In this document: positions 1 to 44,717 of the stretch, piece by piece
How positions within the stretch are numbered: position 1 is the stretch's first letter
Layout of the letters: each line of letters starts with the position of its first letter
Assembly: GCA_036609835.1 (NCBI GenBank)
Contig: GCA_036609835.1_4358.1
DNA from: a phage
Reading direction: 5' to 3' (one strand)
Length of the DNA: 44,717 bases
The notes under the pieces: model-generated
The model's database searches: none
Seen by the model: the letters and a program-made list of their open reading frames with translations, nothing else
What the model was told of the DNA's origin: nothing
Made by a program: the position numbers and the translations under genes

Positions 1-127
1 TGAAGGGTAGAAAAGTCGCCAGAATGCTTAATATCATTGTTACGTGCAAGCAAACTCCTTTCGCCACTGCCTATGTTCTCGGCACCGTCCGCGTCAGATA
101 ATGTTTCAACGGTGTTACCGTTGGAAA
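1..127. repeat. Left copy of an exact 127-bp terminal duplication (identical to 44591..44717); most simply the overlap of a circular or circularly permuted assembly
   Basis: Positions 1-127 read identically to 44591-44717; flanking sequence differs (44581-44590 vs 128-137). Confidence 0.9.
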
Positions 128-557
128 AAGACACCAGTGAAGCCCCTAAACCGGCGGTACTTGACGCCAAATCATTACGCAAATTTGGGTCTGTCTGCGG
201 CTTCCAGTTAGCGTTACCGACTGGATTAAAACTCGCGGGAACAACAACCGGCAACGTACCCGCATATGAGTACCACGTCTTGCTTACGGGGTCATACACC
301 ACTTTGTCGCGGTCATTAACTGTTAACGTACCGCCGGTGGAAAAGTCCCACGATACGGGAGAAAAACCGGCATCACGCAACACAGCAGGAAGCGTCTTCT
401 GGGTCTGCCCGGTAACAGGGTTGGTCGCGTAATCAATATCGGCGCCACCAGCAACCCCGCCGGATTTACCGGTGATAACCTCGGCTTCAAAAATTTGGTG
501 TTTCTTGGCGGTTTGTAAATCCGCCAGGCTTAAAACGTCACCGCATCCGCTTGACAT
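1..557 (-). CDS. Tailspike / receptor-binding protein, N-terminal part; gene crosses the window ends and continues in 43162..44717
   Basis: ATG at 557-555 with AAGAGGA 6 nt upstream; minus-strand frame has no stop from 557 to 3 and is in phase with ORF 43162..44643; N-terminus MSSGCGDVLSLADLQTAKKHQIFEAEVITGK is absent from the ORF track. Confidence 0.75.
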   Translation of the reverse strand, partial: MSSGCGDVLSLADLQTAKKHQIFEAEVITGKSGGVAGGADIDYATNPVTGQTQKTLPAVLRDAGFSPVSWDFSTGGTLTVNDRDKVVYDPVSKTWYSYAGTLPVVVPASFNPVGNANWKPQTDPNLRNDLASSTAGLGASLVSFSNGNTVETLSDADGAENIGSGERSLLARNNDIKHSGDFSTL

Positions 558-569
558 ATAGAGTCCTCT

Positions 570-3137
570 TTAATTAAAACCATTGCTGAATCCGTCGGAG
601 AAACCGCTGCCGTATGGCGCGACGCCGTCGTATTTATAGAATCCGTCATCATAGTTGTAGCCCGTAATCTTGACCGTGCGGTCGTCGCCGGGGTCGATTG
701 AAGAAACAACTATCTTCTGAGCATTATGCCTTGCTTCGTTGCCGAATGAAAACTCAGTTTTTAGCGCACTATTCCCCGTGTAGATTGCCTCCTCCGGCGC
801 GGAGAGCATAATCACTTCGCGGTCGTGGCTTCCTTTGATAACAGAAATACTCTGCACAGAGCCGTCGCGCTTCTTAAGAATGATGGAATGGTCATCACCA
901 GGAGTAAACGTAACAGGCTGAGACAGCGTCAGCGTAAGGCCATTGACGGCAACAACATAACCATCCTGCGGCGCGATACGCGAGCCTTTAACCACACTGA
1001 TTACGCCGCCGGGAGTAGCGAGAGCGCCTTCTTCGGTAGCTTCGAACTCTACGACAACTTTACTTAACGTGTTGCGCTGGTAGCGACGCCACGCCAGCCA
1101 GTACGCTTGCTGATAGTTACGTACACCCTTCGATTCGTACTCCTCGGTGTTCGCGCCGAGTTCTTCCGGGATATAAATCGTCTCCTGTACGTTTGTATCC
1201 GGGTCAATGTACGAGAACGACAGGCTATCGTAGGTTGTCGAATCGTTGAACGTGCGCGTCCATTTCTCCGTACCGGTCGTTTTGCTGCGGTGGGTGAAAA
1301 CCATCTCAGGCCCCGCAACAGGACGGTCGAATCGCAGCATAATATCAGCACCTTTACGGTATGCCGTACAAAACACGGCTTCCGCGATGGTCTGAACGAT
1401 GTCTTGCATGGTTGTGTCGTAGTCGTCGAATGTGTAGCAGAACTGCCCGGCTAATTCACTGCCAAAATATGACTCAATCTCTTCCTGCACCGCAAGTAAC
1501 TTGTCCATGTTTGCTGTTGTCAGCTCCAGATTACCCACCGCCGGGTCGCGCGCCAGCCTGATTAGCGACTGCACGGCCTGAGTGTTCGGTGTCATTACCG
1601 TATCGAATACGCCGTTACCTAAGTATTTGTAGCACATCTCGGTTGCAATCATGCGCAGTTCCGGTTCGGACACCTCGGCTGCACGTGGGGTTTGTTTACG
1701 GGCGCAGTGTACGGTAGTACGGTTGCCGTAGTGGGGGGTTGTGTCCAGCGACTGCCCATACAGATTAGTGAAAGTAACCTCGTCGCTAACAGTACCTTCA
1801 AAATCTTTATCGGTGTCCGAAACACGACGCATACGGGCGCGGAATCTGGAAGCAGTTGGTAAACTTCCGTAAAGAGTAATCCCTGTGTAATCCGTGTTCC
1901 GGCCTGTTACGGTTCCTCGTACGGTAAATATGTCACCTACAGGCTGTTTCAATTCATCTACCATCTGGTATTGCAGTTCGACTGTCACTGAAGCGCGGTT
2001 ATAGTCGCCGTTGTATTTGTACATGCCGTTGCTGGCAGCCACATTGGCTACAACACGGTCGACGGTTCCGCGGGTGATGTACGCCCATTCAGAGAGGGAA
2101 GCCGCGTAAGTATCCGCCGGGCCTATAAGATGGTTGCCCTCTTCACCTATAAACCATACAGATGTTCCTAGCTGGTTCCATATTGATTGATTTGTACTGA
2201 CGTCCACAATAAGGGTCGTTTCACTAACAGAAAGAACCGTGTACCTCCCGTCCAGGTTAACCTCATTACCCAAAGACCCTGGGGTTGTATCTGCATATAC
2301 GTTATCGAAGTATGCCAGGTCCCCGACCGCCAAAAACTCATCGAAACCAGCGTCATCGCCTACTACAACGCCGGTTGTTCCCTGCCGCTGGACAGTGTAG
2401 TCCTGCACGTCTATAGCGATATCATTAGGGGCGGGAAGAACAGCGCCATCGACATCGGCGTTTTTAAATGTAACGTACAATTTCTGGTCTATAGGGTCGC
2501 CGATATGCAATTGTGGTGTGCTGGTGTTATTCGGCGAAGTGTAAGGAGAATACACCGTCACCGACGAGCCAGTTATCTCGCTGATTCGGGTATCTGCCTC
2601 AGTTACACCGTCTTCCTCAATATGCAGATACCCTCGACCGGCGTCATAGTACGCATATTCAATAAGCGCCCCCGTGGCGTTAAACACCTTATACGTCTGC
2701 ATCAGGTCATTGGGTATAGTCTGCACTGTCCCGCAGATGTCATAAGAACGTCCATAAGGACGTGGCTTGTTCGAGCGGTCAGTAAGACTGTTGTTAGGCG
2801 ACGTAGCCTGATTGTTGGTAGCGGAATAATTAGCGTTAGCTGCTGTGTTTAGCCCGAACAATTTGGCAATTGGCTTAAGGATGAAACTGAATACACTACC
2901 GATAGCGTCGCCGATACCACCGCCTGCACCCTCGATAATGTGGTACACGGCGTCCTCGTCTTTGAGCGCATTGAAGTCGTCTGTAACATCAGTATCATCG
3001 CCAATCTCGCCGAGGTAGACGCGCGCAGGCACCCCGTCAGGAATATGGTTAACGACAAAATCTATCGGCATCCCGACGTGTTTTGTACGGTCGAAAGCGC
3101 CTTCAGCGTTTCGCGTGTAGTGCAGGATTATCGCCAA
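570..3137 (-). CDS. Large tail tip / central tail fibre protein (lambda J-like position), 855 aa
   Basis: Long ORF downstream of tape measure and minor tail genes; TTG start overlapping upstream stop; function assigned by size and position only. Confidence 0.5.
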   Translation of the reverse strand: MAIILHYTRNAEGAFDRTKHVGMPIDFVVNHIPDGVPARVYLGEIGDDTDVTDDFNALKDEDAVYHIIEGAGGGIGDAIGSVFSFILKPIAKLFGLNTAANANYSATNNQATSPNNSLTDRSNKPRPYGRSYDICGTVQTIPNDLMQTYKVFNATGALIEYAYYDAGRGYLHIEEDGVTEADTRISEITGSSVTVYSPYTSPNNTSTPQLHIGDPIDQKLYVTFKNADVDGAVLPAPNDIAIDVQDYTVQRQGTTGVVVGDDAGFDEFLAVGDLAYFDNVYADTTPGSLGNEVNLDGRYTVLSVSETTLIVDVSTNQSIWNQLGTSVWFIGEEGNHLIGPADTYAASLSEWAYITRGTVDRVVANVAASNGMYKYNGDYNRASVTVELQYQMVDELKQPVGDIFTVRGTVTGRNTDYTGITLYGSLPTASRFRARMRRVSDTDKDFEGTVSDEVTFTNLYGQSLDTTPHYGNRTTVHCARKQTPRAAEVSEPELRMIATEMCYKYLGNGVFDTVMTPNTQAVQSLIRLARDPAVGNLELTTANMDKLLAVQEEIESYFGSELAGQFCYTFDDYDTTMQDIVQTIAEAVFCTAYRKGADIMLRFDRPVAGPEMVFTHRSKTTGTEKWTRTFNDSTTYDSLSFSYIDPDTNVQETIYIPEELGANTEEYESKGVRNYQQAYWLAWRRYQRNTLSKVVVEFEATEEGALATPGGVISVVKGSRIAPQDGYVVAVNGLTLTLSQPVTFTPGDDHSIILKKRDGSVQSISVIKGSHDREVIMLSAPEEAIYTGNSALKTEFSFGNEARHNAQKIVVSSIDPGDDRTVKITGYNYDDGFYKYDGVAPYGSGFSDGFSNGFN

Positions 3138-3493
3138 AATTCAATCTCCGTGTACGTGTCTCTGAGGTCCGCCAGCCGGTCAAGTCGTACCTGACGGGAC
3201 GCAAGCTCGCAATGACTCACCATCCCGTCGAAGTAAACTCCCGCGTGCCACACGATACGACCGCCACGGCGATACCCCATAAGAACCGCACAGAAGTTTT
3301 CAGGCTTATCAATTTTTGTAAGCCCCTTCGTGTCACGATGGCCTTCGTCGAACGCTTCGTTAATCGCCGTTGGGCTTGTAACGTCGAACGCCGGGGTTTC
3401 TAACCCGGCATCGGCCCGTACAATGCGAACGTGATGCCAGCAATTGCGCTTGCGAAAGTCGTAAGGTATGCCCGTGTAGTCGTTAATATTCAT
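3128..3493 (-). CDS. Minor tail / tail tip assembly protein (lambda K-like position), 121 aa
   Basis: Cys/His-containing small protein (NCWHHV, HAGVYFDGMVSHCE) between tail genes; overlapping stop/start with neighbours. Confidence 0.45.
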   Translation of the reverse strand: MNINDYTGIPYDFRKRNCWHHVRIVRADAGLETPAFDVTSPTAINEAFDEGHRDTKGLTKIDKPENFCAVLMGYRRGGRIVWHAGVYFDGMVSHCELASRQVRLDRLADLRDTYTEIEFWR

Positions 3494-4005
3494 GTGGTCA
3501 ACAGGCCGCGTAATAACGGTATCTCTTTAGGTGTCATCAGTATACCAGTGCTTCGCTGGTTCAGCATAGGTGTACCAACATCCGCGGAGAACTCGCCCTT
3601 CTCCTGATTAATGGCCTGTAACTCGTACACGACAGGGCCGTCAGCCGGGTAAGACAGGTCAGTGCTGACGTAACGGCGGAATATGAACTTCGGTAACTCG
3701 GTATTACTCATCGGGATTTTATCCATCTCATCATCCAGTTGATTGAGAATATCCGGCAGAGTGAATGTTGTCGTCTGGTCCATATCACTGTTGTTAGCCG
3801 CCCCCGACGCCTCCATCGGGGTAGGTTCGAATGTGATAGTTTCGCCTGTCTCCAGTGTTGCCGTAAGTTCCTGTAGCCCGCGCACAAGATAGTACGTCTT
3901 CGACAGCAACGGGTGGCTGATTTGTAACGTAATGTAGTCCATCTCGCCGTCGGGGTTTGAGGCCAGCTTACGGCGATAGGCTGCTTCTACTGATTCCTGA
4001 CTCAT
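3490..4005 (-). CDS. Minor tail protein, 171 aa
   Basis: ORF in tail-tip block between tape measure and tip protein; coupled to neighbours. Confidence 0.45.
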   Translation of the reverse strand: MSQESVEAAYRRKLASNPDGEMDYITLQISHPLLSKTYYLVRGLQELTATLETGETITFEPTPMEASGAANNSDMDQTTTFTLPDILNQLDDEMDKIPMSNTELPKFIFRRYVSTDLSYPADGPVVYELQAINQEKGEFSADVGTPMLNQRSTGILMTPKEIPLLRGLLTT

Positions 4006-4008
4006 AAA

Positions 4009-5406
4009 TTAACCGTCCACATTAAAGTCGATACGAGTGATATATTTACTACCCCACGCAGAATTCGCTTGGGGGATGGTGGCGTAACCGTCAACAGACG
4101 GAACGTTTACCACAGAGCCGTCTGAATATGTAATATCAATGCTTGTTGCACCGTTCATTACTACTTTTGCCGATGCCATAGGGCGTGCGGATGGTGATGC
4201 GTCGGTTACTATCGGCGATGTGGCAAACGGTGATTTTTCTATTTGCATCGCGCACACTAATATACCACTAACCCCGTCACCGACAAATGAACCAACGGCG
4301 GAGTTGTTGTACACCCATGGCGCTAAAAGCAGAGAAGACGCGCCACCCTGGCGTATAGCTACCGTTTCTGTAAATCGATACCAACCATTACCAAGCTCTG
4401 CTATATCGCTGCCGAGGGCGCCTGCGTAAATAACCCCTGTCGATAAGTTAGCAACACAATCCGCGATAAACCCAGCATCATCAGCGGCGCGAAGTCTCGC
4501 ATAATTATAACCATAGGCCTTAGCAACGTAACTGAGAGTGTATACATCACCCTCCGCAAAAGCGGAAGACACCGATTGATATACGAGATGGCTGTCGTTT
4601 GTCTGGTTCGGGACTAGCGAGAACGTACCACCGTTTAGAAATCCGTCAACTGCATCCGACACTGTTGTTCTAGTTTTAGTCCACGATGCGTCAGATAATT
4701 TCGACGATTTAATCAGGATATTACTGGACGCGGATTCCGGCGGAACACGTCCAACAGCAACCCCATCAATAAACGTAAGAGGCCATACATTAGCGGCGGA
4801 CTGCACAAGATTGCCGTTGCGGTTGATGTAATAAACCTGCGGCGCGTCATACACAATGCGGCTATCAAGAGTCGACGCCAGAAGGTTAATCGGTTGATAC
4901 CCGGCAGGCCCTTCATTGCTCCAGATGCGCGGGAACGTTGTCTCATAGTTCGCGTATATTTTCAGGAAACTGCCCAGGCAATCACCATAACAGCCATACA
5001 AATCTGGCAGATTGTTAATCAGACACTGGTTCTCGAGGTCCTGGAACGGTGATTTCTCAGCGGTTGCCGTGAAAGTAATTGTCCAGTTAATCCCGTCTTC
5101 AGTGGACTCGGCGACGGTGGATGTAATGGTGACTTGATAATCCTCAATACCCATGCCGAAGTCGTGCGCCATCCAGAAACTTGACGCGCCACCATCGACT
5201 TTCTCAAGGAACGACAGAAACGCCTGCCGCCCCATTGCGGATGTAATCAGGGTTACGCTTATTGGGAACACATCATAATACGTGTCACGGCCCTGACGCA
5301 CCCCGCCACCCGCTAAATCGACACTCCAGACGTTGTTACGTCTGGTCATTGAGTAGCCTTTTGATACCACCGGCTTAAGGCTACGTGGGAAATATAATTC
5401 GGTCAT
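4009..5406 (-). CDS. Minor tail / distal tail protein, 465 aa
   Basis: ORF immediately downstream of tape measure; start overlaps tape measure stop. Confidence 0.5.
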   Translation of the reverse strand: MTELYFPRSLKPVVSKGYSMTRRNNVWSVDLAGGGVRQGRDTYYDVFPISVTLITSAMGRQAFLSFLEKVDGGASSFWMAHDFGMGIEDYQVTITSTVAESTEDGINWTITFTATAEKSPFQDLENQCLINNLPDLYGCYGDCLGSFLKIYANYETTFPRIWSNEGPAGYQPINLLASTLDSRIVYDAPQVYYINRNGNLVQSAANVWPLTFIDGVAVGRVPPESASSNILIKSSKLSDASWTKTRTTVSDAVDGFLNGGTFSLVPNQTNDSHLVYQSVSSAFAEGDVYTLSYVAKAYGYNYARLRAADDAGFIADCVANLSTGVIYAGALGSDIAELGNGWYRFTETVAIRQGGASSLLLAPWVYNNSAVGSFVGDGVSGILVCAMQIEKSPFATSPIVTDASPSARPMASAKVVMNGATSIDITYSDGSVVNVPSVDGYATIPQANSAWGSKYITRIDFNVDG

Positions 5407-7745
5407 TATTTAAACCCCGGCGCATTTCTTGTGGCCTTGCGGGCCTTGCTAATCTTACTGTTGCTGTTCTGCAAAGATGCAGCAACTTGCTCTTCTATGA
5501 TGATACGCAAACGGCCTTCATCATCCTGCTCTGTGGATACGTTGCCGATCTGACTCGATGTGTTATTTACGATGGTAACATTAGACGGGCCGGAAGAAGA
5601 CCCGTTTTGCCCCATAATTTCTTTCATCTGCTGTGCGGTGCGTACACGTGACGCACCAGCGGGCATGATAACTTCTGGTTTACCGCGTTCTGCGATAGTA
5701 GAAGCCTGCCCCGCGGATAACTGTCCGCCCTGTTCACGTGCGGACCTGATAGCGGAAATCTGCGCCATACCCGCCCCAACGGCAGCAGCGGCAGCTACAG
5801 GAGCCAGGAACGGGCCAACTACAGGGATAGCCGCTGTTGACTTATACGCCTCAATAGCCGCGGTGTACGTGGCTATAGTGGCCTGCACGATAGCGAATGC
5901 CTTGTACGCGCCAGAAGCCTCGCCCAAAGCCGAACCGATGTTTGAGGCCATGTTACCGAAGGCGGTTGCCGTTGCGTCGGCACGCTTGGTTGCGTATTGC
6001 TCATTGATGGCGTTAAGCGCGGCCTGATACTGCTTCTCACTAATAAGACCCTGCTCACGGTACTTATCGGCTACCGCCAGTTTCTGCTGTTCCTGGATGT
6101 CGAGAAGCTCAAGCTCAGTAGCGTTCTGGCCCATAATCTGAGCCATGAAGTCGTCGCCTTTCTGCTTTTTCTCCTGCCGTTCTTTCTCGCGCTTATCCAA
6201 TTCTTCCTGACGTGCGGTGTCCGCCTCCAGCATAATCTGCGTCTTGGCGTTCTCGTATTGCTGGTCGCTAAGAAGCTGATTGCCGTAAAACTCCTGTAGC
6301 TTGGTTAACTGCTGTTCCTGGTTGGCTTCTATTTTCTGGAATACGTCATCATTGAGATGAATTGACTGATAGTAGAAATCCTCCGCGGCTTTCTTCTGGC
6401 GCTCGAACGCATCCGCTGCTTTCTTAGCGGCTTTTGCACCCGCGCTATCATCTTCAGATCCGCCGCCGGTACCAGTTACCTTAAATTTACTAAGCCCTTC
6501 TTCCTTAGCGGCTTCTTTGTCGATGTCATACGCTGCGCGTTTAAGCGCGACGATATTTTGCTGAGCCTCCACCTGTTCGCGGAAACTTTTACGTGTCAGG
6601 TCCGCAACGTCGCGCTGAGTATCCAGTGCCATCCCCAGCTGGAAGTTAATATTTTTTGCTACGTCTACGGATTCCCCTGGTGTGAAGGCGGCCTTAACCA
6701 GCCGACCGGCATCCTGCGCCCCTTTAACCATATCCTCAAAGAAGCGCTCCATCGCGGTAAATTCTTCCGCGATGAAATCGAGCGCATCGGCGGCTGATTC
6801 CGCTATGGTTGTCGCCGTTTGTTCGCCGCTATCCGTGATACTTTTGCTACTAAAATCCCAAAGCTCATTTAGCCCGTTTATCGCATCACCCACGAAACCA
6901 AATGCCGCGTCGAATGACATCTCTATTGCGCTTCCTACTTCCGACGCGATGTCACCCCACATACGCATCTCTGCGGCAAGTTCACCGGATGCAACCTGTG
7001 CGTTAAGTTCCTGGATTAAATCATCGATGTATCGGATAGGTTCGGCGAGCGCACCAACATCAAGACTGGTAGCCAGTGTCATTTTTAACTGCGACCATGA
7101 GTCGCTGGCACTGGCGATGGCCCCGTTAAGTGTGTTGGCCTGGTCCGCCATAGCCCCCGCGAAGTTTACGTTACCGATGTTGAGCAGGTATTGCTCGATG
7201 TCGGCAGCGCTCTTCTTAACTACCGTAGTAGTACCCTGGAATGTAAATTCAACATCGTTTTTGTTCTGTTTGGCCTTGATACCAAATTCTTTAAGGCGCT
7301 CAAATTCAAAAGTACTAGCGTCTGCAACCGCCTCAATCATCTGATTCAGGTCTTTACCCATAGCAGCGGCGGTGTTTCCGTAGGAACGCAACGCTTCTTC
7401 TGACGGTGTAAGACCAAGCGCCACAAGTTTACGGAATCCCTCTACCGCCTGTTCAAGGCCATACGGAGTGTCGCGCGCGAAGTCTTGCAGGATGCTTAAC
7501 GCCTGTCTTGCACCCTGCGTGCTTCCGGTTAGTGTTTTCAGGCTGGCGGACATCTTGTCCAGTTGCCGTTGGGATTCTACCAGTTCCTGTGCGGCCTTGT
7601 AAGCGGTAGCGGCGACGATGGAAGCGAGGCCCGCTACCGCAGCTCCGGCTACCTTTGCAGACTTGGAAAGGTTATCAAGACGGTCTGATGTAGCTTTCGC
7701 GCCTTGCTCTGATACTTTTACAACTAAACTAGCTACATCAGCCAT
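5406..7745 (-). CDS. Tail tape measure protein, 779 aa
   Basis: Long Ala/Gln/Glu-rich predicted coiled-coil protein downstream of two chaperone-like ORFs. Confidence 0.8.
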   Translation of the reverse strand: MADVASLVVKVSEQGAKATSDRLDNLSKSAKVAGAAVAGLASIVAATAYKAAQELVESQRQLDKMSASLKTLTGSTQGARQALSILQDFARDTPYGLEQAVEGFRKLVALGLTPSEEALRSYGNTAAAMGKDLNQMIEAVADASTFEFERLKEFGIKAKQNKNDVEFTFQGTTTVVKKSAADIEQYLLNIGNVNFAGAMADQANTLNGAIASASDSWSQLKMTLATSLDVGALAEPIRYIDDLIQELNAQVASGELAAEMRMWGDIASEVGSAIEMSFDAAFGFVGDAINGLNELWDFSSKSITDSGEQTATTIAESAADALDFIAEEFTAMERFFEDMVKGAQDAGRLVKAAFTPGESVDVAKNINFQLGMALDTQRDVADLTRKSFREQVEAQQNIVALKRAAYDIDKEAAKEEGLSKFKVTGTGGGSEDDSAGAKAAKKAADAFERQKKAAEDFYYQSIHLNDDVFQKIEANQEQQLTKLQEFYGNQLLSDQQYENAKTQIMLEADTARQEELDKREKERQEKKQKGDDFMAQIMGQNATELELLDIQEQQKLAVADKYREQGLISEKQYQAALNAINEQYATKRADATATAFGNMASNIGSALGEASGAYKAFAIVQATIATYTAAIEAYKSTAAIPVVGPFLAPVAAAAAVGAGMAQISAIRSAREQGGQLSAGQASTIAERGKPEVIMPAGASRVRTAQQMKEIMGQNGSSSGPSNVTIVNNTSSQIGNVSTEQDDEGRLRIIIEEQVAASLQNSNSKISKARKATRNAPGFK

Positions 7746-8097
7746 CGTTTCTACCCTCGAAAATAGCGTCTAAGCTCATGATGATGTCAGATTCAAACAT
7801 GCCTATATTCTGGCCTGAAACGGTGCTATATGCCACTAAATCCGACCATCTTAACTGTTCACGCGGATACATCTTGATGCCATCATCGTCCACTCGGCGG
7901 GTGAATTTGATTTCCCTGTACTTCTCGAAGGTGGTTAATAGCTCAGGGGGGCATTCTGGCCCGGTGTCCTGCGTTGCTTCCGGCGCGTCTTGCATAACCC
8001 CCATAGCAATTAGCGCGGCTTTATGCCCGTCGGAGATACTGTCAAACTCCCGCCGTTTGTGGCGAGTTATGAAGTTCCAACGGGCAAACTGGAGCAA
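7738..8097 (-). CDS. Tail assembly chaperone, T-like segment; probably expressed as a -1 frameshift extension of the upstream G-like ORF
   Basis: No ATG or RBS; frame stays open about 50 nt into the 3' end of ORF 8103..8519 in the -1 frame; lies directly upstream of tape measure. Confidence 0.5.
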   Translation of the reverse strand: MLQFARWNFITRHKRREFDSISDGHKAALIAMGVMQDAPEATQDTGPECPPELLTTFEKYREIKFTRRVDDDGIKMYPREQLRWSDLVAYSTVSGQNIGMFESDIIMSLDAIFEGRNDG

Positions 8098-8102
8098 CGC
8101 GT

Positions 8103-8519
8103 CTACTTTTCCTGCAATTGGTGAAGCTGTTCGTTGTGGAAAACAACAACGTGTTCAGCGAGGCGTTTATATTGTGAAAAAAGAGTATTCAGGTTCTCTT
8201 TATTAAATTCATCGTCGAGACTCCAACCGTTAACCAGTTCAAGTGCTAACTGGCGGTTAAGGTCCGTCGCGGCGTCTTCCATCTTAATGTTATATTCCGA
8301 GAAATCTTTCAGTTCCTCGCATTTATCACGAAGCGGCTTCAGTTTACCTAACGACGCGCGGTACGCCAGGGTAAATGCACGCATGGCTTTAACCGCAACG
8401 TCTGCCTCCGGTGAAACAACGTTCAGCCACTCCCCTGAATCGGTGCCGTCTTTCAGTGGGATCGGCATACGGGCGCCTTTTTCTGCCTCAGCTTCGTAAT
8501 AAAAATCAGAAAGTTTCAT
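8103..8519 (-). CDS. Tail assembly chaperone (lambda G-like), 138 aa
   Basis: Acidic protein upstream of tape measure with AAAGGA RBS; ends ...CAGGAAAAGTAG, overlapped by an open -1 frame. Confidence 0.6.
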   Translation of the reverse strand: MKLSDFYYEAEAEKGARMPIPLKDGTDSGEWLNVVSPEADVAVKAMRAFTLAYRASLGKLKPLRDKCEELKDFSEYNIKMEDAATDLNRQLALELVNGWSLDDEFNKENLNTLFSQYKRLAEHVVVFHNEQLHQLQEK

Positions 8520-8626
8520 TCTTTAATCCTTTGGTTAAGAGGTTACGGGTTAAGGTTAATGCGCCAGACGGGAACCACCCGCTTTTCGTGTGCGACACTA
8601 GGCGCAAAATTATTCTATCACATTAC

Positions 8627-8655
8627 TTGCACACCCCAATATAATAGTGTACTAT
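8627..8655 (+). promoter_or_regulatory. Sigma70-type promoter TTGCAC-N17-TACTAT with AATAG-N4-CTATT palindrome, driving the plus-strand insert operon
   Basis: ttgcacaccccaatataatagtgtactat; 19-mer gcacaccccaatataatag is repeated exactly at 18182; same motif in reverse at 29839-29867. Confidence 0.6.
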
Positions 8656-8696
8656 TCACTTACACCAACGATGTTATCCCAAACAGGAGCTACACC

Positions 8697-8888
8697 ATGA
8701 CGGGTATTACTATGTTCTTCTTAATCATTATCGTTTTAGTTTATTTTATTCCATTTCTCGTGGCGCATATGCGCGACCATAAAGCGAAATTAGCGATATT
8801 CATGGCTAATCTGTTTCTTGGATGGGTTCTGCTGCCGTGGGTATTTATTTTAATCTGGGCTTGCAACTCGAATGTCAAAGAGAAGTGA
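8697..8888 (+). CDS. Small membrane protein of the superinfection-immunity (Imm-like) family, 63 aa
   Basis: ATG 8697 after AAACAGGAG; MTGITMFFLIIIVLVYFIPFLVAHMRDHKAKLAIFMANLFLGWVLLPWVFILIWA matches the YF.P..A..R.H....I...N..LGW...W...L.WA signature recalled from memory. Confidence 0.6.
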   Translation: MTGITMFFLIIIVLVYFIPFLVAHMRDHKAKLAIFMANLFLGWVLLPWVFILIWACNSNVKEK

Positions 8889-8925
8889 GCTAGTATAGGA
8901 CAAATCCTAAACACGAGGAATAAAC

Positions 8926-10056
8926 ATGGCCCGGAAGAAAATAACCGACGAACAGTTGCAGGAAGAATTGAACGCCGGTATGAAGAATGTAGATATCGCC
9001 CGTAAATACGGCATCTCAGACCGCGTTATTCGTATCCGTAAAGCGAAGCTGGCTAAGAAAGGCGTAGGCCACGGGCGCGACGTTAGTCACCTTGTACCAG
9101 ACGGTTACAAGATTAAAGGAACGTCGTCCCTGGTGGACGAGTTCGGCAACACTAAGTTGCAATGGGTTAAGACCGACGCTGATGCCGAACGTCAGGTTGA
9201 ATTGATGAAAGCCGTAATAGAGGGCATGAAGTCAGAGATTACGCCCGTTGCGCCTGTTAAACCGGCACGAGCCAAACGTGACGATAAACTACTCAATCTT
9301 TACACGGTATCTGATTTCCATCTCGGTATGCTGGCATGGGCCGATGAGAGCGGCGACGACTGGGACATGAAGATTGCAGAAGACCTGTTCTCTCGGTGGT
9401 TCGACGCGGCGTTTCAGAAAGCACCGGATGCAGGAACAGGAGTTATTAACCTGCTTGGGGACTTCGCACACTTCGATAGTCTTGATGCCGTTACCCCCGA
9501 GTCGCGCCATGTATTAGATGCGGATACTCGCTATCAGAAACTGGTACGTTACATGATTCGTATGGTCCGCCGTGTTGTTGATATGGCGCTGGTTAAGCAT
9601 CACACAGTAAAACTTTTAATCGTTCAAGGTAACCACGACCCTGTTGGCTCCGTATGGCTTGCCGAAATGTTCACGGTTTTATACTCAAACGACAGCCGAG
9701 TGATTGTTGATACGTCGCCGGATGTTTACAAGATGGTGCAACACGGCAAAACGACGCTGTTCTTCCATCACGGGCATAAAGCACGATTCGACGCTATCGA
9801 ACCGGTTATGATTGCCAAGTTCCGTAAAGCGTTCGGCGAGAGTGTTTACAGCTACGCCCACGTAGGCCATCTGCACCACCAGAAGATTGTAGAAAGCCGT
9901 AACATGATTGTTGAGCAACACCGCACCTTAGCGGCTAAAGACGCCTACGCCTCTCGCGGCGGATGGATGTCGGGCCGCAGTGCAAATGTAATTACTTATA
10001 GCGCCGAATATGGCGAGGTCGCACGTTTAACTATTTCACCGGAGATGCTGGGATGA
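8926..10056 (+). CDS. N-terminal HTH domain fused to a calcineurin-like metallophosphoesterase, 376 aa
   Basis: HTH-like NVDIARKYGISDRVIRIRKAK; phosphoesterase motifs SDFHLG, LLGDFAH, VQGNHD, FFHHGH, HVGHLHH in canonical order. Confidence 0.6.
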   Translation: MARKKITDEQLQEELNAGMKNVDIARKYGISDRVIRIRKAKLAKKGVGHGRDVSHLVPDGYKIKGTSSLVDEFGNTKLQWVKTDADAERQVELMKAVIEGMKSEITPVAPVKPARAKRDDKLLNLYTVSDFHLGMLAWADESGDDWDMKIAEDLFSRWFDAAFQKAPDAGTGVINLLGDFAHFDSLDAVTPESRHVLDADTRYQKLVRYMIRMVRRVVDMALVKHHTVKLLIVQGNHDPVGSVWLAEMFTVLYSNDSRVIVDTSPDVYKMVQHGKTTLFFHHGHKARFDAIEPVMIAKFRKAFGESVYSYAHVGHLHHQKIVESRNMIVEQHRTLAAKDAYASRGGWMSGRSANVITYSAEYGEVARLTISPEMLG

Positions 10057-10541
10057 AAGATATTGTAATTTTCGATTTAGACGGGACATTGGCCGACGGT
10101 ACCAATCGCTTACACCTGTTACCAAAAGATAACTACGGAGAAACGTGGGCGTGGAAGCCATTTAACATGGCCTGCAAAGATGACGCTCCGATATACGACA
10201 ATATCCATTTGTGTAGCGTACTGTGGCATTCCGGACTTACTATAATTATCCTTACCGGGCGAAGTGATGACGCTGAGGAGGAGACTCGCGAATGGTTACG
10301 AGAGAATAACGTTAGGTTTGACACGCTAATCATGCGCAGCAAACACGACAACAGAAAAGACATCGTAATTAAAGAAGAGGTGTTGCGTGCTTTCGGACTG
10401 GAAAGAATCTTGTGTGCGTTCGACGACTCTCCAGCGGTAATAAAGCATTTCCGTGACCTCGGCATAACCGCACACGCAGTTACCGAATACGACTGTAACG
10501 GGAACTCTACACACTTAAAACCACACGGGAGCGATAAATAA
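10053..10541 (+). CDS. HAD-family phosphatase resembling the 3'-phosphatase domain of T4 polynucleotide kinase-phosphatase, 162 aa
   Basis: DxDGT motif (IVIFDLDGTLADG), GRSDD, RKDIVIKEEVL and FDDSPAVIKHFRDLGI align by eye with T4 Pnkp C-terminal motifs; ATGA start/stop overlap. Confidence 0.6.
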   Translation: MKDIVIFDLDGTLADGTNRLHLLPKDNYGETWAWKPFNMACKDDAPIYDNIHLCSVLWHSGLTIIILTGRSDDAEEETREWLRENNVRFDTLIMRSKHDNRKDIVIKEEVLRAFGLERILCAFDDSPAVIKHFRDLGITAHAVTEYDCNGNSTHLKPHGSDK

Positions 10542-11095
10542 TGGCTAAGGTAATTATTCTTAATGGCCCTGCGGGTTGCGGGAAAGACACGCTTGCTATG
10601 GCGCTGGTAGAAATGGGCTTTGCGAAAGGAACTACCAGTTTCAAGAATCCAATGTTCAATATTGCTTTGGCAGCGTTAGGCCAGGATGCTTACCACGAAT
10701 TTCTCGACGGCTACGACGACCGGGCGCGGAAAGAAAAACCCGAGGGTTTTCTTAATGGGTTGTCCCGCCGCCGGTTAATGATTGCCATTTCTGAGCAATT
10801 CATTAAACCGGTATTCGGCGATGATTATTTCGGTAAGTATCTTGCTGAAAACTTGCCTGACGGCGACGAAGTTTTTGTAGTGTCCGATGGTGGATTCGCC
10901 AGTGAAGTTGCCCCTATCGTCGCCGCGGGGCATGACGTGCGAATCGTCCGCCTCCATCGTGACGGCTATACGTTCATCTGCGATAGCCGTGGCTATCTGT
11001 ACGATGTTAGTGGTGTAAAAGATTACGACACCTACATCATACCGGGTGACGTTAAATCGAACGTTATAGACATTGCTTTAAAATTAGGTTTGTAA
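10541..11095 (+). CDS. Deoxynucleoside monophosphate kinase-like P-loop kinase (T4 gp1-like), 184 aa
   Basis: Walker A GPAGCGKDT; RRRLMIAISEQF and VFVVSDGGFASEV...VRIVRLHRDG resemble T4 dNMP kinase blocks recalled from memory. Confidence 0.55.
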   Translation: MAKVIILNGPAGCGKDTLAMALVEMGFAKGTTSFKNPMFNIALAALGQDAYHEFLDGYDDRARKEKPEGFLNGLSRRRLMIAISEQFIKPVFGDDYFGKYLAENLPDGDEVFVVSDGGFASEVAPIVAAGHDVRIVRLHRDGYTFICDSRGYLYDVSGVKDYDTYIIPGDVKSNVIDIALKLGL

Positions 11096-11126
11096 GAAAA
11101 AGGCCCCGAAAGGGGCCTTAGTTTTA
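11096..11126. terminator. Bidirectional rho-independent terminator
   Basis: aaaaaggccccgaaaggggccttagtttt: GC stem with A-run upstream and T-run downstream; between convergent kinase and major tail genes. Confidence 0.7.
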
Positions 11127-12296
11127 TGCGTAGGTGATACGTTGAATTACGATAGACGACTGGTACTGATTGCCGGTAGCCTGGCCTTCAATGGACTGAG
11201 TGATTGACTCAGGCCCACCAATCTCAGGTGTAACCGCCGTAAGCTCTGCACGTTTCAAACTGAAAGACATAGCCCCGTTTACCCCTGCCAGAATAGAGTT
11301 AATCTCTACCTGCTGCTCGTTGATAAACTTCTGAATCATCGCCATGTCGTACAGCTTGCCAGAGATAGAGAATGTGTTAGCTGCGCGGCTACGTTCCACA
11401 AAAGCCACATTAGTGTTGCCTAGTTCGAACTGCGCGGACGCGCTGTTATCGTTGGTGATAGTCAGGCTATCGCAACGCAACGGGGTAGCGCCGTCGAACA
11501 CGGAAACGTCAACCGAAGAGAACGGCTCATCACCAAAAGTAACAGATGAGAAGTTGGAACCGGTCGGCGGCGTAGTGAGAATCTCCTGACTGCGACCGAT
11601 GAATGGGAAGCTGCCAGTTACCATCGCGTTAACAGCCTGCTCGATGGTAAAACCAGAAACTTCCACGCCTTTGGTTAACGTGTACGCGTCAGTACCGCCG
11701 CACTGGCCTTTGTACCAGGTAAGGATAGAGAACGTCTTACACGTGTTACCGGTTTCCAGCGTGTCGCCAGTTTTAGCCTTACTAGTTTTTGTCTCGGTGG
11801 TCAGGGTGTGTTGGATGCCCGCACCAGTAACAACCGTAGCCGTTACTGCAGTAACAATAAATGGTTTTGCGTTATCGCCTGTTAAATCGGTAAACGCAAT
11901 CAGGTCGCCTACCCCAACTCCGTCAGTGATAAAGCTGCCGGTGGCACGTGTGAACGTCTTGCCAGCCGGTGCGACGGTAATCGATAGCCCTGACAGAGAT
12001 ACGCCAGCCTGCCACGTAGAGCCTAAAGCCCCGGCTAGCCAGTCATCCTGGCTTTTAGAGCTAAGCTCAATAGCGTATTCTCCGCTAACCTGCTTGTTAC
12101 CGGTGCGGATGGATGTGGTTTCTCGGCTGCCGTCAAGTTCGTTGGAGGTCAGCGTGTCGCGGGTAATGGCAGGAACGCCGCCCGTGTTGCGCAACGGCGA
12201 CCATACCGGGTTAGCCGGTGTTACGCCCGGGGTCACTTCCGCCACATAGAATTGCGCGGTATTCGCGCCCTTAAAAGGAGTTGTAGCCATATTCAC
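11124..12296 (-). CDS. Major tail protein (putative), 390 aa
   Basis: Ser/Thr/Gly-rich ORF between tail completion genes and chaperones, followed by a strong terminator. Confidence 0.55.
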   Translation of the reverse strand: MNMATTPFKGANTAQFYVAEVTPGVTPANPVWSPLRNTGGVPAITRDTLTSNELDGSRETTSIRTGNKQVSGEYAIELSSKSQDDWLAGALGSTWQAGVSLSGLSITVAPAGKTFTRATGSFITDGVGVGDLIAFTDLTGDNAKPFIVTAVTATVVTGAGIQHTLTTETKTSKAKTGDTLETGNTCKTFSILTWYKGQCGGTDAYTLTKGVEVSGFTIEQAVNAMVTGSFPFIGRSQEILTTPPTGSNFSSVTFGDEPFSSVDVSVFDGATPLRCDSLTITNDNSASAQFELGNTNVAFVERSRAANTFSISGKLYDMAMIQKFINEQQVEINSILAGVNGAMSFSLKRAELTAVTPEIGGPESITQSIEGQATGNQYQSSIVIQRITYA

Positions 12297-12709
12297 AGCC
12301 TCTTGGTGAATGCAATAAAGTTAATTGACAATGGTCGTTTGGCCCATCCGTTTTCTACAATCAGCGGCCCCAGGCTAACCGATTGAACCTCGGCGCAGAT
12401 GTCGTTACGTGAAAATGACTTACCTGCTTTAAACGCCGTGTTAAGTAAGTCTGCCATTTTATTGATCGGCGCGCTACCTTTCACCGATGCGTAGTTAATA
12501 TCTACCTGATAGACGCCAGCGCGTTGTTCCGTGAAGAATAAGTCAGCCTGCTCGGTATCCGCCAGCAACATGTAACTTGCCAGATACGGCGTATCTGTTG
12601 ACGTCGGCGCGTCGATGTTTTCAAGCGCTACCTTGATGCCGTTGGTGGTTCCGAAGGCTACCAGCGGCACATCAAACGCTTTTGTTAAGTCCTCAAAGTA
12701 GCCCATCAT
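12293..12709 (-). CDS. Tail completion / tail terminator protein (putative), 138 aa
   Basis: Position immediately upstream of major tail gene; overlapping stop/start. Confidence 0.4.
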   Translation of the reverse strand: MMGYFEDLTKAFDVPLVAFGTTNGIKVALENIDAPTSTDTPYLASYMLLADTEQADLFFTEQRAGVYQVDINYASVKGSAPINKMADLLNTAFKAGKSFSRNDICAEVQSVSLGPLIVENGWAKRPLSINFIAFTKRL

Positions 12710-13101
12710 CTCACCTTGCTAGCTTCTTCGTTAATGAGTTGCTGGAAGCGGGACACGTTAGTCCTGACGAATCCTTGCGGGGCCTGTTGCGACCAGCCAT
12801 ACTCCAGCCGTTGTGCATACGGCAGGTTATTTGTCAGCGTGAACTCATGCCAGTCGGTGGCTTTCAGCACGAAACTTGTAGCGTTTCCTGTTGCTGTGTT
12901 TCCTGATTTATCCGTAGCATCCGTAATCCCGGAAGCAGGAGTACCGCCAGATGCCATCCAGTTCATGCGAAACCGACCCGTATCTACCGGACTCGCCTTT
13001 ATAATAGCGGAAAACAGCTTGATAGACACCTGACGCATCACCTTCTCAGGGTTCTTCTTCGCCTTTTCCACGAACTTAGAGACGTCCAGCGCGAAACTCA
13101 T
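12706..13101 (-). CDS. Neck / tail-completion protein (HK97 gp10-like), 131 aa
   Basis: DTGRFRMNW motif typical of the family as recalled; position in head-tail joining block. Confidence 0.5.
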   Translation of the reverse strand: MSFALDVSKFVEKAKKNPEKVMRQVSIKLFSAIIKASPVDTGRFRMNWMASGGTPASGITDATDKSGNTATGNATSFVLKATDWHEFTLTNNLPYAQRLEYGWSQQAPQGFVRTNVSRFQQLINEEASKVR

Positions 13102-13456
13102 TTTCTCACCTGAATAAAGTAGGCCACAACATCATCGTTAACCACCTTCTTCTCAATGGCTACGACGGACCATTGCTCGCCGCCGAATTGCACTTTGTCT
13201 TCCATCTTAGGAACGACGCTGTAATCGGCTTTAACAATCATGTCACCAGCCTGAATCGTCGTACCGTTCACCAGACCCGCATTAACAGGAACCGGAACGG
13301 CCTTCAACGGCAACACTTCGTCCGCAGACCAGACGTACTCACCGAGAACTTCATCCCACACTTTCGAGCCAGCGCGAATCAGAGATACCGTGCTACCGAA
13401 TTTGGTTAGCAGGCGTGTACCCACGCCTTGCATACGTTTACTGAAAGCAGTGCTCA
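13098..13456 (-). CDS. Head closure / head-tail adaptor protein (putative), 119 aa
   Basis: ATG 13456 overlaps upstream stop (TGATG); position in connector block. Confidence 0.4.
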
Positions 13457-14071
13457 TCAGGCAGCCTCCAGTCTCGAAATAACCAGTAGCGCGGACGGTG
13501 CCGTGCCCCATGCAGTTACAGTAGCCACCTGCGGGTATACGCCTCCGAAGTTAGTCCCGGCGCTATCTCGCATAATCTGAACGGCGAATGTTTGCCCGGC
13601 GGTTGGGTTAATCACTACACGGGATTCAATAGGGATGGTGGTTTCCGAGCTAACAAGTTTCGTAGCTGCTGGTGAGCCGTACTGAGCGCCGTTAATGAGG
13701 ATACGCGACAACAGGATAGACGTTCCGCTAGCGCCGGAGCGACCGGCCTGTAACTTGATGCGAACGGCATAGTTACCCGCGGTGTTGAATGTAACCAGCC
13801 CCGCAGCATTAATCATTACCGGGTCAGATGCACTACCCTGAGCAGAGCCGAACGATACCTGCAACGCCGTATCTACTGCGGTAGGCGCTTGCGCTACTGT
13901 CGACGCAGCGCGGAGAACTTCAACCTCTTTAACACCCGGAGTGGCGTAAATAGGTGAGTCAGCCATCTTGGTTAATACCCCGCGCAACTTCGCAGGCGTA
14001 ATAAGTCCGGTCGTGTTGTCCGGTAGCTCGGAACCGATTAGCGTGAATATCTCTGATTTAGTCTTCGCCAT
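13457..14071 (-). CDS. Virion structural protein of unknown function, 204 aa
   Basis: ORF in head-tail joining block, Ala/Thr/Ser-rich. Confidence 0.4.
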   Translation of the reverse strand: MAKTKSEIFTLIGSELPDNTTGLITPAKLRGVLTKMADSPIYATPGVKEVEVLRAASTVAQAPTAVDTALQVSFGSAQGSASDPVMINAAGLVTFNTAGNYAVRIKLQAGRSGASGTSILLSRILINGAQYGSPAATKLVSSETTIPIESRVVINPTAGQTFAVQIMRDSAGTNFGGVYPQVATVTAWGTAPSALLVISRLEAA

Positions 14072-14073
14072 TT

Positions 14074-14586
14074 TTAACCCCGGTACACGTTAAACGAGAA
14101 ACCATTGTTAAGACCGCCACACAATAACGGGCGTAAAGCGTCGTCAGCAGCGGTAATCGCGGTCGTAGCGCCACTGTTGCCATTGTTGAAGTAGGTCACT
14201 GTTACCGCACCCTCGACACGCTCAGTCTGCACGGCGCGACCGTCTGAGTTAGCCCGGACTTCGGTGCCCTCGCCATATGTAGCGGCAGCGATTACCTGCG
14301 CAAGAATCACCTGTTTCGGAATGGCGTTGTTGACCACCGGGAACCCGTTTAACGTAACGCCGGTGCGGGGGTATGCAAGAGACTGTTCGGCGGATACGCG
14401 GTGGCCACACATCTGAGGTTCTGCAAGCCCGACATAAGTAGCACCGTTGCGCAGTGCCACCTCTGCGGCAGTATCGTCTGCGGGTAACTCAAGACCGTAA
14501 TTAGCCGCTAACGCGCGGGCGTCAGCCAGACTAATGTAACTGTCGGCGTTAGGTACTATCGACCCGTCTTCCACGATTAGCGGCAT
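14074..14586 (-). CDS. Head-tail connector protein (gp6-like), 170 aa
   Basis: N-terminal ISLADARALAANYG...D block resembles the gp6-like connector family signature; position after head genes. Confidence 0.5.
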   Translation of the reverse strand: MPLIVEDGSIVPNADSYISLADARALAANYGLELPADDTAAEVALRNGATYVGLAEPQMCGHRVSAEQSLAYPRTGVTLNGFPVVNNAIPKQVILAQVIAAATYGEGTEVRANSDGRAVQTERVEGAVTVTYFNNGNSGATTAITAADDALRPLLCGGLNNGFSFNVYRG

Positions 14587-14589
14587 AAA

Positions 14590-14769
14590 TTATTCCTCTG
14601 ATTTACGGCGACGACGCTTAGCACCACCGCCGTTGTTGTGCGCTTCTTCGTTGTCCGGTTGAGTCGCAACCAGTTCATCCGCTTCTACCACACCGCGAAC
14701 AGGCATCACCTGACCGTCTACAATATCAACGTGGGTGTACTTTTCGCGGATTACATAATTATCTGCCAT
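14590..14769 (-). CDS. Small hypothetical protein, 59 aa (not in ORF track)
   Basis: ATG 14769 with AAGGAAAGG RBS; basic C-terminus GGGAKRRRRK. Confidence 0.3.
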   Translation of the reverse strand: MADNYVIREKYTHVDIVDGQVMPVRGVVEADELVATQPDNEEAHNNGGGAKRRRRKSEE

Positions 14770-14805
14770 GACCTTTCCTTATTACGGCCCCGAAGGGCCG
14801 CTGTA

Positions 14806-15156
14806 TTAAGACACAGTTGCTACAGTGCTGCTGGAGATAATATTACCATACGCATCGTGAACAACCACTTTATACGTACCGGAGTCGGCGGCAGTGGTCG
14901 ATGCTTTAGCATAGGTAGCTGCGGTAGCCCCGGCGATGGCGTTGTTATTCTTATACCACTGGTAAGAATATGGCTCCAGACCGCCAGTTACCACTACGGT
15001 AAGAGTCATAGTCTGCCCCACCGTAACTGCGGTGGTAGCCGCAAGCGCGGTAGAAAAAGACGCTGGCGAGATATTCGCCATATCGATTTCAACCTGACCA
15101 TCGGCAGGAGAATCATCAGAAACACCGGTAATACGACGTTTGATTACATCAACCAT
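14806..15156 (-). CDS. Ig-like domain protein (putative capsid decoration), 116 aa
   Basis: C-terminal TLTVVVTGGLEPYSYQWYKNN...GTYKVVV resembles bacterial Ig-like domains. Confidence 0.5.
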   Translation of the reverse strand: MVDVIKRRITGVSDDSPADGQVEIDMANISPASFSTALAATTAVTVGQTMTLTVVVTGGLEPYSYQWYKNNNAIAGATAATYAKASTTAADSGTYKVVVHDAYGNIISSSTVATVS

Positions 15157-15168
15157 TTTTAAGCTCCT

Positions 15169-15468
15169 TTAGCTTACGGTTCCTGCGTTTTTAAGCGCAG
15201 TCAACAGATCTGCTACGGTAGTGCGCAGCGCGGTAACATCGGTTCGGAGTTTGTTGTACTCCGCTACAAGGGCGTCGAACTCTTCCTTAGTCGGTGCCGC
15301 GGCGGACTGCACCCCGGCGGCGGCGGTAATGGCCCCAGGTGCAGTCACAGGAGCTGACTTTTTAACCCCACCAACTACGCTGGTAGTAGCAGGCGTGACT
15401 GGGATATCAAAGTCACCGAAGTCGACATTCTGAAGGCTGCGCGGCAAGCCTTTTCCGGTCTTAGCCAT
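15169..15468 (-). CDS. Hypothetical head-associated protein, 99 aa
   Basis: ORF directly downstream of major capsid gene and its attenuator hairpin. Confidence 0.4.
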   Translation of the reverse strand: MAKTGKGLPRSLQNVDFGDFDIPVTPATTSVVGGVKKSAPVTAPGAITAAAGVQSAAAPTKEEFDALVAEYNKLRTDVTALRTTVADLLTALKNAGTVS

Positions 15469-15491
15469 AATTTACCTCTTAGTAAATGAAA

Positions 15492-15511
15492 AGAGGGACC
15501 GAAGTCCCTCT
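15492..15511 (-). terminator. Hairpin attenuator / terminator after the major capsid gene
   Basis: agagggaccgaagtccctct perfect 8-bp stem; T-rich run follows on the minus strand. Confidence 0.5.
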
Positions 15512-15527
15512 CGATTATAGCTTAACC

Positions 15528-16577
15528 TTAAGCACCGACACCAGTTACCAGGAAGGCAATCGGTACGTGCTTACGGTCAACAACACGGTTCCAGTTGGAG
15601 GCGTTCGCCAGGTCCTGCCAGGAAGCAGAACGTGCGACAGTCTCGGTGCCGTTACCGGTGATTACTGCGCTGGTGAAGCTGTATCCCAGTGGGTGCAGTA
15701 ACCAGGTCTTACGGGTCCACAGGGTTTCTACACCACCGCCGTTGCCTCGGGATGGTTCGCGCTCGTATTCCAGCGGGTTGGACGGAGAACCTTCACCGTA
15801 ACCGATAGCGCCGTTGCCGAAGATGACGGAGATGAACTTACGGTCATTACCAGTACCGACTACGGTCATACTGTCGTCAACAATCACGCGGTAGCCCTGG
15901 TAGGTGGCGAACATGGTGTTGTTGTCAGCGTCTTTGATGAAGTCAATAAGCTGCTGCTTACGGGCCTGCGCATAAACGAAGCTATGCATCGCGATAGCGC
16001 CTAGCACTTCACCGCCGTTGCCCATCAGCGCATCACCCATAGTCTGGGTAGCGTCGATGAACGCGCCCGCATCGAAGCCCAGAGTAGCAGACACGTCGAT
16101 AACCATGTCGTTCTGCTCGTGGTAAGCATCGGTAGCAGCTACGTTGTCGTTGTACAGACCGAGCGCGGTAGCAATCAGACGGCGTTGTGCCTGGCGCTGC
16201 CAGAAGTTATCCAGACGGGACGCTACGGATTGCAGCGGGTTCTGGCTGGTCAGTTCGACAGTCAAATCCGCCTGACCGAAACCTTCGTTCAGGTATGCAA
16301 CGCGGGCCATCATCTCACCGGTCTGCACGTTACGCGGGGTGGCGATGTCCTGGTATACGTCGTTCGAGTAGTTCGGCTCGATAGAGGTATCAATCGCTTT
16401 CCAGAAAGGAATATTAGCGACGTTGGACGGGCCGCGGGCAATCTCGGCGGCGTATGGGGTCGGGGTGAGAATACCAGACTGGAAGAACGCGGTTTTTTCT
16501 ACCGGGTCCTCGGTCATATAAGACGCCAGGACCGGGATGTTGCCAGTTACGATATCGCCGATAGTGGTAATTGCCAT
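15528..16577 (-). CDS. Major capsid protein, 349 aa
   Basis: ORF after scaffold gene, followed by attenuator hairpin; size and position typical of an HK97-fold capsid protein. Confidence 0.7.
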   Translation of the reverse strand: MAITTIGDIVTGNIPVLASYMTEDPVEKTAFFQSGILTPTPYAAEIARGPSNVANIPFWKAIDTSIEPNYSNDVYQDIATPRNVQTGEMMARVAYLNEGFGQADLTVELTSQNPLQSVASRLDNFWQRQAQRRLIATALGLYNDNVAATDAYHEQNDMVIDVSATLGFDAGAFIDATQTMGDALMGNGGEVLGAIAMHSFVYAQARKQQLIDFIKDADNNTMFATYQGYRVIVDDSMTVVGTGNDRKFISVIFGNGAIGYGEGSPSNPLEYEREPSRGNGGGVETLWTRKTWLLHPLGYSFTSAVITGNGTETVARSASWQDLANASNWNRVVDRKHVPIAFLVTGVGA

Positions 16578-16579
16578 TA

Positions 16580-17281
16580 TTATTTCCTCAGGGCTTTAAG
16601 TTGCCGTTCAAATTCGGCAGGGTTCGATTTATACAGGGCTAAACGCTCTGCTTCACTCATGTCTTTAAACGCTGGTGCGGCCCCGCCGCCTTTGCTACCG
16701 GAAGCCCCGCCGCCGGAAGCTGCATTTGCTTTGATCAAATGCGAAAACGCCTTGTGTTCGCGCAGGTATTTGCGGAACTGTTCCGGGTCAGTCGTGATTA
16801 CGTTACCGTCTGCACCAACAAACTTAGTAACCACATCATCGCCTTCGAACTCAGTCTTAACGAACGGCGCAAGAATGTCCACTGCTTCTGGGGTAATAAA
16901 GTCACCCGCGAAAGAGCCTAGCACCGCTTTACGTTCGCTGCCGAGGATACGCTCTGCCATTCTGGAGATGCGACCGTCTTTCTCGGCTAACACCGGGTCA
17001 TACTGGCTACGAATCGTCTTTTCGAACTCATCCATCTTACCAGCGGCTTTTAACGCCTCCTGGTGCGCGCGCTGCCGTTCTTCTTCGGCCTCTTTTGCTT
17101 TGCGAGCGGCTTCTTTCTTCTCCGCCAACAATGCTTCCTGATTAGCCTTAAGCCCGGCAACTTCTTTCTCAATCAGCGCCTGAACTTCTTCAGCGGTGAA
17201 CATTTTCGGCGCGTCACCGCCACCAGCTTTATCTTCTGCCCCAGCTTCTTCCTGGAACGGATAACGTAAAAAACGATTCAT
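16580..17281 (-). CDS. Scaffolding protein (putative), about 234 aa
   Basis: Charged alpha-helical sequence (EKKEAARKAKEAEEERQRAHQEALKAAGK) immediately upstream of capsid gene; ATG 17281 chosen. Confidence 0.55.
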   Translation of the reverse strand: MNRFLRYPFQEEAGAEDKAGGGDAPKMFTAEEVQALIEKEVAGLKANQEALLAEKKEAARKAKEAEEERQRAHQEALKAAGKMDEFEKTIRSQYDPVLAEKDGRISRMAERILGSERKAVLGSFAGDFITPEAVDILAPFVKTEFEGDDVVTKFVGADGNVITTDPEQFRKYLREHKAFSHLIKANAASGGGASGSKGGGAAPAFKDMSEAERLALYKSNPAEFERQLKALRK

Positions 17282-17363
17282 AGTCAGTATGTCCCCTGGA
17301 CGTTGGAACCCGGGCCACCCGGATTTACATGTCAAGAATAAATTATTCCAACATGCAAGGCAA

Positions 17364-17627
17364 CTATTCCAGAATATTCCTCACATAATCCTGCAACTGG
17401 AATACTTTCAGACGCAGTTGCCGCACGCATTCGGCGTTCTGAACGTCTATAGCCAAATCCTCGTCAGCATCGCTACTTGGCGCTGCCAGTTTGCACGGAG
17501 GCTGCATCATCGTCGTATCCGGTAATGGAATTAGCGTTTGCGACGGCGCGGGACTTGAGCAGGACGCGAGCATCGTCAAAAGTGCACACGCTGCGACCAG
17601 GCGTTTTAATGTACTTAACGACTTCAC
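17364..17627 (-). CDS. Outer-membrane spanin (Rz1-like lipoprotein), 87 aa
   Basis: Lipobox LTMLASC then Pro-rich SSPAPSQTLIPLPDTTMMQPP; starts inside the i-spanin gene in another frame and extends past its end. Confidence 0.65.
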   Translation of the reverse strand: MKSLSTLKRLVAACALLTMLASCSSPAPSQTLIPLPDTTMMQPPCKLAAPSSDADEDLAIDVQNAECVRQLRLKVFQLQDYVRNILE

Positions 17628-17859
17628 GGGTAATCACCTCTGATTTCGTCTTGCCTTCGTTGTCAGCGGCGGCGGCCTTTGATTCATCCTGCTGCTGCCG
17701 TTGTGTTTTCTTCGCTAACTCAGCCTGTACTTTCTGCTGTTGCTGCGAAACGAGATTCGCCCGGCCTTCGTTCCAACCGCTGCGATACCGGTAGATGCCG
17801 TGTGTGTAAGCCAGGATGATGAAACATGCTCCTGCCACGACAGTTGCTTTAAGATTCAT
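17473..17859 (-). CDS. Inner-membrane spanin (Rz-like), 128 aa
   Basis: N-terminal TM helix ATVVAGACFIILAYTHGIY, then Gln/Lys-rich coiled coil; overlapped by Rz1-like ORF. Confidence 0.65.
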   Translation of the reverse strand: MNLKATVVAGACFIILAYTHGIYRYRSGWNEGRANLVSQQQQKVQAELAKKTQRQQQDESKAAAADNEGKTKSEVITREVVKYIKTPGRSVCTFDDARVLLKSRAVANANSITGYDDDAASVQTGSAK

Positions 17860-18179
17860 GTTTCCCCCTTTCTCGATAAGTAAAGCCCCGCCTTAAAGCG
17901 GGGCGCTAGTCCTTATCATTTAAACATAGAAACGGCGTAATCTCAGTAAACCCGTTACTTTTTACACAAGCAATAGAGTATGGCCCTTCCGAACGCGTCA
18001 GCGTAACTACACTCAGGACTTACGTCCCGCTCCGTTACCTGCCCGCGCCGCGGTCGCTTGTTCATACTTCACAAGCTCAGGTGGAGCTTATCATATTTTT
18101 AGTGAAAAGTCAACTATTCGAATAGTTTATTCCAACATTTACAATTCGGAGGAATAACTGGAATACGTAAATAAATAGT

Positions 18180-18208
18180 TTGCACACCCCAATATAATAG
18201 GGTACTAT
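18180..18208 (+). promoter_or_regulatory. Sigma70-type promoter TTGCAC-N17-TACTAT, near-identical to the one at 8627
   Basis: ttgcacaccccaatataatagggtactat followed by AAACAGGAGG RBS and ATG 18236. Confidence 0.6.
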
Positions 18209-18235
18209 TCAGTTAACTTAAACAGGAGGTGAAAA

Positions 18236-18439
18236 ATGTATGCAATTTGCGAAGTAGTTCAAGAGTTCGATGAAGAGTTCGACGGTGACTTGTGCCGGGT
18301 TAAAAAGGTTCTGCAGGTTTTCCCTGACGCAATGTCTGCTTACAAGGCATTAGATATATTTGAACCTGGAAGATACGGGGATTATGACACTGTTCTGAGG
18401 GTTGTCCATGAGCAGGATTTAAACACAAGATTCCGTTGA
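18236..18439 (+). CDS. Hypothetical protein, 67 aa (moron)
   Basis: Opposite strand to flanking head genes; own promoter, strong RBS and downstream terminator; acidic. Confidence 0.6.
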   Translation: MYAICEVVQEFDEEFDGDLCRVKKVLQVFPDAMSAYKALDIFEPGRYGDYDTVLRVVHEQDLNTRFR

Positions 18440-18440
18440 A

Positions 18441-18470
18441 AACTAAGGCCCCTTAATGGGGCCTTTTATC
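18441..18470. terminator. Bidirectional rho-independent terminator
   Basis: aaactaaggccccttaatggggccttttatc. Confidence 0.65.
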
Positions 18471-18930
18471 ATTCTGGTTTAGCGACCTTCGCCACTTTAC
18501 TGACGGCCTCTACGCCACCGGCATCGGTAACTTTAACGAAGTATTCACCAACTGCATTAACCGTCAGAGACAAGGCCTCTTCCGGGGCGTTTACCACTTC
18601 CTTACCGTCTTTGTACCAGGTCAGAGCATACGGTTCTTTACCCGCCTTAACTTCGACAGTGATAGTTGCGCTGCCATCTGTAAGTTCAGTGTCTTTCGGT
18701 TGCACAGAGAAATACACGTCACCAGCGTCCGCCAGATACGGAATTTCATAAAGCATACCCGCGGCAGAGAGTGCGATACCTGTCTTGTCTGCAAACGGCA
18801 TATCGTCTACTGGTGTACCGAGTACACTTTCATCTTCAATAAACACCACGTTCTCGCCAGAGCCAGACACGCGGGCGTACTGGACTACGCGACGCGACGG
18901 TACATCAGTTACTTTGAAAAAGCCCATCAT
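18469..18930 (-). CDS. Ig-like domain protein (putative head decoration), 153 aa
   Basis: ATITVEVKAGKEPYALTWYKDGKEV...GEYFVKVTD resembles an Ig-like fold. Confidence 0.45.
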   Translation of the reverse strand: MMGFFKVTDVPSRRVVQYARVSGSGENVVFIEDESVLGTPVDDMPFADKTGIALSAAGMLYEIPYLADAGDVYFSVQPKDTELTDGSATITVEVKAGKEPYALTWYKDGKEVVNAPEEALSLTVNAVGEYFVKVTDAGGVEAVSKVAKVAKPE

Positions 18931-19973
18931 TATTCCCCTTTCAGATAATCAGCAACACGTTTATCGAGTTCCGCCATCTGCTTAAGCGTGAGCGGATTCC
19001 CGAAACCATCTACAGATATTACGCGAAACTCTTCCGGCGATATACCGCTGTTACGGAAAATCTTACCTCGCACCGGGCCGAGGGCCTGGTCCTGAAACCA
19101 CGCCGGTTGTTGTTTAAGGAACTCGTAGTAAGTGGTGTCTGCGCTTACCTGGGTTCCACCTTCTGCGCCCTTAGCTGCGCGTTTTGCGCCCTTATCGAGG
19201 AAGTCGAACTCTGAACTGATTACCGGTGCCGTGGTACTTCTGCACCCAAAATGGGCCGGAGGCATCGGCCCTTTACCGATTTCCCACATCATTCCGTCTC
19301 TGGCCCTGCAAATCGTGCTGGTACGGCTGTCCAGCGTTGATACCCACTCGTACCTATCGATGATGTCGTCGTTCTGGCGGTACGTCTCGTTGCGGGCTTC
19401 GTTGGACACGTGAGACAGCGCAGTACGGATTACTGTAGCTGCATGTTTCTCTGATACGTCAGCCAGCCCGCCTTTACCGACTACTTCTTTAACAATCTGC
19501 CGTGTTGTCTTGCCCTGAACAAAGCCCATCTTAACGCCGGTGACCAGGCGCGCCACCTCCGCTTCACCCCAACCTGACATCAGCTTGGTGAAATCAACGG
19601 GCTTGTCGCTCAATGATAATGGTTGAAACTCGGCAGCGGCCCATACCTGCTCAGCGGTAGGCGTAACAAATTCCGCGTCTACGTTGGCGGTCAGTGTCTT
19701 TACGTTCCACTCAGCCTCATACGCCGCCAGTTCCTTAAGGTCTTCTGTCAGCTTTGTCTGCCAGTCGCCCGTAAGCCCCACCAGTGCTTCTTCAAGGTCG
19801 CGTAACAATTTATTCAGTCGGGCAGTGCTTCGCCCGTCGTCACCGAATAACAGCACCTGCCGTTTTATTTCGTCCCGCATCTCCTGAATGAACGGTGCTA
19901 GGTCTTTCACTTCACCAGATGCGGTGCGTTGCAGCCAAATCTGGTGGCTGATTAGTGATGTCAGTAAGCTCAT
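18930..19973 (-). CDS. Minor head / head morphogenesis protein (Mu F-like), 347 aa
   Basis: Position after portal; C-terminal STICRARDG...PPAHFGCRS Cys/His block typical of this family. Confidence 0.6.
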   Translation of the reverse strand: MSLLTSLISHQIWLQRTASGEVKDLAPFIQEMRDEIKRQVLLFGDDGRSTARLNKLLRDLEEALVGLTGDWQTKLTEDLKELAAYEAEWNVKTLTANVDAEFVTPTAEQVWAAAEFQPLSLSDKPVDFTKLMSGWGEAEVARLVTGVKMGFVQGKTTRQIVKEVVGKGGLADVSEKHAATVIRTALSHVSNEARNETYRQNDDIIDRYEWVSTLDSRTSTICRARDGMMWEIGKGPMPPAHFGCRSTTAPVISSEFDFLDKGAKRAAKGAEGGTQVSADTTYYEFLKQQPAWFQDQALGPVRGKIFRNSGISPEEFRVISVDGFGNPLTLKQMAELDKRVADYLKGE

Positions 19974-20054
19974 ATACCCTCCTGTTTCGATATGACAATC
20001 ATATCAGTCGGTAACGTATTGGCATAATCATACGCATTTAAGGTTAAAAAGAGC

Positions 20055-20085
20055 TTGATTAAATTCTACATTCAAATGTAGAATT
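20055..20085 (+). promoter_or_regulatory. Promoter TTGATT-N18-TAGAAT overlapped by a perfect 11-bp-arm palindrome (candidate operator)
   Basis: aattctacatt-ca-aatgtagaatt at 20062-20085; AAACAGGAG RBS and ATG 20116 follow. Confidence 0.55.
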
Positions 20086-20115
20086 TAAACGTACACTTAA
20101 ACAGGAGAAATACAC

Positions 20116-20769
20116 ATGAAACTGCAAACATTAGAGTTCCCTTATGGAGAAATCACTTTTGACCGTGAAAACTTTATTAACGTAAACGAGCTGGTTGACC
20201 AGATGAACCGTTGGCGTTTAGACAACGGCATGGGGGCCAGAGAGCTTCGCCAGGTCATGGCAACGGATGGCTTCAAGATTTTCAAGGAGGAATGCGAAAA
20301 ACAACTCGGAATCGAGAATGCCATAAGGGCGACGAAAGGCCGAAACGGTCGCACCTTTGCATGTCTCCATCTGGCAGTATATATTGCTGAGCAATACAGC
20401 GCCTATTTCCATTTCCTCGTTATCGACCGCTTTATCACACAACGGCAGGTAGAACTACGAAACATTGGCGCGGTGAGCTTTGTCGAGCTTAACGCTGCCG
20501 TTAGTCGAATGATCGAGCGCACGGAGGGAAGAATTGGCCACAGTGGACACTTCATACAGGTGGCTAAAGCGGTAAAGGAATCCGTAGATATCCGCGACGT
20601 AACGGGTTTCGATACATGGGACTCTCAGGATGCGAAGACCAATCAGTTGCGAAGTGACATCCAGAAAGCTCTGGTGACGCTTCTTGACATGGAGGCCGTT
20701 AATACATGGGGTGAACTGAAAGAGGCGATACCTCGGGTTGTGCGTAAATGTGCGGCTAATATACGTTAA
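20116..20769 (+). CDS. KilA-N-like domain protein (putative), 217 aa (moron)
   Basis: KGRNGRTFACLHLAVYIAEQYSAYFHF resembles the conserved KilA-N core; own promoter/operator and terminator; opposite strand to portal and head genes. Confidence 0.45.
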   Translation: MKLQTLEFPYGEITFDRENFINVNELVDQMNRWRLDNGMGARELRQVMATDGFKIFKEECEKQLGIENAIRATKGRNGRTFACLHLAVYIAEQYSAYFHFLVIDRFITQRQVELRNIGAVSFVELNAAVSRMIERTEGRIGHSGHFIQVAKAVKESVDIRDVTGFDTWDSQDAKTNQLRSDIQKALVTLLDMEAVNTWGELKEAIPRVVRKCAANIR

Positions 20770-20796
20770 AACTAAGGCCCCTAGCGGGGCCTTTCT
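20770..20796. terminator. Bidirectional rho-independent terminator
   Basis: aaactaaggcccctagcggggcctttctattt. Confidence 0.65.
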
Positions 20797-20798
20797 AT

Positions 20799-22268
20799 TT
20801 ACTCCTGTTGTTGCGCGGACTGCGGAATTTCTCCTGCTACCTGAGCAACCGCACCCAACGGCAGCGGTGCGTCCCCAATAGCGTTCTGAATGTCCTCATC
20901 GGTCCAGTCGGTTACGCCAGCCTTACGCAACGCGGCGTAGTAAGCAGTAGCTGGTAGCAGGCCTGCGTTAATGTCCGCCATCCACTGAGCGCGGTCCTGA
21001 GCTGTCATCGGTTGCAGGAAGAACTCCATGTTCAGCTTGAATTCAATCTCAGTATCTTCACTAAGCCCAAGCATACCCGCAACCCAGCGCAACGCATCGG
21101 TATACGCCATGCTTACATTACGTGCTATTGTTGCCATGACTGACGTGTCGGCGCCGCGTTGCAGGCGGGCCGATTCCGCGGTGATTTGCTGCGTCGGGGT
21201 GATAAGCTGCGCGCCAATCTGGATGGCCTGATTCTCTTTATCCAGCATATTCTGTTTGGCGAGGTTAGTTTCCGCCGCCTGAACCAGAAACGCATTTCCG
21301 CCGGAGCCGATGTTGTGGCCTGAACGCGACCCCATGCGTATGCCGTGTGGGTTGGCTTCTTTCCACTGCTCCATGCTCATGTTCTCGCCGGGGGCAATGA
21401 ACAGTGTCGGTTGACCTACTATAAAGCTGGCCTCTTCCACATCGGCCGAATTTCTGAAGTGTCCTATATTTAGCTCAGCTAACGGCAGTAAAGGCGCATC
21501 GTCTATAGTGGCGTCGTTGTTGCTTGCGCCAATGAACGTGAACGGGATTTTACCGCGCAACTGTTCGCCGAGTTCCGGGAAGATTTCGATTACTTCATCC
21601 TGTGCGCCACCTTCGGCATCGAAGCGGTAGATGCGCTGGCGGTAGCGACCGTCAATCAGGTCAAGGACGCGGTATTGCTCGCCGAATTTTGTTTCAAACT
21701 CAGCGCCTGGTTCCGAGTATTCCCATGCCTCACGCAATACAACCATCGTCACGCGGTTCACTGAGCCGATGCGGGTGAGTCTCCAGTTGATAATGTTCTC
21801 CGCGGTATAGAATGCGATTACCGGGTTTAATAATCCCGCGTTCTGCTCTGCCGCCGTTGCTGCGGCTGTTTCCGGGGCGTCCACCAGCAACCCGCCACGG
21901 CCTATCGAGTTAATCTCCATCAGCGTATCCTGCGCGTGCTGCCACAGCCCGACACCTGAACCGTCAGCGTTGTGCAACAGGTACTCAAGTTCAGGCGGGA
22001 TAATCTGCTCAGGGTCTTTGCGCATCACTGACCCCGTCATCCCCGCCAGCGTGCGTTTGGTGAAATTGTAGCAGATAGCGCCGTTCTCGTATTCTTCCTG
22101 TCGCTGTGCTGCGTAGGTCTGGTCAGGCTCGTTCTTCCCGACGTTGCGCAGATAGCGGATAAGGTCGCCTTCAAGAGCGTGGCGTACCTTCTGCCATTTA
22201 TCGAAGTGATGCAGCCATTCCCGGTGTTTTGTCTTAACACCCTGATTCTGACCGTTCATAGTTAACAT
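20799..22268 (-). CDS. Portal protein, 489 aa
   Basis: Size and position immediately downstream of large terminase. Confidence 0.7.
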   Translation of the reverse strand: MLTMNGQNQGVKTKHREWLHHFDKWQKVRHALEGDLIRYLRNVGKNEPDQTYAAQRQEEYENGAICYNFTKRTLAGMTGSVMRKDPEQIIPPELEYLLHNADGSGVGLWQHAQDTLMEINSIGRGGLLVDAPETAAATAAEQNAGLLNPVIAFYTAENIINWRLTRIGSVNRVTMVVLREAWEYSEPGAEFETKFGEQYRVLDLIDGRYRQRIYRFDAEGGAQDEVIEIFPELGEQLRGKIPFTFIGASNNDATIDDAPLLPLAELNIGHFRNSADVEEASFIVGQPTLFIAPGENMSMEQWKEANPHGIRMGSRSGHNIGSGGNAFLVQAAETNLAKQNMLDKENQAIQIGAQLITPTQQITAESARLQRGADTSVMATIARNVSMAYTDALRWVAGMLGLSEDTEIEFKLNMEFFLQPMTAQDRAQWMADINAGLLPATAYYAALRKAGVTDWTDEDIQNAIGDAPLPLGAVAQVAGEIPQSAQQQE

Positions 22269-22280
22269 TTAATAATCCTC

Positions 22281-23531
22281 TTAAAGTGCGAAAGTCACCG
22301 GGATGTTGATTACTGGTTTGACCACCGGCATCTCATAAACTACAGGATAGCCGAGAGCATCAGCCATATGGTCAATGACGCCGTCTTTAGCCGGCTCTCC
22401 GTTATCGTCGTATGCCTGCTGTTCCAGCGTCTTGGCTATCTCAGGACATAAGTGGTCATTAACCCACAGCTTACCTTTTTCCAGCGCGGTGTTCACGGCT
22501 AAAACGCGGTCTTTAACCGGGGGGTTGGCTGATTTAGCGCGAACATCGAAACCCGCCTGCTGGAGTAATGCAATATCAGAGATTGACGCCGAGTTTGTCT
22601 TACGGTTCTTGCCGCTAGCGTCGGGGTAAACGACGATGCGGTGGCCTTGTGACTTCCACTTCTCGGTAATTACGCGCACGGTGTCCGGCGTATCGAACAG
22701 GCCCTTCAGTTCTGCAACCGCGTGCCATCCATCTTTACGCTGCACATACACGGCGCTGGCGTTCTTCGTAACGTTGAAGTCCTGCCCGATGTACAGCGTG
22801 TCGCCCGGTTGAATTGTCTCTTTGCTGCGGTGCTTGCGTCGGTCGTATGCGTAATACACGCTTCCGGATGTCAGGTTGACAAACTCACCGTTCAGATACG
22901 CGTTAATCAGTTGCGCCGGGTAAGTCTCAGTCAGCGAGCTAATGTAATCCGGCGGCAGGAATCTGGCGTTCTCGTGAGTGGACGCCTGCACCATTGAGTA
23001 ACTCGGCGTCGGGTTCTCCTTGAACTTGGCGTAAACGAACTTGAACCCTTCCGGAGTCGTGGTGACGGAGATGTGGTTAATTACCCCCGGGATAACCAGA
23101 CGCATGCGGGCTACGATTTTGTTCCACGCCAGCTCGGCTTTCTCACGGCTCAATACGTCCAGCTCATCCACGACCGCAGCCGCGATTTTGAAGCCGACTA
23201 TCGAGCCGGGGTTATCCATCGAGCGGCAGATAACAGTTCCGAGCACCGTCTTACCGCGAGTGACCACGACTTCTTTGTCGCCAGATTTAACCAGCACATC
23301 GAGGCCGAGGAGGTTAGCCGCTTCCTCGAATGTCGGGTAGAAGATGTCGCGGATAGCCGGGTAGGTGGGGCCGAAGTAGCCCAGGCGGGTACCCGGGTTC
23401 CGGAGCATGAACGTAAGCAGGTCGAGACAGCCGACAAATGTCTTGCCGCTACCGAAGCCTCCGACATAGGCCTTGTATTTGTTATCGCAATTCAGGAACA
23501 GTGCCTGTGGTGCGGATAGCTGAATACTCAT
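22281..23531 (-). CDS. Terminase large subunit, 416 aa
   Basis: Walker A VGGFGSGKTFVG near N-terminus; acidic nuclease-like C-terminal half; follows small terminase. Confidence 0.8.
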   Translation of the reverse strand: MSIQLSAPQALFLNCDNKYKAYVGGFGSGKTFVGCLDLLTFMLRNPGTRLGYFGPTYPAIRDIFYPTFEEAANLLGLDVLVKSGDKEVVVTRGKTVLGTVICRSMDNPGSIVGFKIAAAVVDELDVLSREKAELAWNKIVARMRLVIPGVINHISVTTTPEGFKFVYAKFKENPTPSYSMVQASTHENARFLPPDYISSLTETYPAQLINAYLNGEFVNLTSGSVYYAYDRRKHRSKETIQPGDTLYIGQDFNVTKNASAVYVQRKDGWHAVAELKGLFDTPDTVRVITEKWKSQGHRIVVYPDASGKNRKTNSASISDIALLQQAGFDVRAKSANPPVKDRVLAVNTALEKGKLWVNDHLCPEIAKTLEQQAYDDNGEPAKDGVIDHMADALGYPVVYEMPVVKPVINIPVTFAL

Positions 23532-24073
23532 TCCTCTACCCCACCCATGTTCGTTGTTACGATTTTACCTACAGGCTCCGCAACACTGAAAACAATCTCA
23601 GTCGGTGCTGGTTCTTCGGTGGATGCAACCGGTTTCTCTTTGCTGAGGCCCAGTTTAGCCGCGGCAAACGTAGCCGAGATGCCCGCAGCCCCTGTCTCAG
23701 TGAAGTATGCCTCTTCCAGCGCCTGTGCTGTCTCCCAGGCTTCTGCAAATGCGGGAATCTCACGCAGCCAAAGCTTAATAATCGGGATAGTGACTCCGAT
23801 GTGTAAGGCGAAGCGGGCCAGTGACGGTGGTTTATCCTGAATCAGCGGGCGTTCGTCACCCTTAGACGTAGGCACAAGCTCCCACGACGTGCGGTCGAAG
23901 AACTCGATTAGTGCATCGCAATAGCCCGGGTCCCACAACGCGGCGGAATTACGGGATGATTGATAAAGGCTCTGTTTACCGCGCGGTCGTTTACGGCGAC
24001 GGTTTGCGCTAACAGCTTCTTCATGTGCAGCTTGCACCACCTCAGGTGATGGCTGCTTGAGTTTCAGCTTCAT
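23528..24073 (-). CDS. Terminase small subunit (putative), about 181 aa
   Basis: ATG 24073 (MKLKLKQ) with AAGGGGA RBS; basic N-terminal region; overlaps large terminase start. Confidence 0.5.
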   Translation of the reverse strand: MKLKLKQPSPEVVQAAHEEAVSANRRRKRPRGKQSLYQSSRNSAALWDPGYCDALIEFFDRTSWELVPTSKGDERPLIQDKPPSLARFALHIGVTIPIIKLWLREIPAFAEAWETAQALEEAYFTETGAAGISATFAAAKLGLSKEKPVASTEEPAPTEIVFSVAEPVGKIVTTNMGGVEE

Positions 24074-24452
24074 AGAATCCCCTTGCATATGCGTCTGACC
24101 ATCAGAGCGCACCAGACGCGCCCTACGCGTCTAAAGGGATTATATAAGTGGATTGGGCGGGATGTACAGAAAAGCCATCCGTAGATGGCTTGATGGTCAG
24201 GATATGGCCTTAAATATGAAGGCTACTGTAACACACGCGGCGAAGAACGTAACGCAGTTTAGCAGCCATTGCACGACCCAATATCGATATGGTTTATTTA
24301 CAATCCAGTCACTTATTTTATCCAGAATATCTTTCATCTCTCGCTCTCCGATCAGTTATACAGTCCGTGTCGTGGTGCTCTTTTACCATCGCCGCCGTAA
24401 TGGTCGTTAGCTACGGCTATAGCCCAGGCGTTCGGGATGATTAGTAGCCTCA

Positions 24453-24653
24453 TCAGCAAATATCTTCCAGTACATCGTAATTATCGCTTAGATACTGGAA
24501 TGCAGCCCCTCTTTCTACAAACTCATCGCCAATGGCGAATGTTCCATCAGAGACATCGATTAGGAGGTCATCACGCCCGATAAACTGGAATACCACCTGA
24601 CCTCCATCATCAAGAAGCGTATGCAGCATAAGTAACAATAGTTTTTTGCTCAT
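24453..24653 (-). CDS. Small acidic protein of unknown function, 66 aa
   Basis: Asp/Glu-rich (LLDDGG, DDLLIDVSDG, DNYDVLEDIC); ATGA overlap with upstream gene. Confidence 0.45.
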   Translation of the reverse strand: MSKKLLLLMLHTLLDDGGQVVFQFIGRDDLLIDVSDGTFAIGDEFVERGAAFQYLSDNYDVLEDIC

Positions 24654-24886
24654 TCCCCGCCCTCCTCTTTAGCAATACGTTGCTCTGTTTTAGTGATACC
24701 GCGGCGCGTGAATAACACCGGGCTTGTCTTAACGTGCGTCATAAGGCGGTTATTATAAATTACATGGCGCTCGCATTTCACGTCTTTGCTGTACTTCGCA
24801 ATCGTCATTTCGTTGATGCCGGTTTGCCGACATGTCTCCGCCATCGTGCCAAATTCTTTAATCAGGTTAGGAATGCTGGTAATCAT
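24650..24886 (-). CDS. Small HTH-like protein, 78 aa
   Basis: ATG 24886 in ATGA overlap with preceding small ORF; MAETCRQTGINEMTIAKY is helix-turn-helix-like. Confidence 0.45.
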   Translation of the reverse strand: MITSIPNLIKEFGTMAETCRQTGINEMTIAKYSKDVKCERHVIYNNRLMTHVKTSPVLFTRRGITKTEQRIAKEEGGE

Positions 24887-25053
24887 CCTAAGAAATTCCT
24901 CGTTGTCCACATCGCATTCGGATATTTGTTATCGCGGTCCTGCACCACGGCGACCATGTTACCACGTTGCACCAGGCAGAAGTGACGCTGTTGCTCGCCG
25001 TTGTAACGGCGCCAGATTGCTTCTTCGATTGCTGCGTTGATGTCGCTGAACAT
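24883..25053 (-). CDS. Small hypothetical protein, 56 aa (not in ORF track)
   Basis: ATG 25053 after GGGG-rich RBS; stop overlaps next start. Confidence 0.3.
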   Translation of the reverse strand: MFSDINAAIEEAIWRRYNGEQQRHFCLVQRGNMVAVVQDRDNKYPNAMWTTRNFLG

Positions 25054-25140
25054 TAGTATCTACCCCACAGAAAACCGACCAATAGCCCAATGAAGTAACT
25101 AAGACCAACCAGACTTATAACAACCTCAAGACTCATGCTC

Positions 25141-25323
25141 TCACCCCACTATCTCATCGCCAAGCCACGCCGTTTCTCGTATATCGTCTACTACACACGC
25201 AGCGTGCTCACGGCTAATTGCAAAAATGTAGAAGCTAAACTTCTTCCCGTCGGCGTCGATGTGGTTAACCGAGTATGGTTTCCACAGGACGCCATCAATA
25301 ACTACCGGTTCAGGCGCTTTCAT
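25141..25323 (-). CDS. Hypothetical early protein, about 60 aa
   Basis: ORF-track ORF 25141..25332; ATG 25323 preferred; in coupled gene chain. Confidence 0.4.
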   Translation of the reverse strand: MKAPEPVVIDGVLWKPYSVNHIDADGKKFSFYIFAISREHAACVVDDIRETAWLGDEIVG

Positions 25324-25507
25324 ACCCATCACCCGAGGCTTTGTTAAGGTTGAAGCGGTTAATCAGTTCACGGCGTGTCTCGTAGAGCGACTCTACCATT
25401 TGCTCGGCTACCGCGATTTTAGTATTCAGGACGTGCATCACGTGGCTAATGTCTACGCCGCTGTTAACGGCCTCAACCATCATCTTTTCGTAGTCGCGGT
25501 CAGTCAT
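25310..25507 (-). CDS. Hypothetical early protein, 65 aa
   Basis: ATG 25507 in ATGA overlap with upstream small ORF. Confidence 0.45.
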   Translation of the reverse strand: MTDRDYEKMMVEAVNSGVDISHVMHVLNTKIAVAEQMVESLYETRRELINRFNLNKASGDGYESA

Positions 25508-25662
25508 TCTTTACGCTCTCCCCACATGCGATTAAGATACTTGTTCTTGTCCGGCCCGGGGAAACTGTTGCGTTTCATCAGTTCCTCGCGTGACGGGAAC
25601 GGGGTGTTACTGACTTTACGGCCTACTCGTAATGGTTGGTTTATTGGGCCTTGTTCGCTCAT
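25504..25662 (-). CDS. Small hypothetical protein, 52 aa (not in ORF track)
   Basis: ATG 25662 in ATGA overlap with 25659..25943; GGAGAGAAGAA RBS. Confidence 0.3.
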   Translation of the reverse strand: MSEQGPINQPLRVGRKVSNTPFPSREELMKRNSFPGPDKNKYLNRMWGERKE

Positions 25663-25943
25663 TTCTTCTCTCCTCTGTATCCGGTTACAGCGCTTCCGCT
25701 GTTAGGTATTCCGTTTATATCATCAACAACTATCGTATCCTTACTTATACAGCGTCTGTAATAATCTTCGGAATTGCGCTCACCTAGATTAAGCACCCAC
25801 TCCATCCCTTCGCCGTCTGCATCCCACGGGCATTGATGTTTAGCCAACACCTGTTTCCAGTCCGCGCGGTCTATGCGAGAAAGTGTCTTATGCTTTCGCG
25901 ACACAACCCTGTAACCCGCGCTAATTAACTGTTGGTTTATCAT
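25659..25943 (-). CDS. Hypothetical early protein, 94 aa
   Basis: ORF with ATGA coupling to both neighbours. Confidence 0.5.
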   Translation of the reverse strand: MINQQLISAGYRVVSRKHKTLSRIDRADWKQVLAKHQCPWDADGEGMEWVLNLGERNSEDYYRRCISKDTIVVDDINGIPNSGSAVTGYRGEKK

Positions 25944-26089
25944 TTCTTCTCTCCTGCATAAGCTGCTTTCAGTGTCTGCATCGCAGCGAACCAGAACGCG
26001 GCCGCGGGGATGCTGTTGCTCAGGTTACTAACTGCGATGCGCGCCATCAGTTGCGCGTCTTTGAATGCTTCGATATCTGTGATTTTCAT
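25940..26089 (-). CDS. Small hypothetical protein, 49 aa (not in ORF track)
   Basis: ATG 26089 with GGAGTAGAGAAG RBS, first gene after promoter 26122-26150. Confidence 0.35.
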   Translation of the reverse strand: MKITDIEAFKDAQLMARIAVSNLSNSIPAAAFWFAAMQTLKAAYAGEKK

Positions 26090-26121
26090 CTTCTCTACTC
26101 CGCTCTCGTTGTCGATGGAGT

Positions 26122-26150
26122 AAATATAATAGGGTCGATGGTAATAGTCA
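26122..26150 (-). promoter_or_regulatory. Sigma70-type promoter TTGACT-N17-TATATT (minus strand)
   Basis: Reverse complement reads ttgactattaccatcgaccctattatatt; just downstream of the lysis-cassette terminator. Confidence 0.5.
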
Positions 26151-26169
26151 ACTAGTCATTGCAGAAAAT

Positions 26170-26206
26170 AGATAAAAAAAATCCCGGCTGGGTCAGGGCC
26201 GGGATA
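26170..26206 (-). terminator. Rho-independent terminator after the endolysin gene
   Basis: atcccggctgggtcagggccgggat stem flanked by an 8-A run on plus strand (T-run on minus). Confidence 0.7.
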
Positions 26207-26269
26207 AAACTGGAGAGTAGAGGGATGGAGCAGGAGGTGATTTAAGTATCGTCGGATTAGTCTTATGTG

Positions 26270-26768
26270 TCAACCTTTCACCGCGCGCCCAATAGCCTCA
26301 GCCTCTTGCCACGGTTTACCGTCGAACAGCGCCAGACGACCGGCGGTACGACGACGCAGGCCTAGTAACGGTTTGCCGTTCTGGTTGATGAACAGCGCCA
26401 GCTTAGCCCGCAGCGTTGCAATATCACCAGAACGCAGTGCCTTACCCGTGCCGGTAGTAGCAGCAATCACACCAGCACCTGCGTTATACACCAGGTCGCA
26501 CACTGCATCGAACTGTGCCTGTGTCAATGAATGGTGTGCTGCTGCGTCAACCGCAGCTACGGCCTTAGCCATATCACGATTAAGTAACAGGAGGCCTTGT
26601 CCTGGAGTGATGGTCTGCCCCGCCTTAACATGCGGGCCATAGCTTCCATACCCAATAGTCAGGTACTTCTCGTTCGGTGTAGCGCGATACGCGGTTCCGC
26701 GGAATCCCTCGAACGCGGCGGTGAATTTGATGCCATTATCTGAAATGTTTCGAGACACGCTTATGTCC
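26270..26768 (-). CDS. Endolysin, T4-lysozyme-like glycoside hydrolase (GH24-type), 166 aa
   Basis: GTG 26768 with GGAGGA RBS; NGIKFTAAFEGFRGTAYRATPNEKYLTIGYG catalytic-region signature. Confidence 0.75.
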
Positions 26769-27008
26769 TCCGTACGACAGCCACGCCTGACGAATCTGGC
26801 GCAGCGCAACTAAAGTGATTAATGTCTCAGGCAGCGTAGGTGACATGCTGCCCTGTAACAGGTGGATACATCCGGCGGCGCAGACAATAGCTGTCAGGAT
26901 ATAGAGCACCCGGCCAAATAGCCCGTCGTCAACGCTGGGATGATACACATTAAACAGCGATGTGCTCCCGATTGCGAGCATACCACCAAACCAGAATAAC
27001 TCATTCAT
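26736..27008 (-). CDS. Two-TM membrane protein (holin/antiholin-like), 90 aa
   Basis: ATG 27008 (ATGAATGA overlap with upstream stop) after GGAGGTGG; two hydrophobic helices. Confidence 0.5.
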   Translation of the reverse strand: MNELFWFGGMLAIGSTSLFNVYHPSVDDGLFGRVLYILTAIVCAAGCIHLLQGSMSPTLPETLITLVALRQIRQAWLSYGGHKRVSKHFR

Positions 27009-27309
27009 TACCACCTCCGCGACGTGCGATGTATTCTCCGGCGACAATGCCAGAGAGACGGGAATAAATTGGCATCCAGAGAATGGCAATGATGAATCCA
27101 AGGCCCGCTATTTCGCGTTCACCTGCGATACCGAACCATTGAGCGGCGAGAGGCGCACCGAATACGGCGCACGCAAAGCCAGTGGCGAGAAAACAGAGAG
27201 CATCGACAGGGCCGGTAATAGTGGCTTTGTGTTGCCGTAAGCCTATTACCCCACCAGCTAATGCGGCAGCGAGAAGCCACCCCGTCACTGTTTCAGTAAA
27301 TTTATCCAA
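27001..27309 (-). CDS. Holin (putative, 3 TM), 102 aa
   Basis: Three hydrophobic segments and charged C-terminus RRGGGNE; directly upstream of endolysin. Confidence 0.6.
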   Translation of the reverse strand: MDKFTETVTGWLLAAALAGGVIGLRQHKATITGPVDALCFLATGFACAVFGAPLAAQWFGIAGEREIAGLGFIIAILWMPIYSRLSGIVAGEYIARRGGGNE

Positions 27310-27384
27310 GATGAATCCTCCAGGTGCGTATTAAGTATGCAGTAACTGGAGGATAGCACGGTTAGGAATTATCTTAATAACGGT

Positions 27385-27678
27385 TTATTTATGACGCCAG
27401 ATGTATTGTCGTCTCTGCGGTTTCGATGGAATATCATCGTATCCCAGCGATTTCCAGTAATTAAATAACCGATTAGCGATTGCCGCGCGTTCCTGTGTTT
27501 TAAACTCTCCCAGGTTCACGGCCCTCCCGTTCTGGAATCCGCAGGCGCGTACCGCTTTACGTCTGGCCTGGACCTCGGGGTACAGCGCGTTACGGCGACG
27601 CTTGTATATCCTGGTGTTTGTTCTCGGTGACAGCGGCGCAATGCCGCTGCGTTTCAGGATGTCAGTTGCTAGTGACAT
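27385..27678 (-). CDS. Basic protein of unknown function (possible DNA-binding), 97 aa
   Basis: ATG 27678 with GGAGA RBS; Arg/Lys-rich (IYKRRRNALYPEVQARRKAVR). Confidence 0.45.
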   Translation of the reverse strand: MSLATDILKRSGIAPLSPRTNTRIYKRRRNALYPEVQARRKAVRACGFQNGRAVNLGEFKTQERAAIANRLFNYWKSLGYDDIPSKPQRRQYIWRHK

Positions 27679-27880
27679 TGCGATACTTCTCCAGAATCTC
27701 ACCTACCCTATCGTATGCGTATTCGTCCGGTATTAATCCGTAACCCAGGTCATTGTCCAGCTTAACTAACATATCGAGGATACCATTCAGATTGGCTTCA
27801 AGTTCCTTATAGTCTTCGTACGATACAAACACCCCTGCGCCATCAGGTTCACCCGTATAATAGTTATATCTCTGCACCAT
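27662..27880 (-). CDS. Hypothetical early protein, 72 aa; paralog of 27880..28155
   Basis: Starts MVQRYNYYTG and contains VSYEDYKELE, matching MVQRYETYG and VSYEDYAKLE in the adjacent ORF. Confidence 0.5.
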   Translation of the reverse strand: MVQRYNYYTGEPDGAGVFVSYEDYKELEANLNGILDMLVKLDNDLGYGLIPDEYAYDRVGEILEKYRNVTSN

Positions 27881-28155
27881 CACTCCACCCCTTCCACATG
27901 TGTAATTGACCCACAGTTCGCGCACTCGACGTAATCAGGGTACTGGCCTTTGTATTTCTGTAACTCGGCTTCCGCTTTTTCTGCCCGTGTCAAAAAGCTG
28001 AAAGCGTCATTGAGTATCTGCACACGCCACGCCATGAGTTCACTGAACTTACGCTCAAGTTTCGCGTAGTCTTCGTAACTTACAAGATTACCCGCATCAC
28101 ATTTGTAAACTTCCAGCTCCCAGTCAAACCCGTATGTTTCGTATCTCTGTACCAT
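27880..28155 (-). CDS. Hypothetical early protein, 91 aa; paralog of 27662..27880, with Cys-rich tail
   Basis: ATG 28155 after AGGAGAAG; C-terminal YVECANCGSITH. Confidence 0.5.
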   Translation of the reverse strand: MVQRYETYGFDWELEVYKCDAGNLVSYEDYAKLERKFSELMAWRVQILNDAFSFLTRAEKAEAELQKYKGQYPDYVECANCGSITHVEGVE

Positions 28156-28157
28156 AA

Positions 28158-28361
28158 TCACTTCTCCTGTTTACCAAGTCGCTTAGGTGAGCAGATAGCG
28201 CGTACCTCTGAATCGTTTGGCTTGTCGCCCTGGAACAGGAAGTGCGCGTTCTCTGCGGCGCGTGCCGCTGACTGGCACGCCTCCATCGAATAAAACGTTT
28301 CTGATGCCGCTAGTTGCATCTGGCCCGCCGACAATACCCAGATAAATAAGATGCTGGTCAT
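28158..28361 (-). CDS. Small protein with signal-peptide-like N-terminus, 67 aa
   Basis: ATG 28361 (ATGA overlap); MTSILFIWVLSAGQMQLAAS then hydrophilic domain. Confidence 0.45.
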   Translation of the reverse strand: MTSILFIWVLSAGQMQLAASETFYSMEACQSAARAAENAHFLFQGDKPNDSEVRAICSPKRLGKQEK

Positions 28362-28717
28362 GCTAATTCCCTGCATTTCTTGCACACCAAATAATCCTCG
28401 TCGGCATCTAGCACCCAATCATGCTCACCTATTTGGCAACCGGATTGCTCTGTCTTAACCCCACTCTCGACCTTGAAGACTTTACCTTTCTCGTCGAAAT
28501 ATGCGGTAGACCATCTATGCACACCCGCCGCCATGTCAATTTGATGCTGTAACTCGCTCTGCAACTCAGCCACCAGCGCCGACGCATCACGTAACTGATT
28601 CTTAAGTGACAGCACCTCATGTGCCAGGTCTTCGCACTGTTGCTTGTATGGGTGGCTATTTACGTGCTGCCGTAACTGGTCAATCAGGTACTCGAATACT
28701 TCGTTTTTAGTGTTCAT
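28358..28717 (-). CDS. Hypothetical early protein with C-terminal Cys/His cluster, 119 aa
   Basis: Helical N-terminus; C-terminal CQIGEHDW...CKKC. Confidence 0.5.
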   Translation of the reverse strand: MNTKNEVFEYLIDQLRQHVNSHPYKQQCEDLAHEVLSLKNQLRDASALVAELQSELQHQIDMAAGVHRWSTAYFDEKGKVFKVESGVKTEQSGCQIGEHDWVLDADEDYLVCKKCRELA

Positions 28718-28866
28718 ATTCTTCGCTCACCCCGTTATAGACGCCGTTGTAGTCCCCGTCGCAGATGAACGTGTAGAGCATATCTTCGTACTCGTCCTGC
28801 AACTCACCTAAAGTTACTTCGCTATAATCTTTCATCTTCTGTCTCTCCTCTAGTTTGTGTAAATGA

Positions 28867-28895
28867 ATAGTAGCCTATTCTATCTTAGTGTGCAA
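28867..28895 (-). promoter_or_regulatory. Sigma70-type promoter TTGCAC-N17-TACTAT (minus strand)
   Basis: Reverse complement reads ttgcacactaagatagaataggctactat. Confidence 0.55.
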
Positions 28896-28964
28896 GTAAA
28901 TTTTATTGGTGTTTGTATTGTTGCATCTCCTGCAATAGTCGCTTCGATTGTTGCGTTTGGTGAA

Positions 28965-29009
28965 ATAGAACAAAAATGAGAAAAATGATACGCTGCTGTG
29001 TAGCAGCGT
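28965..29009 (-). terminator. Rho-independent terminator separating two leftward early units
   Basis: acgctgctgtgtagcagcgt perfect palindrome followed on minus strand by a T-rich run. Confidence 0.55.
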
Positions 29010-29043
29010 AAGTCACAAAGCCAAATAGTAAACTATTGACCTG

Positions 29044-29229
29044 TTACACCTCCGGCGGCTCAGGTAACGGCATCCAGTGCGTTATATCACCGTGATATAA
29101 ACTCTTTGCAGGCCCCCAGTAGCCATCTGAATTAACACGCATAACCTCACAACCGACAAAACCATCAGTTACAAGAACGTATTCATAAGGCTCCGGCATC
29201 CGCTCGCTACACTTAATCCACTCGCCCAT
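29044..29229 (-). CDS. DUF551-like small protein, 61 aa
   Basis: GAGGTGAG RBS; C-terminal DITHWMPLPEPP resembles the DUF551 signature as recalled. Confidence 0.5.
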   Translation of the reverse strand: MGEWIKCSERMPEPYEYVLVTDGFVGCEVMRVNSDGYWGPAKSLYHGDITHWMPLPEPPEV

Positions 29230-29232
29230 ATC

Positions 29233-29376
29233 TCACCTCGTATTCATCGCATACTGCACACCAGCTTTCCACATCCGCCACGCGAGACGCGTCTTAGCGC
29301 TAAGGTACTCGTTCCGCGAGCCCTTGTTGACAGGCAGACCATCTGCAACGGCCCGACGTTCAAATGCTTCTCTCAT
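29233..29376 (-). CDS. Small hypothetical protein, 47 aa (not in ORF track)
   Basis: ATG 29376 in ATGA overlap with upstream ORF; stop 4 nt before DUF551 start. Confidence 0.3.
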   Translation of the reverse strand: MREAFERRAVADGLPVNKGSRNEYLSAKTRLAWRMWKAGVQYAMNTR

Positions 29377-29528
29377 ACCAGAACCTCGCATTCATCCCGA
29401 TACACGAACAATAATGACCCTTTGTACTCAATCATAAAACCATAATGGTTGCTGCTGAACGCCAGAAAAACATCACCTACCGAGATACCGAAATCTATAA
29501 GCCTGCGGTCAGTTATACGGATTCGCAT
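29373..29528 (-). CDS. Small hypothetical protein, 51 aa (not in ORF track)
   Basis: ATG 29528 preceded by GAGGGAGG RBS. Confidence 0.35.
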   Translation of the reverse strand: MRIRITDRRLIDFGISVGDVFLAFSSNHYGFMIEYKGSLLFVYRDECEVLV

Positions 29529-29585
29529 TAACGGCAACCTCCCTCAGAGTCGTCGGCACGAGCATCATGATTAGATGCCGTGGGT

Positions 29586-29804
29586 TTATTTAAAGTAGAT
29601 AGCAAATTTCTTGTAACCCGCTGGCTCGTTACGAAGTCCTTTACCGTTAGCGAAACGTTGTACGTTAACAAAATCATTTTCATCCATTCCGTCGGTGTCG
29701 AACGTAAAGAAGTTGCGCTTGTTCCCGATAATTACGCGCTCTGAGATATCGATGCCGTAAACTTCTTTGATTGCGGAAACTACGCTTGCGGTCGCTTTGT
29801 TCAT
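29586..29804 (-). CDS. First leftward early protein, unknown function, 72 aa
   Basis: ATG 29804 about 35 nt downstream of promoter 29839-29867; AAGGAA RBS. Confidence 0.55.
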   Translation of the reverse strand: MNKATASVVSAIKEVYGIDISERVIIGNKRNFFTFDTDGMDENDFVNVQRFANGKGLRNEPAGYKKFAIYFK

Positions 29805-29838
29805 TTCTAAATTCCTTATGTCTCGTTTCGATAAGTGA

Positions 29839-29867
29839 ATAGTATCCTATTATGTTGGGGTGTGCAA
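29839..29867 (-). promoter_or_regulatory. Leftward early promoter TTGCAC-N17-TACTAT with AATAG-N4-CTATT palindrome
   Basis: Reverse complement ttgcacaccccaacataataggatactat; near-identical to plus-strand promoters at 8627 and 18180. Confidence 0.6.
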
Positions 29868-30225
29868 GATAATAGTTACGTTGCCGTTGTGATTCTTCGG
29901 GGAGGGTTGTGCCTTTATTCTTATTACTTGGTAACTAAAGGGCAGGCTTAAGCCTGCCCAATAATCGTTACATTTTTACGGTTGCGAATCTACGGCACAT
30001 TAAGAAACAGTAGATATTTCAGCGGGTTACTTCTTTAAATGAGATTTAGATACACTTATCCATAAACCCCAAGGCAAGCATCTCAGCTGTCTGGGAGGGG
30101 TTGACGAATCCCTCGGGGAGGGTTCGTCAACTCCGTAATATATACAAGTCCCAAAACCATTATACAAACATGTGTCAAGAACTTTCAATAACATTTTTGT
30201 AAAGATTAAATATTACAGAGATTGG

Positions 30226-30254
30226 TTGCTTTTACATTCCCGCTATCCTATACT
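30226..30254 (+). promoter_or_regulatory. Rightward early promoter TTGCTT-N17-TATACT
   Basis: ttgcttttacattcccgctatcctatact about 30 nt upstream of ATG 30286. Confidence 0.45.
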
Positions 30255-30285
30255 CAGTTTCACCAAACAAACAGGAGATATAAAA

Positions 30286-30468
30286 ATGTCGCATTATATG
30301 ACGCAGAATGAAGTAGCTGAACGTATCGGGGTGACACGTCAGACAATTAATAACTGGTTGCGCAGCGGCAAATTCCCTGACTGCTGTATTAAGGTTATGG
30401 GCCGCCGTTTACCGGGAACATTTGACCGTAATAAAGTCGAAGCATGGATTAAGGAGAACGTGAAATGA
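30286..30468 (+). CDS. Small HTH DNA-binding protein (AlpA/excisionase-like), 60 aa
   Basis: ATG 30286 after AAACAGGAGA; MTQNEVAERIGVTRQTINNWLRSGKFP is a classic HTH. Confidence 0.6.
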   Translation: MSHYMTQNEVAERIGVTRQTINNWLRSGKFPDCCIKVMGRRLPGTFDRNKVEAWIKENVK

Positions 30469-30755
30469 AAGGCGTAATTTTCCACAATAAAGCAGAAAAC
30501 GAAGTGTATATGGTTCACTCCGTGGCCGGAGAGTTCGCTTTATGCTTCAATATCTCTTGCCATCTTGATACCTACCGGCCTTTCTGCGTAGAAACAGAAA
30601 TGAAGCTAATTAGCTTACGCCAACTAAGCACCATGTCGGCATCGCTTAACGTAAGAGATAATCTCGAGTATATCGACTTCTATTTCGGCGATGATTTGGT
30701 CGAGGAATATTTTGAAGAGTATAAAAATTTGCTGGAAGGGTTGGCTAAACGGTAA
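30465..30755 (+). CDS. Hypothetical protein, 96 aa
   Basis: ATGA-coupled to upstream HTH gene. Confidence 0.5.
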   Translation: MKGVIFHNKAENEVYMVHSVAGEFALCFNISCHLDTYRPFCVETEMKLISLRQLSTMSASLNVRDNLEYIDFYFGDDLVEEYFEEYKNLLEGLAKR

Positions 30756-30824
30756 AAAGAAACCCCAGCGCAAGAACGTCGGGGCTAAAGTACAAATCAT
30801 CAAAGTAAGCATAAGGATTATACA

Positions 30825-30953
30825 ATGACAAAGTTAATAGTTCCACAGCTACGCCGCCAGAAACACGGCGCTGACTTCTTCGCACCGGTAAAGATGAACC
30901 GCGCAATGCGCCGTATGCAGGAAGCCTTAGAACGTGCGGAGAAAAAGAAATGA
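30825..30953 (+). CDS. Small basic protein, 42 aa (not in ORF track), coupled to primase-helicase
   Basis: ATG 30825 after AAGGA; stop overlaps primase ATG (ATGA). Confidence 0.3.
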   Translation: MTKLIVPQLRRQKHGADFFAPVKMNRAMRRMQEALERAEKKK

Positions 30954-33190
30954 ATATTGTTTTTGCAACGCTGCGCAACACATTCGATAAAAACCCTGTA
31001 GCGCGTGAGATGCCGCTCGAGCAGTTTGTGGAGTATGTCTGCGATACATCGAAGCGTTTATCCGTGGATCCGTCGTGGTCTAAGGAAGAGTACGACGCTG
31101 CCAAGATTAAGCAGAAAGCTATTGCGCCTGTTGGGGGTCGCCGTAAAAACGCTATCCTGGAAGACAGTGTGGTTAAGTTCGATTTTGACCATCTCAACCG
31201 TACTCAGTACCGCGACCTGACACGCAAATTCAAGAACGCGCCGTTCTTCAATATTCTGCACACAACGGCATCGCATCAGCACGCATGTAAAAACGGAGAT
31301 TACGCTTTCCGCGTTCTGGTTCCGGCTCGCACGCCGTTTAACTCTAACGACGCGTGGATGGTCCAACGGGCTATTTGTGCAGAGTTAGAAATAGATGAAG
31401 CCTTGCGTGACCACTGCACGGAAGACGGCAACCGCCTTATCTATCTGCCACATAGAGAGTCAAAGATAACGGTTACAGAAGGGCGTGTTATCCGTGCTGA
31501 GCGGTACATCAAGAAAGCCGAAGAGATGGGGTTGCGTAAGCGTGAGGCTAAAACACTTGCCGCTGATGAGCATGGGCTTAACGCGGATATAGCGCATTTC
31601 TGCGAAGCCGAGCTTGGCCTTGACGCTTTATCTTCCGGGCGCGGGTACGAAGTCCCATGCCCTAACGAACATCTGCATACAGGCAAAGGCTCCACAAGCA
31701 TCATGCTTGATGGTAAAGAAGTGCGCTTTGTGTGCCAGCATACAAACAACGGCGCTTGCACCGAGCTTAACCGCCGACAGCATTTGGCCCTGCGTATGTG
31801 CGGCCTGCCAGACGAGCTTAACGTAGACAAGCAACCTATCAGTATTAACAGCATTCGTGCGGCTCTGCCTGATTTACCGGATGAAGAGATTGAAGAACTG
31901 CACCGCACAGAGAACGAGGAGCCTATAACTTGCAGCCTCGACGACCTGGAAGACGACGAGGACTCAGAGGAGGACGAGTTACCGGAGCCGGTAAAGGCTG
32001 ATTTCGTCGTTGAGGGGTACATGCCGTCGGATTGTATCTGGGATATCGTCGGTGAGTCTGGCACGTACAAATCATTCTATACGCTGGGGATGATGTATCT
32101 CAGCGCCGCCGGGTACCGGTTTGCAGGCGCTGATACCCAGCGTTGCCACCATTTCTATATTGATGGTGAAGGTGGTGCAGCTACACGCACACGTATCGAT
32201 GCGCTCGCGGCTAAATATGGCGAGGAAGGTAAAGATTATGTACATGTCATCGATATAGGCGAAATACTCGCTACGCATGGTGATAAAAAAATTCCAGCTC
32301 TAATCCGCAGGATGCGCGAAACCGCAGGGGATGAACCTATTGGCATGGTTGCCTTCGACACCCTTAACCAGACGCTGGCCCTGACGATTGATAAGTTCGA
32401 CGAGAACAGTTCATCAACGGCAATCGGTATGGGTAAAGTTATCGCCATCCTGAAAGAAGTGCGCGATGCAACTAAAGCCGCTGTCGGTGTCGTTCACCAT
32501 ACTCCGAAGGGCGGAAAGAAAGCCCGCGGCAGTGGAGCATTGTATGCGGGTGTCGACGTGGAACTGACGATTGAACGTGCAACCGACCGTCAAATAAACG
32601 TATACCACTCGAAATTTAAGCACGGTCCGCAACAGAAGACGGTTGGCATGGTACTGGAGTCTGTACAGTTCCGTGAAGCACCGCCGCCGAAAGAGTACCG
32701 CGCGGTTGAGTTCCTCGGTAGCACAGAGGAATACGGCACAATAGTAAACCTCGACCTGCCTGAGCCGCACAAGGCGCTTGTATTGATGCCGTGGGGCTTC
32801 GAGCCATTCAAGACCGACGAGGAGAAAGAGCGGGAAGAAGGGTTGACGAAAGAAGGTAAGCAAAAAGTAAAGGAAGAAGTTAAACGCGGCAGGGATGAAG
32901 TAAGGAAGGAGTCAATACTTTCGGCACTGGAAGACCTGCAACAGTCAGATGACACAGGTCGCGGTTTTACTCAGCAGCAGATAGTGGCTCGTTCCGGTGA
33001 CTTCTCTGTGACTAACACCCATCTTGATAAAATGTTGAAAGATGGAGAACTAATGCTTGGTTGCGATGCTAACGGCGAAGTAGTACCGAGAACATATCGT
33101 ATACCCGAAAGAATAGGGGATAGATTAAGGCCGAAGACACTATACGAACCAAATGAGATGCTGGTGGTGACAGAGGAGGATTTGGAATAG
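30950..33190 (+). CDS. Primase-polymerase (AEP-type) fused to RepA/DnaB-like helicase ATPase, 746 aa
   Basis: DxD (KFDFDHL) and sxH (TTASHQH) primase motifs; Walker A GESGTYKS and Walker B MVAFDTLNQ. Confidence 0.7.
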   Translation: MNIVFATLRNTFDKNPVAREMPLEQFVEYVCDTSKRLSVDPSWSKEEYDAAKIKQKAIAPVGGRRKNAILEDSVVKFDFDHLNRTQYRDLTRKFKNAPFFNILHTTASHQHACKNGDYAFRVLVPARTPFNSNDAWMVQRAICAELEIDEALRDHCTEDGNRLIYLPHRESKITVTEGRVIRAERYIKKAEEMGLRKREAKTLAADEHGLNADIAHFCEAELGLDALSSGRGYEVPCPNEHLHTGKGSTSIMLDGKEVRFVCQHTNNGACTELNRRQHLALRMCGLPDELNVDKQPISINSIRAALPDLPDEEIEELHRTENEEPITCSLDDLEDDEDSEEDELPEPVKADFVVEGYMPSDCIWDIVGESGTYKSFYTLGMMYLSAAGYRFAGADTQRCHHFYIDGEGGAATRTRIDALAAKYGEEGKDYVHVIDIGEILATHGDKKIPALIRRMRETAGDEPIGMVAFDTLNQTLALTIDKFDENSSSTAIGMGKVIAILKEVRDATKAAVGVVHHTPKGGKKARGSGALYAGVDVELTIERATDRQINVYHSKFKHGPQQKTVGMVLESVQFREAPPPKEYRAVEFLGSTEEYGTIVNLDLPEPHKALVLMPWGFEPFKTDEEKEREEGLTKEGKQKVKEEVKRGRDEVRKESILSALEDLQQSDDTGRGFTQQQIVARSGDFSVTNTHLDKMLKDGELMLGCDANGEVVPRTYRIPERIGDRLRPKTLYEPNEMLVVTEEDLE

Positions 33191-33199
33191 GTAAAAAGA

Positions 33200-33218
33200 A
33201 AGGGGCTTTAAGCCCCTT
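33200..33218. terminator. Hairpin terminator between convergent primase and regulator genes
   Basis: aaggggctttaagcccctt. Confidence 0.55.
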
Positions 33219-33423
33219 CACCGAACGCCAGCCACTTGGCGTCTACTTGCAGCACTTCCGCCAGTTTGAACAGCGTTGCCGGGCGGACGTCCTGAGTTAC
33301 TCCAAGTGCCAGTTGGTTAATCGCGCCCTGGGAAACGCCGGTCAGGGCCGCCAAACGGCGCTGGGAGATGCCGAGTTCTTTACGGCGTTGTTCTACACGG
33401 ATACCTAGTTCAGATGGTTGCAT
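33208..33423 (-). CDS. XRE-family HTH transcriptional regulator (Cro/CI-like), 71 aa
   Basis: QRRKELGISQRRLAALTGVSQGAINQLALG is a canonical XRE helix-turn-helix; divergent from rightward promoters. Confidence 0.7.
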   Translation of the reverse strand: MQPSELGIRVEQRRKELGISQRRLAALTGVSQGAINQLALGVTQDVRPATLFKLAEVLQVDAKWLAFGEGA

Positions 33424-33487
33424 GTCAATTACTCCTTAGTCAGTTGATATGTGAATAGTACCATATTAATTATTTTAGAAAAGCCCA

Positions 33488-33516
33488 TTGACATGTGAAT
33501 AGTTCGCTATTATAGT
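33488..33516 (+). promoter_or_regulatory. Rightward promoter TTGACA-N17-TATAGT with AATAG-N4-CTATT palindrome in the spacer
   Basis: ttgacatgtgaatagttcgctattatagt; a second related element (ttgatatgtgaatagtaccatat) lies at 33443-33465. Confidence 0.65.
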
Positions 33517-33544
33517 TAGCCCATACCAAACGAGAGGGGCGGAT

Positions 33545-33772
33545 ATGAACACAATAACGGGAGCCATAGCTAAAGGTTTTCTAGCAATTTTCGGAGAATC
33601 GCAGGAAGTGTGCACAAAACATAAATTTGTACTTTCTTGCGTAGTAGGGGACGAGTTTGATGGGTTCGATAAACTTGTTGTCTGCGACCATTGCGGGCAA
33701 GAAGCTATTCAACACCCAAACGGTAAATTTGAATTAATAGACGATAGCCTTACAGAAGGCGACGGCGAGTAA
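33545..33772 (+). CDS. Small Cys-containing protein, 75 aa
   Basis: GAGAGGGG RBS; C...C and CDHCG cysteines suggest metal binding. Confidence 0.5.
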   Translation: MNTITGAIAKGFLAIFGESQEVCTKHKFVLSCVVGDEFDGFDKLVVCDHCGQEAIQHPNGKFELIDDSLTEGDGE

Positions 33773-33796
33773 CCCAAATAAACAGGAGAATAAATA

Positions 33797-34315
33797 ATGT
33801 TAGAGAAATTCTTAGTATTACTGGAACGTTTCGTAGTTGCGCATGAACTGATTGCTGCGAACAGTGCACGCCGTACTGAACTGCCGAAGGCTATCACGGC
33901 GCCATATGGTAAAGACGTCGACAGTGGTGTCGCAGAAACTGCAACAATCACGCCTACTGTTGTAAAAGAAGAAACAAAAGAAATCCCGGTCGAGGGTGAA
34001 GACGTAGTTGACACTAAACCGGCAGAAGAAGAGAAGCCGAAACGCAAGCCGCGTAAAGCTAAAGTAGAGGAACCTGCGCCAGAACCGGAAGAAGAGAAAG
34101 AAGAAGTCGATTACAAGTCTCTGCGTGACCAGATTCAGGCCATCGACGATGCAATTAATGAAGGTCCTAGCGATGCCGCGTGCGATGATTCTGATGAACT
34201 GCTGGAAGAGTTCACCGGCAAGAAAATGAAGATTGCCGCGATTAAAGACGAAGACCTGGCTGAATATCTGGAACGCCTGACGGCAATCAAGAACAAGTAT
34301 TTCGAAGAAGAATAA
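33797..34315 (+). CDS. Strongly acidic protein of unknown function, 172 aa
   Basis: AAACAGGAGAA RBS; C-terminal half dominated by Glu/Asp (EEPAPEPEEEKEEVDY, DDSDELLEEF). Confidence 0.55.
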   Translation: MLEKFLVLLERFVVAHELIAANSARRTELPKAITAPYGKDVDSGVAETATITPTVVKEETKEIPVEGEDVVDTKPAEEEKPKRKPRKAKVEEPAPEPEEEKEEVDYKSLRDQIQAIDDAINEGPSDAACDDSDELLEEFTGKKMKIAAIKDEDLAEYLERLTAIKNKYFEEE

Positions 34316-34322
34316 CTATCCC

Positions 34323-34341
34323 GCGGCCTTCGGGCCGCTTT
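34323..34341 (+). terminator. Hairpin terminator / attenuator
   Basis: gcggccttcgggccgc followed by ttt. Confidence 0.45.
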
Positions 34342-34358
34342 AACCTAGGGTCGGAATT

Positions 34359-34562
34359 ATGGCTATTTTAGCTAAGAAAAGTGGTCTTATGATTTCAGGG
34401 CGAGTTATAGAAGAAACAGATAACTTTGTATGCTTCCACGCGACAGATAACAAACGTCCTACGTATGTACAAAAGTCGGATAAAACACAAAAAGTTTTCG
34501 ACGGCGATTTTTCTATCGAAGATGTTTTCACGTGGATTAATTCTGCGAGGGTAAAGAAATGA
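34359..34562 (+). CDS. Hypothetical protein, 67 aa
   Basis: ORF with downstream ATGA coupling. Confidence 0.45.
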   Translation: MAILAKKSGLMISGRVIEETDNFVCFHATDNKRPTYVQKSDKTQKVFDGDFSIEDVFTWINSARVKK

Positions 34563-34831
34563 TTTACCAACTCTACCGCGCCGTTGACAGGCGGGATAGC
34601 GCAGAGGCGCTATGGCTATTGCGCGCGCCGTCCGGTGCGCACCAGATGGAAGAGATGGCTTACTTAGGCAAAGTACCGAGGCCTAAAGATATAGGCCGCC
34701 ACGTGTCGCAGATTAAGCGCACGACTTTCGCCAAGCCAGACTTTTATGTCTTTGAGTCGATGTATGGGTGGGCTATGCACTGTGACCACAAGACACGACA
34801 TTTAATTGACCAGTGGGAGAACAGGGTATGA
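34559..34831 (+). CDS. Hypothetical protein, 90 aa
   Basis: ATGA-coupled on both sides. Confidence 0.45.
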   Translation: MIYQLYRAVDRRDSAEALWLLRAPSGAHQMEEMAYLGKVPRPKDIGRHVSQIKRTTFAKPDFYVFESMYGWAMHCDHKTRHLIDQWENRV

Positions 34832-36069
34832 TTTTAAAGGAACGTGGGGGCAATAACGATGTGCATGCCTTACTGTCGCCGTCAGGTGCTAAAAAATGGC
34901 TGTCATGCGCTGCATCACTGGCATGTGAGAAAGATATCCCTAACACGTCTGGTAAAGCCGCTGTATTAGGAACCGCCATGCACACCATAGCTGAGGTCCA
35001 TCTCAACGCCTATATACGCGGCACTGCGTTGCCGTTGGAGCGTGAAGTCGGCGCTTACGTACTGGATGAAGGCAAAGGTCAGATTAAGGCGCTAATCAGC
35101 CCGATGAAAGGCGCGGTACTGATTACGGCGGACATGATTGAGCAGGTGCGCAAGTACACCGACTACTGCAAAGCGATTATAGATGTAGCGACTTACGCCA
35201 AGCTGGAAATGCGTGTTAATCTTACTGAGGTATTGCATCCGGGGTATGAAGGCGTTGAGACGTTCGGAACCGCTGACCTCGTTGCTGTCCAGGAACTGGC
35301 AAACACCGACGAGCACATGCTCATTATCGGCGACCTGAAAACCGGGCGGCATCGCGTCGAAGCGAAAGAAAACAAGCAGCTTATGCTTTACGCTCTCGGT
35401 GTTTATCGTCGACTCAAGAGACGTTATAACATAACAACCGTTCGTCTGGTCATCTTCCAGCCTTACGCTGGGGGTGCGACAGAGTGGGACATCTCGGTTG
35501 AAGGACTGGAACTGTTCGCTAAGTTCGCGCAGAAACGCGCGCTGTTAGCGCTTGATGCGTATTTCCGTGGCAAGAAGAACCTGAAAGCGTCGGACTTCAA
35601 GCCATCGGTAGATGGTTGTCAGTGGTGCCGGTTCTCTGAACAATGCGCTGCGCGTACAAAGACGGTTAATTCTGTACTGGCGGAAGAACTGGAAGACGAC
35701 TTTGTGCTGGAACTGACGCCGGAGCAACTCGTAGCTGAGTATGAGAAGTTGCCGCTGTTGCGCCAGCACATCGACAAGGTTGAGAAAGCTATGGCGGCCG
35801 CGTTGCATTCAGGTAAGAAAGTTCCTGGTTACAAGTTGGTTGAAGGCCGCCCGGGTAATCGCGCATGGAAGGATACCGATGCGGTATTCGAAAAGTACGG
35901 TACTATGCTGCAAAAGGTAGTTCTCATGACGCCGACCGAAGCTGTTAAAGTTATACCGGAAGAAGAACTGAAAGACTTTATTACTCGTAACCCCGGCGCG
36001 CCATGTGTTGCAACGGCAGACGACAAGCGTCCTGAGTGGAATCAGGTAACAGAGGAGGATTTAGAATGA
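34828..36069 (+). CDS. PD-(D/E)XK nuclease (DUF2800/Cas4-like), about 414 aa
   Basis: ATG 34828 (ATGA overlap); N-terminal HALLSPSGAKKWLSCAAS; internal D..E.K-type nuclease residues (IGDLKTGRH). Confidence 0.6.
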   Translation: MILKERGGNNDVHALLSPSGAKKWLSCAASLACEKDIPNTSGKAAVLGTAMHTIAEVHLNAYIRGTALPLEREVGAYVLDEGKGQIKALISPMKGAVLITADMIEQVRKYTDYCKAIIDVATYAKLEMRVNLTEVLHPGYEGVETFGTADLVAVQELANTDEHMLIIGDLKTGRHRVEAKENKQLMLYALGVYRRLKRRYNITTVRLVIFQPYAGGATEWDISVEGLELFAKFAQKRALLALDAYFRGKKNLKASDFKPSVDGCQWCRFSEQCAARTKTVNSVLAEELEDDFVLELTPEQLVAEYEKLPLLRQHIDKVEKAMAAALHSGKKVPGYKLVEGRPGNRAWKDTDAVFEKYGTMLQKVVLMTPTEAVKVIPEEELKDFITRNPGAPCVATADDKRPEWNQVTEEDLE

Positions 36070-36317
36070 TTCGTAAAATGTTCAGAGTAATTGGCGGTTT
36101 TGTGGCGTGTATTGTTTTCTGGGTTCTTATGCTACCCCTAACGCTACCAACATTTATCTTAATGTGTATTACGGTATGTATAGCGCAAACTCGCGACATA
36201 GAAGCCATCCTGAGTGATAAATCGTGGAAGACACAGGCGCTTCGATTCATAAACAGCATGAAATGGCCTAACAAATATATCGAGATAGTTGAGAAAATAA
36301 CTGGCTGGAAGGGTTGA
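36066..36317 (+). CDS. Small membrane protein, 83 aa
   Basis: ATG 36066 (ATGA overlap); two hydrophobic helices. Confidence 0.45.
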   Translation: MIRKMFRVIGGFVACIVFWVLMLPLTLPTFILMCITVCIAQTRDIEAILSDKSWKTQALRFINSMKWPNKYIEIVEKITGWKG

Positions 36318-36342
36318 CACCTGAATAGTTAGCTATTATAGT
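36314..36342 (+). promoter_or_regulatory. Promoter TTGACA-N17-TATAGT with AATAG-N4-CTATT palindrome, upstream of the SSB gene
   Basis: ttgacacctgaatagttagctattatagt. Confidence 0.6.
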
Positions 36343-36410
36343 TCTAATCACTGGCCGGGCAGCTTCCCGGAGTAAACTTTGAAATATAAACTGAAAAGCG
36401 AGAAATCACG

Positions 36411-37040
36411 ATGGGTATTAAACTGAATCTGCGTAAAGTAAACACTGCATGGGTTAACGTATTCGAACGAGCTGCCGACTCTGAGGACAAGAAAACCGGT
36501 AAACTGATTAAGGGCAAATATCAGGTTACGGTTCTTATGCAGCCTGACCACCCTCAAATCGACGCGCTTTACGACACCGCGCTGGAAGTTGTAACGGAGG
36601 CAATCGGGACCGCTGCTGCTGAAAAATGGATGAAAGCCAACTACGGAGTAGACCACCACGCAGACAAATGCTGCGTACGCGACCTGGCAATGCGTGACAA
36701 TCCGATTGAGGATTTTGAAGAAGGTTTGTATTTCCGTGCTACTAACAACCGCCAACCGGTGATTATGACATCGGCTAAAGGTGAAAAACAAGCAGAGCCT
36801 GATTTCAACATCGACGGGAAGGAAATAGAAGGCGAGCAGGTATATAGCGGATGTGTCGCAAACGTATCTGTAGAGCTATGGTGGCACAAAGATTGGAAAA
36901 ACCTGTGCGCTACCATCCTCGGCATCAAGTATATGGGCGAAGGTAAACGCTTCGGCGGCTCCAGTGTAGTAGCGAGCACCGACGACCTGGAAGACGACGA
37001 AGAAGATGAAGCACCGCGCCGCGAACGTCGCCGCCGCTAA
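36411..37040 (+). CDS. Single-stranded DNA-binding protein (DUF2815-like), 209 aa
   Basis: N-terminal LRKVNTAWVNVFERA; acidic C-terminal tail DDLEDDEEDEAP typical of SSBs. Confidence 0.6.
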   Translation: MGIKLNLRKVNTAWVNVFERAADSEDKKTGKLIKGKYQVTVLMQPDHPQIDALYDTALEVVTEAIGTAAAEKWMKANYGVDHHADKCCVRDLAMRDNPIEDFEEGLYFRATNNRQPVIMTSAKGEKQAEPDFNIDGKEIEGEQVYSGCVANVSVELWWHKDWKNLCATILGIKYMGEGKRFGGSSVVASTDDLEDDEEDEAPRRERRRR

Positions 37041-37055
37041 TATCTGAATCAATTT

Positions 37056-37084
37056 AACTAAGGCCCTTCATTGGGCCTTTTTAC
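37056..37084 (+). terminator. Rho-independent terminator after SSB gene
   Basis: aaggcccttcattgggcctttttac. Confidence 0.65.
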
Positions 37085-37096
37085 TAAGGGTCGAAA

Positions 37097-37255
37097 ATGA
37101 TGTTTTTCTGTAAGCACGTATACCGATATATGAAGTCACTTCCGTGGTACGCGGATGAGTACCGTGCCGGGTACAGGCATGTGTGGATTTGCCGTGATTG
37201 TATGAAAATAAGACTCAGCGAAACTAAGGCACTGGATTTAAGGAAAAAGAAATGA
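37097..37255 (+). CDS. Small Cys/His protein, 52 aa (not in ORF track), coupled to DNA polymerase
   Basis: Stop overlaps polymerase ATG (ATGA); weak RBS. Confidence 0.25.
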   Translation: MMFFCKHVYRYMKSLPWYADEYRAGYRHVWICRDCMKIRLSETKALDLRKKK

Positions 37256-39432
37256 GCTACTTATACCTGGACTTTGAAACATTCTCCGAAGCCGATTTAA
37301 AGAAAGTCGGTTCCTATGCTTACGCCGAGCATCCGACTACAGAAGTGCTCATCTGTACCTATGCTTTTGATGACGAGCCTGTACAGGTATGGGATTGCAC
37401 CGACGGCAGCGACATGCCGGGGGATTTGCACCGCGCACTGCGCCGCCTTGTTAAGCCCAACAGCCGCATCAAGATGGTGTGGCACAACGGTGGACTTTTC
37501 GATCGCCTAATCATGAAACACTGCTGGGGCTTTGATATTCCGGTAAGTAACACCATTGATACTATGATTTGGGCGTTCCGTCACGCGCTGCCGGGTTCTC
37601 TTGATGCGCTGTGCGAAGTGCTGGGCGTGTCTGCAGACAACGCGAAAGATAAACGCGGCAAGGCTCTGATTAAGCGTTTCTCTAAACCGACGCCGAAGAA
37701 CTACAAAATCCGCCGCTACACCGCAGAAACTCACCCTGACGAGTGGGCGATGTTCATCGGGTACGCCGTGCGCGACATCACTGCGATGCGTGAAGTCTTC
37801 CATAAGCTGCCGCGTTGGGGTAACTCCGAGTTCGAAGACCGTGTACTGGAACTTGACCAGTTAATCAACGACCGCGGATTTAAGGTTGACGTCGCACTGG
37901 CGGAAGCCGCGATTGAAGCCGTAGAGAAGCACAAGGCACAGTTACAGGAAGAAGCTCAACGTAAATACGGCGGCTCGCTTACCGGTAAAGACTTCCTTCC
38001 GATTCTGCGTGAACTTGCGCCCGCGCACCGCATACACAATGCACAGAAGTCGACGCTTAACGACCTGTTGGCAGATGATGATTTACCGGACGACGCCCGG
38101 ATGATTATCGAAATGCGCCTCGGGGCCGCGTCAACAGCGTCCACGAAATATAACCCGCTGCTGTTAGGCCGCTCGTCGGACGACCGACGCCGCGGTTGTA
38201 TCCAGTACGGTGGGGCAAAGCGTACGTTACGGTTCGCGGGTAAAGGCTTCCAGCCACAGAACCTGGCGCGTGGGTACTATCACGATGATGAACTGGATAA
38301 AGGCATTTCAGCGTTACTTAAGGGCCGGGCGCACCGCCGATTTGACGTAGCCAAGCTGACGGCATCTACCGTTCGTAGCTGCATTATACCGGAAGCTGGG
38401 CATAAGTTTGTCGTCGCCGATTACTCTAACGTTGAGGGTCGCGGGCTTGCGTGGCTGGCAGGCGAAGAAACCGCGCTAGATACGTTCCGCGCCGGACTGG
38501 ATATTTACTGCGTAACAGCAGGTAAGATGTTTGGCATGGAGCCGGATTACATTAAGAAAGAACGTAAAGACTTACGCCAGATTGGTAAAGCCTGCGAATT
38601 GGGCCTCGGATACGCGGGCGGTGTCGGTGCTTTCGTTCAGTTCGCCAAGAACCTCGGCCTTGACCTTGTAGATATGGCAAAAACAATGGATGGGACTTTC
38701 CCTGACCACATCTGGGCCGCTACCGCGCGCGGGTACGAGTGGGCGCGTATTCAGGAAGCCAAGCGACCACCGCGTCCGGGTGAAAAGGATGACCGACCAT
38801 CATATATTCTTGATAAGAAAGTCTGGCGTACATGCGACGCAATTAAGCGTATGTGGCGGGAGTCCCACCCGGAAACAGTAGCTTTCTGGCGTGATATTGA
38901 AGACGCAGCTATGGCAGCAATCCGTAATCCGGGGAAAGAGTTCACCGCTGGCCCTCGCGGGGTTAAGTTTTCTCGCAACGTAGAAACAGACAACAACGGC
39001 AACAAAGTCGCTGGTTGGTGGTTGCGCATGACGTTGCCGTCAGGTCGCGTTATGTCATACCCGGGCGTCGGGTTGAGCGTGTCAAAAGAGACAGACGAAG
39101 ACGGAAAAGTTTCTACTAACGTGCGCATCAAGTATCAGGGTGAAAATCAGTTAACCAGGCAGTGGGGCTTCCAGTACACCTACTCCGGTAAACTGGTGGA
39201 AAACTGCACTCAGGCGCTGTGCCGTGATTTGCTGGCTAACGCCCTGCTGAACGTAGAGGCAAACGGCTACCCTATTGTGCTTCATGTACACGATGAGATT
39301 ATCTGCGAGACACCTGATTTACCGGAATACAATGTTGCAGAGCTTGAGCGGTTGATGTGTGAATTACCGGAATGGGCGGAGGGGTTCCCTCTTGTGGCGG
39401 AAGGTGCGGAGATGAAGCGCTATGCTAAGTAA
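37252..39432 (+). CDS. Family A DNA polymerase with N-terminal 3'-5' exonuclease domain, 726 aa
   Basis: Exo motif LDFETFS; polymerase motifs VVADYSNVEGR, RQIGKACELGLGYAGG, LHVHDEI. Confidence 0.8.
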   Translation: MSYLYLDFETFSEADLKKVGSYAYAEHPTTEVLICTYAFDDEPVQVWDCTDGSDMPGDLHRALRRLVKPNSRIKMVWHNGGLFDRLIMKHCWGFDIPVSNTIDTMIWAFRHALPGSLDALCEVLGVSADNAKDKRGKALIKRFSKPTPKNYKIRRYTAETHPDEWAMFIGYAVRDITAMREVFHKLPRWGNSEFEDRVLELDQLINDRGFKVDVALAEAAIEAVEKHKAQLQEEAQRKYGGSLTGKDFLPILRELAPAHRIHNAQKSTLNDLLADDDLPDDARMIIEMRLGAASTASTKYNPLLLGRSSDDRRRGCIQYGGAKRTLRFAGKGFQPQNLARGYYHDDELDKGISALLKGRAHRRFDVAKLTASTVRSCIIPEAGHKFVVADYSNVEGRGLAWLAGEETALDTFRAGLDIYCVTAGKMFGMEPDYIKKERKDLRQIGKACELGLGYAGGVGAFVQFAKNLGLDLVDMAKTMDGTFPDHIWAATARGYEWARIQEAKRPPRPGEKDDRPSYILDKKVWRTCDAIKRMWRESHPETVAFWRDIEDAAMAAIRNPGKEFTAGPRGVKFSRNVETDNNGNKVAGWWLRMTLPSGRVMSYPGVGLSVSKETDEDGKVSTNVRIKYQGENQLTRQWGFQYTYSGKLVENCTQALCRDLLANALLNVEANGYPIVLHVHDEIICETPDLPEYNVAELERLMCELPEWAEGFPLVAEGAEMKRYAK

Positions 39433-39634
39433 ACTGATTATCGCGGTACTGGCGGGATTCGCCGCCGGTGTCTACTGCCACGAGGGCCAATACGGCATGA
39501 TGGTCGCCGTATTAGGTATGTTCATCGCAATTTATCTGTGGGTGCCGGAATGAAAATTTACTGGTTTTATGAGGAAGACTGCCGAATCTGTCCGCGCTGC
39601 GGTATTGAGCATACGAAACGTGAGGGGTGTATAG

Positions 39635-39922
39635 ATGAGTACGCCTGAGGGGCGCATACAGAAATACGCAAAAGAGCGATTCGAGGCCATCGGGGGCCTC
39701 GTCCGTAAACTGTCTTATGAGGGGCGCTCCGGCGCTCCCGACCTGCTGGTAATTCTCCCGGGCGGCATCGTCTGGTTCGTCGAGGTGAAGAAAGACGAAA
39801 GCACGAAGCCTGACCCACACCAGTTACGAGAGCATGAGCGGATGCGTAAACGTGGTGCGAATGTTTTTGTCGTCGGGTCGTTCAAACAGGTTGACGACCT
39901 AATAGCGAACTATTATAGTTAG
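39635..39922 (+). CDS. VRR-NUC domain nuclease, 95 aa
   Basis: GAPDLLVILPGGIVWFVEVKKDE carries the D...E.K core. Confidence 0.6.
   Translation: MSTPEGRIQKYAKERFEAIGGLVRKLSYEGRSGAPDLLVILPGGIVWFVEVKKDESTKPDPHQLREHERMRKRGANVFVVGSFKQVDDLIANYYS
39887..39915 (+). promoter_or_regulatory. Promoter TTGACG-N17-TATAGT with AACTAT/ATAGTT palindrome, inside the 3' end of the VRR-NUC gene
   Basis: ttgacgacctaatagcgaactattatagt; downstream tagttagccctacacc matches the 33488 promoter. Confidence 0.5.
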
Positions 39923-39952
39923 CCCTACACCAACAATATAAGGAATTGATAG

Positions 39953-40144
39953 ATGAAATACGAATATGACCGTAAACCAGCCCGCGACATCGTACCTGGC
40001 GACATGATTTTCAACGTTAAGACCCGCCGCCCTGTTGCCGTTGATACGGTATTCGTCGAGTCAAACGGTAAACTGGTTATCGAAGATGTAACCGGTAACG
40101 TTACGGCATTCGGGCGTAAAGAGTTAGTTCTGGTGGCGAAATGA
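39953..40144 (+). CDS. Hypothetical protein, 63 aa
   Basis: AAGGAAT RBS; ATGA-coupled to methyltransferase gene. Confidence 0.45.
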   Translation: MKYEYDRKPARDIVPGDMIFNVKTRRPVAVDTVFVESNGKLVIEDVTGNVTAFGRKELVLVAK

Positions 40145-41100
40145 ACTATTACAACGAATGGGATAAAGGCGCAGCCGCGTGGCTGCGTGAACTAATAAAA
40201 CAGGGTCATATACCTTTTGGAGTTGTAGATGAAAGAAGCATTACCGAAGTTAAGCCAGAAGACCTCGACGGGTTCACCCAGTGTCATTTTTTCGCTGGTA
40301 TCGGCGGCTGGCCTCTCGCGCTCAGACTTGCGGGAGTTTCGGAAGATACGCCTATCTGGACGGGAAGCCCGCCTTGCCAACCGTTTAGCGCGGCAGGAAA
40401 GCAACTCGGACAGTTCGACCCGAGACACCTCGCACCTGTGTTCCTCGACCTCATCAGCGAGTGCCACCCTCCAGTCCTCTTTGGGGAACAGGTTGCGCCA
40501 GCAATTGCAAAATCGTGGATGTGCGATTTACAAACTCACCTGGAAGGAGAAGACTACGCCGTCGGGTTTGCCGTACTCCCAGCTTGTAGCGTCGGCGCAC
40601 CGCACAAACGCGACAGACTGTTCTTTGGCGCACACCAATTGGCCTACACCGACAGCGAACGACTTCAAAGGCAGCGGGGTGACAGTGATACGCAAGGATG
40701 GGAAGGACAGAACCTTCGACCGTCTGGATTATGCTACGGAACAGGGTTTGATGGCGGCGTGGCAAACGCCGAAGGCAATGGACGGGGTGTTTGCGACACC
40801 CCGAACCAGTGGGAGGCCGATGCATCGGGCTACGCATCTGCAAACGCAGGCCATAGCGCAACTAACAGACAACAGCGACTTACCGCCGGTGGCGAAGCCG
40901 ACCCGCATCACAGCTTCTGGTCAGATGCTGACTGGCTCGGATGCAGGGATGGAAAGTTCCGGCCAGTTGAACCCAGCACATTCCCGCTGGCTAATGGGAT
41001 ACCCGCCAGAGTGGGACGATTGCGCGGTTACGGCAATGCCATCGTCCCGCAAGTAGCCGCTGAATTTATAAAGGCATTCATGGGGGCGGTAAATGAGTAA
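40141..41100 (+). CDS. DNA (cytosine-5) methyltransferase; annotated frame (319 aa) appears discontinuous, with the middle segment reading better in the +1 frame (ORF 40229..41056)
   Basis: Frame 1: FFAGIGG (I), [13 protein letters not shown] (IV), FGEQV (VI-like), PHKRDRLFF (VIII), [12 protein letters not shown] (X). Frame 2 over 40640-41020: [28 protein letters not shown]. Confidence 0.6.
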
Positions 41101-42517
41101 GTTTCAAAGGCGCGAATACCAGAAGCTCATGACTTCGTTTATGCTGCAACACCCGCGCTGTAATATATGGTGCGGAATGGGGGGAGGTAAAACCTCCTCC
41201 ACTATGTGGGTGCTCAACCGCCTGTTCCGCAACGGGCAGCTTACGGAAGAGGACCGCGTGTTAATCCTTGCCCCGTTACGTGTTGCGTCCGGTACGTGGC
41301 CCGCTGAACAAGAGAAATGGCAATTCCCTTGTCTGCGTGTCGTAGATGCAACTGGTTCGGAGAAGCGCCGCATCGCAGCGCTGGAGTCAGATGCTAACGT
41401 GGTGTGCACTAACTACGAAGTTATCGAGTGGCTAATTGACTACTACGGCAAAGACGACTGGCCTTTTACGGTTATCGTTGCCGATGAAAGCACGAAGCTT
41501 AAATCGTTCCGCAGCCGTTCGGGTGGTAGCAAGCGGGCAAAGGCGCTCAGCAAGGTTGCGTTCGGAAAGGTTAAGCGTTTCATCAACCTGACAGGCACAC
41601 CGTCACCAAACGGCCTCAAAGACTTGTGGGGTCAGAACTGGTTTATCGACGCTGGCGAGCGCCTCGGCTCTTCGTACACAGCATTCACCGACCGCTGGTT
41701 TAACTCGGTACAGAAAGGTAAATCGGCTATGGCCCGCGAGTATCATGCACGACCGGGTGCGGATAATGAGATTCATCAGAAGATGAAAGACATCAGCCTG
41801 ACCATAGACCCTGCCGAGTGGTTTGGTTGTGAAGCGCCTGTTATCGTACCGGTGGAAATAGACCTGCCGAAGAAAGCGCGTCAGGCGTACATAGATATGG
41901 AGGAGAAGTTATTCGCAGAACTGGAGAGCGGGGAAGTTGAAGCGGCTAACGCTGCGGCGAAGACCTCAAAGTGCTTGCAGATTGCATCTGGTGCTGTATA
42001 TGTATCCGGGCCAGACGGCGAAGCAACCAAAGAATGGGAGAAAGTGCACGACACGAAACTGGATGCGCTGGCGTCCATTGTCGAGGAGTTACAGGGTGCG
42101 CCGTTACTGGTAGCCTATCAGTTTAAACACGAACTGGAGCGTATCCTTAAGCGATTCCCACAGGCACAGGCGTTCGCCAAAGGCGCTAGGGGGAACAAGC
42201 AGATGGAAGCGTGGAACCGTGGGGAAATACCTATGCTCCTGATACACCCAGCCTCCGCGGGCCACGGGCTGTCGCTACAACACGGCGGGCACCACATGGC
42301 CTTTATGAGTCAGGGGTGGAACCTGGAACATTATCTGCAGGTTATCGAACGCATAGGTCCTGTAAGGCAGATGCAATCTGGGTACAAACGGTCAGTATTC
42401 ATTTATCAAATAATAGCCCGAGATACTCTTGATGAAGTTGTCGCCACGCGTACAGATGAGAAAAGGTCTGTACAGGACGAACTACTTAATTATATGAAAC
42501 GTAGGAGTAAGAAATGA
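41093..42517 (+). CDS. SNF2-family helicase/ATPase, 474 aa
   Basis: Walker A CGMGGGKTSS, DEXH-like VIVADESTKLK, NLTGTPSPNGL; ATGAGTAA overlap with methyltransferase stop. Confidence 0.7.
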   Translation: MSKFQRREYQKLMTSFMLQHPRCNIWCGMGGGKTSSTMWVLNRLFRNGQLTEEDRVLILAPLRVASGTWPAEQEKWQFPCLRVVDATGSEKRRIAALESDANVVCTNYEVIEWLIDYYGKDDWPFTVIVADESTKLKSFRSRSGGSKRAKALSKVAFGKVKRFINLTGTPSPNGLKDLWGQNWFIDAGERLGSSYTAFTDRWFNSVQKGKSAMAREYHARPGADNEIHQKMKDISLTIDPAEWFGCEAPVIVPVEIDLPKKARQAYIDMEEKLFAELESGEVEAANAAAKTSKCLQIASGAVYVSGPDGEATKEWEKVHDTKLDALASIVEELQGAPLLVAYQFKHELERILKRFPQAQAFAKGARGNKQMEAWNRGEIPMLLIHPASAGHGLSLQHGGHHMAFMSQGWNLEHYLQVIERIGPVRQMQSGYKRSVFIYQIIARDTLDEVVATRTDEKRSVQDELLNYMKRRSKK

Positions 42518-42999
42518 GCAAGGTATCATACGACCCTGAAACCGGTATTTTCACATGGGTCGAAACAAAACGTAGGGGTTTTGTTGGAAAGAAAGCCGGA
42601 TGTTTTTGTCCGCGGGAGGGGTACATTCGTATCCGAATAAACGGAAAACTAGAACTAGCACATCGGTTAGCATGGGACATATGCAATCCAGATAACCCAC
42701 TTACCCCACAGGAACAGATAGACCATATCAATCACATTCGAACCGATAACCGAATATGCAACCTGCGGAAAGTTACCAACACTGAAAATAGCCGCAACGC
42801 ATCGATAGGGGTAAACAATACTAGCGGCGCTCTTGGTGTATGGCGGGAAAAGAGAAGAAACAAATGGGTAGCAGAGATAAAAGTCGACAGAAGAAAAATA
42901 CATCTAGGACAGTTTGATGATTTTGGAGAAGCTGTTGCCGCGCGTAAAGCCGCGGAAGCTGCTTACGGATTTCATAAAAACCACGGAGAAACCGCGTGA
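42514..42999 (+). CDS. HNH homing endonuclease with AP2-type DNA-binding domain, 161 aa
   Basis: IDHINHIRTDNRICNLRKVTNTEN (HNH) and GVWREKRRNKWVAEIKVDRRKIHLGQFDDFGEAVAARKAA (AP2-like); locally AT-rich. Confidence 0.7.
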   Translation: MSKVSYDPETGIFTWVETKRRGFVGKKAGCFCPREGYIRIRINGKLELAHRLAWDICNPDNPLTPQEQIDHINHIRTDNRICNLRKVTNTENSRNASIGVNNTSGALGVWREKRRNKWVAEIKVDRRKIHLGQFDDFGEAVAARKAAEAAYGFHKNHGETA

Positions 43000-43135
43000 A
43001 CATCATAGCCCCGATTCCGGCATTGCAAAAACGTATCAAGGAACTCGAAGAAGAGGTTCTGCGGCTACGTCAGCAAAGAGACGCCGCTAATGCGCAACTG
43101 GCGTTTGTACTGGAGAAGTTATCAGAAGAGTAGAG

Positions 43136-43164
43136 AAAAGGCCCCGTTTGGGGCCTTAGTTTTA
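43136..43164. terminator. Bidirectional rho-independent terminator between convergent HNH and tailspike genes
   Basis: aaaaggccccgtttggggccttagtttt. Confidence 0.7.
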
Positions 43165-44717
43165 AGCCAACGACATTCGGGAGTTAGCGAAAGCTAAAGC
43201 CTGAGCCTGCGTCGTAAACTCAGCGATGAAGAAGTCACTAAATCTGATAACAGCACCTGAACCTCCCCCAGTAGAGACGTACAGACCTACAGTACCGTTA
43301 GCGGAAGCTTTACCCACCCCAAATGTGCTAATCCACTCACCAGACTTAGTATAAACGCTACCCATAGTAATACCTGACGTTATACTCACATCTGCTGTTC
43401 CTGATTGGAGGCGAGAGTTGACGCCCCACACGTACCATCTACCGGATGTAAGTGTCGTTCTTGACGCTACCATTTCATATAAACCGGACCCAGGGAATGA
43501 AAATTCGGTACATGTAGCGGCGTGAAGTCCGTCAGATACAGTCGAACCGTTAACGGTACCGCTACCAGAAAAATTATGGCTACCTGAGTCAAATGTGATA
43601 GCTTTTAACTTATTCCCCGTCGGCGTATTAAACACTCGTCCCCTTGTTAAATTTCCTCGTAGAGACAAGTTTGTAGTGGCTACCGTTGCGGATTGCGACG
43701 CGACAGACTCTACAATAACGTCCTTTCCAGAACTGCCGTTTAAATACACATCGTGGGCTACAATGGTGCTTTGTGCATCCACTACAATATCCTGATTACC
43801 ATCAGCGTTGTCAAAACGGCAACCATAAGTTACTAAGTTGGAGTTGGATAGCTCGATGTTGTTGAGATAAGAATACTCAGCAAAGAATATCGCGGTGTCT
43901 ACCAACTTGAGAACTCGCGGTTTTTGCGCCACGCCATCTACCTGAACAGCCGATGATGTTGCAATAGCTTCCATCCATACATTGGATACCCCGCATGGAG
44001 ATGTAGGGCAGTCACCCGATTTGCTTTTTAAGTATATCCCGCCGCCTCCGGAAGCCTCAATAATGGAGTCTTTAAGCCACCATCCGCCTATCCCACCGTT
44101 ATCGACAGTACCGTTTAGGTAGACGGCATAGGTGGAGATGCCGTCGAAGTGGATATTGTAGAGGGTATCGGCCCCGCAATGCATCTCCGAGCCACTAATC
44201 GCGTAATACCCCCAATCACACGTAGATACCCCAATACTTCTCCATGTATTACCGATGTTCCCGGAAGGCTTCTGAATGGCCTTGTTGATGTTGTGGATGT
44301 ATAAATCACTAAAATTATGACGTCCGGAATATTGGTCTGACGGGTCAAAACTAATACCTACGGCCCCAGTTGTACCTGTACCATCTACGGCAAAACCACC
44401 GCTGTGTCGAAACTGCCAGTGCGGGGTGGATAAATTAACCTGTACAGTATTTGCATAGTTTGCCGATGGTTTTAATATTGCAGCACCACCTACACCTTTT
44501 ATCTGCTTACTACCCAGAGTGATTGCTTCTGTATACTCACCCGGAGAAACAATTAAGTCGTTTTTAGTTAACGACGCATCTACCGCGGCTTGAAGGGTAG
44601 AAAAGTCGCCAGAATGCTTAATATCATTGTTACGTGCAAGCAAACTCCTTTCGCCACTGCCTATGTTCTCGGCACCGTCCGCGTCAGATAATGTTTCAAC
44701 GGTGTTACCGTTGGAAA
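43162..44717 (-). CDS. Tailspike / receptor-binding protein, C-terminal part (5' end continues across the window junction to ATG 557)
   Basis: ORF 43162..44643 is open upstream to the window end and in phase with 1..557; Gly/Ser/Thr/Asn-rich repetitive sequence consistent with a beta-helix domain. Confidence 0.7.
   Translation of the reverse strand, partial: SNGNTVETLSDADGAENIGSGERSLLARNNDIKHSGDFSTLQAAVDASLTKNDLIVSPGEYTEAITLGSKQIKGVGGAAILKPSANYANTVQVNLSTPHWQFRHSGGFAVDGTGTTGAVGISFDPSDQYSGRHNFSDLYIHNINKAIQKPSGNIGNTWRSIGVSTCDWGYYAISGSEMHCGADTLYNIHFDGISTYAVYLNGTVDNGGIGGWWLKDSIIEASGGGGIYLKSKSGDCPTSPCGVSNVWMEAIATSSAVQVDGVAQKPRVLKLVDTAIFFAEYSYLNNIELSNSNLVTYGCRFDNADGNQDIVVDAQSTIVAHDVYLNGSSGKDVIVESVASQSATVATTNLSLRGNLTRGRVFNTPTGNKLKAITFDSGSHNFSGSGTVNGSTVSDGLHAATCTEFSFPGSGLYEMVASRTTLTSGRWYVWGVNSRLQSGTADVSITSGITMGSVYTKSGEWISTFGVGKASANGTVGLYVSTGGGSGAVIRFSDFFIAEFTTQAQALAFANSRMSLA
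44591..44717. repeat. Right copy of the 127-bp terminal duplication
   Basis: Identical to 1..127. Confidence 0.9.

What the first reader, a model, noticed from the sequence alone, without database searches (positions are those of the whole stretch)
17364..17859. Rz/Rz1-like spanin pair located inside the head-gene cluster, about 9 kb from holin and endolysin
An i-spanin-like ORF (N-terminal TM helix plus coiled coil) overlaps an o-spanin-like ORF with lipobox LASC and a Pro-rich domain, between the scaffold and head morphogenesis genes. The holin, second membrane protein and GH24 endolysin are at 26270..27309 in a different transcription unit. Spanins unlinked from the rest of the lysis cassette, and embedded among virion genes, suggest independent late regulation of the final lysis step.
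Basis: partly seen in the sequence, partly recalled or inferred. Interest (0 to 1): 0.5.

Follow-up and report, generated by a model that had tools for sequence, protein, structure and literature searches.

The report
Known spanin pair among head genes
The two overlapping genes are this phage's outer-membrane-breaking lysis proteins (a spanin pair), and their position among head genes, far from holin and endolysin, is an already published, conserved trait of this phage group, not a novelty.

Summary
ORF 17473..17859(-) is an inner-membrane spanin and ORF 17364..17627(-, GTG start) is an outer-membrane lipoprotein spanin. They overlap by 155 nt in the +1 frame and lie 8.4 kb from the holin/holin/GH24 endolysin genes.

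It is not new. The window is a Kagunavirus-like Guernseyvirinae phage. The pair belongs to the "Jersey" overlapped spanin family of Kongari et al. 2018, with the same 155-bp overlap and the same Cys45/Cys67. The separation from holin/endolysin was stated for the Guernseyvirinae-like phage Schulenberg in 2019. Relatives in GenBank carry i-/o-spanin labels at this slot.

The slot (MuF-like gene, usually an Ig decoration gene, spanins, scaffold, capsid) is kept in all 53 related loci, including Dhillonvirus, Klebsiella and Serratia phages. The o-spanin frame and a lipobox-like motif are kept in all 50 scored loci.

"Independent late regulation" is not shown and spanin biology does not need it.

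The more interesting by-product lies upstream. A conserved promoter-like site, a roughly 200-nt leader with a covarying three-helix core and a long hairpin sit directly before the i-spanin start. Rfam has no match. Its function is unknown.

The parts
17473..17859 (-). i-spanin gene (128 aa): N-terminal TMD at residues ~5-23, helical periplasmic domain, invariant periplasmic Cys92
   Evidence: ORF list. phrog_2536 E=6e-54. Hydropathy. AF2 helices 3-84 and 94-107 at low confidence. Alignment with 7 relatives, including a Dhillonvirus, shows C92 and the ITxEVVKY motif conserved.
17364..17627 (-). o-spanin gene (87 aa, GTG start): lipoprotein signal with lipobox LASC (Cys23), Pro-rich linker, Cys45, Cys67, conserved C-terminal helix-like segment
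   Evidence: phrog_1267 E=2e-17. Frame open with a lipobox-like motif in all 50 scored relatives. GTG/ATG interchange at the start codon. Third-position bias 0.092/0.032/0.255 in the non-overlapping part. Invariant P44-C45 and C67.
17473..17627 (-). 155-nt overlap of the two genes (o-spanin in the +1 frame of the i-spanin)
   Evidence: Same 155-bp overlap reported for phage Jersey in PMC6139136. In the overlap, variation sits at i-frame codon position 3, which is o-frame position 2.
17864..17868 (-). Shine-Dalgarno-like GGGGG upstream of the i-spanin ATG
   Evidence: Sequence. Conserved as AAAGGRG in relatives.
17634..17640 (-). Shine-Dalgarno-like GAGGTGA upstream of the o-spanin GTG, inside the i-spanin gene
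   Evidence: GAGGT kept in most relatives. An RBS is annotated at this place in phage Shashou.
17874..17918 (-). Long bipartite hairpin (GC-rich top 17885..17904 plus lower stem GAUAAG/CUUAUC), ending about 15 nt before the i-spanin ATG. Terminator-like, or an RNase III-type processing or stabilising hairpin.
   Evidence: Terminator scan. Conserved in Kagunavirus and Jerseyvirus with compensatory changes. Present in the MFE fold.
17977..18056 (-). Structured core (three stacked helices) of the conserved non-coding leader upstream of the spanins
   Evidence: Covariance model R1 finds one strong hit in each of 48 sources, plus one weak hit (17.6 bits, E=0.75) that I take to be chance. 11 of 21 pairs have compensatory changes; 97.9% of cells are paired versus at most 43% in slid controls, on an alignment fitted to the model. 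The same helices appear in the single-sequence MFE. No Rfam match.
18085..18113 (-). Sigma-70-like promoter candidate: TTGACT, 17 nt (ending in TGn), TAAGCT
   Evidence: Sequence. The motif is present in 50 of 53 related loci. The stricter generic scan did not report it.
18120..18165 (-). Cluster A of GGAATA/TATTCC half-sites, including the palindrome GAATAAACTATTC, just upstream of the promoter candidate
17336..17404 (-). Cluster B of the same half-sites (palindrome GAATAATTTATTC abutting TTGACA). It spans the last codons of the o-spanin and the spacer before the scaffold gene.
   Evidence: These are the only two clusters of this hexamer in the window. None of 200 shuffles produced a cluster of 4. 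19-nt direct repeat with cluster A. Conserved in relatives.
17310..17322 (-). Hairpin CCGGGTGGCCCGG about 30 nt upstream of the scaffold ATG (17281)
   Evidence: Near-invariant in the Kagunavirus, Jerseyvirus, Serratia and Klebsiella loci examined, with single-base variants in three Jerseyvirus-type loci. Annotated as a putative terminator in phage vB_SenS-Ent1.
26270..27309 (-). Remote part of the lysis system: holin (27001..27309), second holin-family protein (26736..27101), GH24 endolysin (26270..26809; the real start is probably the GTG at 26758)
   Evidence: phrog_2359, phrog_2508 and endolysin PHROGs. PF00959 E=7.6e-26. ORF translations. The small ORFs downstream of the endolysin match no spanin family.

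Best explanation
The two ORFs are the phage's two-component spanin, of the 'Jersey' overlapped family.

Inferred from the family's known mechanism, not shown here: the i-spanin inserts N-in/C-out in the inner membrane. The o-spanin is lipidated at Cys23, cleaved by signal peptidase II and sorted to the outer membrane (residue +2 is Ser). The two C-terminal regions bind across the periplasm. After the holin has released the endolysin and the peptidoglycan is degraded, the complexes fuse or disrupt the outer membrane.

The genes sit among head genes because that is the ancestral, conserved gene order of Guernseyvirinae and Dhillonvirus-type siphophages. They are most probably expressed together with the downstream scaffold and capsid genes as late genes. 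Lysis timing is left to the holin/endolysin cassette 8.4 kb away.
For: Shown here:
- ORFs, TMD, lipobox, residue +2 Ser, Pro-rich linker and cysteines.
- Spanin PHROG profiles at E=6e-54 and 2e-17.
- This is the only credible lipoprotein-signal ORF in the window.
- The o-spanin frame is open with a lipobox-like motif in 50/50 scored relatives (46 distinct sequences), while the third frame always contains stops.
- The start codon switches between GTG and ATG at the same position.
- Purifying selection acts on the o frame outside the overlap.
- Invariant Cys92 in the i-spanin and Cys45/Cys67 in the o-spanin.
- No other spanin-like gene lies next to the endolysin.
- The gene order head morphogenesis gene, Ig gene where present, spanins, scaffold, capsid holds in all 53 related loci and in annotated Bas72, EcoPhCCP1, Shashou, Bas84, VLCpiS11a, Smarc3 and Ent1.
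- Bas84 has the same split, with holin/holin/endolysin upstream of the terminase.

From the literature:
- The Jersey family of 27 members includes K1G, SETP3 and SE2, with a 155-bp overlap and constant Cys45/Cys67 (PMC6139136).
- Separation of the spanins from holin/antiholin/endolysin in Schulenberg (PMC6763661).
- Spanins are ORF7/8 and holins/endolysin are ORF66-68 in Golestan (PMC7203180).
Against: - I found no experimental test of any Jersey-family spanin. All assignments, including Kongari's, are bioinformatic.
- There is no sequence similarity to lambda Rz/Rz1: no Pfam or NCBIfam hit.
- A coiled coil is not demonstrated. There is only a low-confidence monomer helix, and the periplasmic helix is very polar.
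- Co-transcription with the head genes is inferred from orientation and spacing.
- Terminator-like hairpins lie on both sides of the pair, so a separate or attenuated transcript cannot be excluded.
Confidence: 0.9

Rival explanations
1. One reading: placing the spanins away from the lysis cassette gives the last lysis step its own late regulatory control. In the version suggested by my data, that control would be the conserved promoter, leader and hairpin unit directly upstream.
For: - Hairpins at convergent gene ends (20774..20793, 18445..18465) separate the spanins from the cassette.
- A conserved promoter-like site, a structured leader and a hairpin precede the i-spanin in Kagunavirus and Jerseyvirus.
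- Operator-like GGAATA palindromes flank the unit.
Against: - Whatever controls this unit would also control scaffold and capsid, which follow at fixed spacing in all relatives. It would be head-operon control, not spanin-specific control.
- Dhillonvirus, Klebsiella and Serratia relatives keep the spanins in the same slot without the leader.
- Spanin function needs no timing of its own (established spanin model, from my own knowledge).
- No antiterminator-like protein was found among the ten small ORFs tested.
Confidence: 0.12
2. The pair is not a spanin. It would be another envelope system carried in the head module, for example a superinfection-exclusion lipoprotein plus a membrane partner.
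For: - Small phage lipoproteins can serve exclusion (for example T5 Llp, from my own knowledge).
- No experiment exists for this family.
- There is no homology to lambda Rz/Rz1.
Against: - The full spanin signature is present: a type II inner-membrane protein plus an overlapping +1-frame outer-membrane lipoprotein with conserved periplasmic cysteines.
- It is the only spanin candidate in a genome that has a canonical holin-endolysin pair and infects a Gram-negative host.
- The spanin specialists curated this family as spanins.
Confidence: 0.04
3. The 87-codon ORF is a chance open frame inside and after the i-spanin gene. Only the 128-aa protein, or only the short 47-48-aa version annotated in some records, would be real.
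For: Several public records annotate only a 47-48-aa C-terminal fragment or nothing at all. PHROG 5672 is built on that 47-aa fragment.
Against: - The frame is open from the GTG in all relatives and the lipobox-like motif is kept.
- The start codon varies between GTG and ATG, and a GAGG Shine-Dalgarno motif lies upstream.
- The truncated version lacks any signal sequence.
- Kongari et al. report that o-spanins are very often mis-started or missed by gene callers.
Confidence: 0.01

Closest known systems
'Jersey' overlapped two-component spanin family (Kongari et al. 2018, PMC6139136): phages Jersey, K1G, K1H, K1ind1-3, SETP3, SE2, wksl3, Ent1 and others
   Same: - Same proteins: 88-97% i-spanin identity to the listed Kagunavirus phages and 59-74% to the listed Jerseyvirus phages.
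- Same 155-bp overlap.
- Same constant Cys45 and Cys67 in the o-spanin.
- Same position in the genome.
   Different: Nothing of substance. The lipobox here is LASC, whereas many Kagunavirus relatives have LSAC one residue earlier and Jerseyvirus has LSGC or LNGC.
Escherichia phage Schulenberg and Shashou annotations (Center for Phage Technology; PMC6763661, MK931440)
   Same: [quoted passage not shown] In Shashou the i-/o-spanins are annotated in the same slot before the scaffold gene, with the full 87-aa o-spanin and a lipobox note.
   Different: Different isolates. The Shashou locus is about 93% identical at nucleotide level. Shashou lacks the inserted plus-strand ORF found here at 18236..18439.
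Lambda Rz/Rz1
   Same: Same functional class and the same logic: an inner-membrane type II protein plus an outer-membrane lipoprotein encoded in the +1 frame of the same DNA, both with periplasmic cysteines.
   Different: - No detectable sequence homology (no PF03245 or PF06085 hit).
- Overlapped rather than embedded gene architecture.
- Lambda's pair lies directly after S and R in the lysis cassette, whereas this pair lies 8.4 kb away among head genes.
Other phages with spanins unlinked from holin/endolysin: P1 (ppfA/mlp) and T4-like phages
   Same: The spanin genes lie in a separate operon or locus from the other lysis genes (PMC9025707; PMC6139136).
   Different: Unrelated sequences and different neighbours. 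Here the slot is specifically between the head morphogenesis/decoration genes and the scaffold gene.
Lambdoid pR'-6S RNA-tR' unit and the StxS sRNA (PMC7547250), as an analogue for the upstream leader only
   Same: A promoter, a short RNA of about 200 nt and a terminator-like hairpin placed immediately before the first late genes. In lambda those first late genes are lysis genes.
   Different: - No Q-like antiterminator was found.
- The U-tract is weak, and the hairpin's lower stem pairs with it.
- The leader here has a covarying three-helix core.
- This resemblance is a lead from memory plus an abstract seen. It is not a tested membership.

Membership tests
Two-component spanin (functional class) | i-spanin is a type II inner-membrane protein with a single N-terminal TMD | tested here: met
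   Residues 5-23 give the maximum Kyte-Doolittle 19-residue score of 1.59, preceded by MNLK, and no other hydrophobic segment exists. The AF2 helix starts at residue 3. No dedicated TM predictor was available.
Two-component spanin (functional class) | The periplasmic domain of the i-spanin is largely alpha-helical or coiled coil | tested here: inconclusive
   The single-sequence AF2 model gives helices 3-84 and 94-107 at mean pLDDT 63. Coiled-coil oligomerisation was not tested. Kongari describes two helices plus a beta-containing linker for this family.
Two-component spanin (functional class) | o-spanin has a signal peptidase II lipoprotein signal with a lipobox Cys | tested here: met
   The sequence MKSLSTLKRLVAACALLTMLASC fits the PROSITE-type lipobox pattern. 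A lipobox-like L/M/I-x-[AGS]-C motif is kept in all 50 scored relatives. LipoP/SignalP were not available.
Two-component spanin (functional class) | Outer-membrane sorting: no Lol-avoidance Asp at position +2 | tested here: met
   Residue +2 is Ser. Relatives have S, Q, N, A, G or R at +2.
Two-component spanin (functional class) | Adjacent genes in an embedded, overlapped or separated architecture, with the o-spanin in the +1 frame | tested here: met
   155-nt overlap with a +1 frame offset. The same frame relation holds in all scored relatives.
Two-component spanin (functional class) | Outer-membrane disruption: needed for lysis, and complements lambda Rz/Rz1 mutants | not testable with these tools
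   This needs an experiment. I found no published test for this family.
'Jersey' spanin family (Kongari 2018) | Sequence similarity of both subunits to Jersey/K1G/SETP3-type spanins | tested here: met
   tblastn gives 88-97% i-spanin identity to the listed Kagunavirus records (including K1H and Golestan) and 59-74% to the listed Jerseyvirus records (SE2, SS3e, SETP13, AG11). DNA matches to K1G and K1ind2 are about 93%.
'Jersey' spanin family (Kongari 2018) | 155-bp overlap and constant Cys45 and Cys67 in the o-spanin | tested here: met
   compared with the paper's text.
Lambda Rz / Rz1 sequence families (Pfam PF03245, PF06085) | Significant match to the family profiles | tested here: not met
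   No Pfam hit for either protein at E<=0.01. No relevant NCBIfam hit.
Unimolecular spanin (T1 gp11 type) | A single protein with both a lipobox and a C-terminal TMD | tested here: not met
   The only hydrophobic segment of the o-spanin is its signal peptide, and its C-terminus is polar.
Contiguous lysis cassette (lambda-type S-R-Rz/Rz1) | Spanin genes immediately downstream of holin and endolysin | tested here: not met
   There is an 8.4-kb gap containing small ORFs, terminase, portal, MuF-like and decoration genes.

The most novel reading that the evidence does not exclude
In Kagunavirus and Jerseyvirus the spanin-scaffold-capsid genes are preceded by a previously undescribed cis-acting RNA unit. 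It comprises a conserved promoter, a leader of about 200 nt with a covarying three-helix core, and a roughly 20-bp bipartite hairpin about 15 nt before the i-spanin ATG. GGAATA-palindrome operator-like sites flank the unit.

This unit would gate or process transcription into the spanin-plus-head operon, by termination/antitermination or by RNase III-type processing. The short RNA might also act as an sRNA. Spanins and head proteins would then have a control point separate from holin and endolysin.
Probability: 0.25. Interest if true: 0.5.

Novelty: already known. Interest (0 to 1): 0.12.

Why it matters
As a spanin finding it matters little. It confirms an existing annotation and a gene order already recorded for this phage group.

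Two practical points follow.
- Many public records and PHROG 5672 carry a truncated o-spanin of 47-48 aa that lacks the lipoprotein signal. Automated annotation of these therapy-candidate phages therefore under-reports the real gene.
- The head-module position is older than Guernseyvirinae, because Dhillonvirus shares it. Spanin placement is thus an inherited feature of the genome backbone, not a regulatory innovation.

The upstream structured leader is the only element here that could open a new question, namely how late head and spanin expression is controlled in a widely used group of therapeutic coliphages and salmophages.

Tried and rejected
- Pfam and NCBIfam scans of both spanins gave no meaningful hits. 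Only PHROGs recognise them.
- Single-sequence AF2 of the i-spanin gave only a low-confidence helical model. I ran no further search on a deeper alignment because the verdict does not depend on it.
- My first lipoprotein scan had a bug: it took only the first lipobox match and returned nothing. It was corrected.
- One o-spanin alignment used a wrong frame for L042 and was corrected.
- I looked for a second spanin or disruptin among the small ORFs downstream of the endolysin. None was found.
- Ten small ORFs were scanned for a Q-type antiterminator or an obvious late regulator. Only an HTH_17 protein (30172..30468) and a sub-threshold NinH-like hit (24650..24910) turned up.
- Rfam at gathering threshold over the whole window, and at permissive threshold over 17800..18500, gave nothing credible. 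No tRNA was found.
- Covariance model R1 found no copy of the leader core in the Dhillonvirus, Klebsiella or Serratia loci, and no second copy in the window.
- The 36-aa ORF 17955..18065, annotated as hypothetical in relatives, was rejected as a gene. An 11-nt deletion removes its ATG in Jerseyvirus while the RNA helices covary.
- The spacer between the o-spanin and the scaffold gene was rejected as a clear sigma-70 promoter. TTGACA is present but no acceptable -10 element follows.
- The 'amidase' label of 20116..20769 was rejected as evidence for another lysis gene among the head genes. Only PHROG 6095's name supports it. Pfam gives a sub-threshold KilA-N hit, and NCBIfam and PDB sequence searches give nothing.

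Full report
**What the window is.** The 6-kb stretch around the finding matches 487 phage records. The best matches are Escherichia phages EcoPhCCP1, Bas72 and Bas73 at 92-95% identity, and many Salmonella Jerseyvirus phages match at about 85% or less. The window is therefore a Kagunavirus-like member of Guernseyvirinae. Its minus strand carries, in transcription order:
- small ORFs, two holin-family genes and the endolysin (27309..26270)
- more small ORFs, then terS, terL and portal
- a plus-strand ORF at 20116..20769
- the MuF-like head morphogenesis gene (19973..18930) and an Ig-domain decoration gene (18930..18469)
- a roughly 600-nt stretch
- the two ORFs of the finding
- scaffold (17281..16580), major capsid protein (16577..15528) and the connector and tail genes.

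**Check of the observation.** Both ORFs are present exactly as described.
- The 128-aa product has one hydrophobic segment, at residues 5-23 after MNLK.
- The 87-aa product starts with GTG and reads MKSLSTLKRLVAACALLTMLAS|C. It has a basic n-region, a hydrophobic core, the lipobox LASC, Ser at +2, and a mature part of 65 aa with 7 prolines in its first 28 residues plus Cys45 and Cys67.
- The genes overlap by 155 nt with a +1 offset.
- PHROG profiles call both 'Rz-like spanin': 6e-54 for the i-spanin and 2e-17 over residues 8-86 of the o-spanin.
- Of 1207 start-to-stop candidates of at least 40 aa in all six frames, only this ORF and one antisense ORF pass a simple lipoprotein-signal filter. 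The signal is therefore not what chance supplies.
- The two holin-family genes and the GH24 (PF00959) endolysin are confirmed at 26270..27309.
- No spanin-like gene follows the endolysin.

**Are both frames real genes?** I fetched 47 related loci from IMG/VR and several annotated GenBank loci.
- In all 50 loci that could be scored, the o-spanin frame is open and has a lipobox-like motif: LASC, LSAC, MSAC, LTSC, LSGC, LNGC, MTGC or ITGC. These comprise 46 distinct sequences.
- Its start codon is GTG in most loci and ATG in a few, at the same position. A GAGG Shine-Dalgarno motif lies upstream, and the third frame always contains stops.
- In the part of the o-spanin gene that lies beyond the i-spanin stop, nucleotide diversity by codon position is 0.092/0.032/0.255. 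That is the signature of purifying selection on that frame.
- In the overlap, variation sits at i-frame position 3, which is o-frame position 2. There the i-spanin C-terminus is the more constrained partner, and the signal peptide and Pro-rich linker absorb the changes.
- Across relatives as distant as a Dhillonvirus, the i-spanin keeps Cys92 and the motif ITxEVVKY...R..C.F..RV..K. The o-spanin keeps P44-C45, C67 and the acidic stretch D53, D55, D57-L58 and D61-V62.
- A single-sequence AF2 model of the i-spanin is a long helix (3-84) plus a shorter one (94-107) at low confidence. This is compatible with a helical periplasmic stalk but does not prove a coiled coil.

**What is already known.**
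- Kongari et al. 2018 (PMC6139136) list a 'Jersey' family of overlapped two-component spanins with 27 members, including Jersey, K1G, K1H, K1ind1-3, SETP3, SE2, wksl3 and Ent1. They state that the Jersey genes overlap by 155 bp and that Cys45 and Cys67 of the o-spanin are constant. The window matches all three points.
- Golestan's spanins are ORF7/8 and its holins and endolysin are ORF66-68 (PMC7203180).
- Phage Shashou is annotated with an i-spanin and a full-length lipobox o-spanin in exactly this slot.
- Unlinked spanins are also known from P1, and T4-like phages do not cluster their lysis genes.

The finding is therefore correct but already known.

**Gene order in relatives.**
- In all 53 related loci the i-spanin lies after the MuF-like gene (and the Ig decoration gene where present) and before scaffold and capsid, all on one strand.
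- The spacing from spanin to scaffold is essentially fixed in the Kagunavirus and Jerseyvirus loci. The distance from the Ig gene to the i-spanin ranges from 268 to 1121 nt.
- The same slot is used in Klebsiella phage VLCpiS11a, in Serratia phage Smarc3 and in the Dhillonvirus Bas84.
- In Bas84 the i-spanin start overlaps the end of the head morphogenesis gene, and holin/holin/endolysin again lie upstream of the terminase.

The arrangement is thus an inherited backbone feature of a broad group of 40-45-kb enterobacterial siphophages.

**How it most likely works.**
- Inferred from the established spanin model (my knowledge; Berry 2012 and Rajaure 2015 are listed among the references of PMC9025707): both subunits are made during late infection, bridge the periplasm through their C-terminal regions, and are held inactive by the peptidoglycan mesh. 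When the holin triggers and the endolysin removes the wall, the complexes fuse or disrupt the outer membrane.
- Under this model spanins need late expression but no timing of their own, and a place in the late head operon supplies that.
- Shown here: sequence features, conservation and synteny.
- Inferred: localisation, complex formation, function and co-transcription.

**The regulatory claim.** Pattern scans give some support for a transcription unit separate from the lysis cassette.
- Symmetric GC hairpins sit where convergent genes meet, at 20774..20793 and 18445..18465.
- Upstream of the spanins there is a conserved stretch shared by Kagunavirus and Jerseyvirus.
- However, scaffold and capsid follow the spanins directly. 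Any control exerted here is control of the head operon, not of 'the final lysis step'. Relatives without this stretch keep the spanins in the same place.

**By-product: the conserved upstream unit (minus strand).** It has four parts.

1. Half-sites. Two clusters of GGAATA/TATTCC half-sites, each with a palindrome GAATAAnnTATTC, lie at 18120..18165 and 17336..17404. They are the only clusters of this hexamer in the window, and none of 200 shuffles produced a cluster of 4. They share a 19-nt direct repeat, and they bracket the leader plus the spanin pair.

2. Promoter-like site. TTGACT, 17 nt ending in TGn, then TAAGCT, lies at 18113..18085. The motif is present in 50 of 53 loci.

3. Leader of about 200 nt.
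 - The 36-aa ORF annotated in it in some relatives loses its ATG in Jerseyvirus.
 - Its core, 17977..18056, forms three stacked helices. A covariance model built on nine Kagunavirus-type sequences gives one strong hit in each of 48 sources. These include Jerseyvirus at 36-44 bits. There was one further weak hit, probably chance, and nothing in the Dhillonvirus, Klebsiella or Serratia loci.
 - On the resulting alignment, 11 of 21 pairs show compensatory changes, and 97.9% of cells are paired against at most 43% when partners are slid. The caveat is that the alignment is fitted to the model.
 - The same helices appear in the single-sequence MFE fold, with z = -2.3.

4. Bipartite hairpin of about 20 bp at 17874..17918.
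 - Its GC-rich top and its lower stem both change in a compensatory way between the two genera.
 - It ends about 15 nt before the i-spanin ATG.
 - Its U-tract is weak and partly paired, so it may be a leaky terminator or an RNase III-type processing or stabilising site.

Rfam has no match, and one literature search turned up no description. The layout recalls lambdoid pR'-6S RNA-tR' in front of the late genes, but no Q-like protein was found among the ten small ORFs tested. The function remains open.

**Verdict.** The spanin pair is real, ordinary for its phage group and already described, so its interest is low. The upstream RNA unit deserves a separate look.

Noticed in passing
window 17977..18056 (-), within the leader 17875..18084: Conserved non-coding leader upstream of the i-spanin with a three-helix core. 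Covariance model R1 gives one strong hit per Kagunavirus or Jerseyvirus locus, and 11 of 21 pairs are compensatory. There is no Rfam match. It is a candidate new cis-regulatory RNA or phage sRNA.
   Followed up: partly
window 17874..17918 (-): Bipartite hairpin of about 20 bp ending roughly 15 nt before the i-spanin ATG. Its top and lower stems both covary between Kagunavirus and Jerseyvirus, and its U-tract is weak. It could be a leaky terminator or an RNase III-type site.
   Followed up: partly
window 18120..18165 and 17336..17404 (-): The only two clusters of GGAATA/TATTCC in the window, each with a palindrome GAATAAnnTATTC next to a TTGAC element, sharing a 19-nt direct repeat. They bracket the leader plus spanin unit. 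They look like operator or activator sites for an unidentified DNA-binding protein. Cluster B constrains the last codons of the o-spanin (…RNILE*).
   Followed up: partly
window 17310..17322 (-): Hairpin CCGGGTGGCCCGG about 30 nt upstream of the scaffold ATG. It is near-invariant even in the Serratia and Klebsiella relatives, whose surrounding sequence differs. It is annotated as a putative terminator in vB_SenS-Ent1. Such strict conservation suggests a binding or processing site.
   Followed up: partly
window 18170..18468; related loci L001-L053: The stretch between the Ig decoration gene and the conserved promoter is a variable slot. The distance from the Ig gene (or the MuF gene where there is no Ig gene) to the i-spanin ranges from 268 to 1121 nt among relatives. 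In the window the slot holds a plus-strand 67-aa ORF (18236..18439, weak hit to phrog_27256) ending at a symmetric hairpin 18445..18465 that is shared with the convergent Ig gene.
   Followed up: partly
window 20116..20769 (+): This ORF is labelled 'amidase' in relatives through phrog_6095 (E=9e-121). It has no amidase support elsewhere: only a sub-threshold KilA-N Pfam hit, and nothing in NCBIfam or PDB sequences. The label is probably wrong. The gene sits on the opposite strand between the portal and head morphogenesis genes.
   Followed up: partly
L001 5365..5511, L002 4401..4544; PHROG 5672: In Pharokka-style annotations (Bas72, EcoPhCCP1) the o-spanin is truncated to 47-48 aa starting at Met40/41, so it lacks the lipoprotein signal. 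PHROG 5672 is a 47-position profile of that fragment. Some records annotate no o-spanin at all.
   Followed up: yes
o-spanin residues 17-25 in window and loci L007-L041: Kagunavirus o-spanins come in two lipobox registers, …LTMLASC-SSP… and …LTLSAC-SSSP…, which shifts the lipidated Cys by one residue. Jerseyvirus uses LSGC or LNGC.
   Followed up: no
NC_073314.1 (Escherichia virus fEg-Eco19), hit H99: The i-spanin match there stops at residue 117, occurs in two places, and lies next to an annotated HNH homing endonuclease. An endonuclease may have inserted at or in the spanin locus.
   Followed up: no
L004/L054 (Bas84) 3932..4373: In this Dhillonvirus the i-spanin start overlaps the stop of the head morphogenesis gene by 8 nt. 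A minus-strand ORF is inserted between the o-spanin and the scaffold gene.
   Followed up: no
window 32414..32632 (-): This is the second and only other ORF that passes the crude lipoprotein-signal filter (MRTVLKFRVVYVYLTVGC). It lies antisense inside the 746-aa gene 30950..33190 and is probably a chance match.
   Followed up: no
window 24650..24910 (-) and 30172..30468 (+): Two small putative DNA-binding proteins. One is an 86-aa ORF just upstream of terS with a sub-threshold NinH-like hit. The other is a 98-aa HTH_17 protein. Either could be the factor that binds the GGAATA palindromes. This was not tested.
   Followed up: no

What the first reader, a model, noticed from the sequence alone, without database searches (positions are those of the whole stretch)
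18050..18470. 67-aa moron under a duplicate early promoter between head genes
A small acidic protein gene on the opposite strand to its neighbours carries a copy of the 8627 promoter (19-mer identity), a consensus RBS and a bidirectional terminator. A perfect 16-bp palindrome aactattcgaatagtt lies about 70 bp upstream. An early-expressed accessory gene inside the structural region is a candidate host-interaction factor.
Basis: seen in the sequence. Interest (0 to 1): 0.4.

Follow-up and report, generated by a model that had tools for sequence, protein, structure and literature searches.

The report
Swappable accessory-gene cassette in phage head genes
The 67-codon gene is a real, optional add-on ("moron") sitting in a plug-in slot of an E. 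coli Kagunavirus phage; related phages keep the same promoter and terminator there but carry at least eleven unrelated genes, or nothing. What its protein does is still unknown.

Summary
ORF 18236-18439 (+) encodes a 67-aa acidic protein (pI 4.5). It follows a 32-nt promoter-like element, a perfect Shine-Dalgarno sequence, and precedes a GC hairpin terminator.

The window is a Kagunavirus (Guernseyvirinae), about 99% identical to BASEL phage Bas70 at this locus. Comparison with relatives supports the moron reading. The unit 18166-18468 is absent, promoter included, from many relatives. One relative keeps the promoter only. Others carry at least 11 unrelated ORFs between the same promoter, leader and terminator.

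A second slot (19974-20798) has the same design and exchanges the same cargos.

The promoter is one of seven copies of a family, not a simple duplicate. "Early" timing is untested.

The 16-bp palindrome lies outside the cassette and is kept in empty alleles. It sits at the -35 of a predicted minus-strand promoter. That promoter would drive an ultra-conserved, structured leader of about 200 nt that ends in a terminator just before the spanin and head genes.

The protein family is small and phage-only. It folds confidently but matches no characterised fold. Carriers remain restriction-sensitive.

Verdict: an ordinary but clean moron in an apparently undescribed hypervariable cassette slot.

The parts
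18166..18468 (+). The whole moron cassette (promoter, leader, ORF, terminator). It is defined as the insertion relative to empty alleles.
   Evidence: Alignment with the empty alleles of K1ind2 and Sciku: similarity runs to GGAATA (18165) and resumes in the terminator. GC is 40.9%.
18180..18211 (+). Conserved 32-nt promoter-like element. Proposed -35 is TTGCAC (18180-18185), then a 17-nt spacer, then -10 TACTAT (18203-18208). The predicted TSS is near 18215.
   Evidence: The element is kept with 0-6 mismatches in front of every cargo type. Function as a promoter is inferred, not shown.
18212..18235 (+). 5' leader GTTAACTTAAACAGGAGGTGAAAA, containing the Shine-Dalgarno sequence AGGAGGTGA (18224-18232).
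   Evidence: The 13-mer ACTTAAACAGGAG is repeated at slot 2 (20095). The leader is shared by several cargo alleles.
18236..18439 (+). 67-aa ORF encoding an acidic, soluble alpha/beta protein of unknown function.
   Evidence: a protein family conserved across several phage groups. AF2 pLDDT 90; pI 4.5.
18445..18465 (.). GC-rich hairpin terminator AAGGCCCC-TTAAT-GGGGCCTT. It would serve the cassette on + and the Hoc-like gene on -.
   Evidence: The same AACTAAGGCCCC...GGGGCCTTT motif follows every cargo allele. It recurs at 20776, 11102 and 43140.
8627..8658 (+). Sister copy of the promoter. It drives a plus-strand island (8697-11095) inside the tail genes.
29836..29867 (-). Sister copy of the promoter (1-2 mismatches). 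It heads the minus-strand array of small ORFs. Further copies of the core lie at 28864, 33452, 33496 and 36322 (all -).
19974..20798 (+). Second cassette slot, between the head-morphogenesis and portal genes. Here it holds a 217-aa ORF (20116-20769) with the same leader and terminator but a different promoter.
   Evidence: Sciku, UTEC10 and VSt10 have the family promoter, leader and terminator at this site. VSt10 carries the 67-aa homologue there. The slot is empty in Bas70.
18112..18127 (.). 16-bp palindrome. It is adjacent to the cassette but not part of it, and overlaps the -35 of the predicted minus-strand leader promoter.

Best explanation
The region 18166-18468 is a self-contained expression cassette (a moron). 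It sits in a hypervariable slot between the Hoc-like decoration gene and the leader of the spanin/head operon of a virulent Kagunavirus.

Proposed mechanism:
- Host sigma-70 RNA polymerase is predicted to start at about 18215 from TTGCAC-17-TACTAT. This is one of seven copies of a conserved phage promoter element.
- The roughly 250-nt mRNA carries a perfect Shine-Dalgarno sequence and one ORF.
- It stops at a GC hairpin that would also end the convergent Hoc transcript.
- Because the conserved promoter/leader and terminator bracket the ORF, and recur at a second slot and elsewhere, homologous recombination between co-infecting phages can swap, delete or move the cargo.

The current cargo is a 7.9-kDa acidic cytoplasmic protein (beta-hairpin, helix, strand). 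It travels alone among enterobacterial phages. It most likely acts by binding a host or defence protein, and is dispensable for basic lytic growth.

Shown: the anatomy, presence/absence among relatives, cargo replacement, mosaic ancestry, and protein-level conservation. Inferred: promoter activity and timing, the recombination mechanism, and the protein's mode of action.
For: Anatomy.

Alleles at the same site: empty without promoter (K1ind2, Sciku), promoter only (BEU33), and 67-, 173-, 242-, 179-, 74-, 37-, 97-, 81- and 70-aa cargos. IMG/VR adds 57- and 83-aa cargos. Of 31 loci there, 12 are empty, 3 carry the 67-aa ORF and 6 the clamp-like ORF. Spread sampling of 301 records gives the same picture.

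Same cassette ends at slot 2, with shared cargos: the clamp-like ORF in Sciku, and the 67-aa homologue in VSt10.

The EC3-1 allele carries the leader of the 29836 promoter copy, which indicates exchange between promoter copies.

Mosaicism: ORF 100% and cassette 99.7% identical to Bas70, against 88-89% for Hoc, MuF and MCP.

Low GC.

The protein family is conserved in Jerseyvirus, Cornellvirus, Jedunavirus and other Klebsiella phages, in unrelated contexts. In Geezett it is again on the opposite strand between MuF and portal.

One GenBank annotator already wrote 'possible moron gene product' for the clamp-like cargo at this site.
Against: - No transcript data exist for this gene. The one Kagunavirus time course did not annotate the slot.
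- The -35 matches consensus at only 3 of 6 positions, and the generic scan missed the promoter.
- The 18-nt core is conserved far beyond what sigma-70 needs. It could be a regulator site or a recombination handle as well as, or instead of, a simple constitutive promoter.
- Nothing identifies the protein's target. There are no Pfam or PADLOC hits and no significant PDB fold match.
- All seven BASEL carriers are highly sensitive to restriction-modification systems (PMC11990801).
Confidence: 0.8

Rival explanations
1. The 67-aa protein is a counter-defence factor of the DNA-mimic anti-restriction type (Ocr/ArdA-like).
For: It is acidic (pI 4.5, net -6). The slot alternatively carries an N6-adenine methyltransferase, a classic anti-restriction cargo.
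Against: The predicted fold is a small beta-hairpin/helix/strand unit, not an elongated helical mimic. No PADLOC, Pfam or PDB match supports it. Bas70-76 all encode the identical or near-identical protein yet show 'high sensitivity to RM systems' (PMC11990801).
Confidence: 0.07
2. The palindrome 18112-18127 is an operator that controls the moron promoter.
For: It lies 52 nt upstream of the -35. It shares the heptamer ACTATTC with the -10 region of the promoter family. Of the 11 ACTATTC sites in the window, 9 fall in the promoter family or the palindrome.
Against: The palindrome sits in the spacer that empty alleles retain, although they have no promoter or gene. It abuts and overlaps by 2 nt a predicted minus-strand promoter: TTGACT (18113-18108), 17 nt, TGaTAAGCT. 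That layout is kept in the diverged BPS11Q3 lineage, where the palindrome itself is degenerate. None of the other six promoter copies has such a palindrome. Such a palindrome is about as frequent as chance predicts.
Confidence: 0.1
3. The ORF is incidental. The real product is an antisense or regulatory RNA from the plus-strand promoter that modulates the convergent structural-gene transcripts.
For: The cassette is convergent with the Hoc operon. The promoter-only allele (BEU33) shows the promoter can persist without an ORF.
Against: The amino-acid sequence is conserved down to 44-63% identity, with invariant residues, in unrelated genomic contexts and phage genera. The ORF has a perfect SD and a confident fold. 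The transcript would terminate before it enters Hoc.
Confidence: 0.03
4. The gene is a conserved, vertically inherited component of the head or lysis module, for example an assembly or lysis accessory.
For: It is located inside the structural gene block, next to decoration and spanin genes.
Against: It is absent from most relatives and replaced by unrelated ORFs. It is on the opposite strand with its own signals. Homologues in other phages sit in early small-gene arrays next to a primase or after the endolysin.
Confidence: 0.02

Closest known systems
Morons of lambdoid phages (the concept of Juhala, Hendrix and colleagues, 2000; cited from my own knowledge)
   Same: An extra gene between two conserved genes, present in some relatives only, flanked by its own promoter and terminator, with atypical base composition.
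   Different: The host phage is virulent, so there is no expression from a prophage. Here the promoter and terminator are conserved 'sockets' that accept many alternative ORFs at two sites, rather than a one-off insertion.
PeSL (promoter-early stem-loop) regulatory cassettes of T4-type phages (Arbiol et al. 2010, PMC2839356; Comeau et al. 2014, PMC4122927)
   Same: A repeated sigma-70-like promoter and stem-loop terminator motifs bound indels and replacements of ORFan genes between close relatives. Recombination between motif copies is the proposed shuffling mechanism.
   Different: PeSLs are composite terminator+promoter units clustered in hyperplastic regions of large myoviruses. Here the promoter and terminator bracket a single ORF inside the head-gene block of a 44-kb siphovirus. 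Mini-circles and promoter activity have not been tested here.
PHIRE 'phage promoter' consensus tgAATAGTa-ccTATTat-T of Kagunavirus fBC-Eco01 (PMC9825357)
   Same: It is the reverse complement of the core ATAATAGGNTACTATTCA found here. Both genomes have seven copies.
   Different: That paper assigned the motif to a phage-encoded RNA polymerase. No RNA polymerase gene is annotated in the near-identical Bas70 genome. The motif reads as -35/-10 for host polymerase with extra conserved bases.
phrog_27256 (unknown function)
   Same: Full-length match of the 67-aa protein (residues 2-67 to profile positions 4-65 of 65).
   Different: The E-value is only 4e-4, and the family has no assigned function.

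Membership tests
Moron (autonomous accessory transcription unit in a phage genome) | Present in some and absent from other closely related genomes, between the same conserved neighbours | tested here: met
   Empty, promoter-only and filled alleles lie between the same Rz and Hoc-like genes.
Moron (autonomous accessory transcription unit in a phage genome) | Own promoter upstream and own terminator downstream | tested here: met
   Met at sequence level only. A conserved promoter-like 32-mer and a hairpin of dG -16.5 kcal/mol followed by a T-tract. Promoter and terminator activity were not measured.
Moron (autonomous accessory transcription unit in a phage genome) | Base composition differs from the surrounding genes | tested here: met
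   ORF 43.1% and cassette 40.9% GC, against 50.4-56.2% for Hoc, MuF, Rz and MCP.
Moron (autonomous accessory transcription unit in a phage genome) | Transcribed independently of the flanking operon | not testable with these tools
   This needs TSS mapping or time-resolved RNA-seq. The published K1B4 data set did not annotate the slot.
PeSL-type shuffling cassettes (T4-like phages) | A conserved early-type promoter motif repeated at several genome positions | tested here: met
   7 copies of the core against 0.05 expected.
PeSL-type shuffling cassettes (T4-like phages) | Promoter fused to a stem-loop terminator as one composite motif | tested here: not met
   Promoter and terminator lie on opposite sides of the ORF. 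They are adjacent only in the ORF-less BEU33 allele.
PeSL-type shuffling cassettes (T4-like phages) | Indels and replacements between close relatives are bounded by the motifs | tested here: met
   All cargo alleles switch between the promoter/leader and AACTAAGGCCCC...GGGGCC. The same holds at slot 2.
PeSL-type shuffling cassettes (T4-like phages) | Excised mini-circles formed by recombination between motifs | not testable with these tools
   This requires PCR or sequencing of infected-cell DNA.
Ocr/ArdA-type DNA-mimic anti-restriction proteins | Elongated, highly acidic helical DNA mimic that confers resistance to type I restriction | tested here: not met
   The predicted fold is beta-hairpin/helix/strand. 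pI is 4.5. There is no family hit. Carriers Bas70-76 are RM-sensitive; that evidence is indirect.
ClpS-like adaptor fold | Significant structural superposition on the ClpS core | tested here: inconclusive

The most novel reading that the evidence does not exclude
Guernseyvirinae carry a two-socket gene-cassette system. The sockets lie after the portal gene and after the Hoc-like gene. A shared promoter/leader and a shared terminator act both as expression signals and as recombination handles, comparable to PeSLs of T4-like phages but in small siphoviruses. The system circulates a pool of at least 11 mostly ORFan cargos. The 67-aa protein would be one of these: a previously unrecognised small inhibitor of a host defence or host takeover target.
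Probability: 0.3. Interest if true: 0.6.

Novelty: new member of a known kind. Interest (0 to 1): 0.38.

Why it matters
The slot gives a compact, naturally replicated experiment. Near-isogenic phages differ mainly in which small gene they plug into the same promoter/terminator socket, and several of them are in the public BASEL collection. That makes the cargos, including this 67-aa protein, directly testable as host-range or counter-defence factors. It also marks a safe insertion site with native expression signals for engineering these 41-45 kb phages. On its own, the gene is an ordinary moron of unknown function.

Tried and rejected
- Pfam and PADLOC scans of the 67-aa protein found nothing. 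PHROGs gave only a weak match to an unknown-function family.
- Conserved partner gene: the ORFs next to the homologues in Geezett and vB_Kpn2-P2 are unrelated to each other and to the clamp-like cargo. Rejected.
- Domain fusions among distant homologues (P0026, P0029) look like read-through or mis-called starts and were uninformative.
- Bacterial origin: the cassette has no match in 5,426 complete E. coli genomes.
- Rfam: no family in the region or in the whole window. No tRNAs.
- The annotated 36-aa ORF 17955-18065 (-) was considered as a gene. Rejected, because a 1-nt indel in K1ind2, L025 and L038 and an 11-nt gap in the BPS11Q3 lineage break the frame.
- The Kagunavirus RNA-seq paper (PMC12645636) was checked for timing. 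It leaves a 925-bp unannotated gap at this slot and uses a coarse peak-time classification, so it says nothing about this cassette.
- Other small cargos were scanned for known anti-defence families. None was found.

Full report
**What the window is.** Megablast of 17860-18480 finds 182 phage records, all Guernseyvirinae (Kagunavirus of E. coli, Jerseyvirus of Salmonella). The best hits are 99% identical and include BASEL phages Bas70-76. In the window the structural genes run on the minus strand. The finding lies between the Hoc-like Ig decoration gene (18469-18930, -) and the overlapping Rz/Rz1 spanin pair (17473-17859 and 17364-17627, -). The scaffold and major capsid genes follow.

**Observation.**
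- The ORF 18236-18439 (+) encodes 67 aa, with 14 acidic against 8 basic residues and pI 4.5.
- It is preceded by AGGAGGTGA (18224-18232) and by TTGCACACCCCAATATAATAGGGTACTATTCA (18180-18211).
- The first 21 nt of that element are identical at 8627, and a one-mismatch copy lies at 29847 (-). That is 3 hits against 0.01 expected. Identity to the 8627 copy is 31 of 32.
- The hairpin 18445-18465 folds at -16.5 (+) and -16.0 (-) kcal/mol. The T-tract is better on the plus strand.
- The palindrome AACTATTCGAATAGTT is at 18112-18127. A 16-bp perfect palindrome is expected about 0.9 times per window, and two exist.

**The promoter is a family, not a duplicate.** The core ATAATAGGNTACTATTCA occurs seven times: 8641+, 18194+, 28864-, 29836-, 33452-, 33496- and 36322- (expected 0.05). 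Four copies share TTGCAC, a 17-nt spacer and TACTAT, and each lies 20-45 nt upstream of a start codon on the same strand. The reverse complement of the core is the 'phage promoter' consensus tgAATAGTa-ccTATTat-T, also seven copies, reported for Kagunavirus fBC-Eco01 and there attributed to a phage RNA polymerase (PMC9825357). No RNA polymerase gene is annotated in Bas70. I therefore read the element as a host-polymerase promoter with extra conserved positions. Its activity and timing are inferred. The generic scan did not call it, because the -35 matches only 3 of 6 positions.

**Comparative anatomy of the slot.** Only the first ~380 nt of the query, up to the start codon, are conserved in most relatives. 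After that the annotated gene differs. I fetched 15 alleles and aligned them.
- K1ind2 and Sciku have neither promoter nor gene. The conserved spacer runs to GGAATA (window 18165) and joins directly to a terminator, AAAAAGCCCCTTTCGGGGCT.
- BEU33 keeps the promoter, but the ORF is deleted between GTTAA and AAACTAAGG.
- All other alleles keep the promoter (0-6 mismatches), usually the leader GTTAACTTAAACAGGAG, and the terminator AACTAAGGCCCC-loop-GGGGCCTTTTA.
- Between those ends they carry unrelated ORFs:
  - the 67-aa ORF;
  - a 173-aa beta-clamp-like ORF (phrog_3007);
  - a 242-aa N6-adenine methyltransferase;
  - a 179-aa HNH/endonuclease VII-like ORF;
  - ORFs of 74, 37, 97, 81 and 70 aa.

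A pattern scan of IMG/VR added 31 loci with both flanks.
- 12 are empty.
- 3 carry the 67-aa ORF, 6 the clamp-like ORF and 2 the methyltransferase.
- The remaining eight carry short ORFs of 33/37, 70/75, 81 and 94 aa plus new cargos of 57 and 83 aa.

Evenly spaced sampling of 301 GenBank records shows the same length classes. The cassette 18166-18468 is therefore an optional unit, and the ORF inside it is replaceable.

**A second slot.** The gap between the head-morphogenesis and portal genes (19974-20798) behaves the same way. It is empty in Bas70. In Sciku, UTEC10 and VSt10 it holds the same promoter, leader and terminator with, respectively, the clamp-like ORF, two small ORFs, and a 63%-identical homologue of the 67-aa ORF. 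In this window it holds a 217-aa ORF (KilA-N-like; phrog_6095) with the same leader 13-mer and the same terminator type. Its promoter is different: TTGATT, 18 nt, TAGAAT, overlapped by a 24-bp inverted repeat at 20062-20085.

**Evidence for exchange rather than vertical descent.**
- Against Bas70 the ORF is 100% and the cassette 99.7% identical, while Hoc, MuF and MCP are 88-89% identical.
- The cassette is 41% GC against 50-56% for the neighbours.
- The EC3-1 allele carries, after the promoter, the leader that in this window follows the 29836 promoter copy. This indicates recombination between promoter copies at different loci.
- These features resemble the PeSL-mediated shuffling described for T4-type phages (PMC2839356, PMC4122927), but the promoter and terminator here bracket the ORF instead of forming one composite motif.
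- One GenBank annotator had already written 'possible moron gene product' for the clamp-like cargo. I found no paper describing the slot.

**The protein.**
- tblastn finds it in 33 phage records. Twenty are Kagunaviruses with it in this slot. The rest are Jerseyvirus VSt10 (slot 2), Cornellvirus Shemara (small-gene array after the endolysin), Klebsiella Jedunavirus Geezett (opposite strand, between MuF and portal), vB_Kpn2-P2 (next to the primase) and others.
- A profile search of 1.84 billion representative proteins returns only 22 clusters. The 5.8-billion-protein set gives 18.
- The alignment has invariant C5, F15-D16-G17, V22, L26-Q27, F29, A35, R55, V57 and a C-terminal F-R, so it is a real protein under selection.
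- AlphaFold2 gives pLDDT 90. The model has strands 2-12 and 17-29, helices 32-41 and 44-47, and a strand at 53-58.
- No conserved neighbour exists.
- All seven BASEL Kagunaviruses encode it (six at 100% identity, Bas73 at 98.5%), yet they are reported as highly RM-sensitive. This argues against an Ocr-like role.
- The cassette has no match in complete E. coli genomes.
- My best guess, marked as inference, is a small cytoplasmic binder or inhibitor of a host or defence protein.

**Timing.** 'Early' is not established. The sister promoters head an island inside the tail genes and the small-ORF arrays. The only Kagunavirus time course (K1B4) classifies just four genes as early. Its annotation leaves a 925-bp gap between the Hoc-like and Rz genes. 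That length matches a clamp-like cargo, but no expression is reported for it.

**The palindrome and what lies beside the cassette.** The palindrome belongs to the spacer 17860-18165, which every allele keeps, including the empty ones.
- This spacer is 96-100% identical to Salmonella phage S100, while the flanking genes are 61-92% identical.
- 179 of 181 phage records are at least 95% identical over 241 nt of it.
- Read on the minus strand it contains TTGACT (18113-18108), a 17-nt spacer, and TGaTAAGCT (an extended -10, hexamer 18090-18085). A leader of about 200 nt follows. Then comes a strong terminator (17904-17885, -17.2 kcal/mol), immediately before the Rz ribosome-binding site.
- The diverged BPS11Q3-type Jerseyviruses keep the promoter layout, the hairpins and the terminator through compensatory changes.
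- RNAalifold on 13 sequences predicts 35 pairs, 8 of them with changes on both sides.
- Pair counting gives 98.5% of cells paired against 35-54% for slid controls, and a covariation score of 0.24 against at most 0.05.
- The sense strand folds better than the antisense strand (-79 against -58 kcal/mol).
- The palindrome overlaps the -35 of this minus-strand promoter and would be centred near -41.5 from the predicted start. It is part of an array of TATTC(C) motifs: five in 50 bp here, and six in 80 bp at 17336-17400.
- I therefore assign the palindrome to control of the minus-strand leader, not to the moron.
- The arrangement resembles a promoter-leader-terminator unit of the kind used for late-gene antitermination (lambda PR'-6S-tR' or HK022 put; from my own knowledge). 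That resemblance is a lead only.
- No Rfam family matches.

**Verdict.** The finding is a genuine moron, and its sequence features are confirmed. It sits in one of two hypervariable cassette sockets of Guernseyvirinae. Its protein is a rare, mobile, phage-only ORFan with a confident but unassigned fold. The concept is known, the particular slot architecture appears undescribed, and the function is open.

Noticed in passing
window 17880-18113, minus strand: An ultra-conserved noncoding element. It is 96-100% identical to a Salmonella Jerseyvirus while the flanking genes are 61-92% identical, and 179 of 181 phage records are at least 95% identical over it. It reads as a predicted promoter (TTGACT, 17 nt, TGaTAAGCT), a structured leader of about 200 nt, and a terminator at 17904-17885 just before the Rz start. 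The structure has covariation support: 8 pairs with double-sided changes, including a long-range helix that pairs the 5' end with the region around the Rz SD. There is no Rfam match. It may be a late-operon antitermination or processing leader.
   Followed up: partly
window 18115-18165 and 17336-17400: Two clusters of TATTC(C) motifs: 5 in 50 bp, and 6 in 80 bp. In shuffles, the densest 80-bp cluster held 4 or more motifs in only 12 of 200 runs. Both clusters lie upstream, on the minus strand, of the leader/spanin genes and of the scaffold gene. The heptamer ACTATTC also forms the -10 region of the seven-copy promoter family. The motifs may be sites for one phage regulator.
   Followed up: partly
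window 19974-20798: A second cassette slot, between the head-morphogenesis and portal genes. It holds a 217-aa plus-strand ORF (weak KilA-N match; phrog_6095 at E 9e-121) that is absent from Bas70. It has the same leader 13-mer and terminator as slot 1. Its promoter is different (TTGATT at 20055-20060, TAGAAT at 20079-20084) and is overlapped by a perfect 10+10 inverted repeat at 20062-20085.
   Followed up: partly
window 8627-11125, plus strand: A larger opposite-strand island inside the tail genes, under a sister copy of the promoter and closed by the same terminator type (11102). It encodes a 63-aa membrane protein, a 376-aa exonuclease-like protein, a 162-aa ORF with a DxDGT motif and a 184-aa P-loop ORF. 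Bas70 has a different, shorter distal end.
   Followed up: no
window 17955-18065, minus strand: A 36-aa ORF annotated as 'hypothetical protein' in Bas70, Sciku and fEg-Eco19. It lies inside the structured leader and is frameshifted or gapped in K1ind2-type and BPS11Q3-type relatives. It is probably not a gene.
   Followed up: yes
L017 (phage EC3-1) slot 1, compared with window 29805-29835: After the promoter, the EC3-1 cargo allele carries the leader CTTATCGAAACGAGAGATAAGGAACTTAAAG. This matches the leader downstream of the 29836 promoter copy in this window, which suggests recombination between promoter copies at distant loci.
   Followed up: partly
Published K1B4 annotation (PMC12645636, Table S2): The only Kagunavirus RNA-seq genome has unannotated gaps of 925 bp (Hoc-like to Rz) and 894 bp (portal to MuF). 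These are exactly where the two cassette slots lie, so expression of the cargos was not reported.
   Followed up: yes
window 33452-33513, minus strand: Two tandem copies of the promoter core, 44 nt apart. They lie upstream of a small ORF that corresponds by position to the Bas70 'transcriptional regulator' gene. The regulator may control its own promoter and the rest of the family.
   Followed up: no

What the first reader, a model, noticed from the sequence alone, without database searches (positions are those of the whole stretch)
24400..29810. Leftward early region: about 20 short, translationally coupled ORFs in three promoter/terminator units, with the lysis cassette embedded
Many 40-120-aa ORFs are chained by ATGA or TGATG overlaps. 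They include a DUF551-like protein, a signal-peptide protein, an acidic 66-aa protein, Cys/His-cluster proteins and several ORFs below the track's size cut-off. The units are bounded by promoters at 29839, 28867 and 26122 and terminators at 28965-29009 and 26170-26206. Such early blocks are where phage anti-defence and host-takeover proteins usually reside. The acidic 66-aa protein (24453..24653) is a candidate DNA mimic, and the 97-aa basic protein (27385..27678) just upstream of the holin could be a late-gene regulator.
Basis: inference. Interest (0 to 1): 0.55.

Follow-up and report, generated by a model that had tools for sequence, protein, structure and literature searches.

The report
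Kagunavirus small-gene and lysis arm
This is the ordinary leftward small-gene and lysis arm of a Kagunavirus coliphage: three conserved promoter-to-terminator cassettes hold a mix of core and swappable genes, one of which turns out to be an AP2-type DNA-binding protein, and none resembles a known anti-defence protein.

Summary
The window is a complete ~44.7-kb Kagunavirus (Guernseyvirinae) genome. There are 22 real minus-strand genes from 29804 to 24197, 87% coding, with 13 overlapping junctions. They lie in three promoter-to-terminator units at the stated coordinates. The block runs slightly past the stated end: a 46-aa gene and a third terminator precede terS.

P1 and P2 belong to a four-copy, near-invariant promoter family, which also drives two accessory islands elsewhere in the genome. 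The promoter, leader and terminator cassettes are conserved across the genus, and at syntenic sites in one more distant contig with compensatory stem changes. The genes between them are swapped.

"Early" is untested: the one Kagunavirus RNA-seq study classes lysozyme and NinH as "middle". The acidic 66-aa protein is a rare ORFan with no structural match to any DNA mimic. The basic 97-aa protein is a shortened AP2-type DNA-binding protein, conserved and syntenic across the subfamily. That makes it a plausible regulator, but its target is unknown and its adjacency to the holin is not conserved. No ORF matches a known anti-defence family.

Verdict: an ordinary region, with modest new annotation value.

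The parts
29839..29867 (-). P1: conserved promoter cassette TTGCACACCCCAACATAATAGGATACTAT, followed by the leader ...ATCGAAACGAGA
   Evidence: Exact motif, 4 copies in the window. 91 distinct instances in the sequences held, mostly related contigs. Alignment.
29586..29804 (-). G1, 72 aa. Flexible gene, found in 9 of 43 related contigs. The PHROG label 'internal head protein' is doubtful.
29528..29683 (-). G1b: remnant ORF. Only its last 17-32 codons match the C-termini of larger genes in relatives. A recombination scar that carries the SD of G2.
29373..29528 (-). G2, 51 aa (phrog_30395), variable
29233..29376 (-). G3, 47 aa, basic, core gene (phrog_15836). ATGA overlap with G2.
29044..29229 (-). 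G4, 61 aa, DUF551 protein (core, divergent)
   Evidence: Pfam PF04448 E=2e-16
28989..29010 (-). T1: intrinsic terminator, 9-bp stem plus U-tract
   Evidence: -15.8 kcal/mol, z -5.1. Syntenic copy with stem changes in L079.
28867..28895 (-). P2: second copy of the conserved promoter cassette
28707..28835 (-). G5, 42 aa, very acidic (net -11), flexible
28358..28717 (-). G6, 119 aa, predicted coiled-coil plus C-terminal C..H..CxxC. Core but fast-diverging (31-84% identity).
28158..28361 (-). G7, 67 aa, hydrophobic N-terminus (signal-peptide-like), 2 Cys. Core, about 99% conserved.
27880..28155 (-). G8, 91 aa, acidic. N-terminal domain is paralogous to G9.
   Evidence: 38% over 50 aa, E=4e-6
27662..27880 (-). 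G9, 72 aa, acidic, tandem paralogue of G8, rare
27385..27678 (-). G10, 97 aa, pI 11.3. Shortened stand-alone AP2-type DNA-binding protein. Subfamily-wide core gene.
27315..27354 (-). Holin leader hairpin: the 9-bp arms AUCCUCCAG/CUGGAGGAU sequester the holin SD
27001..27309 (-). G11, holin (phrog_2359), TTG start
26736..27008 (-). G12, second holin-like protein (phrog_2508)
26270..26758 (-). G13, endolysin (Phage_lysozyme PF00959)
   Evidence: (E=6e-26)
26173..26205 (-). T2: intrinsic terminator (8-bp stem, U8). Preceded by a C/U-rich stretch and a promoter-like site at 26273-26245.
26123..26151 (-). P3: TTGACT-17-TATATT, with the same ATCGACAACGAGA leader motif
25940..26089 (-). G14, 49 aa (phrog_2180), core
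25659..25943 (-). G15, 94 aa. Rare accessory gene: 0 of 43 related contigs, 6 clusters in the whole protein database.
25504..25662 (-). G16, 52 aa, DUF2737
   Evidence: E=7e-9
25310..25507 (-). G17, 65 aa (phrog_1402; its counterpart in EC3-1 is annotated NinZ-like)
25141..25323 (-). G18, 60 aa (phrog_10509)
24883..25053 (-). G19, 56 aa (phrog_5407)
24650..24886 (-). G20, 78 aa, NinH-like (Fis-type) protein
   Evidence: Pfam PF06322 E=2.5e-4, below the cut-off; phrog_268; relatives' annotation
24453..24653 (-). G21, 66 aa, acidic ORFan. Real gene, rare accessory.
24197..24337 (-). G22, 46 aa, hydrophobic. Rare; coding status is less certain.
24172..24191 (-). T3: conserved terminator that closes the block (compensatory A-U to C-G change in relatives)
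24114..24168 (-). Conserved promoter-like site (TGTACA-18-TATAAT) and 5' hairpin in front of terS: the start of the packaging/morphogenesis operon

Best explanation
The interval is the leftward accessory-plus-lysis arm of a virulent Kagunavirus. It lies between the divergent control region (~29.85-30.28 kb) and the terminase genes.

It consists of three expression cassettes, probably read by host RNA polymerase (inferred). Each starts with a genus-conserved sigma-70-type promoter and a shared 5' leader, and ends with a conserved intrinsic terminator:
- P1-T1 carries G1-G4.
- P2-T2 carries G5-G10 and the holin/holin/endolysin trio.
- P3-T3 carries G14-G22.

Within a cassette the genes are chained by overlapping stop/start codons, so they are probably translated as coupled strings (inferred).

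The promoter/leader and terminator elements act as fixed scaffolds, and probably as recombination anchors. Between them sit two kinds of gene. Core small genes are kept: G3, DUF551 G4, G6, G7, the AP2-type G10, the lysis genes, and the nin-like set G14 and G16-G20. Flexible genes are swapped in and out: G1, G2, G5, G8/G9, G15, G21, G22.

Holin output is additionally throttled by a TTG start and an invariant hairpin that hides its Shine-Dalgarno (inferred).

G10 is a small AP2-derived DNA-binding protein and the best candidate in the block for a transcription regulator. The flexible genes are the best candidates for host-interaction or anti-defence roles, but none is identifiable.

Shown: gene reality, cassette structure, conservation and mosaicism, and family assignments. 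Inferred: use of host RNAP, timing, coupling, and all functions of the unnamed ORFs.
For: - Identity and layout.
- Genes, RBSs and overlaps.
- Family hits.
- Promoter family: 4 exact copies in the window; 72 related viral stretches and 91 distinct instances, with near-invariant -35, spacer, -10 and leader but different first genes downstream.
- The same promoter fronts an Imm/PNKP-type accessory island and an acidic-ORF island elsewhere in the genome.
- Terminators fold significantly better than shuffles.
- T2/P3 and T3/PterS are conserved whatever the flanking genes, with compensatory stem changes.
- The whole scaffold recurs in a distant Jerseyvirus-like contig.
- Presence/absence split into core and flexible genes.
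- G10 as AP2: the family profile hits a bona fide multi-AP2 protein. The broad profile hits only AP2 domains in PDB (WRI1 E=5e-5, TEM1 E=0.003). 18 of 61 members hit Pfam AP2. The model core is a beta-hairpin plus helix. Distant members are syntenic.
- Holin leader hairpin.
Against: - No transcription data exist for this phage. P1/P2 match the sigma-70 consensus only moderately (3/6 and 4/6), and their 30-nt conservation exceeds what RNAP alone needs, so another factor may be involved.
- The generic promoter scan is no better than chance.
- Terminator efficiency is unknown. Read-through could fuse the units with each other and with the terminase operon.
- G10 itself gives no direct Pfam AP2 hit and no significant Foldseek hit. 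It lacks the first AP2 strand, so DNA binding is inferred from its family.
- Sampling of distal genes is limited by locus length.
Confidence: 0.72

Rival explanations
1. The block is an immediate-early host-takeover and anti-defence region. The acidic 66-aa G21 acts as a DNA mimic (Ocr/ArdA/gp5.9-like) that blocks restriction or RecBCD-type nucleases.
For: - The flexible, rapidly exchanged genes sit behind conserved promoters.
- Several products are small and acidic: G5 net -11, G8, G9, G21 net -9.
- G21 is under purifying selection and has a strong SD.
- The same promoter family drives clearly accessory functions elsewhere, Imm and PNKP-type.
Against: - G21 has no significant fold match in PDB or BFVD, no family hit and no sequence match in PDB.
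- Its model is beta-rich with a hydrophobic N-terminus, and only one of five models exceeds pLDDT 70.
- It sits last-but-one in the most promoter-distal unit, next to terS, which is not where immediate-early inhibitors are usually placed.
- Kagunavirus isolates are highly RM-sensitive (PMC11990801), although none of those isolates carries G21.
- In the K1B4 time-course, lysozyme and NinH were not early.
Confidence: 0.1
2. A delayed-early or middle 'nin-Q-lysis-like' reading. The units are expressed together with, and read through into, the terminase and structural operon. The AP2-type G10 is the phage's late-gene activator or antiterminator, acting at the weak-minus-35 promoter and hairpin before terS and/or at the conserved promoter cassettes.
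For: - The block has the same strand and is contiguous with terS/terL.
- It contains nin-region homologues upstream of packaging genes: DUF2737, NinH-like, NinZ-like.
- K1B4 RNA-seq classes lysozyme and NinH with the structural genes as 'middle'.
- G10 is a core, syntenic DNA-binding-type protein in a phage without its own RNAP.
- PterS has a perfect -10 but a poor -35, and it is conserved.
Against: - Three conserved terminators separate the units, and T3 separates the block from terS.
- G10's adjacency to the holin is not conserved.
- G10 shows no similarity to Q or other known late regulators.
- No G10 target motif has been identified.
- The K1B4 study has coarse time points and did not list its early genes.
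Confidence: 0.22
3. G10 is a CasPR-like silencer: an AP2 protein that binds sites in host (defence) genes and blocks their transcription, rather than regulating phage genes.
For: Phage AP2-domain proteins were recently shown to silence cas genes by binding coding sequences (bioRxiv 10.64898/2026.02.23.707548). G10 belongs to an AP2-derived family.
Against: - CasPRs are defined by a CapR zinc-finger plus AP2, and both are required for activity. G10 has one Cys and no CapR module.
- CasPRs are found in Bacillota prophages.
- G10 is a core gene at about 90% identity across Kagunavirus. That fits a housekeeping phage role better than an arms-race effector.
- The phage is virulent, so silencing pre-made defences would act late.
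Confidence: 0.06

Closest known systems
The same region in sequenced Kagunavirus/Jerseyvirus phages (e.g. vB_Eco_K-02, EC3-1, vB_EcoM_SHAK7858, vB_VIPECOMC04, K1H, LotteLoewe/Bas71)
   Same: 72-76% of the block aligns at 87-91% identity in the best hits. Gene order is the same: small ORFs, two holins, endolysin, DUF2737/NinH-like genes, then terS/terL. Almost all genes are annotated 'hypothetical protein'.
   Different: No record covers at least 80% of the block. This genome has its own combination of flexible genes: G1, G5, G9, G15, G21, G22. G15 is absent from all 43 related contigs compared, and G21 occurs in only 10 phage records.
Lambdoid nin region followed by the lysis genes (lambda/P22 ninA-ninZ, Q, S-R-Rz)
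   Same: A string of tiny overlapping ORFs of mostly unknown, dispensable function on one strand. It includes NinH-like (a Fis-type DNA bender, PMC7166090), DUF2737 and NinZ-like genes, placed next to holin and endolysin.
   Different: The order is inverted: here the lysis genes precede the nin-like genes. There is no Q antiterminator homologue. The spanins lie about 9 kb away. The NinH Pfam score is below the curated cut-off. The phage is virulent, and the unit boundaries are its own promoter family.
AP2/ERF DNA-binding domain (Pfam PF00847), as found in phage HNH homing endonucleases and in plant transcription factors
   Same: The G10 family profile matches only AP2 domains in PDB. It shares the GV...W/YRA...LGxFxTxExAAxAY signature and the beta-sheet-plus-helix core.
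   Different: G10 is stand-alone, with no HNH domain. The Kagunavirus version has lost the first strand. The family has its own invariant N-terminal MSLATDILKR and C-terminal DIPxKPxxRxY motifs. G10 alone does not reach any Pfam threshold.
CasPR anti-CRISPR transcriptional silencers (CapR + AP2)
   Same: Small phage-encoded AP2-type DNA binders.
   Different: G10 has no CapR zinc-finger, comes from a different host phylum, and is a core gene rather than an acr-locus gene.
DNA-mimic anti-restriction proteins (Ocr, ArdA, T7 gp5.9)
   Same: G21 is small and acidic (pI 4.05).
   Different: There is no structural or sequence similarity. The predicted fold is beta-rich, the N-terminus is hydrophobic, and acidic residues make up only about 20% of the protein.

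Membership tests
Kagunavirus (Guernseyvirinae) leftward small-gene/lysis arm | Nucleotide similarity and synteny with reference Kagunavirus genomes | tested here: met
   The top-listed records align at 87-95% identity over 65-76% of the block. Structural genes align at up to 92% coverage and 94.8% identity. Gene order is the same.
DUF551 (PF04448), G4 | Pfam score above the gathering cut-off | tested here: met
   61 bits against a cut-off of 22, E=2e-16.
Phage lysozyme / holins (G11-G13) | Profile match to endolysin and holin families | tested here: met
   PF00959 at 91.7 bits. phrog_2359 and phrog_2508 holins at E=4e-29 and 3e-33.
NinH (PF06322), G20 | Pfam score above the gathering cut-off (29.8 bits) | tested here: inconclusive
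   21.3 bits, E=2.5e-4, covering profile positions 7-56 of 60. Relatives are annotated NinH family. DNA bending was not tested.
AP2 DNA-binding domain (PF00847), G10 | Significant profile similarity to AP2 domains | tested here: met
   Met at family level. The A5 profile against PDB gives WRI1 5.3e-5 and TEM1 2.7e-3, and all 4 hits are AP2. 18 of 61 members hit PF00847. The A3 profile hits a multi-AP2 protein at 1.2e-8. G10 alone gives no Pfam hit.
AP2 DNA-binding domain (PF00847), G10 | Three-stranded sheet packed on a helix | tested here: inconclusive
   The model has two strands (43-49, 52-59) plus a helix (62-78) at pLDDT 78-88. The first strand is deleted relative to longer family members. 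Foldseek places 1gcc at rank 2 but with E=1.5.
AP2 DNA-binding domain (PF00847), G10 | Sequence-specific DNA binding | not testable with these tools
   Needs EMSA or ChIP.
CasPR (CapR + AP2 silencers), G10 | CapR zinc-finger domain with a conserved Cys cluster | tested here: not met
   G10 has a single Cys and no extra domain.
DNA-mimic anti-restriction proteins (Ocr/ArdA/gp5.9), G21 | Structural or sequence similarity to a known mimic | tested here: not met
   There is no hit at E<=0.001 in PDB (Foldseek best E=1.4), BFVD (best 0.29) or PDB sequences. The model is of medium confidence (pLDDT 73), so this is not absolute.
DNA-mimic anti-restriction proteins (Ocr/ArdA/gp5.9), G21 | Inhibition of a DNA-binding defence enzyme | not testable with these tools
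   Needs plating and biochemical assays.
Lar restriction-alleviation (PF14354), G8 | Pfam score above the cut-off; zinc-ribbon with two CxxC motifs | tested here: not met
   14.4 bits against a cut-off of 28.6, E=0.047. Only one CxxC is present.
Lambda Q-type late antiterminator, G10 | Homology to Q families; conserved position directly upstream of a late promoter and the holin | tested here: not met
   There is no family hit. An HslV-like gene intervenes in relatives. No promoter-terminator pair lies in the 75-nt gap.
Immediate-early transcription class | Transcripts peak in the first minutes of infection | not testable with these tools
   The only indirect evidence is the K1B4 time-course, which classes lysozyme and NinH as 'middle'. 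Its supplements did not list the phage early genes.

The most novel reading that the evidence does not exclude
The near-invariant ~45-nt promoter/leader cassette is present 4-5 times per genome. It stands in front of every accessory island, including the lysis unit, and is conserved far beyond what sigma-70 needs. It could be the operator of a dedicated phage switch, with the minimal stand-alone AP2 protein G10 (or the neighbouring early HTH protein) binding it to turn all accessory islands on or off together. That would be a previously undescribed AP2-based temporal regulator in a virulent coliphage.
Probability: 0.12. Interest if true: 0.55.

Novelty: new member of a known kind. Interest (0 to 1): 0.27.

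Why it matters
The value is mostly in annotation.

- It shows that more than 100 deposited Kagunavirus/Jerseyvirus genomes share a fixed promoter-terminator scaffold, which defines where accessory genes are exchanged.
- It splits the roughly 20 'hypothetical' genes into core and flexible sets. That tells experimenters which ORFs to test first for host-interaction or anti-defence roles: G1, G2, G5, G8/G9, G15, G21, G22.
- It gives phrog_9632/phrog_4947 (G10) a fold-level identity as an AP2-derived DNA binder. G10 is the obvious first target for working out how these RNAP-less virulent phages time their genes.

Kagunavirus phages are used as small engineering chassis and therapy candidates, so knowing the promoters, terminators and dispensable slots has practical use. 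Nothing here overturns current understanding.

Tried and rejected
- **Rfam (E<=1)** on 23.5-30.4 kb gave only two sub-threshold hits at terminator T2.
- **NCBIfam** gave nothing for any of 20 proteins.
- **phmmer against PDB sequences** for G10, G21 and G20 gave only noise.
- **The narrow G10 profile (A3) against PDB** gave nothing. Only the broadened profile A5 worked.
- **Foldseek** gave no significant matches for the G10 model (PDB) or the G21 model (PDB and BFVD).
- **The large repetitive hits** in the exhaustive search (P0061, P0077, P0079, P0107) look like compositional artefacts and were excluded.
- **The K1B4 RNA-seq supplements** hold the host annotation, not phage expression classes, so the early genes could not be mapped.
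- **Literature searches** for promoter or timing descriptions in Jerseyvirinae/Jerseyvirus found nothing relevant to this block.
- **Rejected ideas:**
  - G8 as Lar-like: below the cut-off, with only a single CxxC.
  - G10 as CasPR: no CapR domain.
  - G10 as a Q analogue: its position is not conserved.
  - The PHROG label 'internal head protein' for G1: it is a flexible gene in the accessory arm, present in 9 of 43 contigs.
  - EC3-1's 'host nuclease inhibitor' label for the G18 homologue: no supporting evidence is given in the record, and no family supports it.
  - ORF 29683-29528 as a gene: it is a remnant.

Full report
**What the window is.** The 44,717-bp window is a complete siphovirus genome of the genus Kagunavirus (Guernseyvirinae; K1G/K1H-like coliphages). 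The flagged block aligns to more than 400 phage records, best at about 87-95% identity, but no record covers 80% of it. The structural half aligns at up to 92% coverage and 94.8% identity.

The layout is as follows. A divergent control region lies at ~29.85-30.28 kb. Rightward of it is an HTH gene and the replication module. Leftward is the flagged block, followed on the same strand by terS (24073-23528), terL, portal, head and tail genes.

**Checking the observation.** I rebuilt the minus-strand gene models from start codons, Shine-Dalgarno sequences and stop/start junctions. There are 22 genes between 29804 and 24197, and they cover 87% of the span. The junctions comprise 7 ATGA overlaps, 1 TGATG, 5 longer overlaps and 2 gaps of 2-3 nt.

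Twenty of the 22 products hit PHROG families, mostly at E of 1e-18 to 1e-54 (weakest G9 at 1e-5). The other two (G21, G22) have annotated homologues in relatives. G21 shows a coding-type substitution pattern: 11 of 17 differences fall at third positions.

Pfam confirms DUF551 (G4), DUF2737 (G16), phage lysozyme (G13) and a sub-threshold NinH match (G20). PHROGs confirm the two holins. One ORF (29683-29528) is only a remnant: just its C-terminal 17-32 codons match larger genes in relatives.

**Regulatory elements.** This motif occurs four times in the genome with no mismatches and a shared spacer. The other two copies (8627 and 18180, + strand) front accessory islands embedded antisense in the structural module.

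One of those islands encodes a superinfection-immunity protein and PNKP-type end-healing enzymes. A collection scan found the extended motif in 72 stretches of 41-45-kb Kagunavirus-like contigs. In the 91 distinct instances, the -35, spacer, -10 and a leader (ATCGAAACGAGA) are nearly invariant, while the first gene downstream differs from phage to phage.

P3 (26151-26123, TTGACT-17-TATATT) shares the leader motif and is conserved. Terminators T1 (29010-28989) and T2 (26205-26173) fold far better than shuffled sequence.

T3, a promoter-like site (TGTACA-18-TATAAT) and a 5' hairpin before terS are conserved whatever gene lies upstream, and one stem pair shows a compensatory change. The whole scaffold recurs at syntenic positions in a more distant Jerseyvirus-like contig: a T1-like terminator, a P2-like promoter, T2, P3, T3 and PterS, with altered but still paired terminator stems.

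A generic sigma-70 scan finds no more sites than chance. The case for these promoters therefore rests on conservation.

**Core and flexible genes.** I compared the ORFs with 43 related contigs and records.
- The core set, present wherever the region was sampled, is G3, G4, G6, G7, G10, the lysis genes, G14 and G16-G20.
- The flexible set is G1 and G5 (9 contigs each), G2, G8, G9 (1), G15 (0), G21 (1) and G22 (1).
- G8 and G9 are tandem paralogues.

**The acidic 66-aa protein (G21).**
- It is acidic (pI 4.05) but has a hydrophobic N-terminus.
- It has only 14 close homologue clusters and occurs in 10 phage records.
- It has no PHROG, Pfam or NCBIfam hit.
- Its AlphaFold model is beta-rich with pLDDT 73, and the other four models score 51-61.
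- It has no significant match in PDB or BFVD.

The DNA-mimic idea therefore rests on charge alone. BASEL Kagunavirus isolates are highly sensitive to restriction-modification (PMC11990801), although none of them carries G21.

**The basic 97-aa protein (G10).**
- Direct searches gave nothing. The model has a confident beta-hairpin-plus-helix core.
- An exhaustive profile search found 71 representative relatives, including a protein with bona fide AP2 domains.
- A broadened family profile hit only AP2/ERF domains in PDB: WRI1 at 5.3e-5 and TEM1 at 2.7e-3. 18 of 61 members hit Pfam AP2.
- Longer members show the full AP2 signature. The Kagunavirus version has lost the first strand.
- Distant members (~40% identity) occupy the same slot upstream of the holins in Jerseyvirus-like genomes.

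G10 is therefore a subfamily-wide, stand-alone, AP2-derived DNA-binding-type protein, and a plausible regulator. It is not always adjacent to the holin and has no Q-like features. It lacks the CapR domain that defines the AP2-containing CasPR silencers.

**Is the block early?** This is unproven. The one Kagunavirus time-course (vB_Eco_K1B4, PMC12645636) classes only four genes as early, including the HTH gene. It puts lysozyme and NinH in the large 'middle' class. Its time points are coarse, and the supplements do not list the phage classes.

Two things favour early or constitutive expression by host RNA polymerase: the sigma-70-like promoters, and their use in front of accessory islands. But read-through and middle timing cannot be excluded.

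**Verdict.** The region is the ordinary, already-sequenced-many-times accessory and lysis arm of a Kagunavirus, resembling a rearranged lambdoid nin/lysis region. The new items are:
- the defined promoter/terminator scaffold;
- the split into core and flexible genes;
- the SD-sequestering holin leader;
- the AP2 assignment of G10.

No known anti-defence protein was found.

Noticed in passing
window 27315-27354 (-), within the 75-nt gap before the holin start at 27309: An invariant 9-bp inverted repeat (AUCCUCCAG...CUGGAGGAU) pairs the holin's Shine-Dalgarno with an upstream anti-SD. It folds at -18.8 kcal/mol (z -3.1). Together with the TTG start it probably limits holin translation. The ~70-nt leader is identical whichever gene lies upstream, and it is essentially invariant in 38 instances. 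The single arm change (A to G) keeps a G-U pair.
   Followed up: partly
window 26173-26273 (-): A promoter-like site (TTGACA-17-GATACT, 10/12) at the very end of the endolysin gene is followed by a C/U-rich anti-SD-like stretch (CACCUCCUGCUCCAUCCCUCUACUCUCC) and terminator T2. This could be a ~65-nt small RNA or a conserved 3' UTR. Rfam gives weak sub-threshold hits to anti-SD-type sRNAs (RF02278, 24.7 bits against a cut-off of 50). The arrangement is conserved in a distant relative (L079), with terminator-stem covariation.
   Followed up: partly
window 8627-11095 (+): A third copy of the conserved promoter drives an island antisense to the tail genes. It encodes a superinfection-immunity protein (PF14373, E=1e-13), a metallophosphoesterase-like protein with an N-terminal HTH-like segment, a PNKP-type HAD phosphatase (PF25109, E=4e-20) and a P-loop protein. 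This may be a nucleic-acid end-healing module of the kind phages use against anticodon nucleases. It is arguably a better anti-defence candidate than anything in the flagged block.
   Followed up: partly
window 18180-18439 (+): A fourth promoter copy drives a lone acidic 67-aa ORF inside the head-gene module. Its first codons resemble those of G5.
   Followed up: no
window 29940-30221 (-): Upstream of P1 lies the strongest sigma-70-like site in the area (TTGAAA-18-TATAAT, 30188-30159). It is followed by a 14-bp-stem hairpin (30131-30099) and a strong terminator (29959-29940, -21 kcal/mol). This could be a short leftward transcript. The central ~200 nt is an alternative allele shared by only 2 of the related loci. 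Other phages carry a different segment of similar length, annotated there as two tiny ORFs.
   Followed up: partly
window 17364-17859 (-): An Rz/Rz1-like spanin pair lies about 9 kb away from the holin-endolysin cassette, among the head genes. It consists of a 128-aa protein with an N-terminal TM segment and an embedded 87-aa protein with a lipobox-like LASC. There is no Pfam hit, so the assignment is from sequence features only.
   Followed up: no
window 24114-24168 (-): A conserved promoter-like site with a perfect -10 but a poor -35 (TGTACA-18-TATAAT) is followed by a 7-bp-stem hairpin (AGACGCG-TAGGG-CGCGTCT) immediately before terS. It is a candidate activator-dependent late promoter or a packaging-related site.
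   Followed up: partly
window 27662-28155 (-): G8 and G9 are tandem paralogues that share an N-terminal ~45-aa domain (MVQRY...VSYEDY...LE). Relatives carry one to two copies of variable length, which suggests local duplication and domain shuffling.
   Followed up: partly
L002 (OR594183.1, vB_EcoM_SHAK7858): This Kagunavirus-like record is filed in GenBank under Autographiviridae/Kayfunavirus, which looks like a taxonomy mislabel. It also has an HNH endonuclease gene inserted between the holin and the endolysin.
   Followed up: no

What the first reader, a model, noticed from the sequence alone, without database searches (positions are those of the whole stretch)
29805..30285. About 480-bp non-coding divergent control region with G-rich repeats and palindromes
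The region between the leftward and rightward early operons contains three copies of (C/T)NGGGAGGGTT (29897, 30091, 30112). Two of them form a near-perfect inverted repeat gttgacgaatccctc/gagggttcgtcaac. There is also a perfect hairpin gggcaggcttaagcctgccc (29941-29960), besides the two divergent promoters. No ORF of 60 aa or more lies on either strand. This is a candidate replication origin, packaging site or regulatory/small-RNA locus.
Basis: seen in the sequence. Interest (0 to 1): 0.45.

Follow-up and report, generated by a model that had tools for sequence, protein, structure and literature searches.

The report
Phage early promoter–leader–terminator control region
This 480-bp gap in a lytic E. 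coli phage (Kagunavirus) genome is its early transcription switchboard: three promoters, plus a short untranslated leftward RNA that ends at a terminator conserved in over 300 related phages. It is not a demonstrable replication origin or packaging site, and the G-rich repeats that drew attention are mostly incidental.

Summary
The window is a Kagunavirus genome; its closest relatives are JSSK01 and Bas70. The sequence features are real, with small coordinate errors.

The region is a mosaic of four modules:
1. A leftward promoter P_L2 (29839-29867). Its spacer carries a palindrome that recurs across the genome.
2. A ~105-bp block (29909-30010) that is ~95% identical in 335 phage records from Kagunavirus and Salmonella Jerseyvirus. 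It is centred on hairpin 29940-29959, which reads as a minus-strand intrinsic terminator.
3. A lineage-specific leader with a 5' hairpin (30098-30134), driven by P_L1 (30159-30188). P_L1 is one of only three 11/12 sigma-70 matches in the genome.
4. The rightward promoter P_R (30226-30254).

P_L1 should therefore make a ~220-nt untranslated RNA ending at the conserved terminator.

Two of the G-rich copies are simply the arms and flank of the 5' hairpin. The third sits on a recombination junction and is variable or deleted in relatives.

I found no iterons. I found no link between the block and the helicase-primase domain variants. Nothing indicates physical DNA ends here.

A paralogous, even more conserved promoter-leader-terminator cassette precedes the spanin gene (17860-18140). 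This favours a cis-acting, conditionally terminated leader.

No transcript data exist, so the function is inferred.

The parts
29836..29856 (.). Palindromic motif TGAATAGTATCCTATTATGTT (AATAG-N4-CTATT). It is one copy of a genome-wide regulatory motif and a probable operator for a phage HTH regulator.
   Evidence: AATAGTNNNCTATTAT with up to 2 mismatches gives 13 hits against 1.0 expected. It matches the PHIRE 'phage promoter' consensus tgAATAGTa-ccTATTat-T of fBC-Eco01 (PMC9825357). It maps onto that record's 'promoter6'.
29839..29867 (-). P_L2, the leftward promoter of the small-gene operon. The -35 is TTGCAC (29867-29862), the spacer is 17 nt, and the -10 is TACTAT (29844-29839). Predicted start is about 29832.
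   Evidence: The ~35-nt sequence TTGCACACCCCAAyATAATAGGnTACTATTCA recurs at 8641(+), 18194(+) and 28866(-). Each copy lies 25-45 nt upstream of an SD+ATG. It is conserved in all Kagunavirus versions of the region.
29868..29896 (.). Conserved stretch upstream of P_L2 (AGTTACGTTGCCGTTGTGATTCTT). It is the right end of the module shared with K1G- and Snoke-type phages.
   Evidence: Homology with the Snoke, K-01 and K1H intergenic regions runs over 29819-29897 at 97.5% and stops there.
29897..29908 (+). G-rich copy 1 (TCGGGGAGGGTT). It is a hypervariable purine-rich patch on a mosaic junction.
   Evidence: There are 13 variants, including deletions, among 38 block-bearing sequences. Only the window and Bas70 carry this exact form. 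It is the junction between two modules.
29909..30010 (.). Terminator block: about 105 bp, nearly invariant and non-coding.
   Evidence: 335 phage records match (266 Salmonella, about 65 Escherichia), nearly all at 90-100% identity, with a single place in nearly every record and mostly no annotated feature under the match. Mean column identity is 95% over 22 distinct sequences. It is the best-conserved segment against the Jerseyvirus genomes compared. It is absent from E. coli genomes.
29933..29959 (-). Hairpin 1 (29959-29940, an 8-bp G+C stem with a 4-nt loop) plus a UUUAGUU tail (29939-29933). This is the predicted intrinsic terminator of the P_L1 RNA.
   Evidence: It is the top terminator-like site on the minus strand. 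All cells pair. One pair shows a compensatory C-G to U-A change in 4 sequences. One A-U became G.U, which is valid only on the minus strand. It is annotated as a terminator in fBC-Eco01. Unrelated minus-strand terminator-like hairpins occupy the same place in Snoke-type and K1G-type phages.
29931..29971 (.). Invariant GTAAC (29931-29935) and GTTAC (29967-29971) that can extend hairpin 1. With the extension, the plus strand reads hairpin + AUUUUUAC, so the terminator may be bidirectional.
   Evidence: These 5 pairs never vary in 22 sequences, so there is no covariation evidence for or against them. The MFE folds use them.
29992..30012 (-). Island TACTG...(T)GCCGT(AG), 42-54 nt upstream of the terminator stem. 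It is retained in otherwise unrelated leader versions.
   Evidence: TGCCGTA is shared by 5 of 6 leader types, and TACTGA by 5 of 6. The combined pattern is not enriched genome-wide (5 found, 2.7 expected), but 2 of the 5 hits lie in the two leaders. This is weak evidence.
30023..30158 (-). Lineage-specific body of the P_L1 leader ('type A'). It is untranslated.
   Evidence: It is shared by about 21 records only. Other lineages have different sequence here. There is no conserved ORF. The 226-nt minus-strand fold is -74.9 kcal/mol, z -5.5.
30098..30134 (-). Hairpin 2, a 5'-proximal stem-loop of the P_L1 RNA. It contains G-rich copies 2 and 3 (30090-30101 and 30113-30124).
   Evidence: At least 6 unrelated stem sequences sit at the same position in other lineages, with compensatory changes. 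In the window there is no U-tract on either strand.
30159..30188 (-). P_L1: TTGAAA-18-TATAAT. Predicted start is about 30152.
   Evidence: It is an 11/12 match and one of only three such matches in 44.7 kb (0.44 expected). Equivalent leftward promoters with a TTGACA -35 are found in K1H and by eye in type-B and Snoke-type phages. It is annotated as 'host promoter3' in fBC-Eco01.
30226..30254 (+). P_R: TTGCTT-17-TATACT. It drives the HTH (30286-30468) and helicase-primase (30950-33190) operon.
   Evidence: This is read from the sequence. The homologous TTGATT-17-TATACT was scored in Ent2 and ZCEC5. The module 30222-30286 is 98.5% identical in Snoke.
29933..30152 (-). Predicted ~220-nt untranslated P_L1 RNA (inferred, not observed).
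   Evidence: It follows from combining P_L1, hairpin 2 and the terminator. No transcriptome data for this phage group were found.

Best explanation
The region is the phage's divergent early transcription-control region, assembled from four exchangeable modules.

Two back-to-back host-type promoters sit in the AT-rich core. P_R fires rightward into the HTH and helicase-primase genes. P_L1 fires leftward.

P_L1 does not reach a gene directly. It produces a ~220-nt untranslated RNA. This RNA starts with a stable stem-loop (30098-30134) and ends at a conserved intrinsic terminator (29959-29940 plus UUUAGUU).

Downstream of that terminator lies a second leftward promoter, P_L2. A palindromic operator-like motif sits in its spacer. 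P_L2 serves the leftward operon, which ends in the holins and the endolysin.

The terminator therefore insulates or gates the leftward operon from the strong constitutive P_L1. I infer that the P_L1 RNA is a cis-acting leader whose read-through is conditional, that is, subject to attenuation or antitermination.

The G-rich repeats are by-products. Two are the arm and flank of the 5' hairpin. One lies on a recombination junction.

What is shown: the sequence elements, their conservation, and their orientation. What is inferred: that the RNA is made, that it terminates there, and that termination is regulated.
For: - P_L1 is one of three 11/12 sigma-70 matches in the genome, and all three are intergenic.
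- Hairpin 1 is the best minus-strand terminator-like site in 16 kb.
- Three sequence-unrelated versions of this region all place a hairpin oriented for minus-strand termination at the same spot: the block type, the Snoke type TGGTGCCTTCGGCACCA+CGTTCGTTTC, and the K1G-type long hairpin ending in CUCUUUU.
- Hairpin 1 pairs show one compensatory change and one G.U that is valid only on the minus strand.
- Hairpin 2 is structurally conserved, with at least 6 unrelated stems.
- The same terminator-then-class-I-promoter layout recurs 900 bp further left, with a canonical terminator at 29010-28989.
- A second sigma-70-like promoter, ~220-nt leader and terminator cassette (18136 to 17885) runs straight into the Rz-like spanin gene. 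In Snoke/K-01-type phages, part of that spanin leader replaces the window's P_L1 leader. The leaders therefore appear functionally interchangeable, and at least one of them must be read through.
- Independent software annotation of fBC-Eco01 places a host promoter, a terminator and a phage promoter at exactly these three positions.
Against: - No transcript, 5'-end or 3'-end data exist for any Guernseyvirinae phage in the searched literature.
- The U-tract is short and interrupted (UUUAGUU).
- P_L2 lies between the terminator and the genes, so read-through is not required for expression. P_L1 may exist only to make the RNA.
- The ~50 nt on each side of the hairpin are far more conserved than a plain terminator needs, so some function is unexplained.
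- No antiterminator (Q family) was recognised among 27 proteins scanned with Pfam.
- Strand assignment of hairpin 2 is ambiguous. In K1G/K1H, L008 and L011 it has a U-tract on the plus strand.
Confidence: 0.6

Rival explanations
1. The P_L1 RNA is itself the product: a stand-alone phage small RNA of about 220 nt. It would act in trans or as an antisense on host or phage transcripts. Its nearly invariant 3' ~75 nt would be the functional part.
For: - A top-ranked promoter is devoted to an RNA that ends before any gene, while the operon has its own promoter.
- The 3' part upstream of the terminator is 95-100% conserved across two genera with different hosts.
- There is an A/U-rich stretch before the terminator.
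- The fold is strong, with z -5.5.
Against: - There is no Rfam match.
- The U-tail is short for Hfq-type sRNAs.
- About half of the Escherichia records carrying the neighbouring P_L2 module lack the block and carry unrelated leaders instead.
- In some phages the leader is a paralogue of the spanin leader, which is directly followed by a gene and so acts in cis.
- No extended complementarity to the rest of the phage genome was found.
Confidence: 0.2
2. It is a transcription-primed replication origin of the T7 primary-origin or T4 oriF type. The P_L1 and/or P_R transcript would open the AT-rich core or the conserved block, and would prime or load the T7-gp4-like helicase-primase without sequence-specific iterons.
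For: - The region sits immediately upstream of the replication genes.
- It contains the lowest-GC stretch of the genome (23-27% at 30150-30240).
- No dedicated initiator protein was recognised.
- The helicase-primase is annotated as T7 gp4-like in Snoke.
- P_L1 is a strong promoter making a non-coding transcript.
- The cumulative GC-skew minimum lies at about 30000.
Against: - GC skew tracks gene strand everywhere, including local plus-strand islands at 9-12 kb and 20-21 kb, so the minimum is explained by transcription.
- The RNA is C-rich rather than G-rich over the repeats, which is unfavourable for R-loops.
- The leader and block are replaced by unrelated sequence in close relatives that have 100% identical helicase cores.
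- There is no experimental origin mapping.
Confidence: 0.12
3. It is an initiator-dependent origin in which the G-rich repeats or palindromes are binding sites for the helicase-primase.
For: - There are two exact 12-mers and one near copy within 230 bp.
- The region is adjacent to the helicase-primase gene.
Against: - Copy 1 is variable or deleted in 36 of 38 related sequences.
- Copies 2 and 3 exist only in the ~21-record type-A lineage.
- There is no iteron array.
- The block co-occurs with 3 C-terminal and 2 N-terminal helicase-primase domain types, and the same domain types occur with different leaders.
Confidence: 0.03
4. It is the pac (or cos) site, where terminase starts packaging.
For: - The block is highly conserved and non-coding.
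- Several GenBank records begin inside or next to it.
Against: - Those records are circular assemblies opened at different points within the block or in the non-coding DNA next to it. Their two ends are contiguous.
- PhageTerm found no termini in fBC-Eco01.
- Jerseyviruses package by headful.
- terS/terL (23528-24112 and 22281-23531) are 5.7 kb away.
- The block is absent from many Kagunaviruses.
Confidence: 0.03

Closest known systems
Lambda P_R' - 6S RNA - tR' late leader (Q-dependent antitermination)
   Same: - A strong constitutive sigma-70 promoter makes a ~200-nt untranslated RNA that stops at an intrinsic terminator upstream of lysis genes.
- Here, both cassettes of this design precede lysis functions: the holin/endolysin operon and the spanin gene.
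   Different: - No Q-family protein was recognised.
- QBE and pause elements were not tested.
- A separate promoter (P_L2) lies between the terminator and the genes.
- About 15 small early-type genes precede the lysis genes.
- This is a resemblance of layout only.
Predicted promoters and terminators annotated in Escherichia phage fBC-Eco01 (OM272052; PMC9825357)
   Same: It is the same DNA element. 'Host promoter3' is P_L1, the 'terminator' is hairpin 1, and 'phage promoter6' is the palindromic motif/P_L2.
   Different: - Those are software calls with no interpretation.
- The paper ascribes the motif to a 'phage-encoded RNA polymerase'. My Pfam scans covered only a subset of the proteins and did not include a search for such a polymerase.
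- The untranslated RNA unit, its conservation and its modularity are not described there.
T7 primary origin / T4 oriF-oriG (transcription-primed origins)
   Same: - A promoter plus AT-rich DNA lies next to replication genes.
- The replisome is T7-like (gp4-like helicase-primase, PolA-type polymerase).
- There are no iterons.
   Different: - There is no evidence that replication starts here.
- The transcript ends at a structured terminator rather than in an unwinding element.
- The element is replaceable in relatives.
Small early phage RNAs next to control regions (lambda oop, P22 sar)
   Same: A short leftward non-coding RNA from a constitutive promoter, ended by a stem-loop terminator, in the early control region.
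   Different: - oop and sar are antisense to a neighbouring gene. The P_L1 RNA overlaps no gene.
- There is no sequence or Rfam relationship.
HK022 put RNA (cis-acting antiterminator RNA)
   Same: Promoter-proximal stem-loops in an early leader lie upstream of terminators. No protein antiterminator would be needed.
   Different: - put has two defined stem-loops. Here the 5' hairpin has no conserved sequence between lineages.
- This was not tested and is only a lead.

Membership tests
Intrinsic (Rho-independent) terminator | G+C-rich stem-loop | tested here: met
   There is an 8-bp stem with 7 G-C pairs and a 4-nt loop at 29959-29940. All cells are paired in 22 sequences, with one compensatory pair.
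Intrinsic (Rho-independent) terminator | U-tract immediately 3' of the stem | tested here: inconclusive
   The minus-strand tail is UUUAGUUACC. It passes the scan's 5-of-8 rule but is short and interrupted. With the extended stem, the plus strand has AUUUUUAC.
Intrinsic (Rho-independent) terminator | RNA 3' ends at the site / termination in vitro | not testable with these tools
   No transcript data were found.
Sigma-70 promoter (P_L1, P_R, P_L2) | -35 and -10 hexamers with 16-18 bp spacing | tested here: met
   P_L1 scores 11/12. P_R is TTGCTT-17-TATACT, with its homologue scoring 9/12. P_L2 is TTGCAC-17-TACTAT and is repeated 4 times.
Sigma-70 promoter (P_L1, P_R, P_L2) | Mapped transcription start | not testable with these tools
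   Starts at about 30152(-), 30261(+) and 29832(-) are predictions only.
Iteron / initiator-type replication origin (lambda ori, P4 ori-crr) | Array of three or more direct repeats | tested here: not met
   There are no tandem repeats. Only two-copy direct repeats were found.
Iteron / initiator-type replication origin (lambda ori, P4 ori-crr) | Co-variation of the site with the initiator's DNA-binding domain | tested here: not met
   The block occurs with 3 C-terminal and 2 N-terminal helicase-primase domain types.
Iteron / initiator-type replication origin (lambda ori, P4 ori-crr) | Adjacent AT-rich unwinding element | tested here: inconclusive
   GC is 23-27% at 30150-30240, but this stretch is the promoter core.
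Iteron / initiator-type replication origin (lambda ori, P4 ori-crr) | Replication initiates here / autonomous replication | not testable with these tools
   This needs marker-frequency analysis or origin cloning.
pac / cos packaging site | Physical DNA ends or read-start pile-up at the site | tested here: not met
   This rests on the literature only. No termini were found in fBC-Eco01. Records starting in the block are cut circles.
pac / cos packaging site | Location in or next to the small-terminase gene | tested here: not met
   terS is at 23528-24112, 5.7 kb away (annotation of relatives).
Lambda-type Q antitermination unit | Constitutive promoter plus short terminated leader upstream of lysis genes | tested here: met
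   This is met by prediction only.
Lambda-type Q antitermination unit | Q-family antiterminator gene | tested here: not met
   There are no Q-family Pfam hits among 27 proteins. The scan did not cover every ORF.
Lambda-type Q antitermination unit | Q-binding element and promoter-proximal pause | not tested
   -
Any Rfam RNA family | Covariance-model match at or above the gathering score | tested here: not met
   There were 0 matches in the whole window. At E<=10, only chance-level hits (at most 17 bits) were found in 29700-30400.

The most novel reading that the evidence does not exclude
The P_L1 leader and the even more conserved spanin leader (17860-18140) may belong to an undescribed family of cis-acting leader RNAs. 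The spanin leader is 95-99% identical in 180 phages. Through such leaders, Guernseyvirinae phages would time the leftward-operon and lysis genes by conditional termination, with no recognisable N/Q-type antiterminator. The shared TACTG...GCCGT island upstream of each terminator would be the recognition element. Alternatively, the invariant 3' part of the P_L1 RNA could be a trans-acting phage sRNA.
Probability: 0.2. Interest if true: 0.6.

Novelty: new member of a known kind. Interest (0 to 1): 0.33.

Why it matters
Kagunavirus and Jerseyvirus phages are widely isolated for therapy and biocontrol, and are used as small engineering chassis. Yet nothing is known experimentally about their gene regulation.

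This work gives a concrete, testable map of the early control region:
- three promoters;
- a gated or insulating terminator;
- a candidate operator motif.

It also shows that two non-coding leaders are among the most conserved DNA in the subfamily. That tells engineers which intergenic DNA not to disturb. It also points to a possible termination-based timing mechanism for lysis genes.

It removes an attractive but unsupported origin/pac reading.

Tried and rejected
- Rfam, whole window at gathering threshold and the region at E<=10: nothing.
- Tandem repeats and iterons: none.
- GC skew as an origin signal: rejected, because skew follows gene strand.
- Linking block presence to the helicase-primase C-terminal domain looked promising with 3 genomes. 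It failed with 25.
- Records starting in the block as evidence of physical ends: rejected, because they are contiguous circles.
- Small ORFs:
  - The 38-aa (29835-29951) and 33-aa (30101-30202) ORFs are annotated in Bas70.
  - The first spans the indel-ridden hypervariable patch, and the second is lineage-specific.
  - Candidate 10-12-aa ORFs in the RNA are not conserved.
- Host homologue, prophage copy or attB: no match in 5,426 E. coli genomes.
- Complementarity of the block to the rest of the phage: none beyond 10-12 nt.
- RNAalifold on 22 type-B leaders: a few covarying pairs, but the palindromic structures score alike on both strands, so strand could not be decided.
- Read by eye and judged chance or lineage-specific:
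  - a DnaA-box-like TTATCCATA at 30057 (not conserved);
  - an IHF-like site present in type B only;
  - G-quadruplex potential of GGGAGGGG-N14-GGGGAGGG (type A only, on the template strand of P_L1).
- Literature: no transcriptomics, origin or pac mapping for this subfamily.
Full report
**Identity and context.** The window is a complete or near-complete Kagunavirus genome (subfamily Guernseyvirinae, lytic E. coli siphophages). Over 29500-30600 the best matches are JSSK01 and Bas70, at about 99%. The finding lies between two units. To the left is an operon of small genes whose first ATG is at 29804 on the minus strand. To the right is an operon that starts with a 60-aa HTH_17 protein (ATG 30286) and a 746-aa helicase-primase (30950-33190, AAA_25 core). 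The leftward operon ends in two holins and an endolysin (26270-26809, Phage_lysozyme).

**Checking the observation.** The gap is non-coding.
- The 20-bp perfect palindrome is real but lies at 29940-29959, one base left of the stated position.
- The inverted repeat 30100-30114/30118-30131 is a 14-bp stem with one bulge, and it extends to 30098-30134.
- TCGGGGAGGGTT occurs exactly twice, at 29897 and 30113. GGGAGGGTT occurs twice in the whole window against 0.24 expected.
- The third 'copy' at 30090 has an extra G and does not fit the consensus.

**Anatomy.** Comparison with about 100 related loci shows that the region is a mosaic of four modules with sharp junctions. The loci came from GenBank phages, IMG/VR and metagenomes.

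*Module 1 (29819-29897).* It is shared at 97.5% with K1G-, K1H-, K-01- and Snoke-type phages, and the homology stops at 29897.
- It carries P_L2, which is TTGCAC-17-TACTAT on the minus strand.
- The spacer of P_L2 holds the palindrome AATAG-N4-CTATT.
- That ~35-nt promoter recurs at 8641(+), 18194(+) and 28866(-), each just upstream of an SD+ATG.
- The same palindrome also sits in the spacer of three TTGACA/TTGACG-17-TATAGT promoters at 33498, 36324 and 39899.
- The motif gives 13 hits against 1.0 expected.
- It is the 'phage promoter' consensus reported for fBC-Eco01 (PMC9825357).

*Module 2 (29909-30010).* This is a nearly invariant non-coding block.
- It is found in 335 phage records, of which 266 are from Salmonella. 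Almost all matches are 90-100% identical, nearly always a single place per record, and most have no annotated feature under the match.
- Mean column identity is 95% across 22 distinct sequences.
- Against the Jerseyvirus genomes compared, it is the best-conserved segment of a 12-kb neighbourhood.
- It does not occur in any complete E. coli genome.
- It centres on hairpin 1.

*Module 3 (30023-30221).* This is lineage-specific and shared by about 21 records. It contains hairpin 2 and P_L1. P_L1 is TTGAAA-18-TATAAT on the minus strand, and it is one of only three 11/12 sigma-70 matches in the genome (0.44 expected).

*Module 4 (30222-30286).* It carries P_R (TTGCTT-17-TATACT), the SD and the ATG. 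It is 98.5% identical in Snoke.

**The G-rich repeats.** Copy 1 sits exactly on the junction between modules 1 and 2.
- Among 38 block-bearing sequences it has 13 forms, including 8-10-bp deletions. Only the window and Bas70 have the exact 12-mer.
- Phages with the identical hairpin 2 carry different copy-1 sequences, so there is no co-variation between the copies.
- Copies 2 and 3 are simply the 5' flank and the 3' arm of hairpin 2.

The repeats are therefore not a conserved functional motif.

**Hairpin 1 as a minus-strand terminator.**
- The scan ranks it first among terminator-like sites in 16 kb.
- In 22 distinct sequences every cell pairs. The loop-closing pair changes C-G to U-A in four sequences. 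One A-U becomes G.U, which is a pair only on the minus strand.
- Loops vary freely.
- Phages that lack the block have unrelated hairpins at the same place, and each is oriented for the minus strand. The Snoke type has TGGTGCCTTCGGCACCA followed by CGUUCGUUUCGUUUCG. The K1G type has a -32.6 kcal/mol hairpin ending in CUCUUUU.
- The same layout of a terminator followed by a class-I promoter recurs at 29010-28989/28866, with a canonical terminator.
- The fBC-Eco01 GenBank record independently annotates a host promoter, a terminator and a phage promoter at the positions of P_L1, hairpin 1 and P_L2.

**Hairpin 2.** At the equivalent position other lineages carry at least six unrelated stem sequences, with ΔG from -10 to -27 kcal/mol. 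Compensatory changes occur within lineages, for example U-A to G-C. It is therefore a conserved structure. In the window it lacks a U-tract on either strand and lies at +18 to +54 of the predicted P_L1 RNA. The 226-nt minus-strand sequence folds at -74.9 kcal/mol, z -5.5.

**Model.** P_L1 makes a ~220-nt untranslated RNA running from 30152 to about 29933. It has a 5' stem-loop and ends at the conserved terminator. P_L2, downstream of the terminator and carrying an operator-like palindrome, serves the leftward operon. Two HTH proteins are candidate regulators: HTH_17 at 30286-30468 and a Cro/CI-type protein at 33208-33423. The promoter region of the second also carries the palindrome.

**A paralogous cassette.** At 18136 to 17885 on the minus strand there is a matching arrangement.
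- A TTGACT-17-TAAGCT promoter is followed by a ~220-nt leader.
- The second-best terminator-like hairpin of the 16-kb scan follows (GCCCCGCTTTAAGGCGGGGC+UUUACUUAU).
- This runs directly into the SD and ATG of an Rz-like spanin (PHROG 2536, E 6e-54).
- This 281-bp non-coding stretch is 95-99% identical in 180 Kagunavirus and Jerseyvirus records.
- Part of it is homologous to the leader that Snoke/K-01-type phages carry in the divergent region, in place of the window's leader: 92% over 76-78 nt in Snoke and 79% over about 145 nt in K-01. Several of those records show two places.

The leaders are thus exchanged between the two sites. At the spanin site I recognised no promoter between the terminator-like hairpin and the gene start 25 nt downstream. 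If that holds, the spanin-site leader must be read through for the spanin to be made. This favours a cis-acting, conditionally terminated leader over a purely trans-acting sRNA. It also recalls the lambda P_R'-6S-tR' design upstream of lysis genes. However, no Q-family protein was recognised among 27 proteins scanned. P_L2 makes read-through dispensable at the site of the finding.

A short island, TACTG...GCCGT, lies 42-54 nt upstream of the terminator in all leader versions. The statistics for it are weak.

**Origin.**
- There are no iterons.
- GC skew switches at about 30000, but it tracks gene strand everywhere, including small plus-strand islands.
- The block co-occurs with three different helicase-primase C-terminal domains and two N-terminal domains. 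The same domain types occur with different leaders.
- A T7-like, transcription-primed origin cannot be excluded. It rests only on position and AT-richness.

**Packaging.**
- terS/terL are 5.7 kb away.
- PhageTerm found no termini in fBC-Eco01.
- Jerseyviruses use headful packaging.
- The records that begin in the block (dunkel, blauehaus) are circles opened there.

**What remains unexplained.** The ~50 nt on either side of hairpin 1 are almost invariant across two genera, far more than a terminator requires. No known RNA family matches.

**Verdict.** This is an ordinary kind of element, a divergent early promoter/leader/terminator region. It is described here in more detail than in the literature. 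It contains an unusually conserved non-coding block of unknown extra function. The G-rich-repeat, origin and pac readings are not supported.

Noticed in passing
window 17860-18140 (minus strand): A second promoter, ~220-nt leader and terminator cassette lies directly upstream of an Rz-like spanin gene (17473-17859). This non-coding stretch is 95-99% identical in 180 Kagunavirus and Jerseyvirus records, which is more conserved than coding DNA. It has no Rfam match. Part of it is the leader that Snoke/K-01-type phages carry in the divergent early region.
   Followed up: partly
window 8641, 18194, 28866, 29838 (class I); 33498, 36324, 39899, 33454 (class II): The genome-wide palindrome AATAG-N4-CTATT is embedded in the spacer of two promoter classes: TTGCAC-17-TACTAT and TTGACA-17-TATAGT. 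The Cro/CI-type HTH gene (33208-33423) has two copies in its own upstream region, which makes it a candidate global regulator. The fBC-Eco01 paper attributes the motif to a phage RNA polymerase; I did not check for one.
   Followed up: partly
window-wide, e.g. 5965, 7562, 13305, 29880, 35028, 38994, 40034: The octamer GTTGCCGT occurs 17 times against 2.1 expected, and GTTGCCGTTG occurs 7 times against 0.13 expected. The copies are mostly on the plus strand and mostly inside genes. One copy (29880) and its complement (about 29995-30001) flank the terminator block as an inverted repeat in all versions of the region. This is unexplained.
   Followed up: partly
window 30950-33190 versus K1G and Ent2: The helicase-primase is a mosaic. 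The helicase core is 100% identical to K1G. The N-terminal ~340 aa (primase part) is only 6-24% identical to K1G and Ent2. The C-terminal ~100 aa comes in at least three types that reassort independently.
   Followed up: partly
window 11100, 18445, 20774, 43138 (also 33200): Canonical, probably bidirectional terminators of one type, AAGGCCCC-loop-GGGGCCTT, lie at operon ends.
   Followed up: no
window 20059-20088: A 30-bp near-perfect AT-rich palindrome, TTAAATTCTACATTCAAATGTAGAATTTAA (13-bp stem), lies just upstream of a KilA-N-domain gene (20116-20769). It overlaps a promoter-like match.
   Followed up: no
L002 (Bas70) 2166-2282 and 2432-2533 = window 29835-29951 and 30101-30202: Two short 'hypothetical protein' CDS annotated inside the non-coding region of Bas70 look spurious. 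One spans the indel-ridden patch, and the other overlaps hairpin 2 and is lineage-specific.
   Followed up: yes
L003 (Ent2) about 673-1200; L004: In Salmonella Jerseyviruses the equivalent 'non-coding' gap is about 1 kb. It contains an extra hairpin (GCGCTTGCCGnnAGGCAAGTGCG) and probably unannotated small genes with good SD sequences.
   Followed up: no
literature on packaging: The published statements conflict. JSSK01's TerL was placed with 3'-cos HK97-type terminases (PMC11641727). PhageTerm found no termini in fBC-Eco01. Jerseyvirus K47 was called P1-like headful.
   Followed up: no

What the first reader, a model, noticed from the sequence alone, without database searches (positions are those of the whole stretch)
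33208..33520. Cro/CI-like repressor divergent from tandem palindrome-containing promoters in a genome without an integrase
An XRE-type HTH gene (71 aa) is transcribed leftward from an intergenic region holding two related rightward promoter/operator elements (33443-33471, 33488-33516). No integrase, excisionase-integrase pair or attachment site was recognised. The regulator may be a lytic timing switch or a remnant of a temperate ancestor, and it is a prime candidate binder of the genome-wide palindrome.
Basis: partly seen in the sequence, partly recalled or inferred. Interest (0 to 1): 0.45.

Follow-up and report, generated by a model that had tools for sequence, protein, structure and literature searches.

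The report
Cro-like repressor with genome-wide promoter operators
A small, highly conserved Cro-type DNA-binding protein of a virulent E. coli phage (Kagunavirus) sits next to two copies of a 14-bp palindrome that also lies inside about eight other phage promoters, so it most likely acts as a feedback brake on early and middle phage genes, not as a leftover of lysogeny.

Summary
ORF 33208-33423(-) is a 71-aa XRE/HTH_3 protein whose closest solved relatives are 434 Cro, 434 repressor and the P22 C2 N-terminal domain. The 121-bp region upstream holds a near-consensus rightward promoter (33488-33516) and an 84%-identical degenerate copy (33444-33468).

The window is a complete Kagunavirus genome with no integrase, and this module is absent from 5,426 complete E. 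coli genomes.

New here:
- The palindrome AATAG-N4-CTATT occurs 8 times exactly and 3 times with one mismatch (about 1 expected).
- It sits inside promoters in two different registers.
- Across 38 Kagunavirus genomes its half-sites never change, while the central 4 nt and the linker to the -35 vary freely.
- Jerseyvirus has the same palindrome at matching promoters. Cornellvirus has a more divergent XRE, lacks the other small HTH protein, and carries a symmetrically altered palindrome, TATTA-N6-TAATA.
- The XRE gene is under strong purifying selection (pN/pS 0.06).

Best reading: a dimeric Cro-like repressor that regulates itself and represses early and middle promoters across the genome. Binding is inferred, not shown.

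The gene is already annotated in hundreds of records. I found no description of the operator regulon in the papers I could search. Moderate interest.

The parts
33208..33423 (-). XRE/Cro-like HTH gene, 71 aa, DNA-binding domain only; recognition helix SQGAINQLALG
   Evidence: Intact in 37/37 related loci, pN/pS 0.06.
33199..33219 (.). Bidirectional intrinsic terminator between the convergent helicase-primase gene (stop codon 33188-33190) and the XRE gene. The hairpin overlaps the last XRE codons.
   Evidence: 9-bp stem, then a T run on the - strand, inverted repeat I3; sequence.
33432..33437 (-). Shine-Dalgarno AAGGAG of the XRE gene
   Evidence: Read from the sequence. The motif is retained in all 38 relatives; one has a substitution 3 nt away.
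33454..33467 (.). O1: one-mismatch palindrome AATAGTACCATATT. It lies in a degenerate copy (33444-33473) of the P_R element and sits at about +5 of the predicted XRE transcript.
   Evidence: The GAATAGTA.CATATTAAT core is kept in all 39 sequences, while the -35-like hexamer varies.
33472..33499 (-). Predicted promoter of the XRE gene (P_xre): TTCACA-16-TAAAAT, 10/12. Its -35 abuts and overlaps O2.
   Evidence: the -10 is conserved in the relatives. The transcription start is not mapped.
33488..33516 (+). P_R: TTGACA-17-TATAGT, 11/12. Class A promoter of the rightward operon (ORF75, ORF172 ... DUF2800 nuclease).
   Evidence: TTGACA and CTATTATAGT are conserved in the 38 aligned sequences.
33498..33511 (.). 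O2: exact palindrome AATAGTTCGCTATT in the P_R spacer. Its centre is about -18.5 from P_R and about -39.5 from P_xre.
   Evidence: Half-sites invariant, centre 4 nt in 6 variants, linker to the -35 in 11 variants including length changes.
33545..33772 (+). First gene downstream of P_R: 75 aa, four Cys, no Pfam family, phrog_32657
36314..36342 (+). Class A promoter TTGACA-17-TATAGT with palindrome 36324-36337, upstream of the ssDNA-binding and DNA polymerase genes
   Evidence: Conserved half-sites and variable centre in 31 relatives. A matching site exists in Ent1.
39891..39919 (+). Class A promoter TTGACG-17-TATAGT with palindrome 39901-39914, upstream of the methylase/helicase block
8627..8656 (+). 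Class B promoter TTGCAC-17-TACTAT with palindrome 8643-8656 covering the -10. It drives the rightward sie/nuclease/phosphatase operon (ATG 8697).
   Evidence: (family D8)
18180..18209 (+). Class B promoter with palindrome 18196-18209. It drives a 67-aa rightward ORF (18236-18439) that ends at a terminator, inside the late-gene block.
28866..28895 (-). Class B promoter, read on the - strand, with palindrome 28866-28879. It drives leftward small genes (ATG 28835).
29838..29867 (-). Class B promoter, read on the - strand, with palindrome 29838-29851. This is the main leftward promoter of the control region (first gene ATG 29804).
   Evidence: A matching site exists in Ent1.
29024..29037 (.). Exact palindrome with no recognisable promoter, between a leftward ORF and the terminator 29010->28989
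   Evidence: Kept with a different centre in pC16EC0033-2.
26143..26156 (.). One-mismatch palindrome overlapping the -35 of the leftward promoter TTGACT-17-TATATT (26151->26123)
   Evidence: Conserved in XY1, pC16EC0033-2 and Ent1.
18105..18118 (.). One-mismatch palindrome 91 bp from the 18196 site. It overlaps a perfect 16-bp palindrome, AACTATTCGAATAGTT.
30226..30254 (+). Context: operator-free candidate early promoter TTGCTT-17-TATACT ahead of the HTH_17 gene (30287/30298-30468) and the helicase-primase gene
   Evidence: Read from the sequence. It falls below the scan threshold. HTH_17 Pfam match.

Best explanation
The 71-aa protein is a stand-alone Cro-type repressor in the 434 Cro / P22 C2 N-terminal domain fold class.

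Inferred mechanism:
- It binds as a dimer to a 14-16 bp operator, (T/G)AATAG-N4-CTATT(A): two 5-6 bp contacted half-sites around a 4-bp centre that the protein does not contact. This is the geometry of P22 operators.
- At its own locus, the strong site O2 lies in the spacer of the near-consensus rightward promoter P_R and abuts the -35 of the protein's own leftward promoter. The weaker site O1 lies over the predicted start of its own transcript. The protein would therefore repress P_R and regulate itself.
- The same operator lies in the spacer of two further rightward replication-gene promoters (class A). It covers the -10 of four TTGCAC-17-TACTAT promoters (class B) for the leftward early genes and two rightward gene cassettes.
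- As the protein accumulates, it would turn down most early and middle host-polymerase (sigma-70) transcription. Promoters without the operator would escape: the candidate early promoter of the HTH_17/helicase-primase operon, and a candidate promoter ahead of the terminase genes.

This is a lytic-cycle feedback and timing brake, comparable to what lambda Cro does at P_L and P_R, in a phage with no CI partner and no integrase.

Shown: the fold class, the anatomy of the sites, their enrichment, and their conservation pattern. Inferred: binding, the direction of regulation, transcription starts and timing.
For: 1. Protein class. HTH_3 E 1.9e-13. 434 Cro E 2e-6, P22 C2 E 2e-3. Five-helix model with Foldseek top hits 434 repressor, 434 Cro and P22 C2. 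The recognition helix SQGAINQL resembles SNVAISQW of P22 C2.
2. Enrichment. The palindrome gives 11 hits at up to 1 mismatch against 1.0 expected, 8 exact against 0.04. Six of the 12 best sigma-70-like sites in the genome overlap it.
3. Register. It sits in the spacer in class A and over the -10 in class B, a 6-nt shift. It is therefore a separate element and not part of a promoter hexamer. Both positions would block RNA polymerase.
4. Selection. In 38 genomes GAATAG and CTATTATA never change, while the centre has 6 variants and the linker to the -35 has 11, at two independent promoters. Synonymous divergence in the adjacent gene is 0.22. P22 repressor contacts positions 2-7 and 12-17 and not 8-11 (PMC4267663), which is the same 6+4+6 layout.
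5. Association. The XRE upstream region is the only place with two copies within 50 bp.
6. Comparison across genera. Jerseyvirus Ent1 (XRE 49% identical) has TAATAG-N4-CTATTA at matching promoters. Cornellvirus St162 and VSiP (XRE 39% identical) have no AATAG-N4-CTATT. They have instead TATTA-N6-TAATA, a symmetric change in both half-sites, 3 exact and 4-5 near copies against about 1 expected, again inside promoters. The HTH_17 protein is absent from St162, and NinH is no more diverged there than in Ent1.
7. Selection on the gene. Intact in 37/37 relatives, pN/pS 0.06.
Against: - No binding data exist. The assignment of the protein to the site rests on association.
- In Cornellvirus the XRE-proximal promoter carries only a 2-mismatch copy of that genus's palindrome.
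- The recognition helices of Kagunavirus (SQGAINQ) and Jerseyvirus (SQSLITH) differ, yet the core half-site is the same. St162 (TQSAISH) is no more different from Ent1 than the window is. No residue-to-base covariation can therefore be read off.
- Class B promoters match the consensus at only 8 of 12 positions and no transcription start is mapped.
- If late genes are reached by read-through from operator-bearing leftward promoters, global repression would also hit them.
- The one Kagunavirus time-course (PMC12645636) is coarse. By gene order it places the probable XRE gene ('004, specific DNA binding') in the broad 'middle' class, which neither supports nor refutes the model.
Confidence: 0.55

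Rival explanations
1. Immunity or maintenance repressor of a non-integrative carrier state (plasmid-like pseudolysogeny). By occupying nearly all promoters, the protein silences the genome. Its own gene and the operator-free HTH_17 / RepA-family helicase-primase operon stay on and keep the genome as an episome.
For: - A whole Kagunavirus genome is deposited as the circular 'plasmid' pC16EC0033-2 of an E. coli blood isolate, 96% identical over 30900-36100.
- SGP-C, a SETP3-like Jerseyvirus, was reported to give turbid plaques, immune and spontaneously releasing 'lysogens', and a possibly episomal genome (PMC8790156).
- O2 is centred about -39.5 from the predicted P_xre start. That position resembles lambda O_R2 relative to P_RM, so positive autoregulation and bistability are conceivable.
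- The promoter ahead of the helicase-primase operon has no operator.
Against: - There is no partition, protelomerase, integrase or transposase gene.
- This module is not found in 5,426 complete E. coli genomes, including their plasmids. There are no close relatives in 185,579 species-representative genomes.
- The protein has no oligomerisation or S24 cleavage domain.
- Kagunavirus isolates are described as strictly lytic in the papers read.
- The SGP-C evidence does not exclude a receptor-phase-variation carrier culture, and one plasmid record could be carry-over.
- DNA polymerase and most replication genes would also be repressed.
Confidence: 0.15
2. The XRE protein is only a local autoregulator, or binds something else. 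The genome-wide palindrome is bound by a different factor: NinH-like 24653-24886(-), the HTH_17 protein, an unrecognised phage protein, or a host protein.
For: - Two other HTH-type proteins are encoded in the window.
- The recognition helices of Kagunavirus and Jerseyvirus XRE differ while the core site is the same.
- The Cornellvirus XRE-proximal site is degenerate.
Against: - HTH_17 is absent from St162, which still has promoter palindromes.
- NinH is about equally diverged in Ent1 (64%) and St162 (69%), although the palindrome type changes only in the latter.
- A host factor would not explain a genus-specific symmetric change of both half-sites between phages of the same Salmonella host (Ent1 against St162 and VSiP).
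- The densest pair of sites is at the XRE gene itself.
Confidence: 0.15
3. The palindrome binds no protein. It is an intrinsic promoter feature, either shared ancestry of duplicated promoters or a spacer/-10 context favoured by sigma-70.
For: The right half overlaps or abuts the -10 region, so part of its conservation is explained by promoter function. The promoters clearly share ancestry (30-40 nt families D2 and D8).
Against: - The left half GAATAG lies in the spacer, where sigma-70 promoters need no particular sequence. It is invariant while its neighbours on both sides vary.
- The element sits in two different registers relative to the -10.
- An exact copy exists without any promoter (29024).
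- Cornellvirus changed both half-sites symmetrically.
Confidence: 0.05
4. A decaying, functionless remnant of a temperate ancestor's immunity region.
For: The nearest relatives outside the subfamily are Cro and CI proteins of temperate phages. No lysogeny partner genes remain.
Against: - Intact in 37/37 relatives; pN/pS 0.06 at pS 0.22.
- An orthologue is found in all three genera examined, adjacent to the helicase-primase gene and upstream of the replication operon.
- The operators are conserved.
Confidence: 0.03

Closest known systems
Phage 434 Cro (and the 434 repressor DNA-binding domain)
   Same: Same length (71 aa), a single five-helix HTH domain, and the best hit by both sequence and fold. 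434 Cro is a small repressor that binds 14-bp palindromes overlapping divergent promoters and turns down early transcription during lytic growth (established knowledge).
   Different: - Only about 39% identical, with a different recognition helix (SQGAINQ against QQSIQLI).
- The operator is AATAG-N4-CTATT, not ACAA-N6-TTGT.
- No cI partner, no tripartite O_R/O_L, no integrase.
- The operators are spread over eight or more promoters genome-wide.
Phage P22 C2 repressor N-terminal domain and its operators
   Same: The recognition helix is similar (SNVAISQW against SQGAINQL). The operator geometry is the same: contacted positions 2-7 and 12-17 around 4 non-contacted central bases (PMC4267663). The AG-N4-CT junction matches the TTAAG-N4-CTTAA core that I recall from memory for P22.
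   Different: C2 is a 216-aa two-domain, RecA-sensitive lysogeny repressor with cooperative binding. This protein is the DNA-binding domain alone, in a phage without lysogeny genes.
Genome-wide repressor regulons of temperate phages: P1 C1 operators, mycobacteriophage L5 gp71 'stoperators' (recalled from memory, not tested here)
   Same: One phage repressor with many operator copies scattered over the genome, several of them inside or just after promoters. The promoter-less site at 29024 is reminiscent of a stoperator.
   Different: Those sites are asymmetric and those phages are temperate (plasmid or integrated prophage). The proteins are not related to this one.
Restriction-modification controller (C) proteins such as C.AhdI and C.BclI
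   Same: Small XRE proteins among the fold matches. They regulate themselves through palindromic boxes and act as timing devices.
   Different: No endonuclease gene is adjacent. The only methylase (40141-41100) is 6.7 kb away in another transcription unit. The sites are spread genome-wide.
The orthologous gene in published Guernseyvirinae genomes (annotated 'transcriptional repressor DicA', 'Cro', 'XRE family regulator'; ORF49 of SGP-C)
   Same: The same gene at 94-99% identity in Kagunavirus and 49% in Jerseyvirus. SGP-C ORF49 was discussed as Cro-like (PMC8790156).
   Different: I found no record or paper among those I could search that describes its operators or the promoter regulon. Two likely sources, Turner 2012 and Anany 2015, are not held.

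Membership tests
XRE / lambda-repressor-like HTH (Pfam HTH_3) | Profile match above the curated threshold | tested here: met
   PF01381, 50.6 bits against a cutoff of 23, E 1.9e-13, residues 11-65
XRE / lambda-repressor-like HTH (Pfam HTH_3) | Five-helix globular DNA-binding fold | tested here: met
   AF2 model with helices 5-17, 21-28, 32-39, 48-57 and 62-66, pLDDT 81. Foldseek hits to 434 repressor and 434 Cro at TM 0.72-0.77, probability 1.0.
XRE / lambda-repressor-like HTH (Pfam HTH_3) | Dimer binding to a palindromic operator | not testable with these tools
   Indirect only: two palindrome copies in its own upstream region, and half-sites conserved around a free 4-nt centre
Lambdoid CI/Cro bistable immunity switch | Divergent pair of repressor genes (cI and cro) flanking shared operators | tested here: not met
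   The divergent neighbour (33545-33772) has no HTH and no Pfam family. This is the only full HTH_3 protein found among the ORFs scanned; the 56-aa HTH_17 protein has only a partial HTH_3 match.
Lambdoid CI/Cro bistable immunity switch | CI with a C-terminal oligomerisation / S24 self-cleavage domain | tested here: not met
   71 aa, HTH domain only
Lambdoid CI/Cro bistable immunity switch | Operators overlapping divergent promoters | tested here: met
   O2 lies in the P_R spacer and abuts the -35 of the leftward promoter. O1 lies over the predicted leftward start. The promoters are predicted, not mapped.
Temperate phage (lifestyle) | Integrase, transposase, protelomerase or partition genes | tested here: not met
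   None in the Pfam scans of 22 ORFs, which covered the larger ORFs and those not shared with XY1. None in the annotation of XY1, Ent1, St162, VSiP or pC16EC0033-2. Not every small ORF was scanned.
Temperate phage (lifestyle) | Prophage copies in host genomes | tested here: not met
   No match in 5,426 complete E. coli genomes. Only distant XRE proteins in 185,579 species genomes. One exception of unclear meaning: a whole phage genome deposited as a plasmid.
R-M controller (C) protein | Co-transcribed or adjacent restriction endonuclease gene | tested here: not met
   The gene stands alone between its promoter and the terminator 33199-33219. No endonuclease gene is adjacent.
Type II toxin-antitoxin antitoxin (HigA / HipB type) | Partner toxin gene in the same operon | tested here: not met
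   The gene is monocistronic. Its neighbours are a convergent helicase-primase gene and a divergent 75-aa ORF.

The most novel reading that the evidence does not exclude
Guernseyvirinae, which are classed as strictly virulent and widely proposed for therapy and biocontrol, can enter an integrase-independent repressed episomal state. The Cro-like protein occupies the operators in nearly all promoters and may activate its own promoter from O2 at about -40. Only the operator-free RepA-family helicase-primase operon and a ~215-nt RNA from the control region stay on, so the genome is kept as a plasmid. This would explain the 'plasmid' pC16EC0033-2 and the SGP-C 'lysogens'. The different palindromes of Kagunavirus/Jerseyvirus and Cornellvirus would then be immunity specificities.
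Probability: 0.13. Interest if true: 0.75.

Novelty: new variant of a known kind. Interest (0 to 1): 0.42.

Why it matters
Kagunavirus and Jerseyvirus phages are among the most often isolated and most often proposed therapeutic and biocontrol phages for E. coli K1/UPEC and Salmonella. Their genomes carry a 'repressor' gene. Some papers ignore it ('no repressor'), and at least one takes it as proof of lysogeny.

If this protein works as a genome-wide feedback repressor with a simple 14-16 bp operator, three things follow:
1. The lifestyle ambiguity gets a mechanistic answer.
2. The temporal programme of a whole subfamily that lacks its own RNA polymerase is explained.
3. Phage engineering gains a compact orthogonal repressor-operator pair, with a natural second specificity in Cornellvirus, in a 41-45 kb chassis already used for synthetic biology.

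If the repressed-episome reading were true, it would bear on the safety classification of these phages.

Tried and rejected
- Palindrome at up to 2 mismatches: 21 hits against 17 expected, so only the 0-1 mismatch set is meaningful.
- Alternative reading of class B promoters, with TATAAT just upstream of the palindrome as the -10: rejected. It fails at the matching Ent1 site (GTTAAT), whereas TTGCAy-17-TAyTAT holds at every copy.
- St162 direct-repeat search: no promoter family. ATTAG-N4-CTAAT as the St162 operator: not enriched. TATTA-N6-TAATA is enriched.
- Rfam: no family anywhere in the window.
- Transcriptome paper on Kagunavirus K1B4: the gene numbering could only be matched by inference, and the supplement holds host genes only.
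- Genome-reduction paper: phage seszw is a Skatevirus, so it is not informative.
- Serratia phage eta (unstable lysogens without an integrase) shares only the structural module with this group.
- Host-factor sites (ARG box, IHF and others) were considered from memory only. None fits the half-sites.
- Genome-collection scan: only XRE proteins at 49% identity or less, in unrelated bacteria.
- Turner 2012 and Anany 2015, the papers most likely to discuss promoters of these phages, are not in the held library. Prior description cannot be excluded.
Full report
**What the window is.** The 44,717-nt window has identical 127-nt ends, so it is a closed genome of about 44.6 kb. The 32-36 kb region is 91-95% identical to E. 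coli phages of the genus Kagunavirus, subfamily Guernseyvirinae (XY1, phiEc3/4, BASEL Bas70-75). Weaker matches reach several hundred Salmonella Jerseyvirus records. Gene order follows XY1:
- leftward structural, lysis and small early genes from about 29.8 kb down to 0.5 kb;
- a 700-bp control region at 29.6-30.3 kb;
- a rightward replication arm from 30.3 to 43 kb.

**Checking the observation.** ORF 33208-33423(-) encodes 71 aa.
- It matches Pfam HTH_3 at 50.6 bits (cutoff 23) and PHROG_4 'transcriptional repressor'.
- Its best solved relatives by sequence are 434 Cro (E 2e-6), 434 repressor and P22 C2.
- A single-sequence AlphaFold2 model (pLDDT 81) has the five helices of this fold. Foldseek ranks the 434 repressor DNA-binding domain, 434 Cro and the P22 C2 N-terminal domain at the top. 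R-M controller proteins, SinR, HipB and HigA are also in the list.
- The protein is the DNA-binding domain only.
- A hairpin at 33199-33219 serves as a two-way terminator for this gene and the convergent helicase-primase gene.

They are a true direct repeat, 84% identical over 25 nt and 44 bp apart.
- The right one is TTGACA-17-TATAGT (11/12) with the exact palindrome AATAGTTCGCTATT in its spacer.
- The left one is a 9/12 match with a one-mismatch palindrome.
Its -35 abuts the right palindrome and its predicted start falls on the left palindrome.

**No integrase.** The verdict holds.
- The XY1, Ent1, St162, VSiP and pC16EC0033-2 annotations have none.
- The window ORFs absent from XY1 are a C5 methylase, an HNH endonuclease, an amidase and similar genes.
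- The module has no match in 5,426 complete E. coli genomes.
- It has no close relative in 185,579 species-representative genomes.

**The palindrome is a genome-wide, promoter-embedded element.** AATAG-N4-CTATT occurs 8 times exactly and 3 times with one mismatch, against 1.0 expected at that stringency. It is by far the most over-represented non-terminator palindrome, 8 against 0.04. At two mismatches the count falls to chance. The sites fall into two architectures.
- *Class A:* TTGACA-N4/5-[palindrome]ATAGT. The palindrome fills the spacer. These are the rightward promoters at 33488, 36314 and 39891, ahead of replication genes.
- *Class B:* TTGCAC-N10-[palindrome]. The -10 (TACTAT) lies inside the right half-site. 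There are four copies, each 28-42 nt upstream of an ORF start in the predicted direction:
  - 8627(+), the sie/nuclease/phosphatase operon;
  - 18180(+), a 67-aa cassette with its own terminator inside the late genes;
  - 28895(-) and 29867(-), the leftward early genes.
- Further copies lie at 29024 (no promoter), at 26143 (over the -35 of a leftward TTGACT-17-TATATT promoter) and at 18105.

Six of the twelve best sigma-70-like matches in the genome overlap a palindrome. The element sits in two registers, 6 nt apart relative to the -10, so it is not part of a promoter hexamer. In both registers a bound dimer would exclude RNA polymerase.

**Conservation pattern.** I fetched 37 related viral contigs and added the window and XY1. 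At P_R, TTGACA, (T)GAATAG and CTATTATA never change. The four central bases occur in six versions. The 4-5 nt between the -35 and the palindrome occur in eleven versions, including length changes. The promoter at 36314 shows the same pattern in 31 genomes. Pairwise synonymous divergence in the adjacent gene is 0.22, so neutral positions had ample time to change. Invariant 5-6 bp half-sites around a free 4-bp centre are what P22 repressor sites look like: it contacts positions 2-7 and 12-17 and not 8-11 (PMC4267663). The left element keeps GAATAGTA.CATATTAAT in all 39 sequences, while its '-35' drifts (TCGATA, CCGATA, TTTATA). That argues it is an operator and not a second promoter.

**Who binds it?** The evidence is circumstantial but points one way.
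1. The only place with two copies within 50 bp is the XRE gene's own upstream region.
2. Jerseyvirus Ent1, whose XRE is 49% identical, has TAATAG-N4-CTATTA at the matching promoters: sie, the ssDNA-binding gene, the resolvase, the control region and P_R.
3. Cornellvirus St162 and VSiP have an XRE only 39% identical, placed as the first gene of the helicase-primase operon. They have no AATAG-N4-CTATT. They carry TATTA-N6-TAATA instead, that is TAATAG->TATTAG with the mirror change in the other half. There are 3 exact and 4-5 near copies against about 1 expected, again over the spacer or -10 of promoters.
4. The window's second HTH protein (HTH_17, 56 aa, 30298-30468) has no counterpart in St162. 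The NinH-like protein is about equally diverged in Ent1 (64%) and St162 (69%).

A symmetric change of both half-sites in phages of the same host argues against a host factor. It also argues against a purely promoter-intrinsic origin.

Weak points:
- The Cornellvirus XRE-proximal promoter carries only a 2-mismatch copy.
- The recognition helices (SQGAINQ, SQSLITH, TQSAISH) do not map simply onto the base change.

**Most likely mechanism (confidence about 0.55).** The protein is a stand-alone Cro-type repressor.
- O2 is centred about -18.5 from P_R and about -39.5 from the predicted P_xre start. O1, the weaker site, is at about +4.5 of P_xre.
- Occupancy of O2 shuts P_R. O1 caps the protein's own synthesis.
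- The same protein turns down the other class A and class B promoters as it accumulates.
- Promoters without the operator would escape: the candidate early promoter at 30226-30254 (HTH_17 and helicase-primase), a strong leftward promoter at 30188->30159, and a candidate promoter ahead of the terminase genes at 24168->24139.

The result is a feedback and timing brake on early and middle transcription in a phage that relies on host RNA polymerase. Strong purifying selection (37/37 intact, pN/pS 0.06) rules out a decaying remnant. The fold class, site anatomy, enrichment and conservation are shown. Binding, the direction of regulation, transcription starts and timing are inferred.

**Rivals.**
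- *A carrier-state or immunity repressor (0.15).* Three things keep this alive. First, pC16EC0033-2 is a complete Kagunavirus genome deposited as a circular plasmid of an E. coli blood isolate. Second, the SETP3-like phage SGP-C was reported to give turbid plaques and immune, phage-releasing, possibly episomal 'lysogens' (PMC8790156). Third, the O2/P_xre geometry resembles lambda O_R2/P_RM. Against it: there are no partition or integration genes, no copies in host genomes, and the papers read describe these phages as lytic.
- *Another binder (0.15), a promoter-intrinsic element (0.05) and a vestige (0.03).* These are treated in the structured fields.
- *Toxin-antitoxin and R-M controller readings.* Both fail on gene context: the gene is monocistronic and no partner gene is adjacent.

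**Comparison with known systems.** It works like 434/lambda Cro acting in the lytic cycle, with P22-type operator geometry. It is a member of the XRE/HTH_3 fold family. It is not a lambdoid immunity switch:
- there is no cI partner;
- there is no C-terminal domain;
- there is no integrase;
- the operators are spread over eight or more promoters, not grouped at O_L and O_R.

The wide scatter of sites recalls P1 C1 operators and mycobacteriophage L5 stoperators (from memory), but those sites are asymmetric and belong to temperate phages.

**Novelty and score.** The gene is already annotated in hundreds of records as repressor, DicA or Cro. I found no description of its operators or of the promoter regulon in the searchable literature. 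Two likely sources are not held. I rate it a new variant of a known kind, interest 0.42. It is a tidy, testable regulon in a much-used phage group and bears on the 'repressor gene in a lytic phage' confusion. A specialist would not be startled by it.

Noticed in passing
window 29935-30188 (- strand): A strong operator-free leftward promoter (TTGAAA-18-TATAAT, 11/12, 30188->30159) is followed about 210 nt later by an intrinsic terminator (29959->29940), with no ORF between them. The predicted RNA folds far better than shuffled controls (z -4.6) and includes a long hairpin at 30098-30135. There is no Rfam match. It is a candidate small RNA or replication primer in the control region.
   Followed up: partly
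L058 = CP088689.1, whole record (44,086 bp): A record deposited as 'plasmid pC16EC0033-2' of an E. coli bloodstream isolate from Korea is a complete Kagunavirus genome. It is 96% identical over window 30900-36100 and has the same palindrome set. Either the phage was carried with the clinical isolate or it is carry-over.
   Followed up: partly
L042 (St162) and L060 (VSiP), whole genomes: Cornellvirus genomes place the XRE gene as the first gene of the helicase-primase operon, on the same strand. They lack the HTH_17 gene and use a different promoter palindrome, TATTA-N6-TAATA. This looks like a second 'specificity' within the subfamily.
   Followed up: partly
window 18110-18125: A perfect 16-bp palindrome, AACTATTCGAATAGTT, carries the same half-sites in outward order (CTATT-N2-AATAG). 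It lies 91 bp upstream of the class B operator at 18196 and is conserved in XY1 and pC16EC0033-2.
   Followed up: no
window 18180-18465: A self-contained rightward cassette inside the leftward late-gene block: class B promoter, a 67-aa acidic ORF (18236-18439, weak phrog_27256 match) and a two-way terminator. XY1 lacks the exact class B palindrome at this position; I did not check whether it has the ORF.
   Followed up: partly
window 1-127 and 44591-44717: The 127-nt ends are identical, an assembly overlap of a circularly permuted or closed genome. The tailspike gene on the - strand runs across the junction. Its N-terminal 46 aa match the XY1 endosialidase, and the rest differs.
   Followed up: partly
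window 40141-41100 and 42514-42999: A C5 cytosine methylase and an HNH endonuclease are present here and have no counterpart in XY1. The methylase has no adjacent restriction gene, so it is an orphan.
   Followed up: partly
window 29897-29912 and 30112-30127: The motif TCGGGGAGGGTT occurs twice in the control region. The second copy lies inside the 30098-30135 hairpin. It may relate to the replication origin or to the RNA noted above.
   Followed up: no
window 33545-33772: The first gene downstream of P_R encodes a 75-aa protein with four cysteines (C23, C31, C46, C49), possibly a small zinc-binding protein. It has no Pfam family. It is conserved as phrog_32657 but is replaced by other small genes in many relatives.
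   Followed up: no
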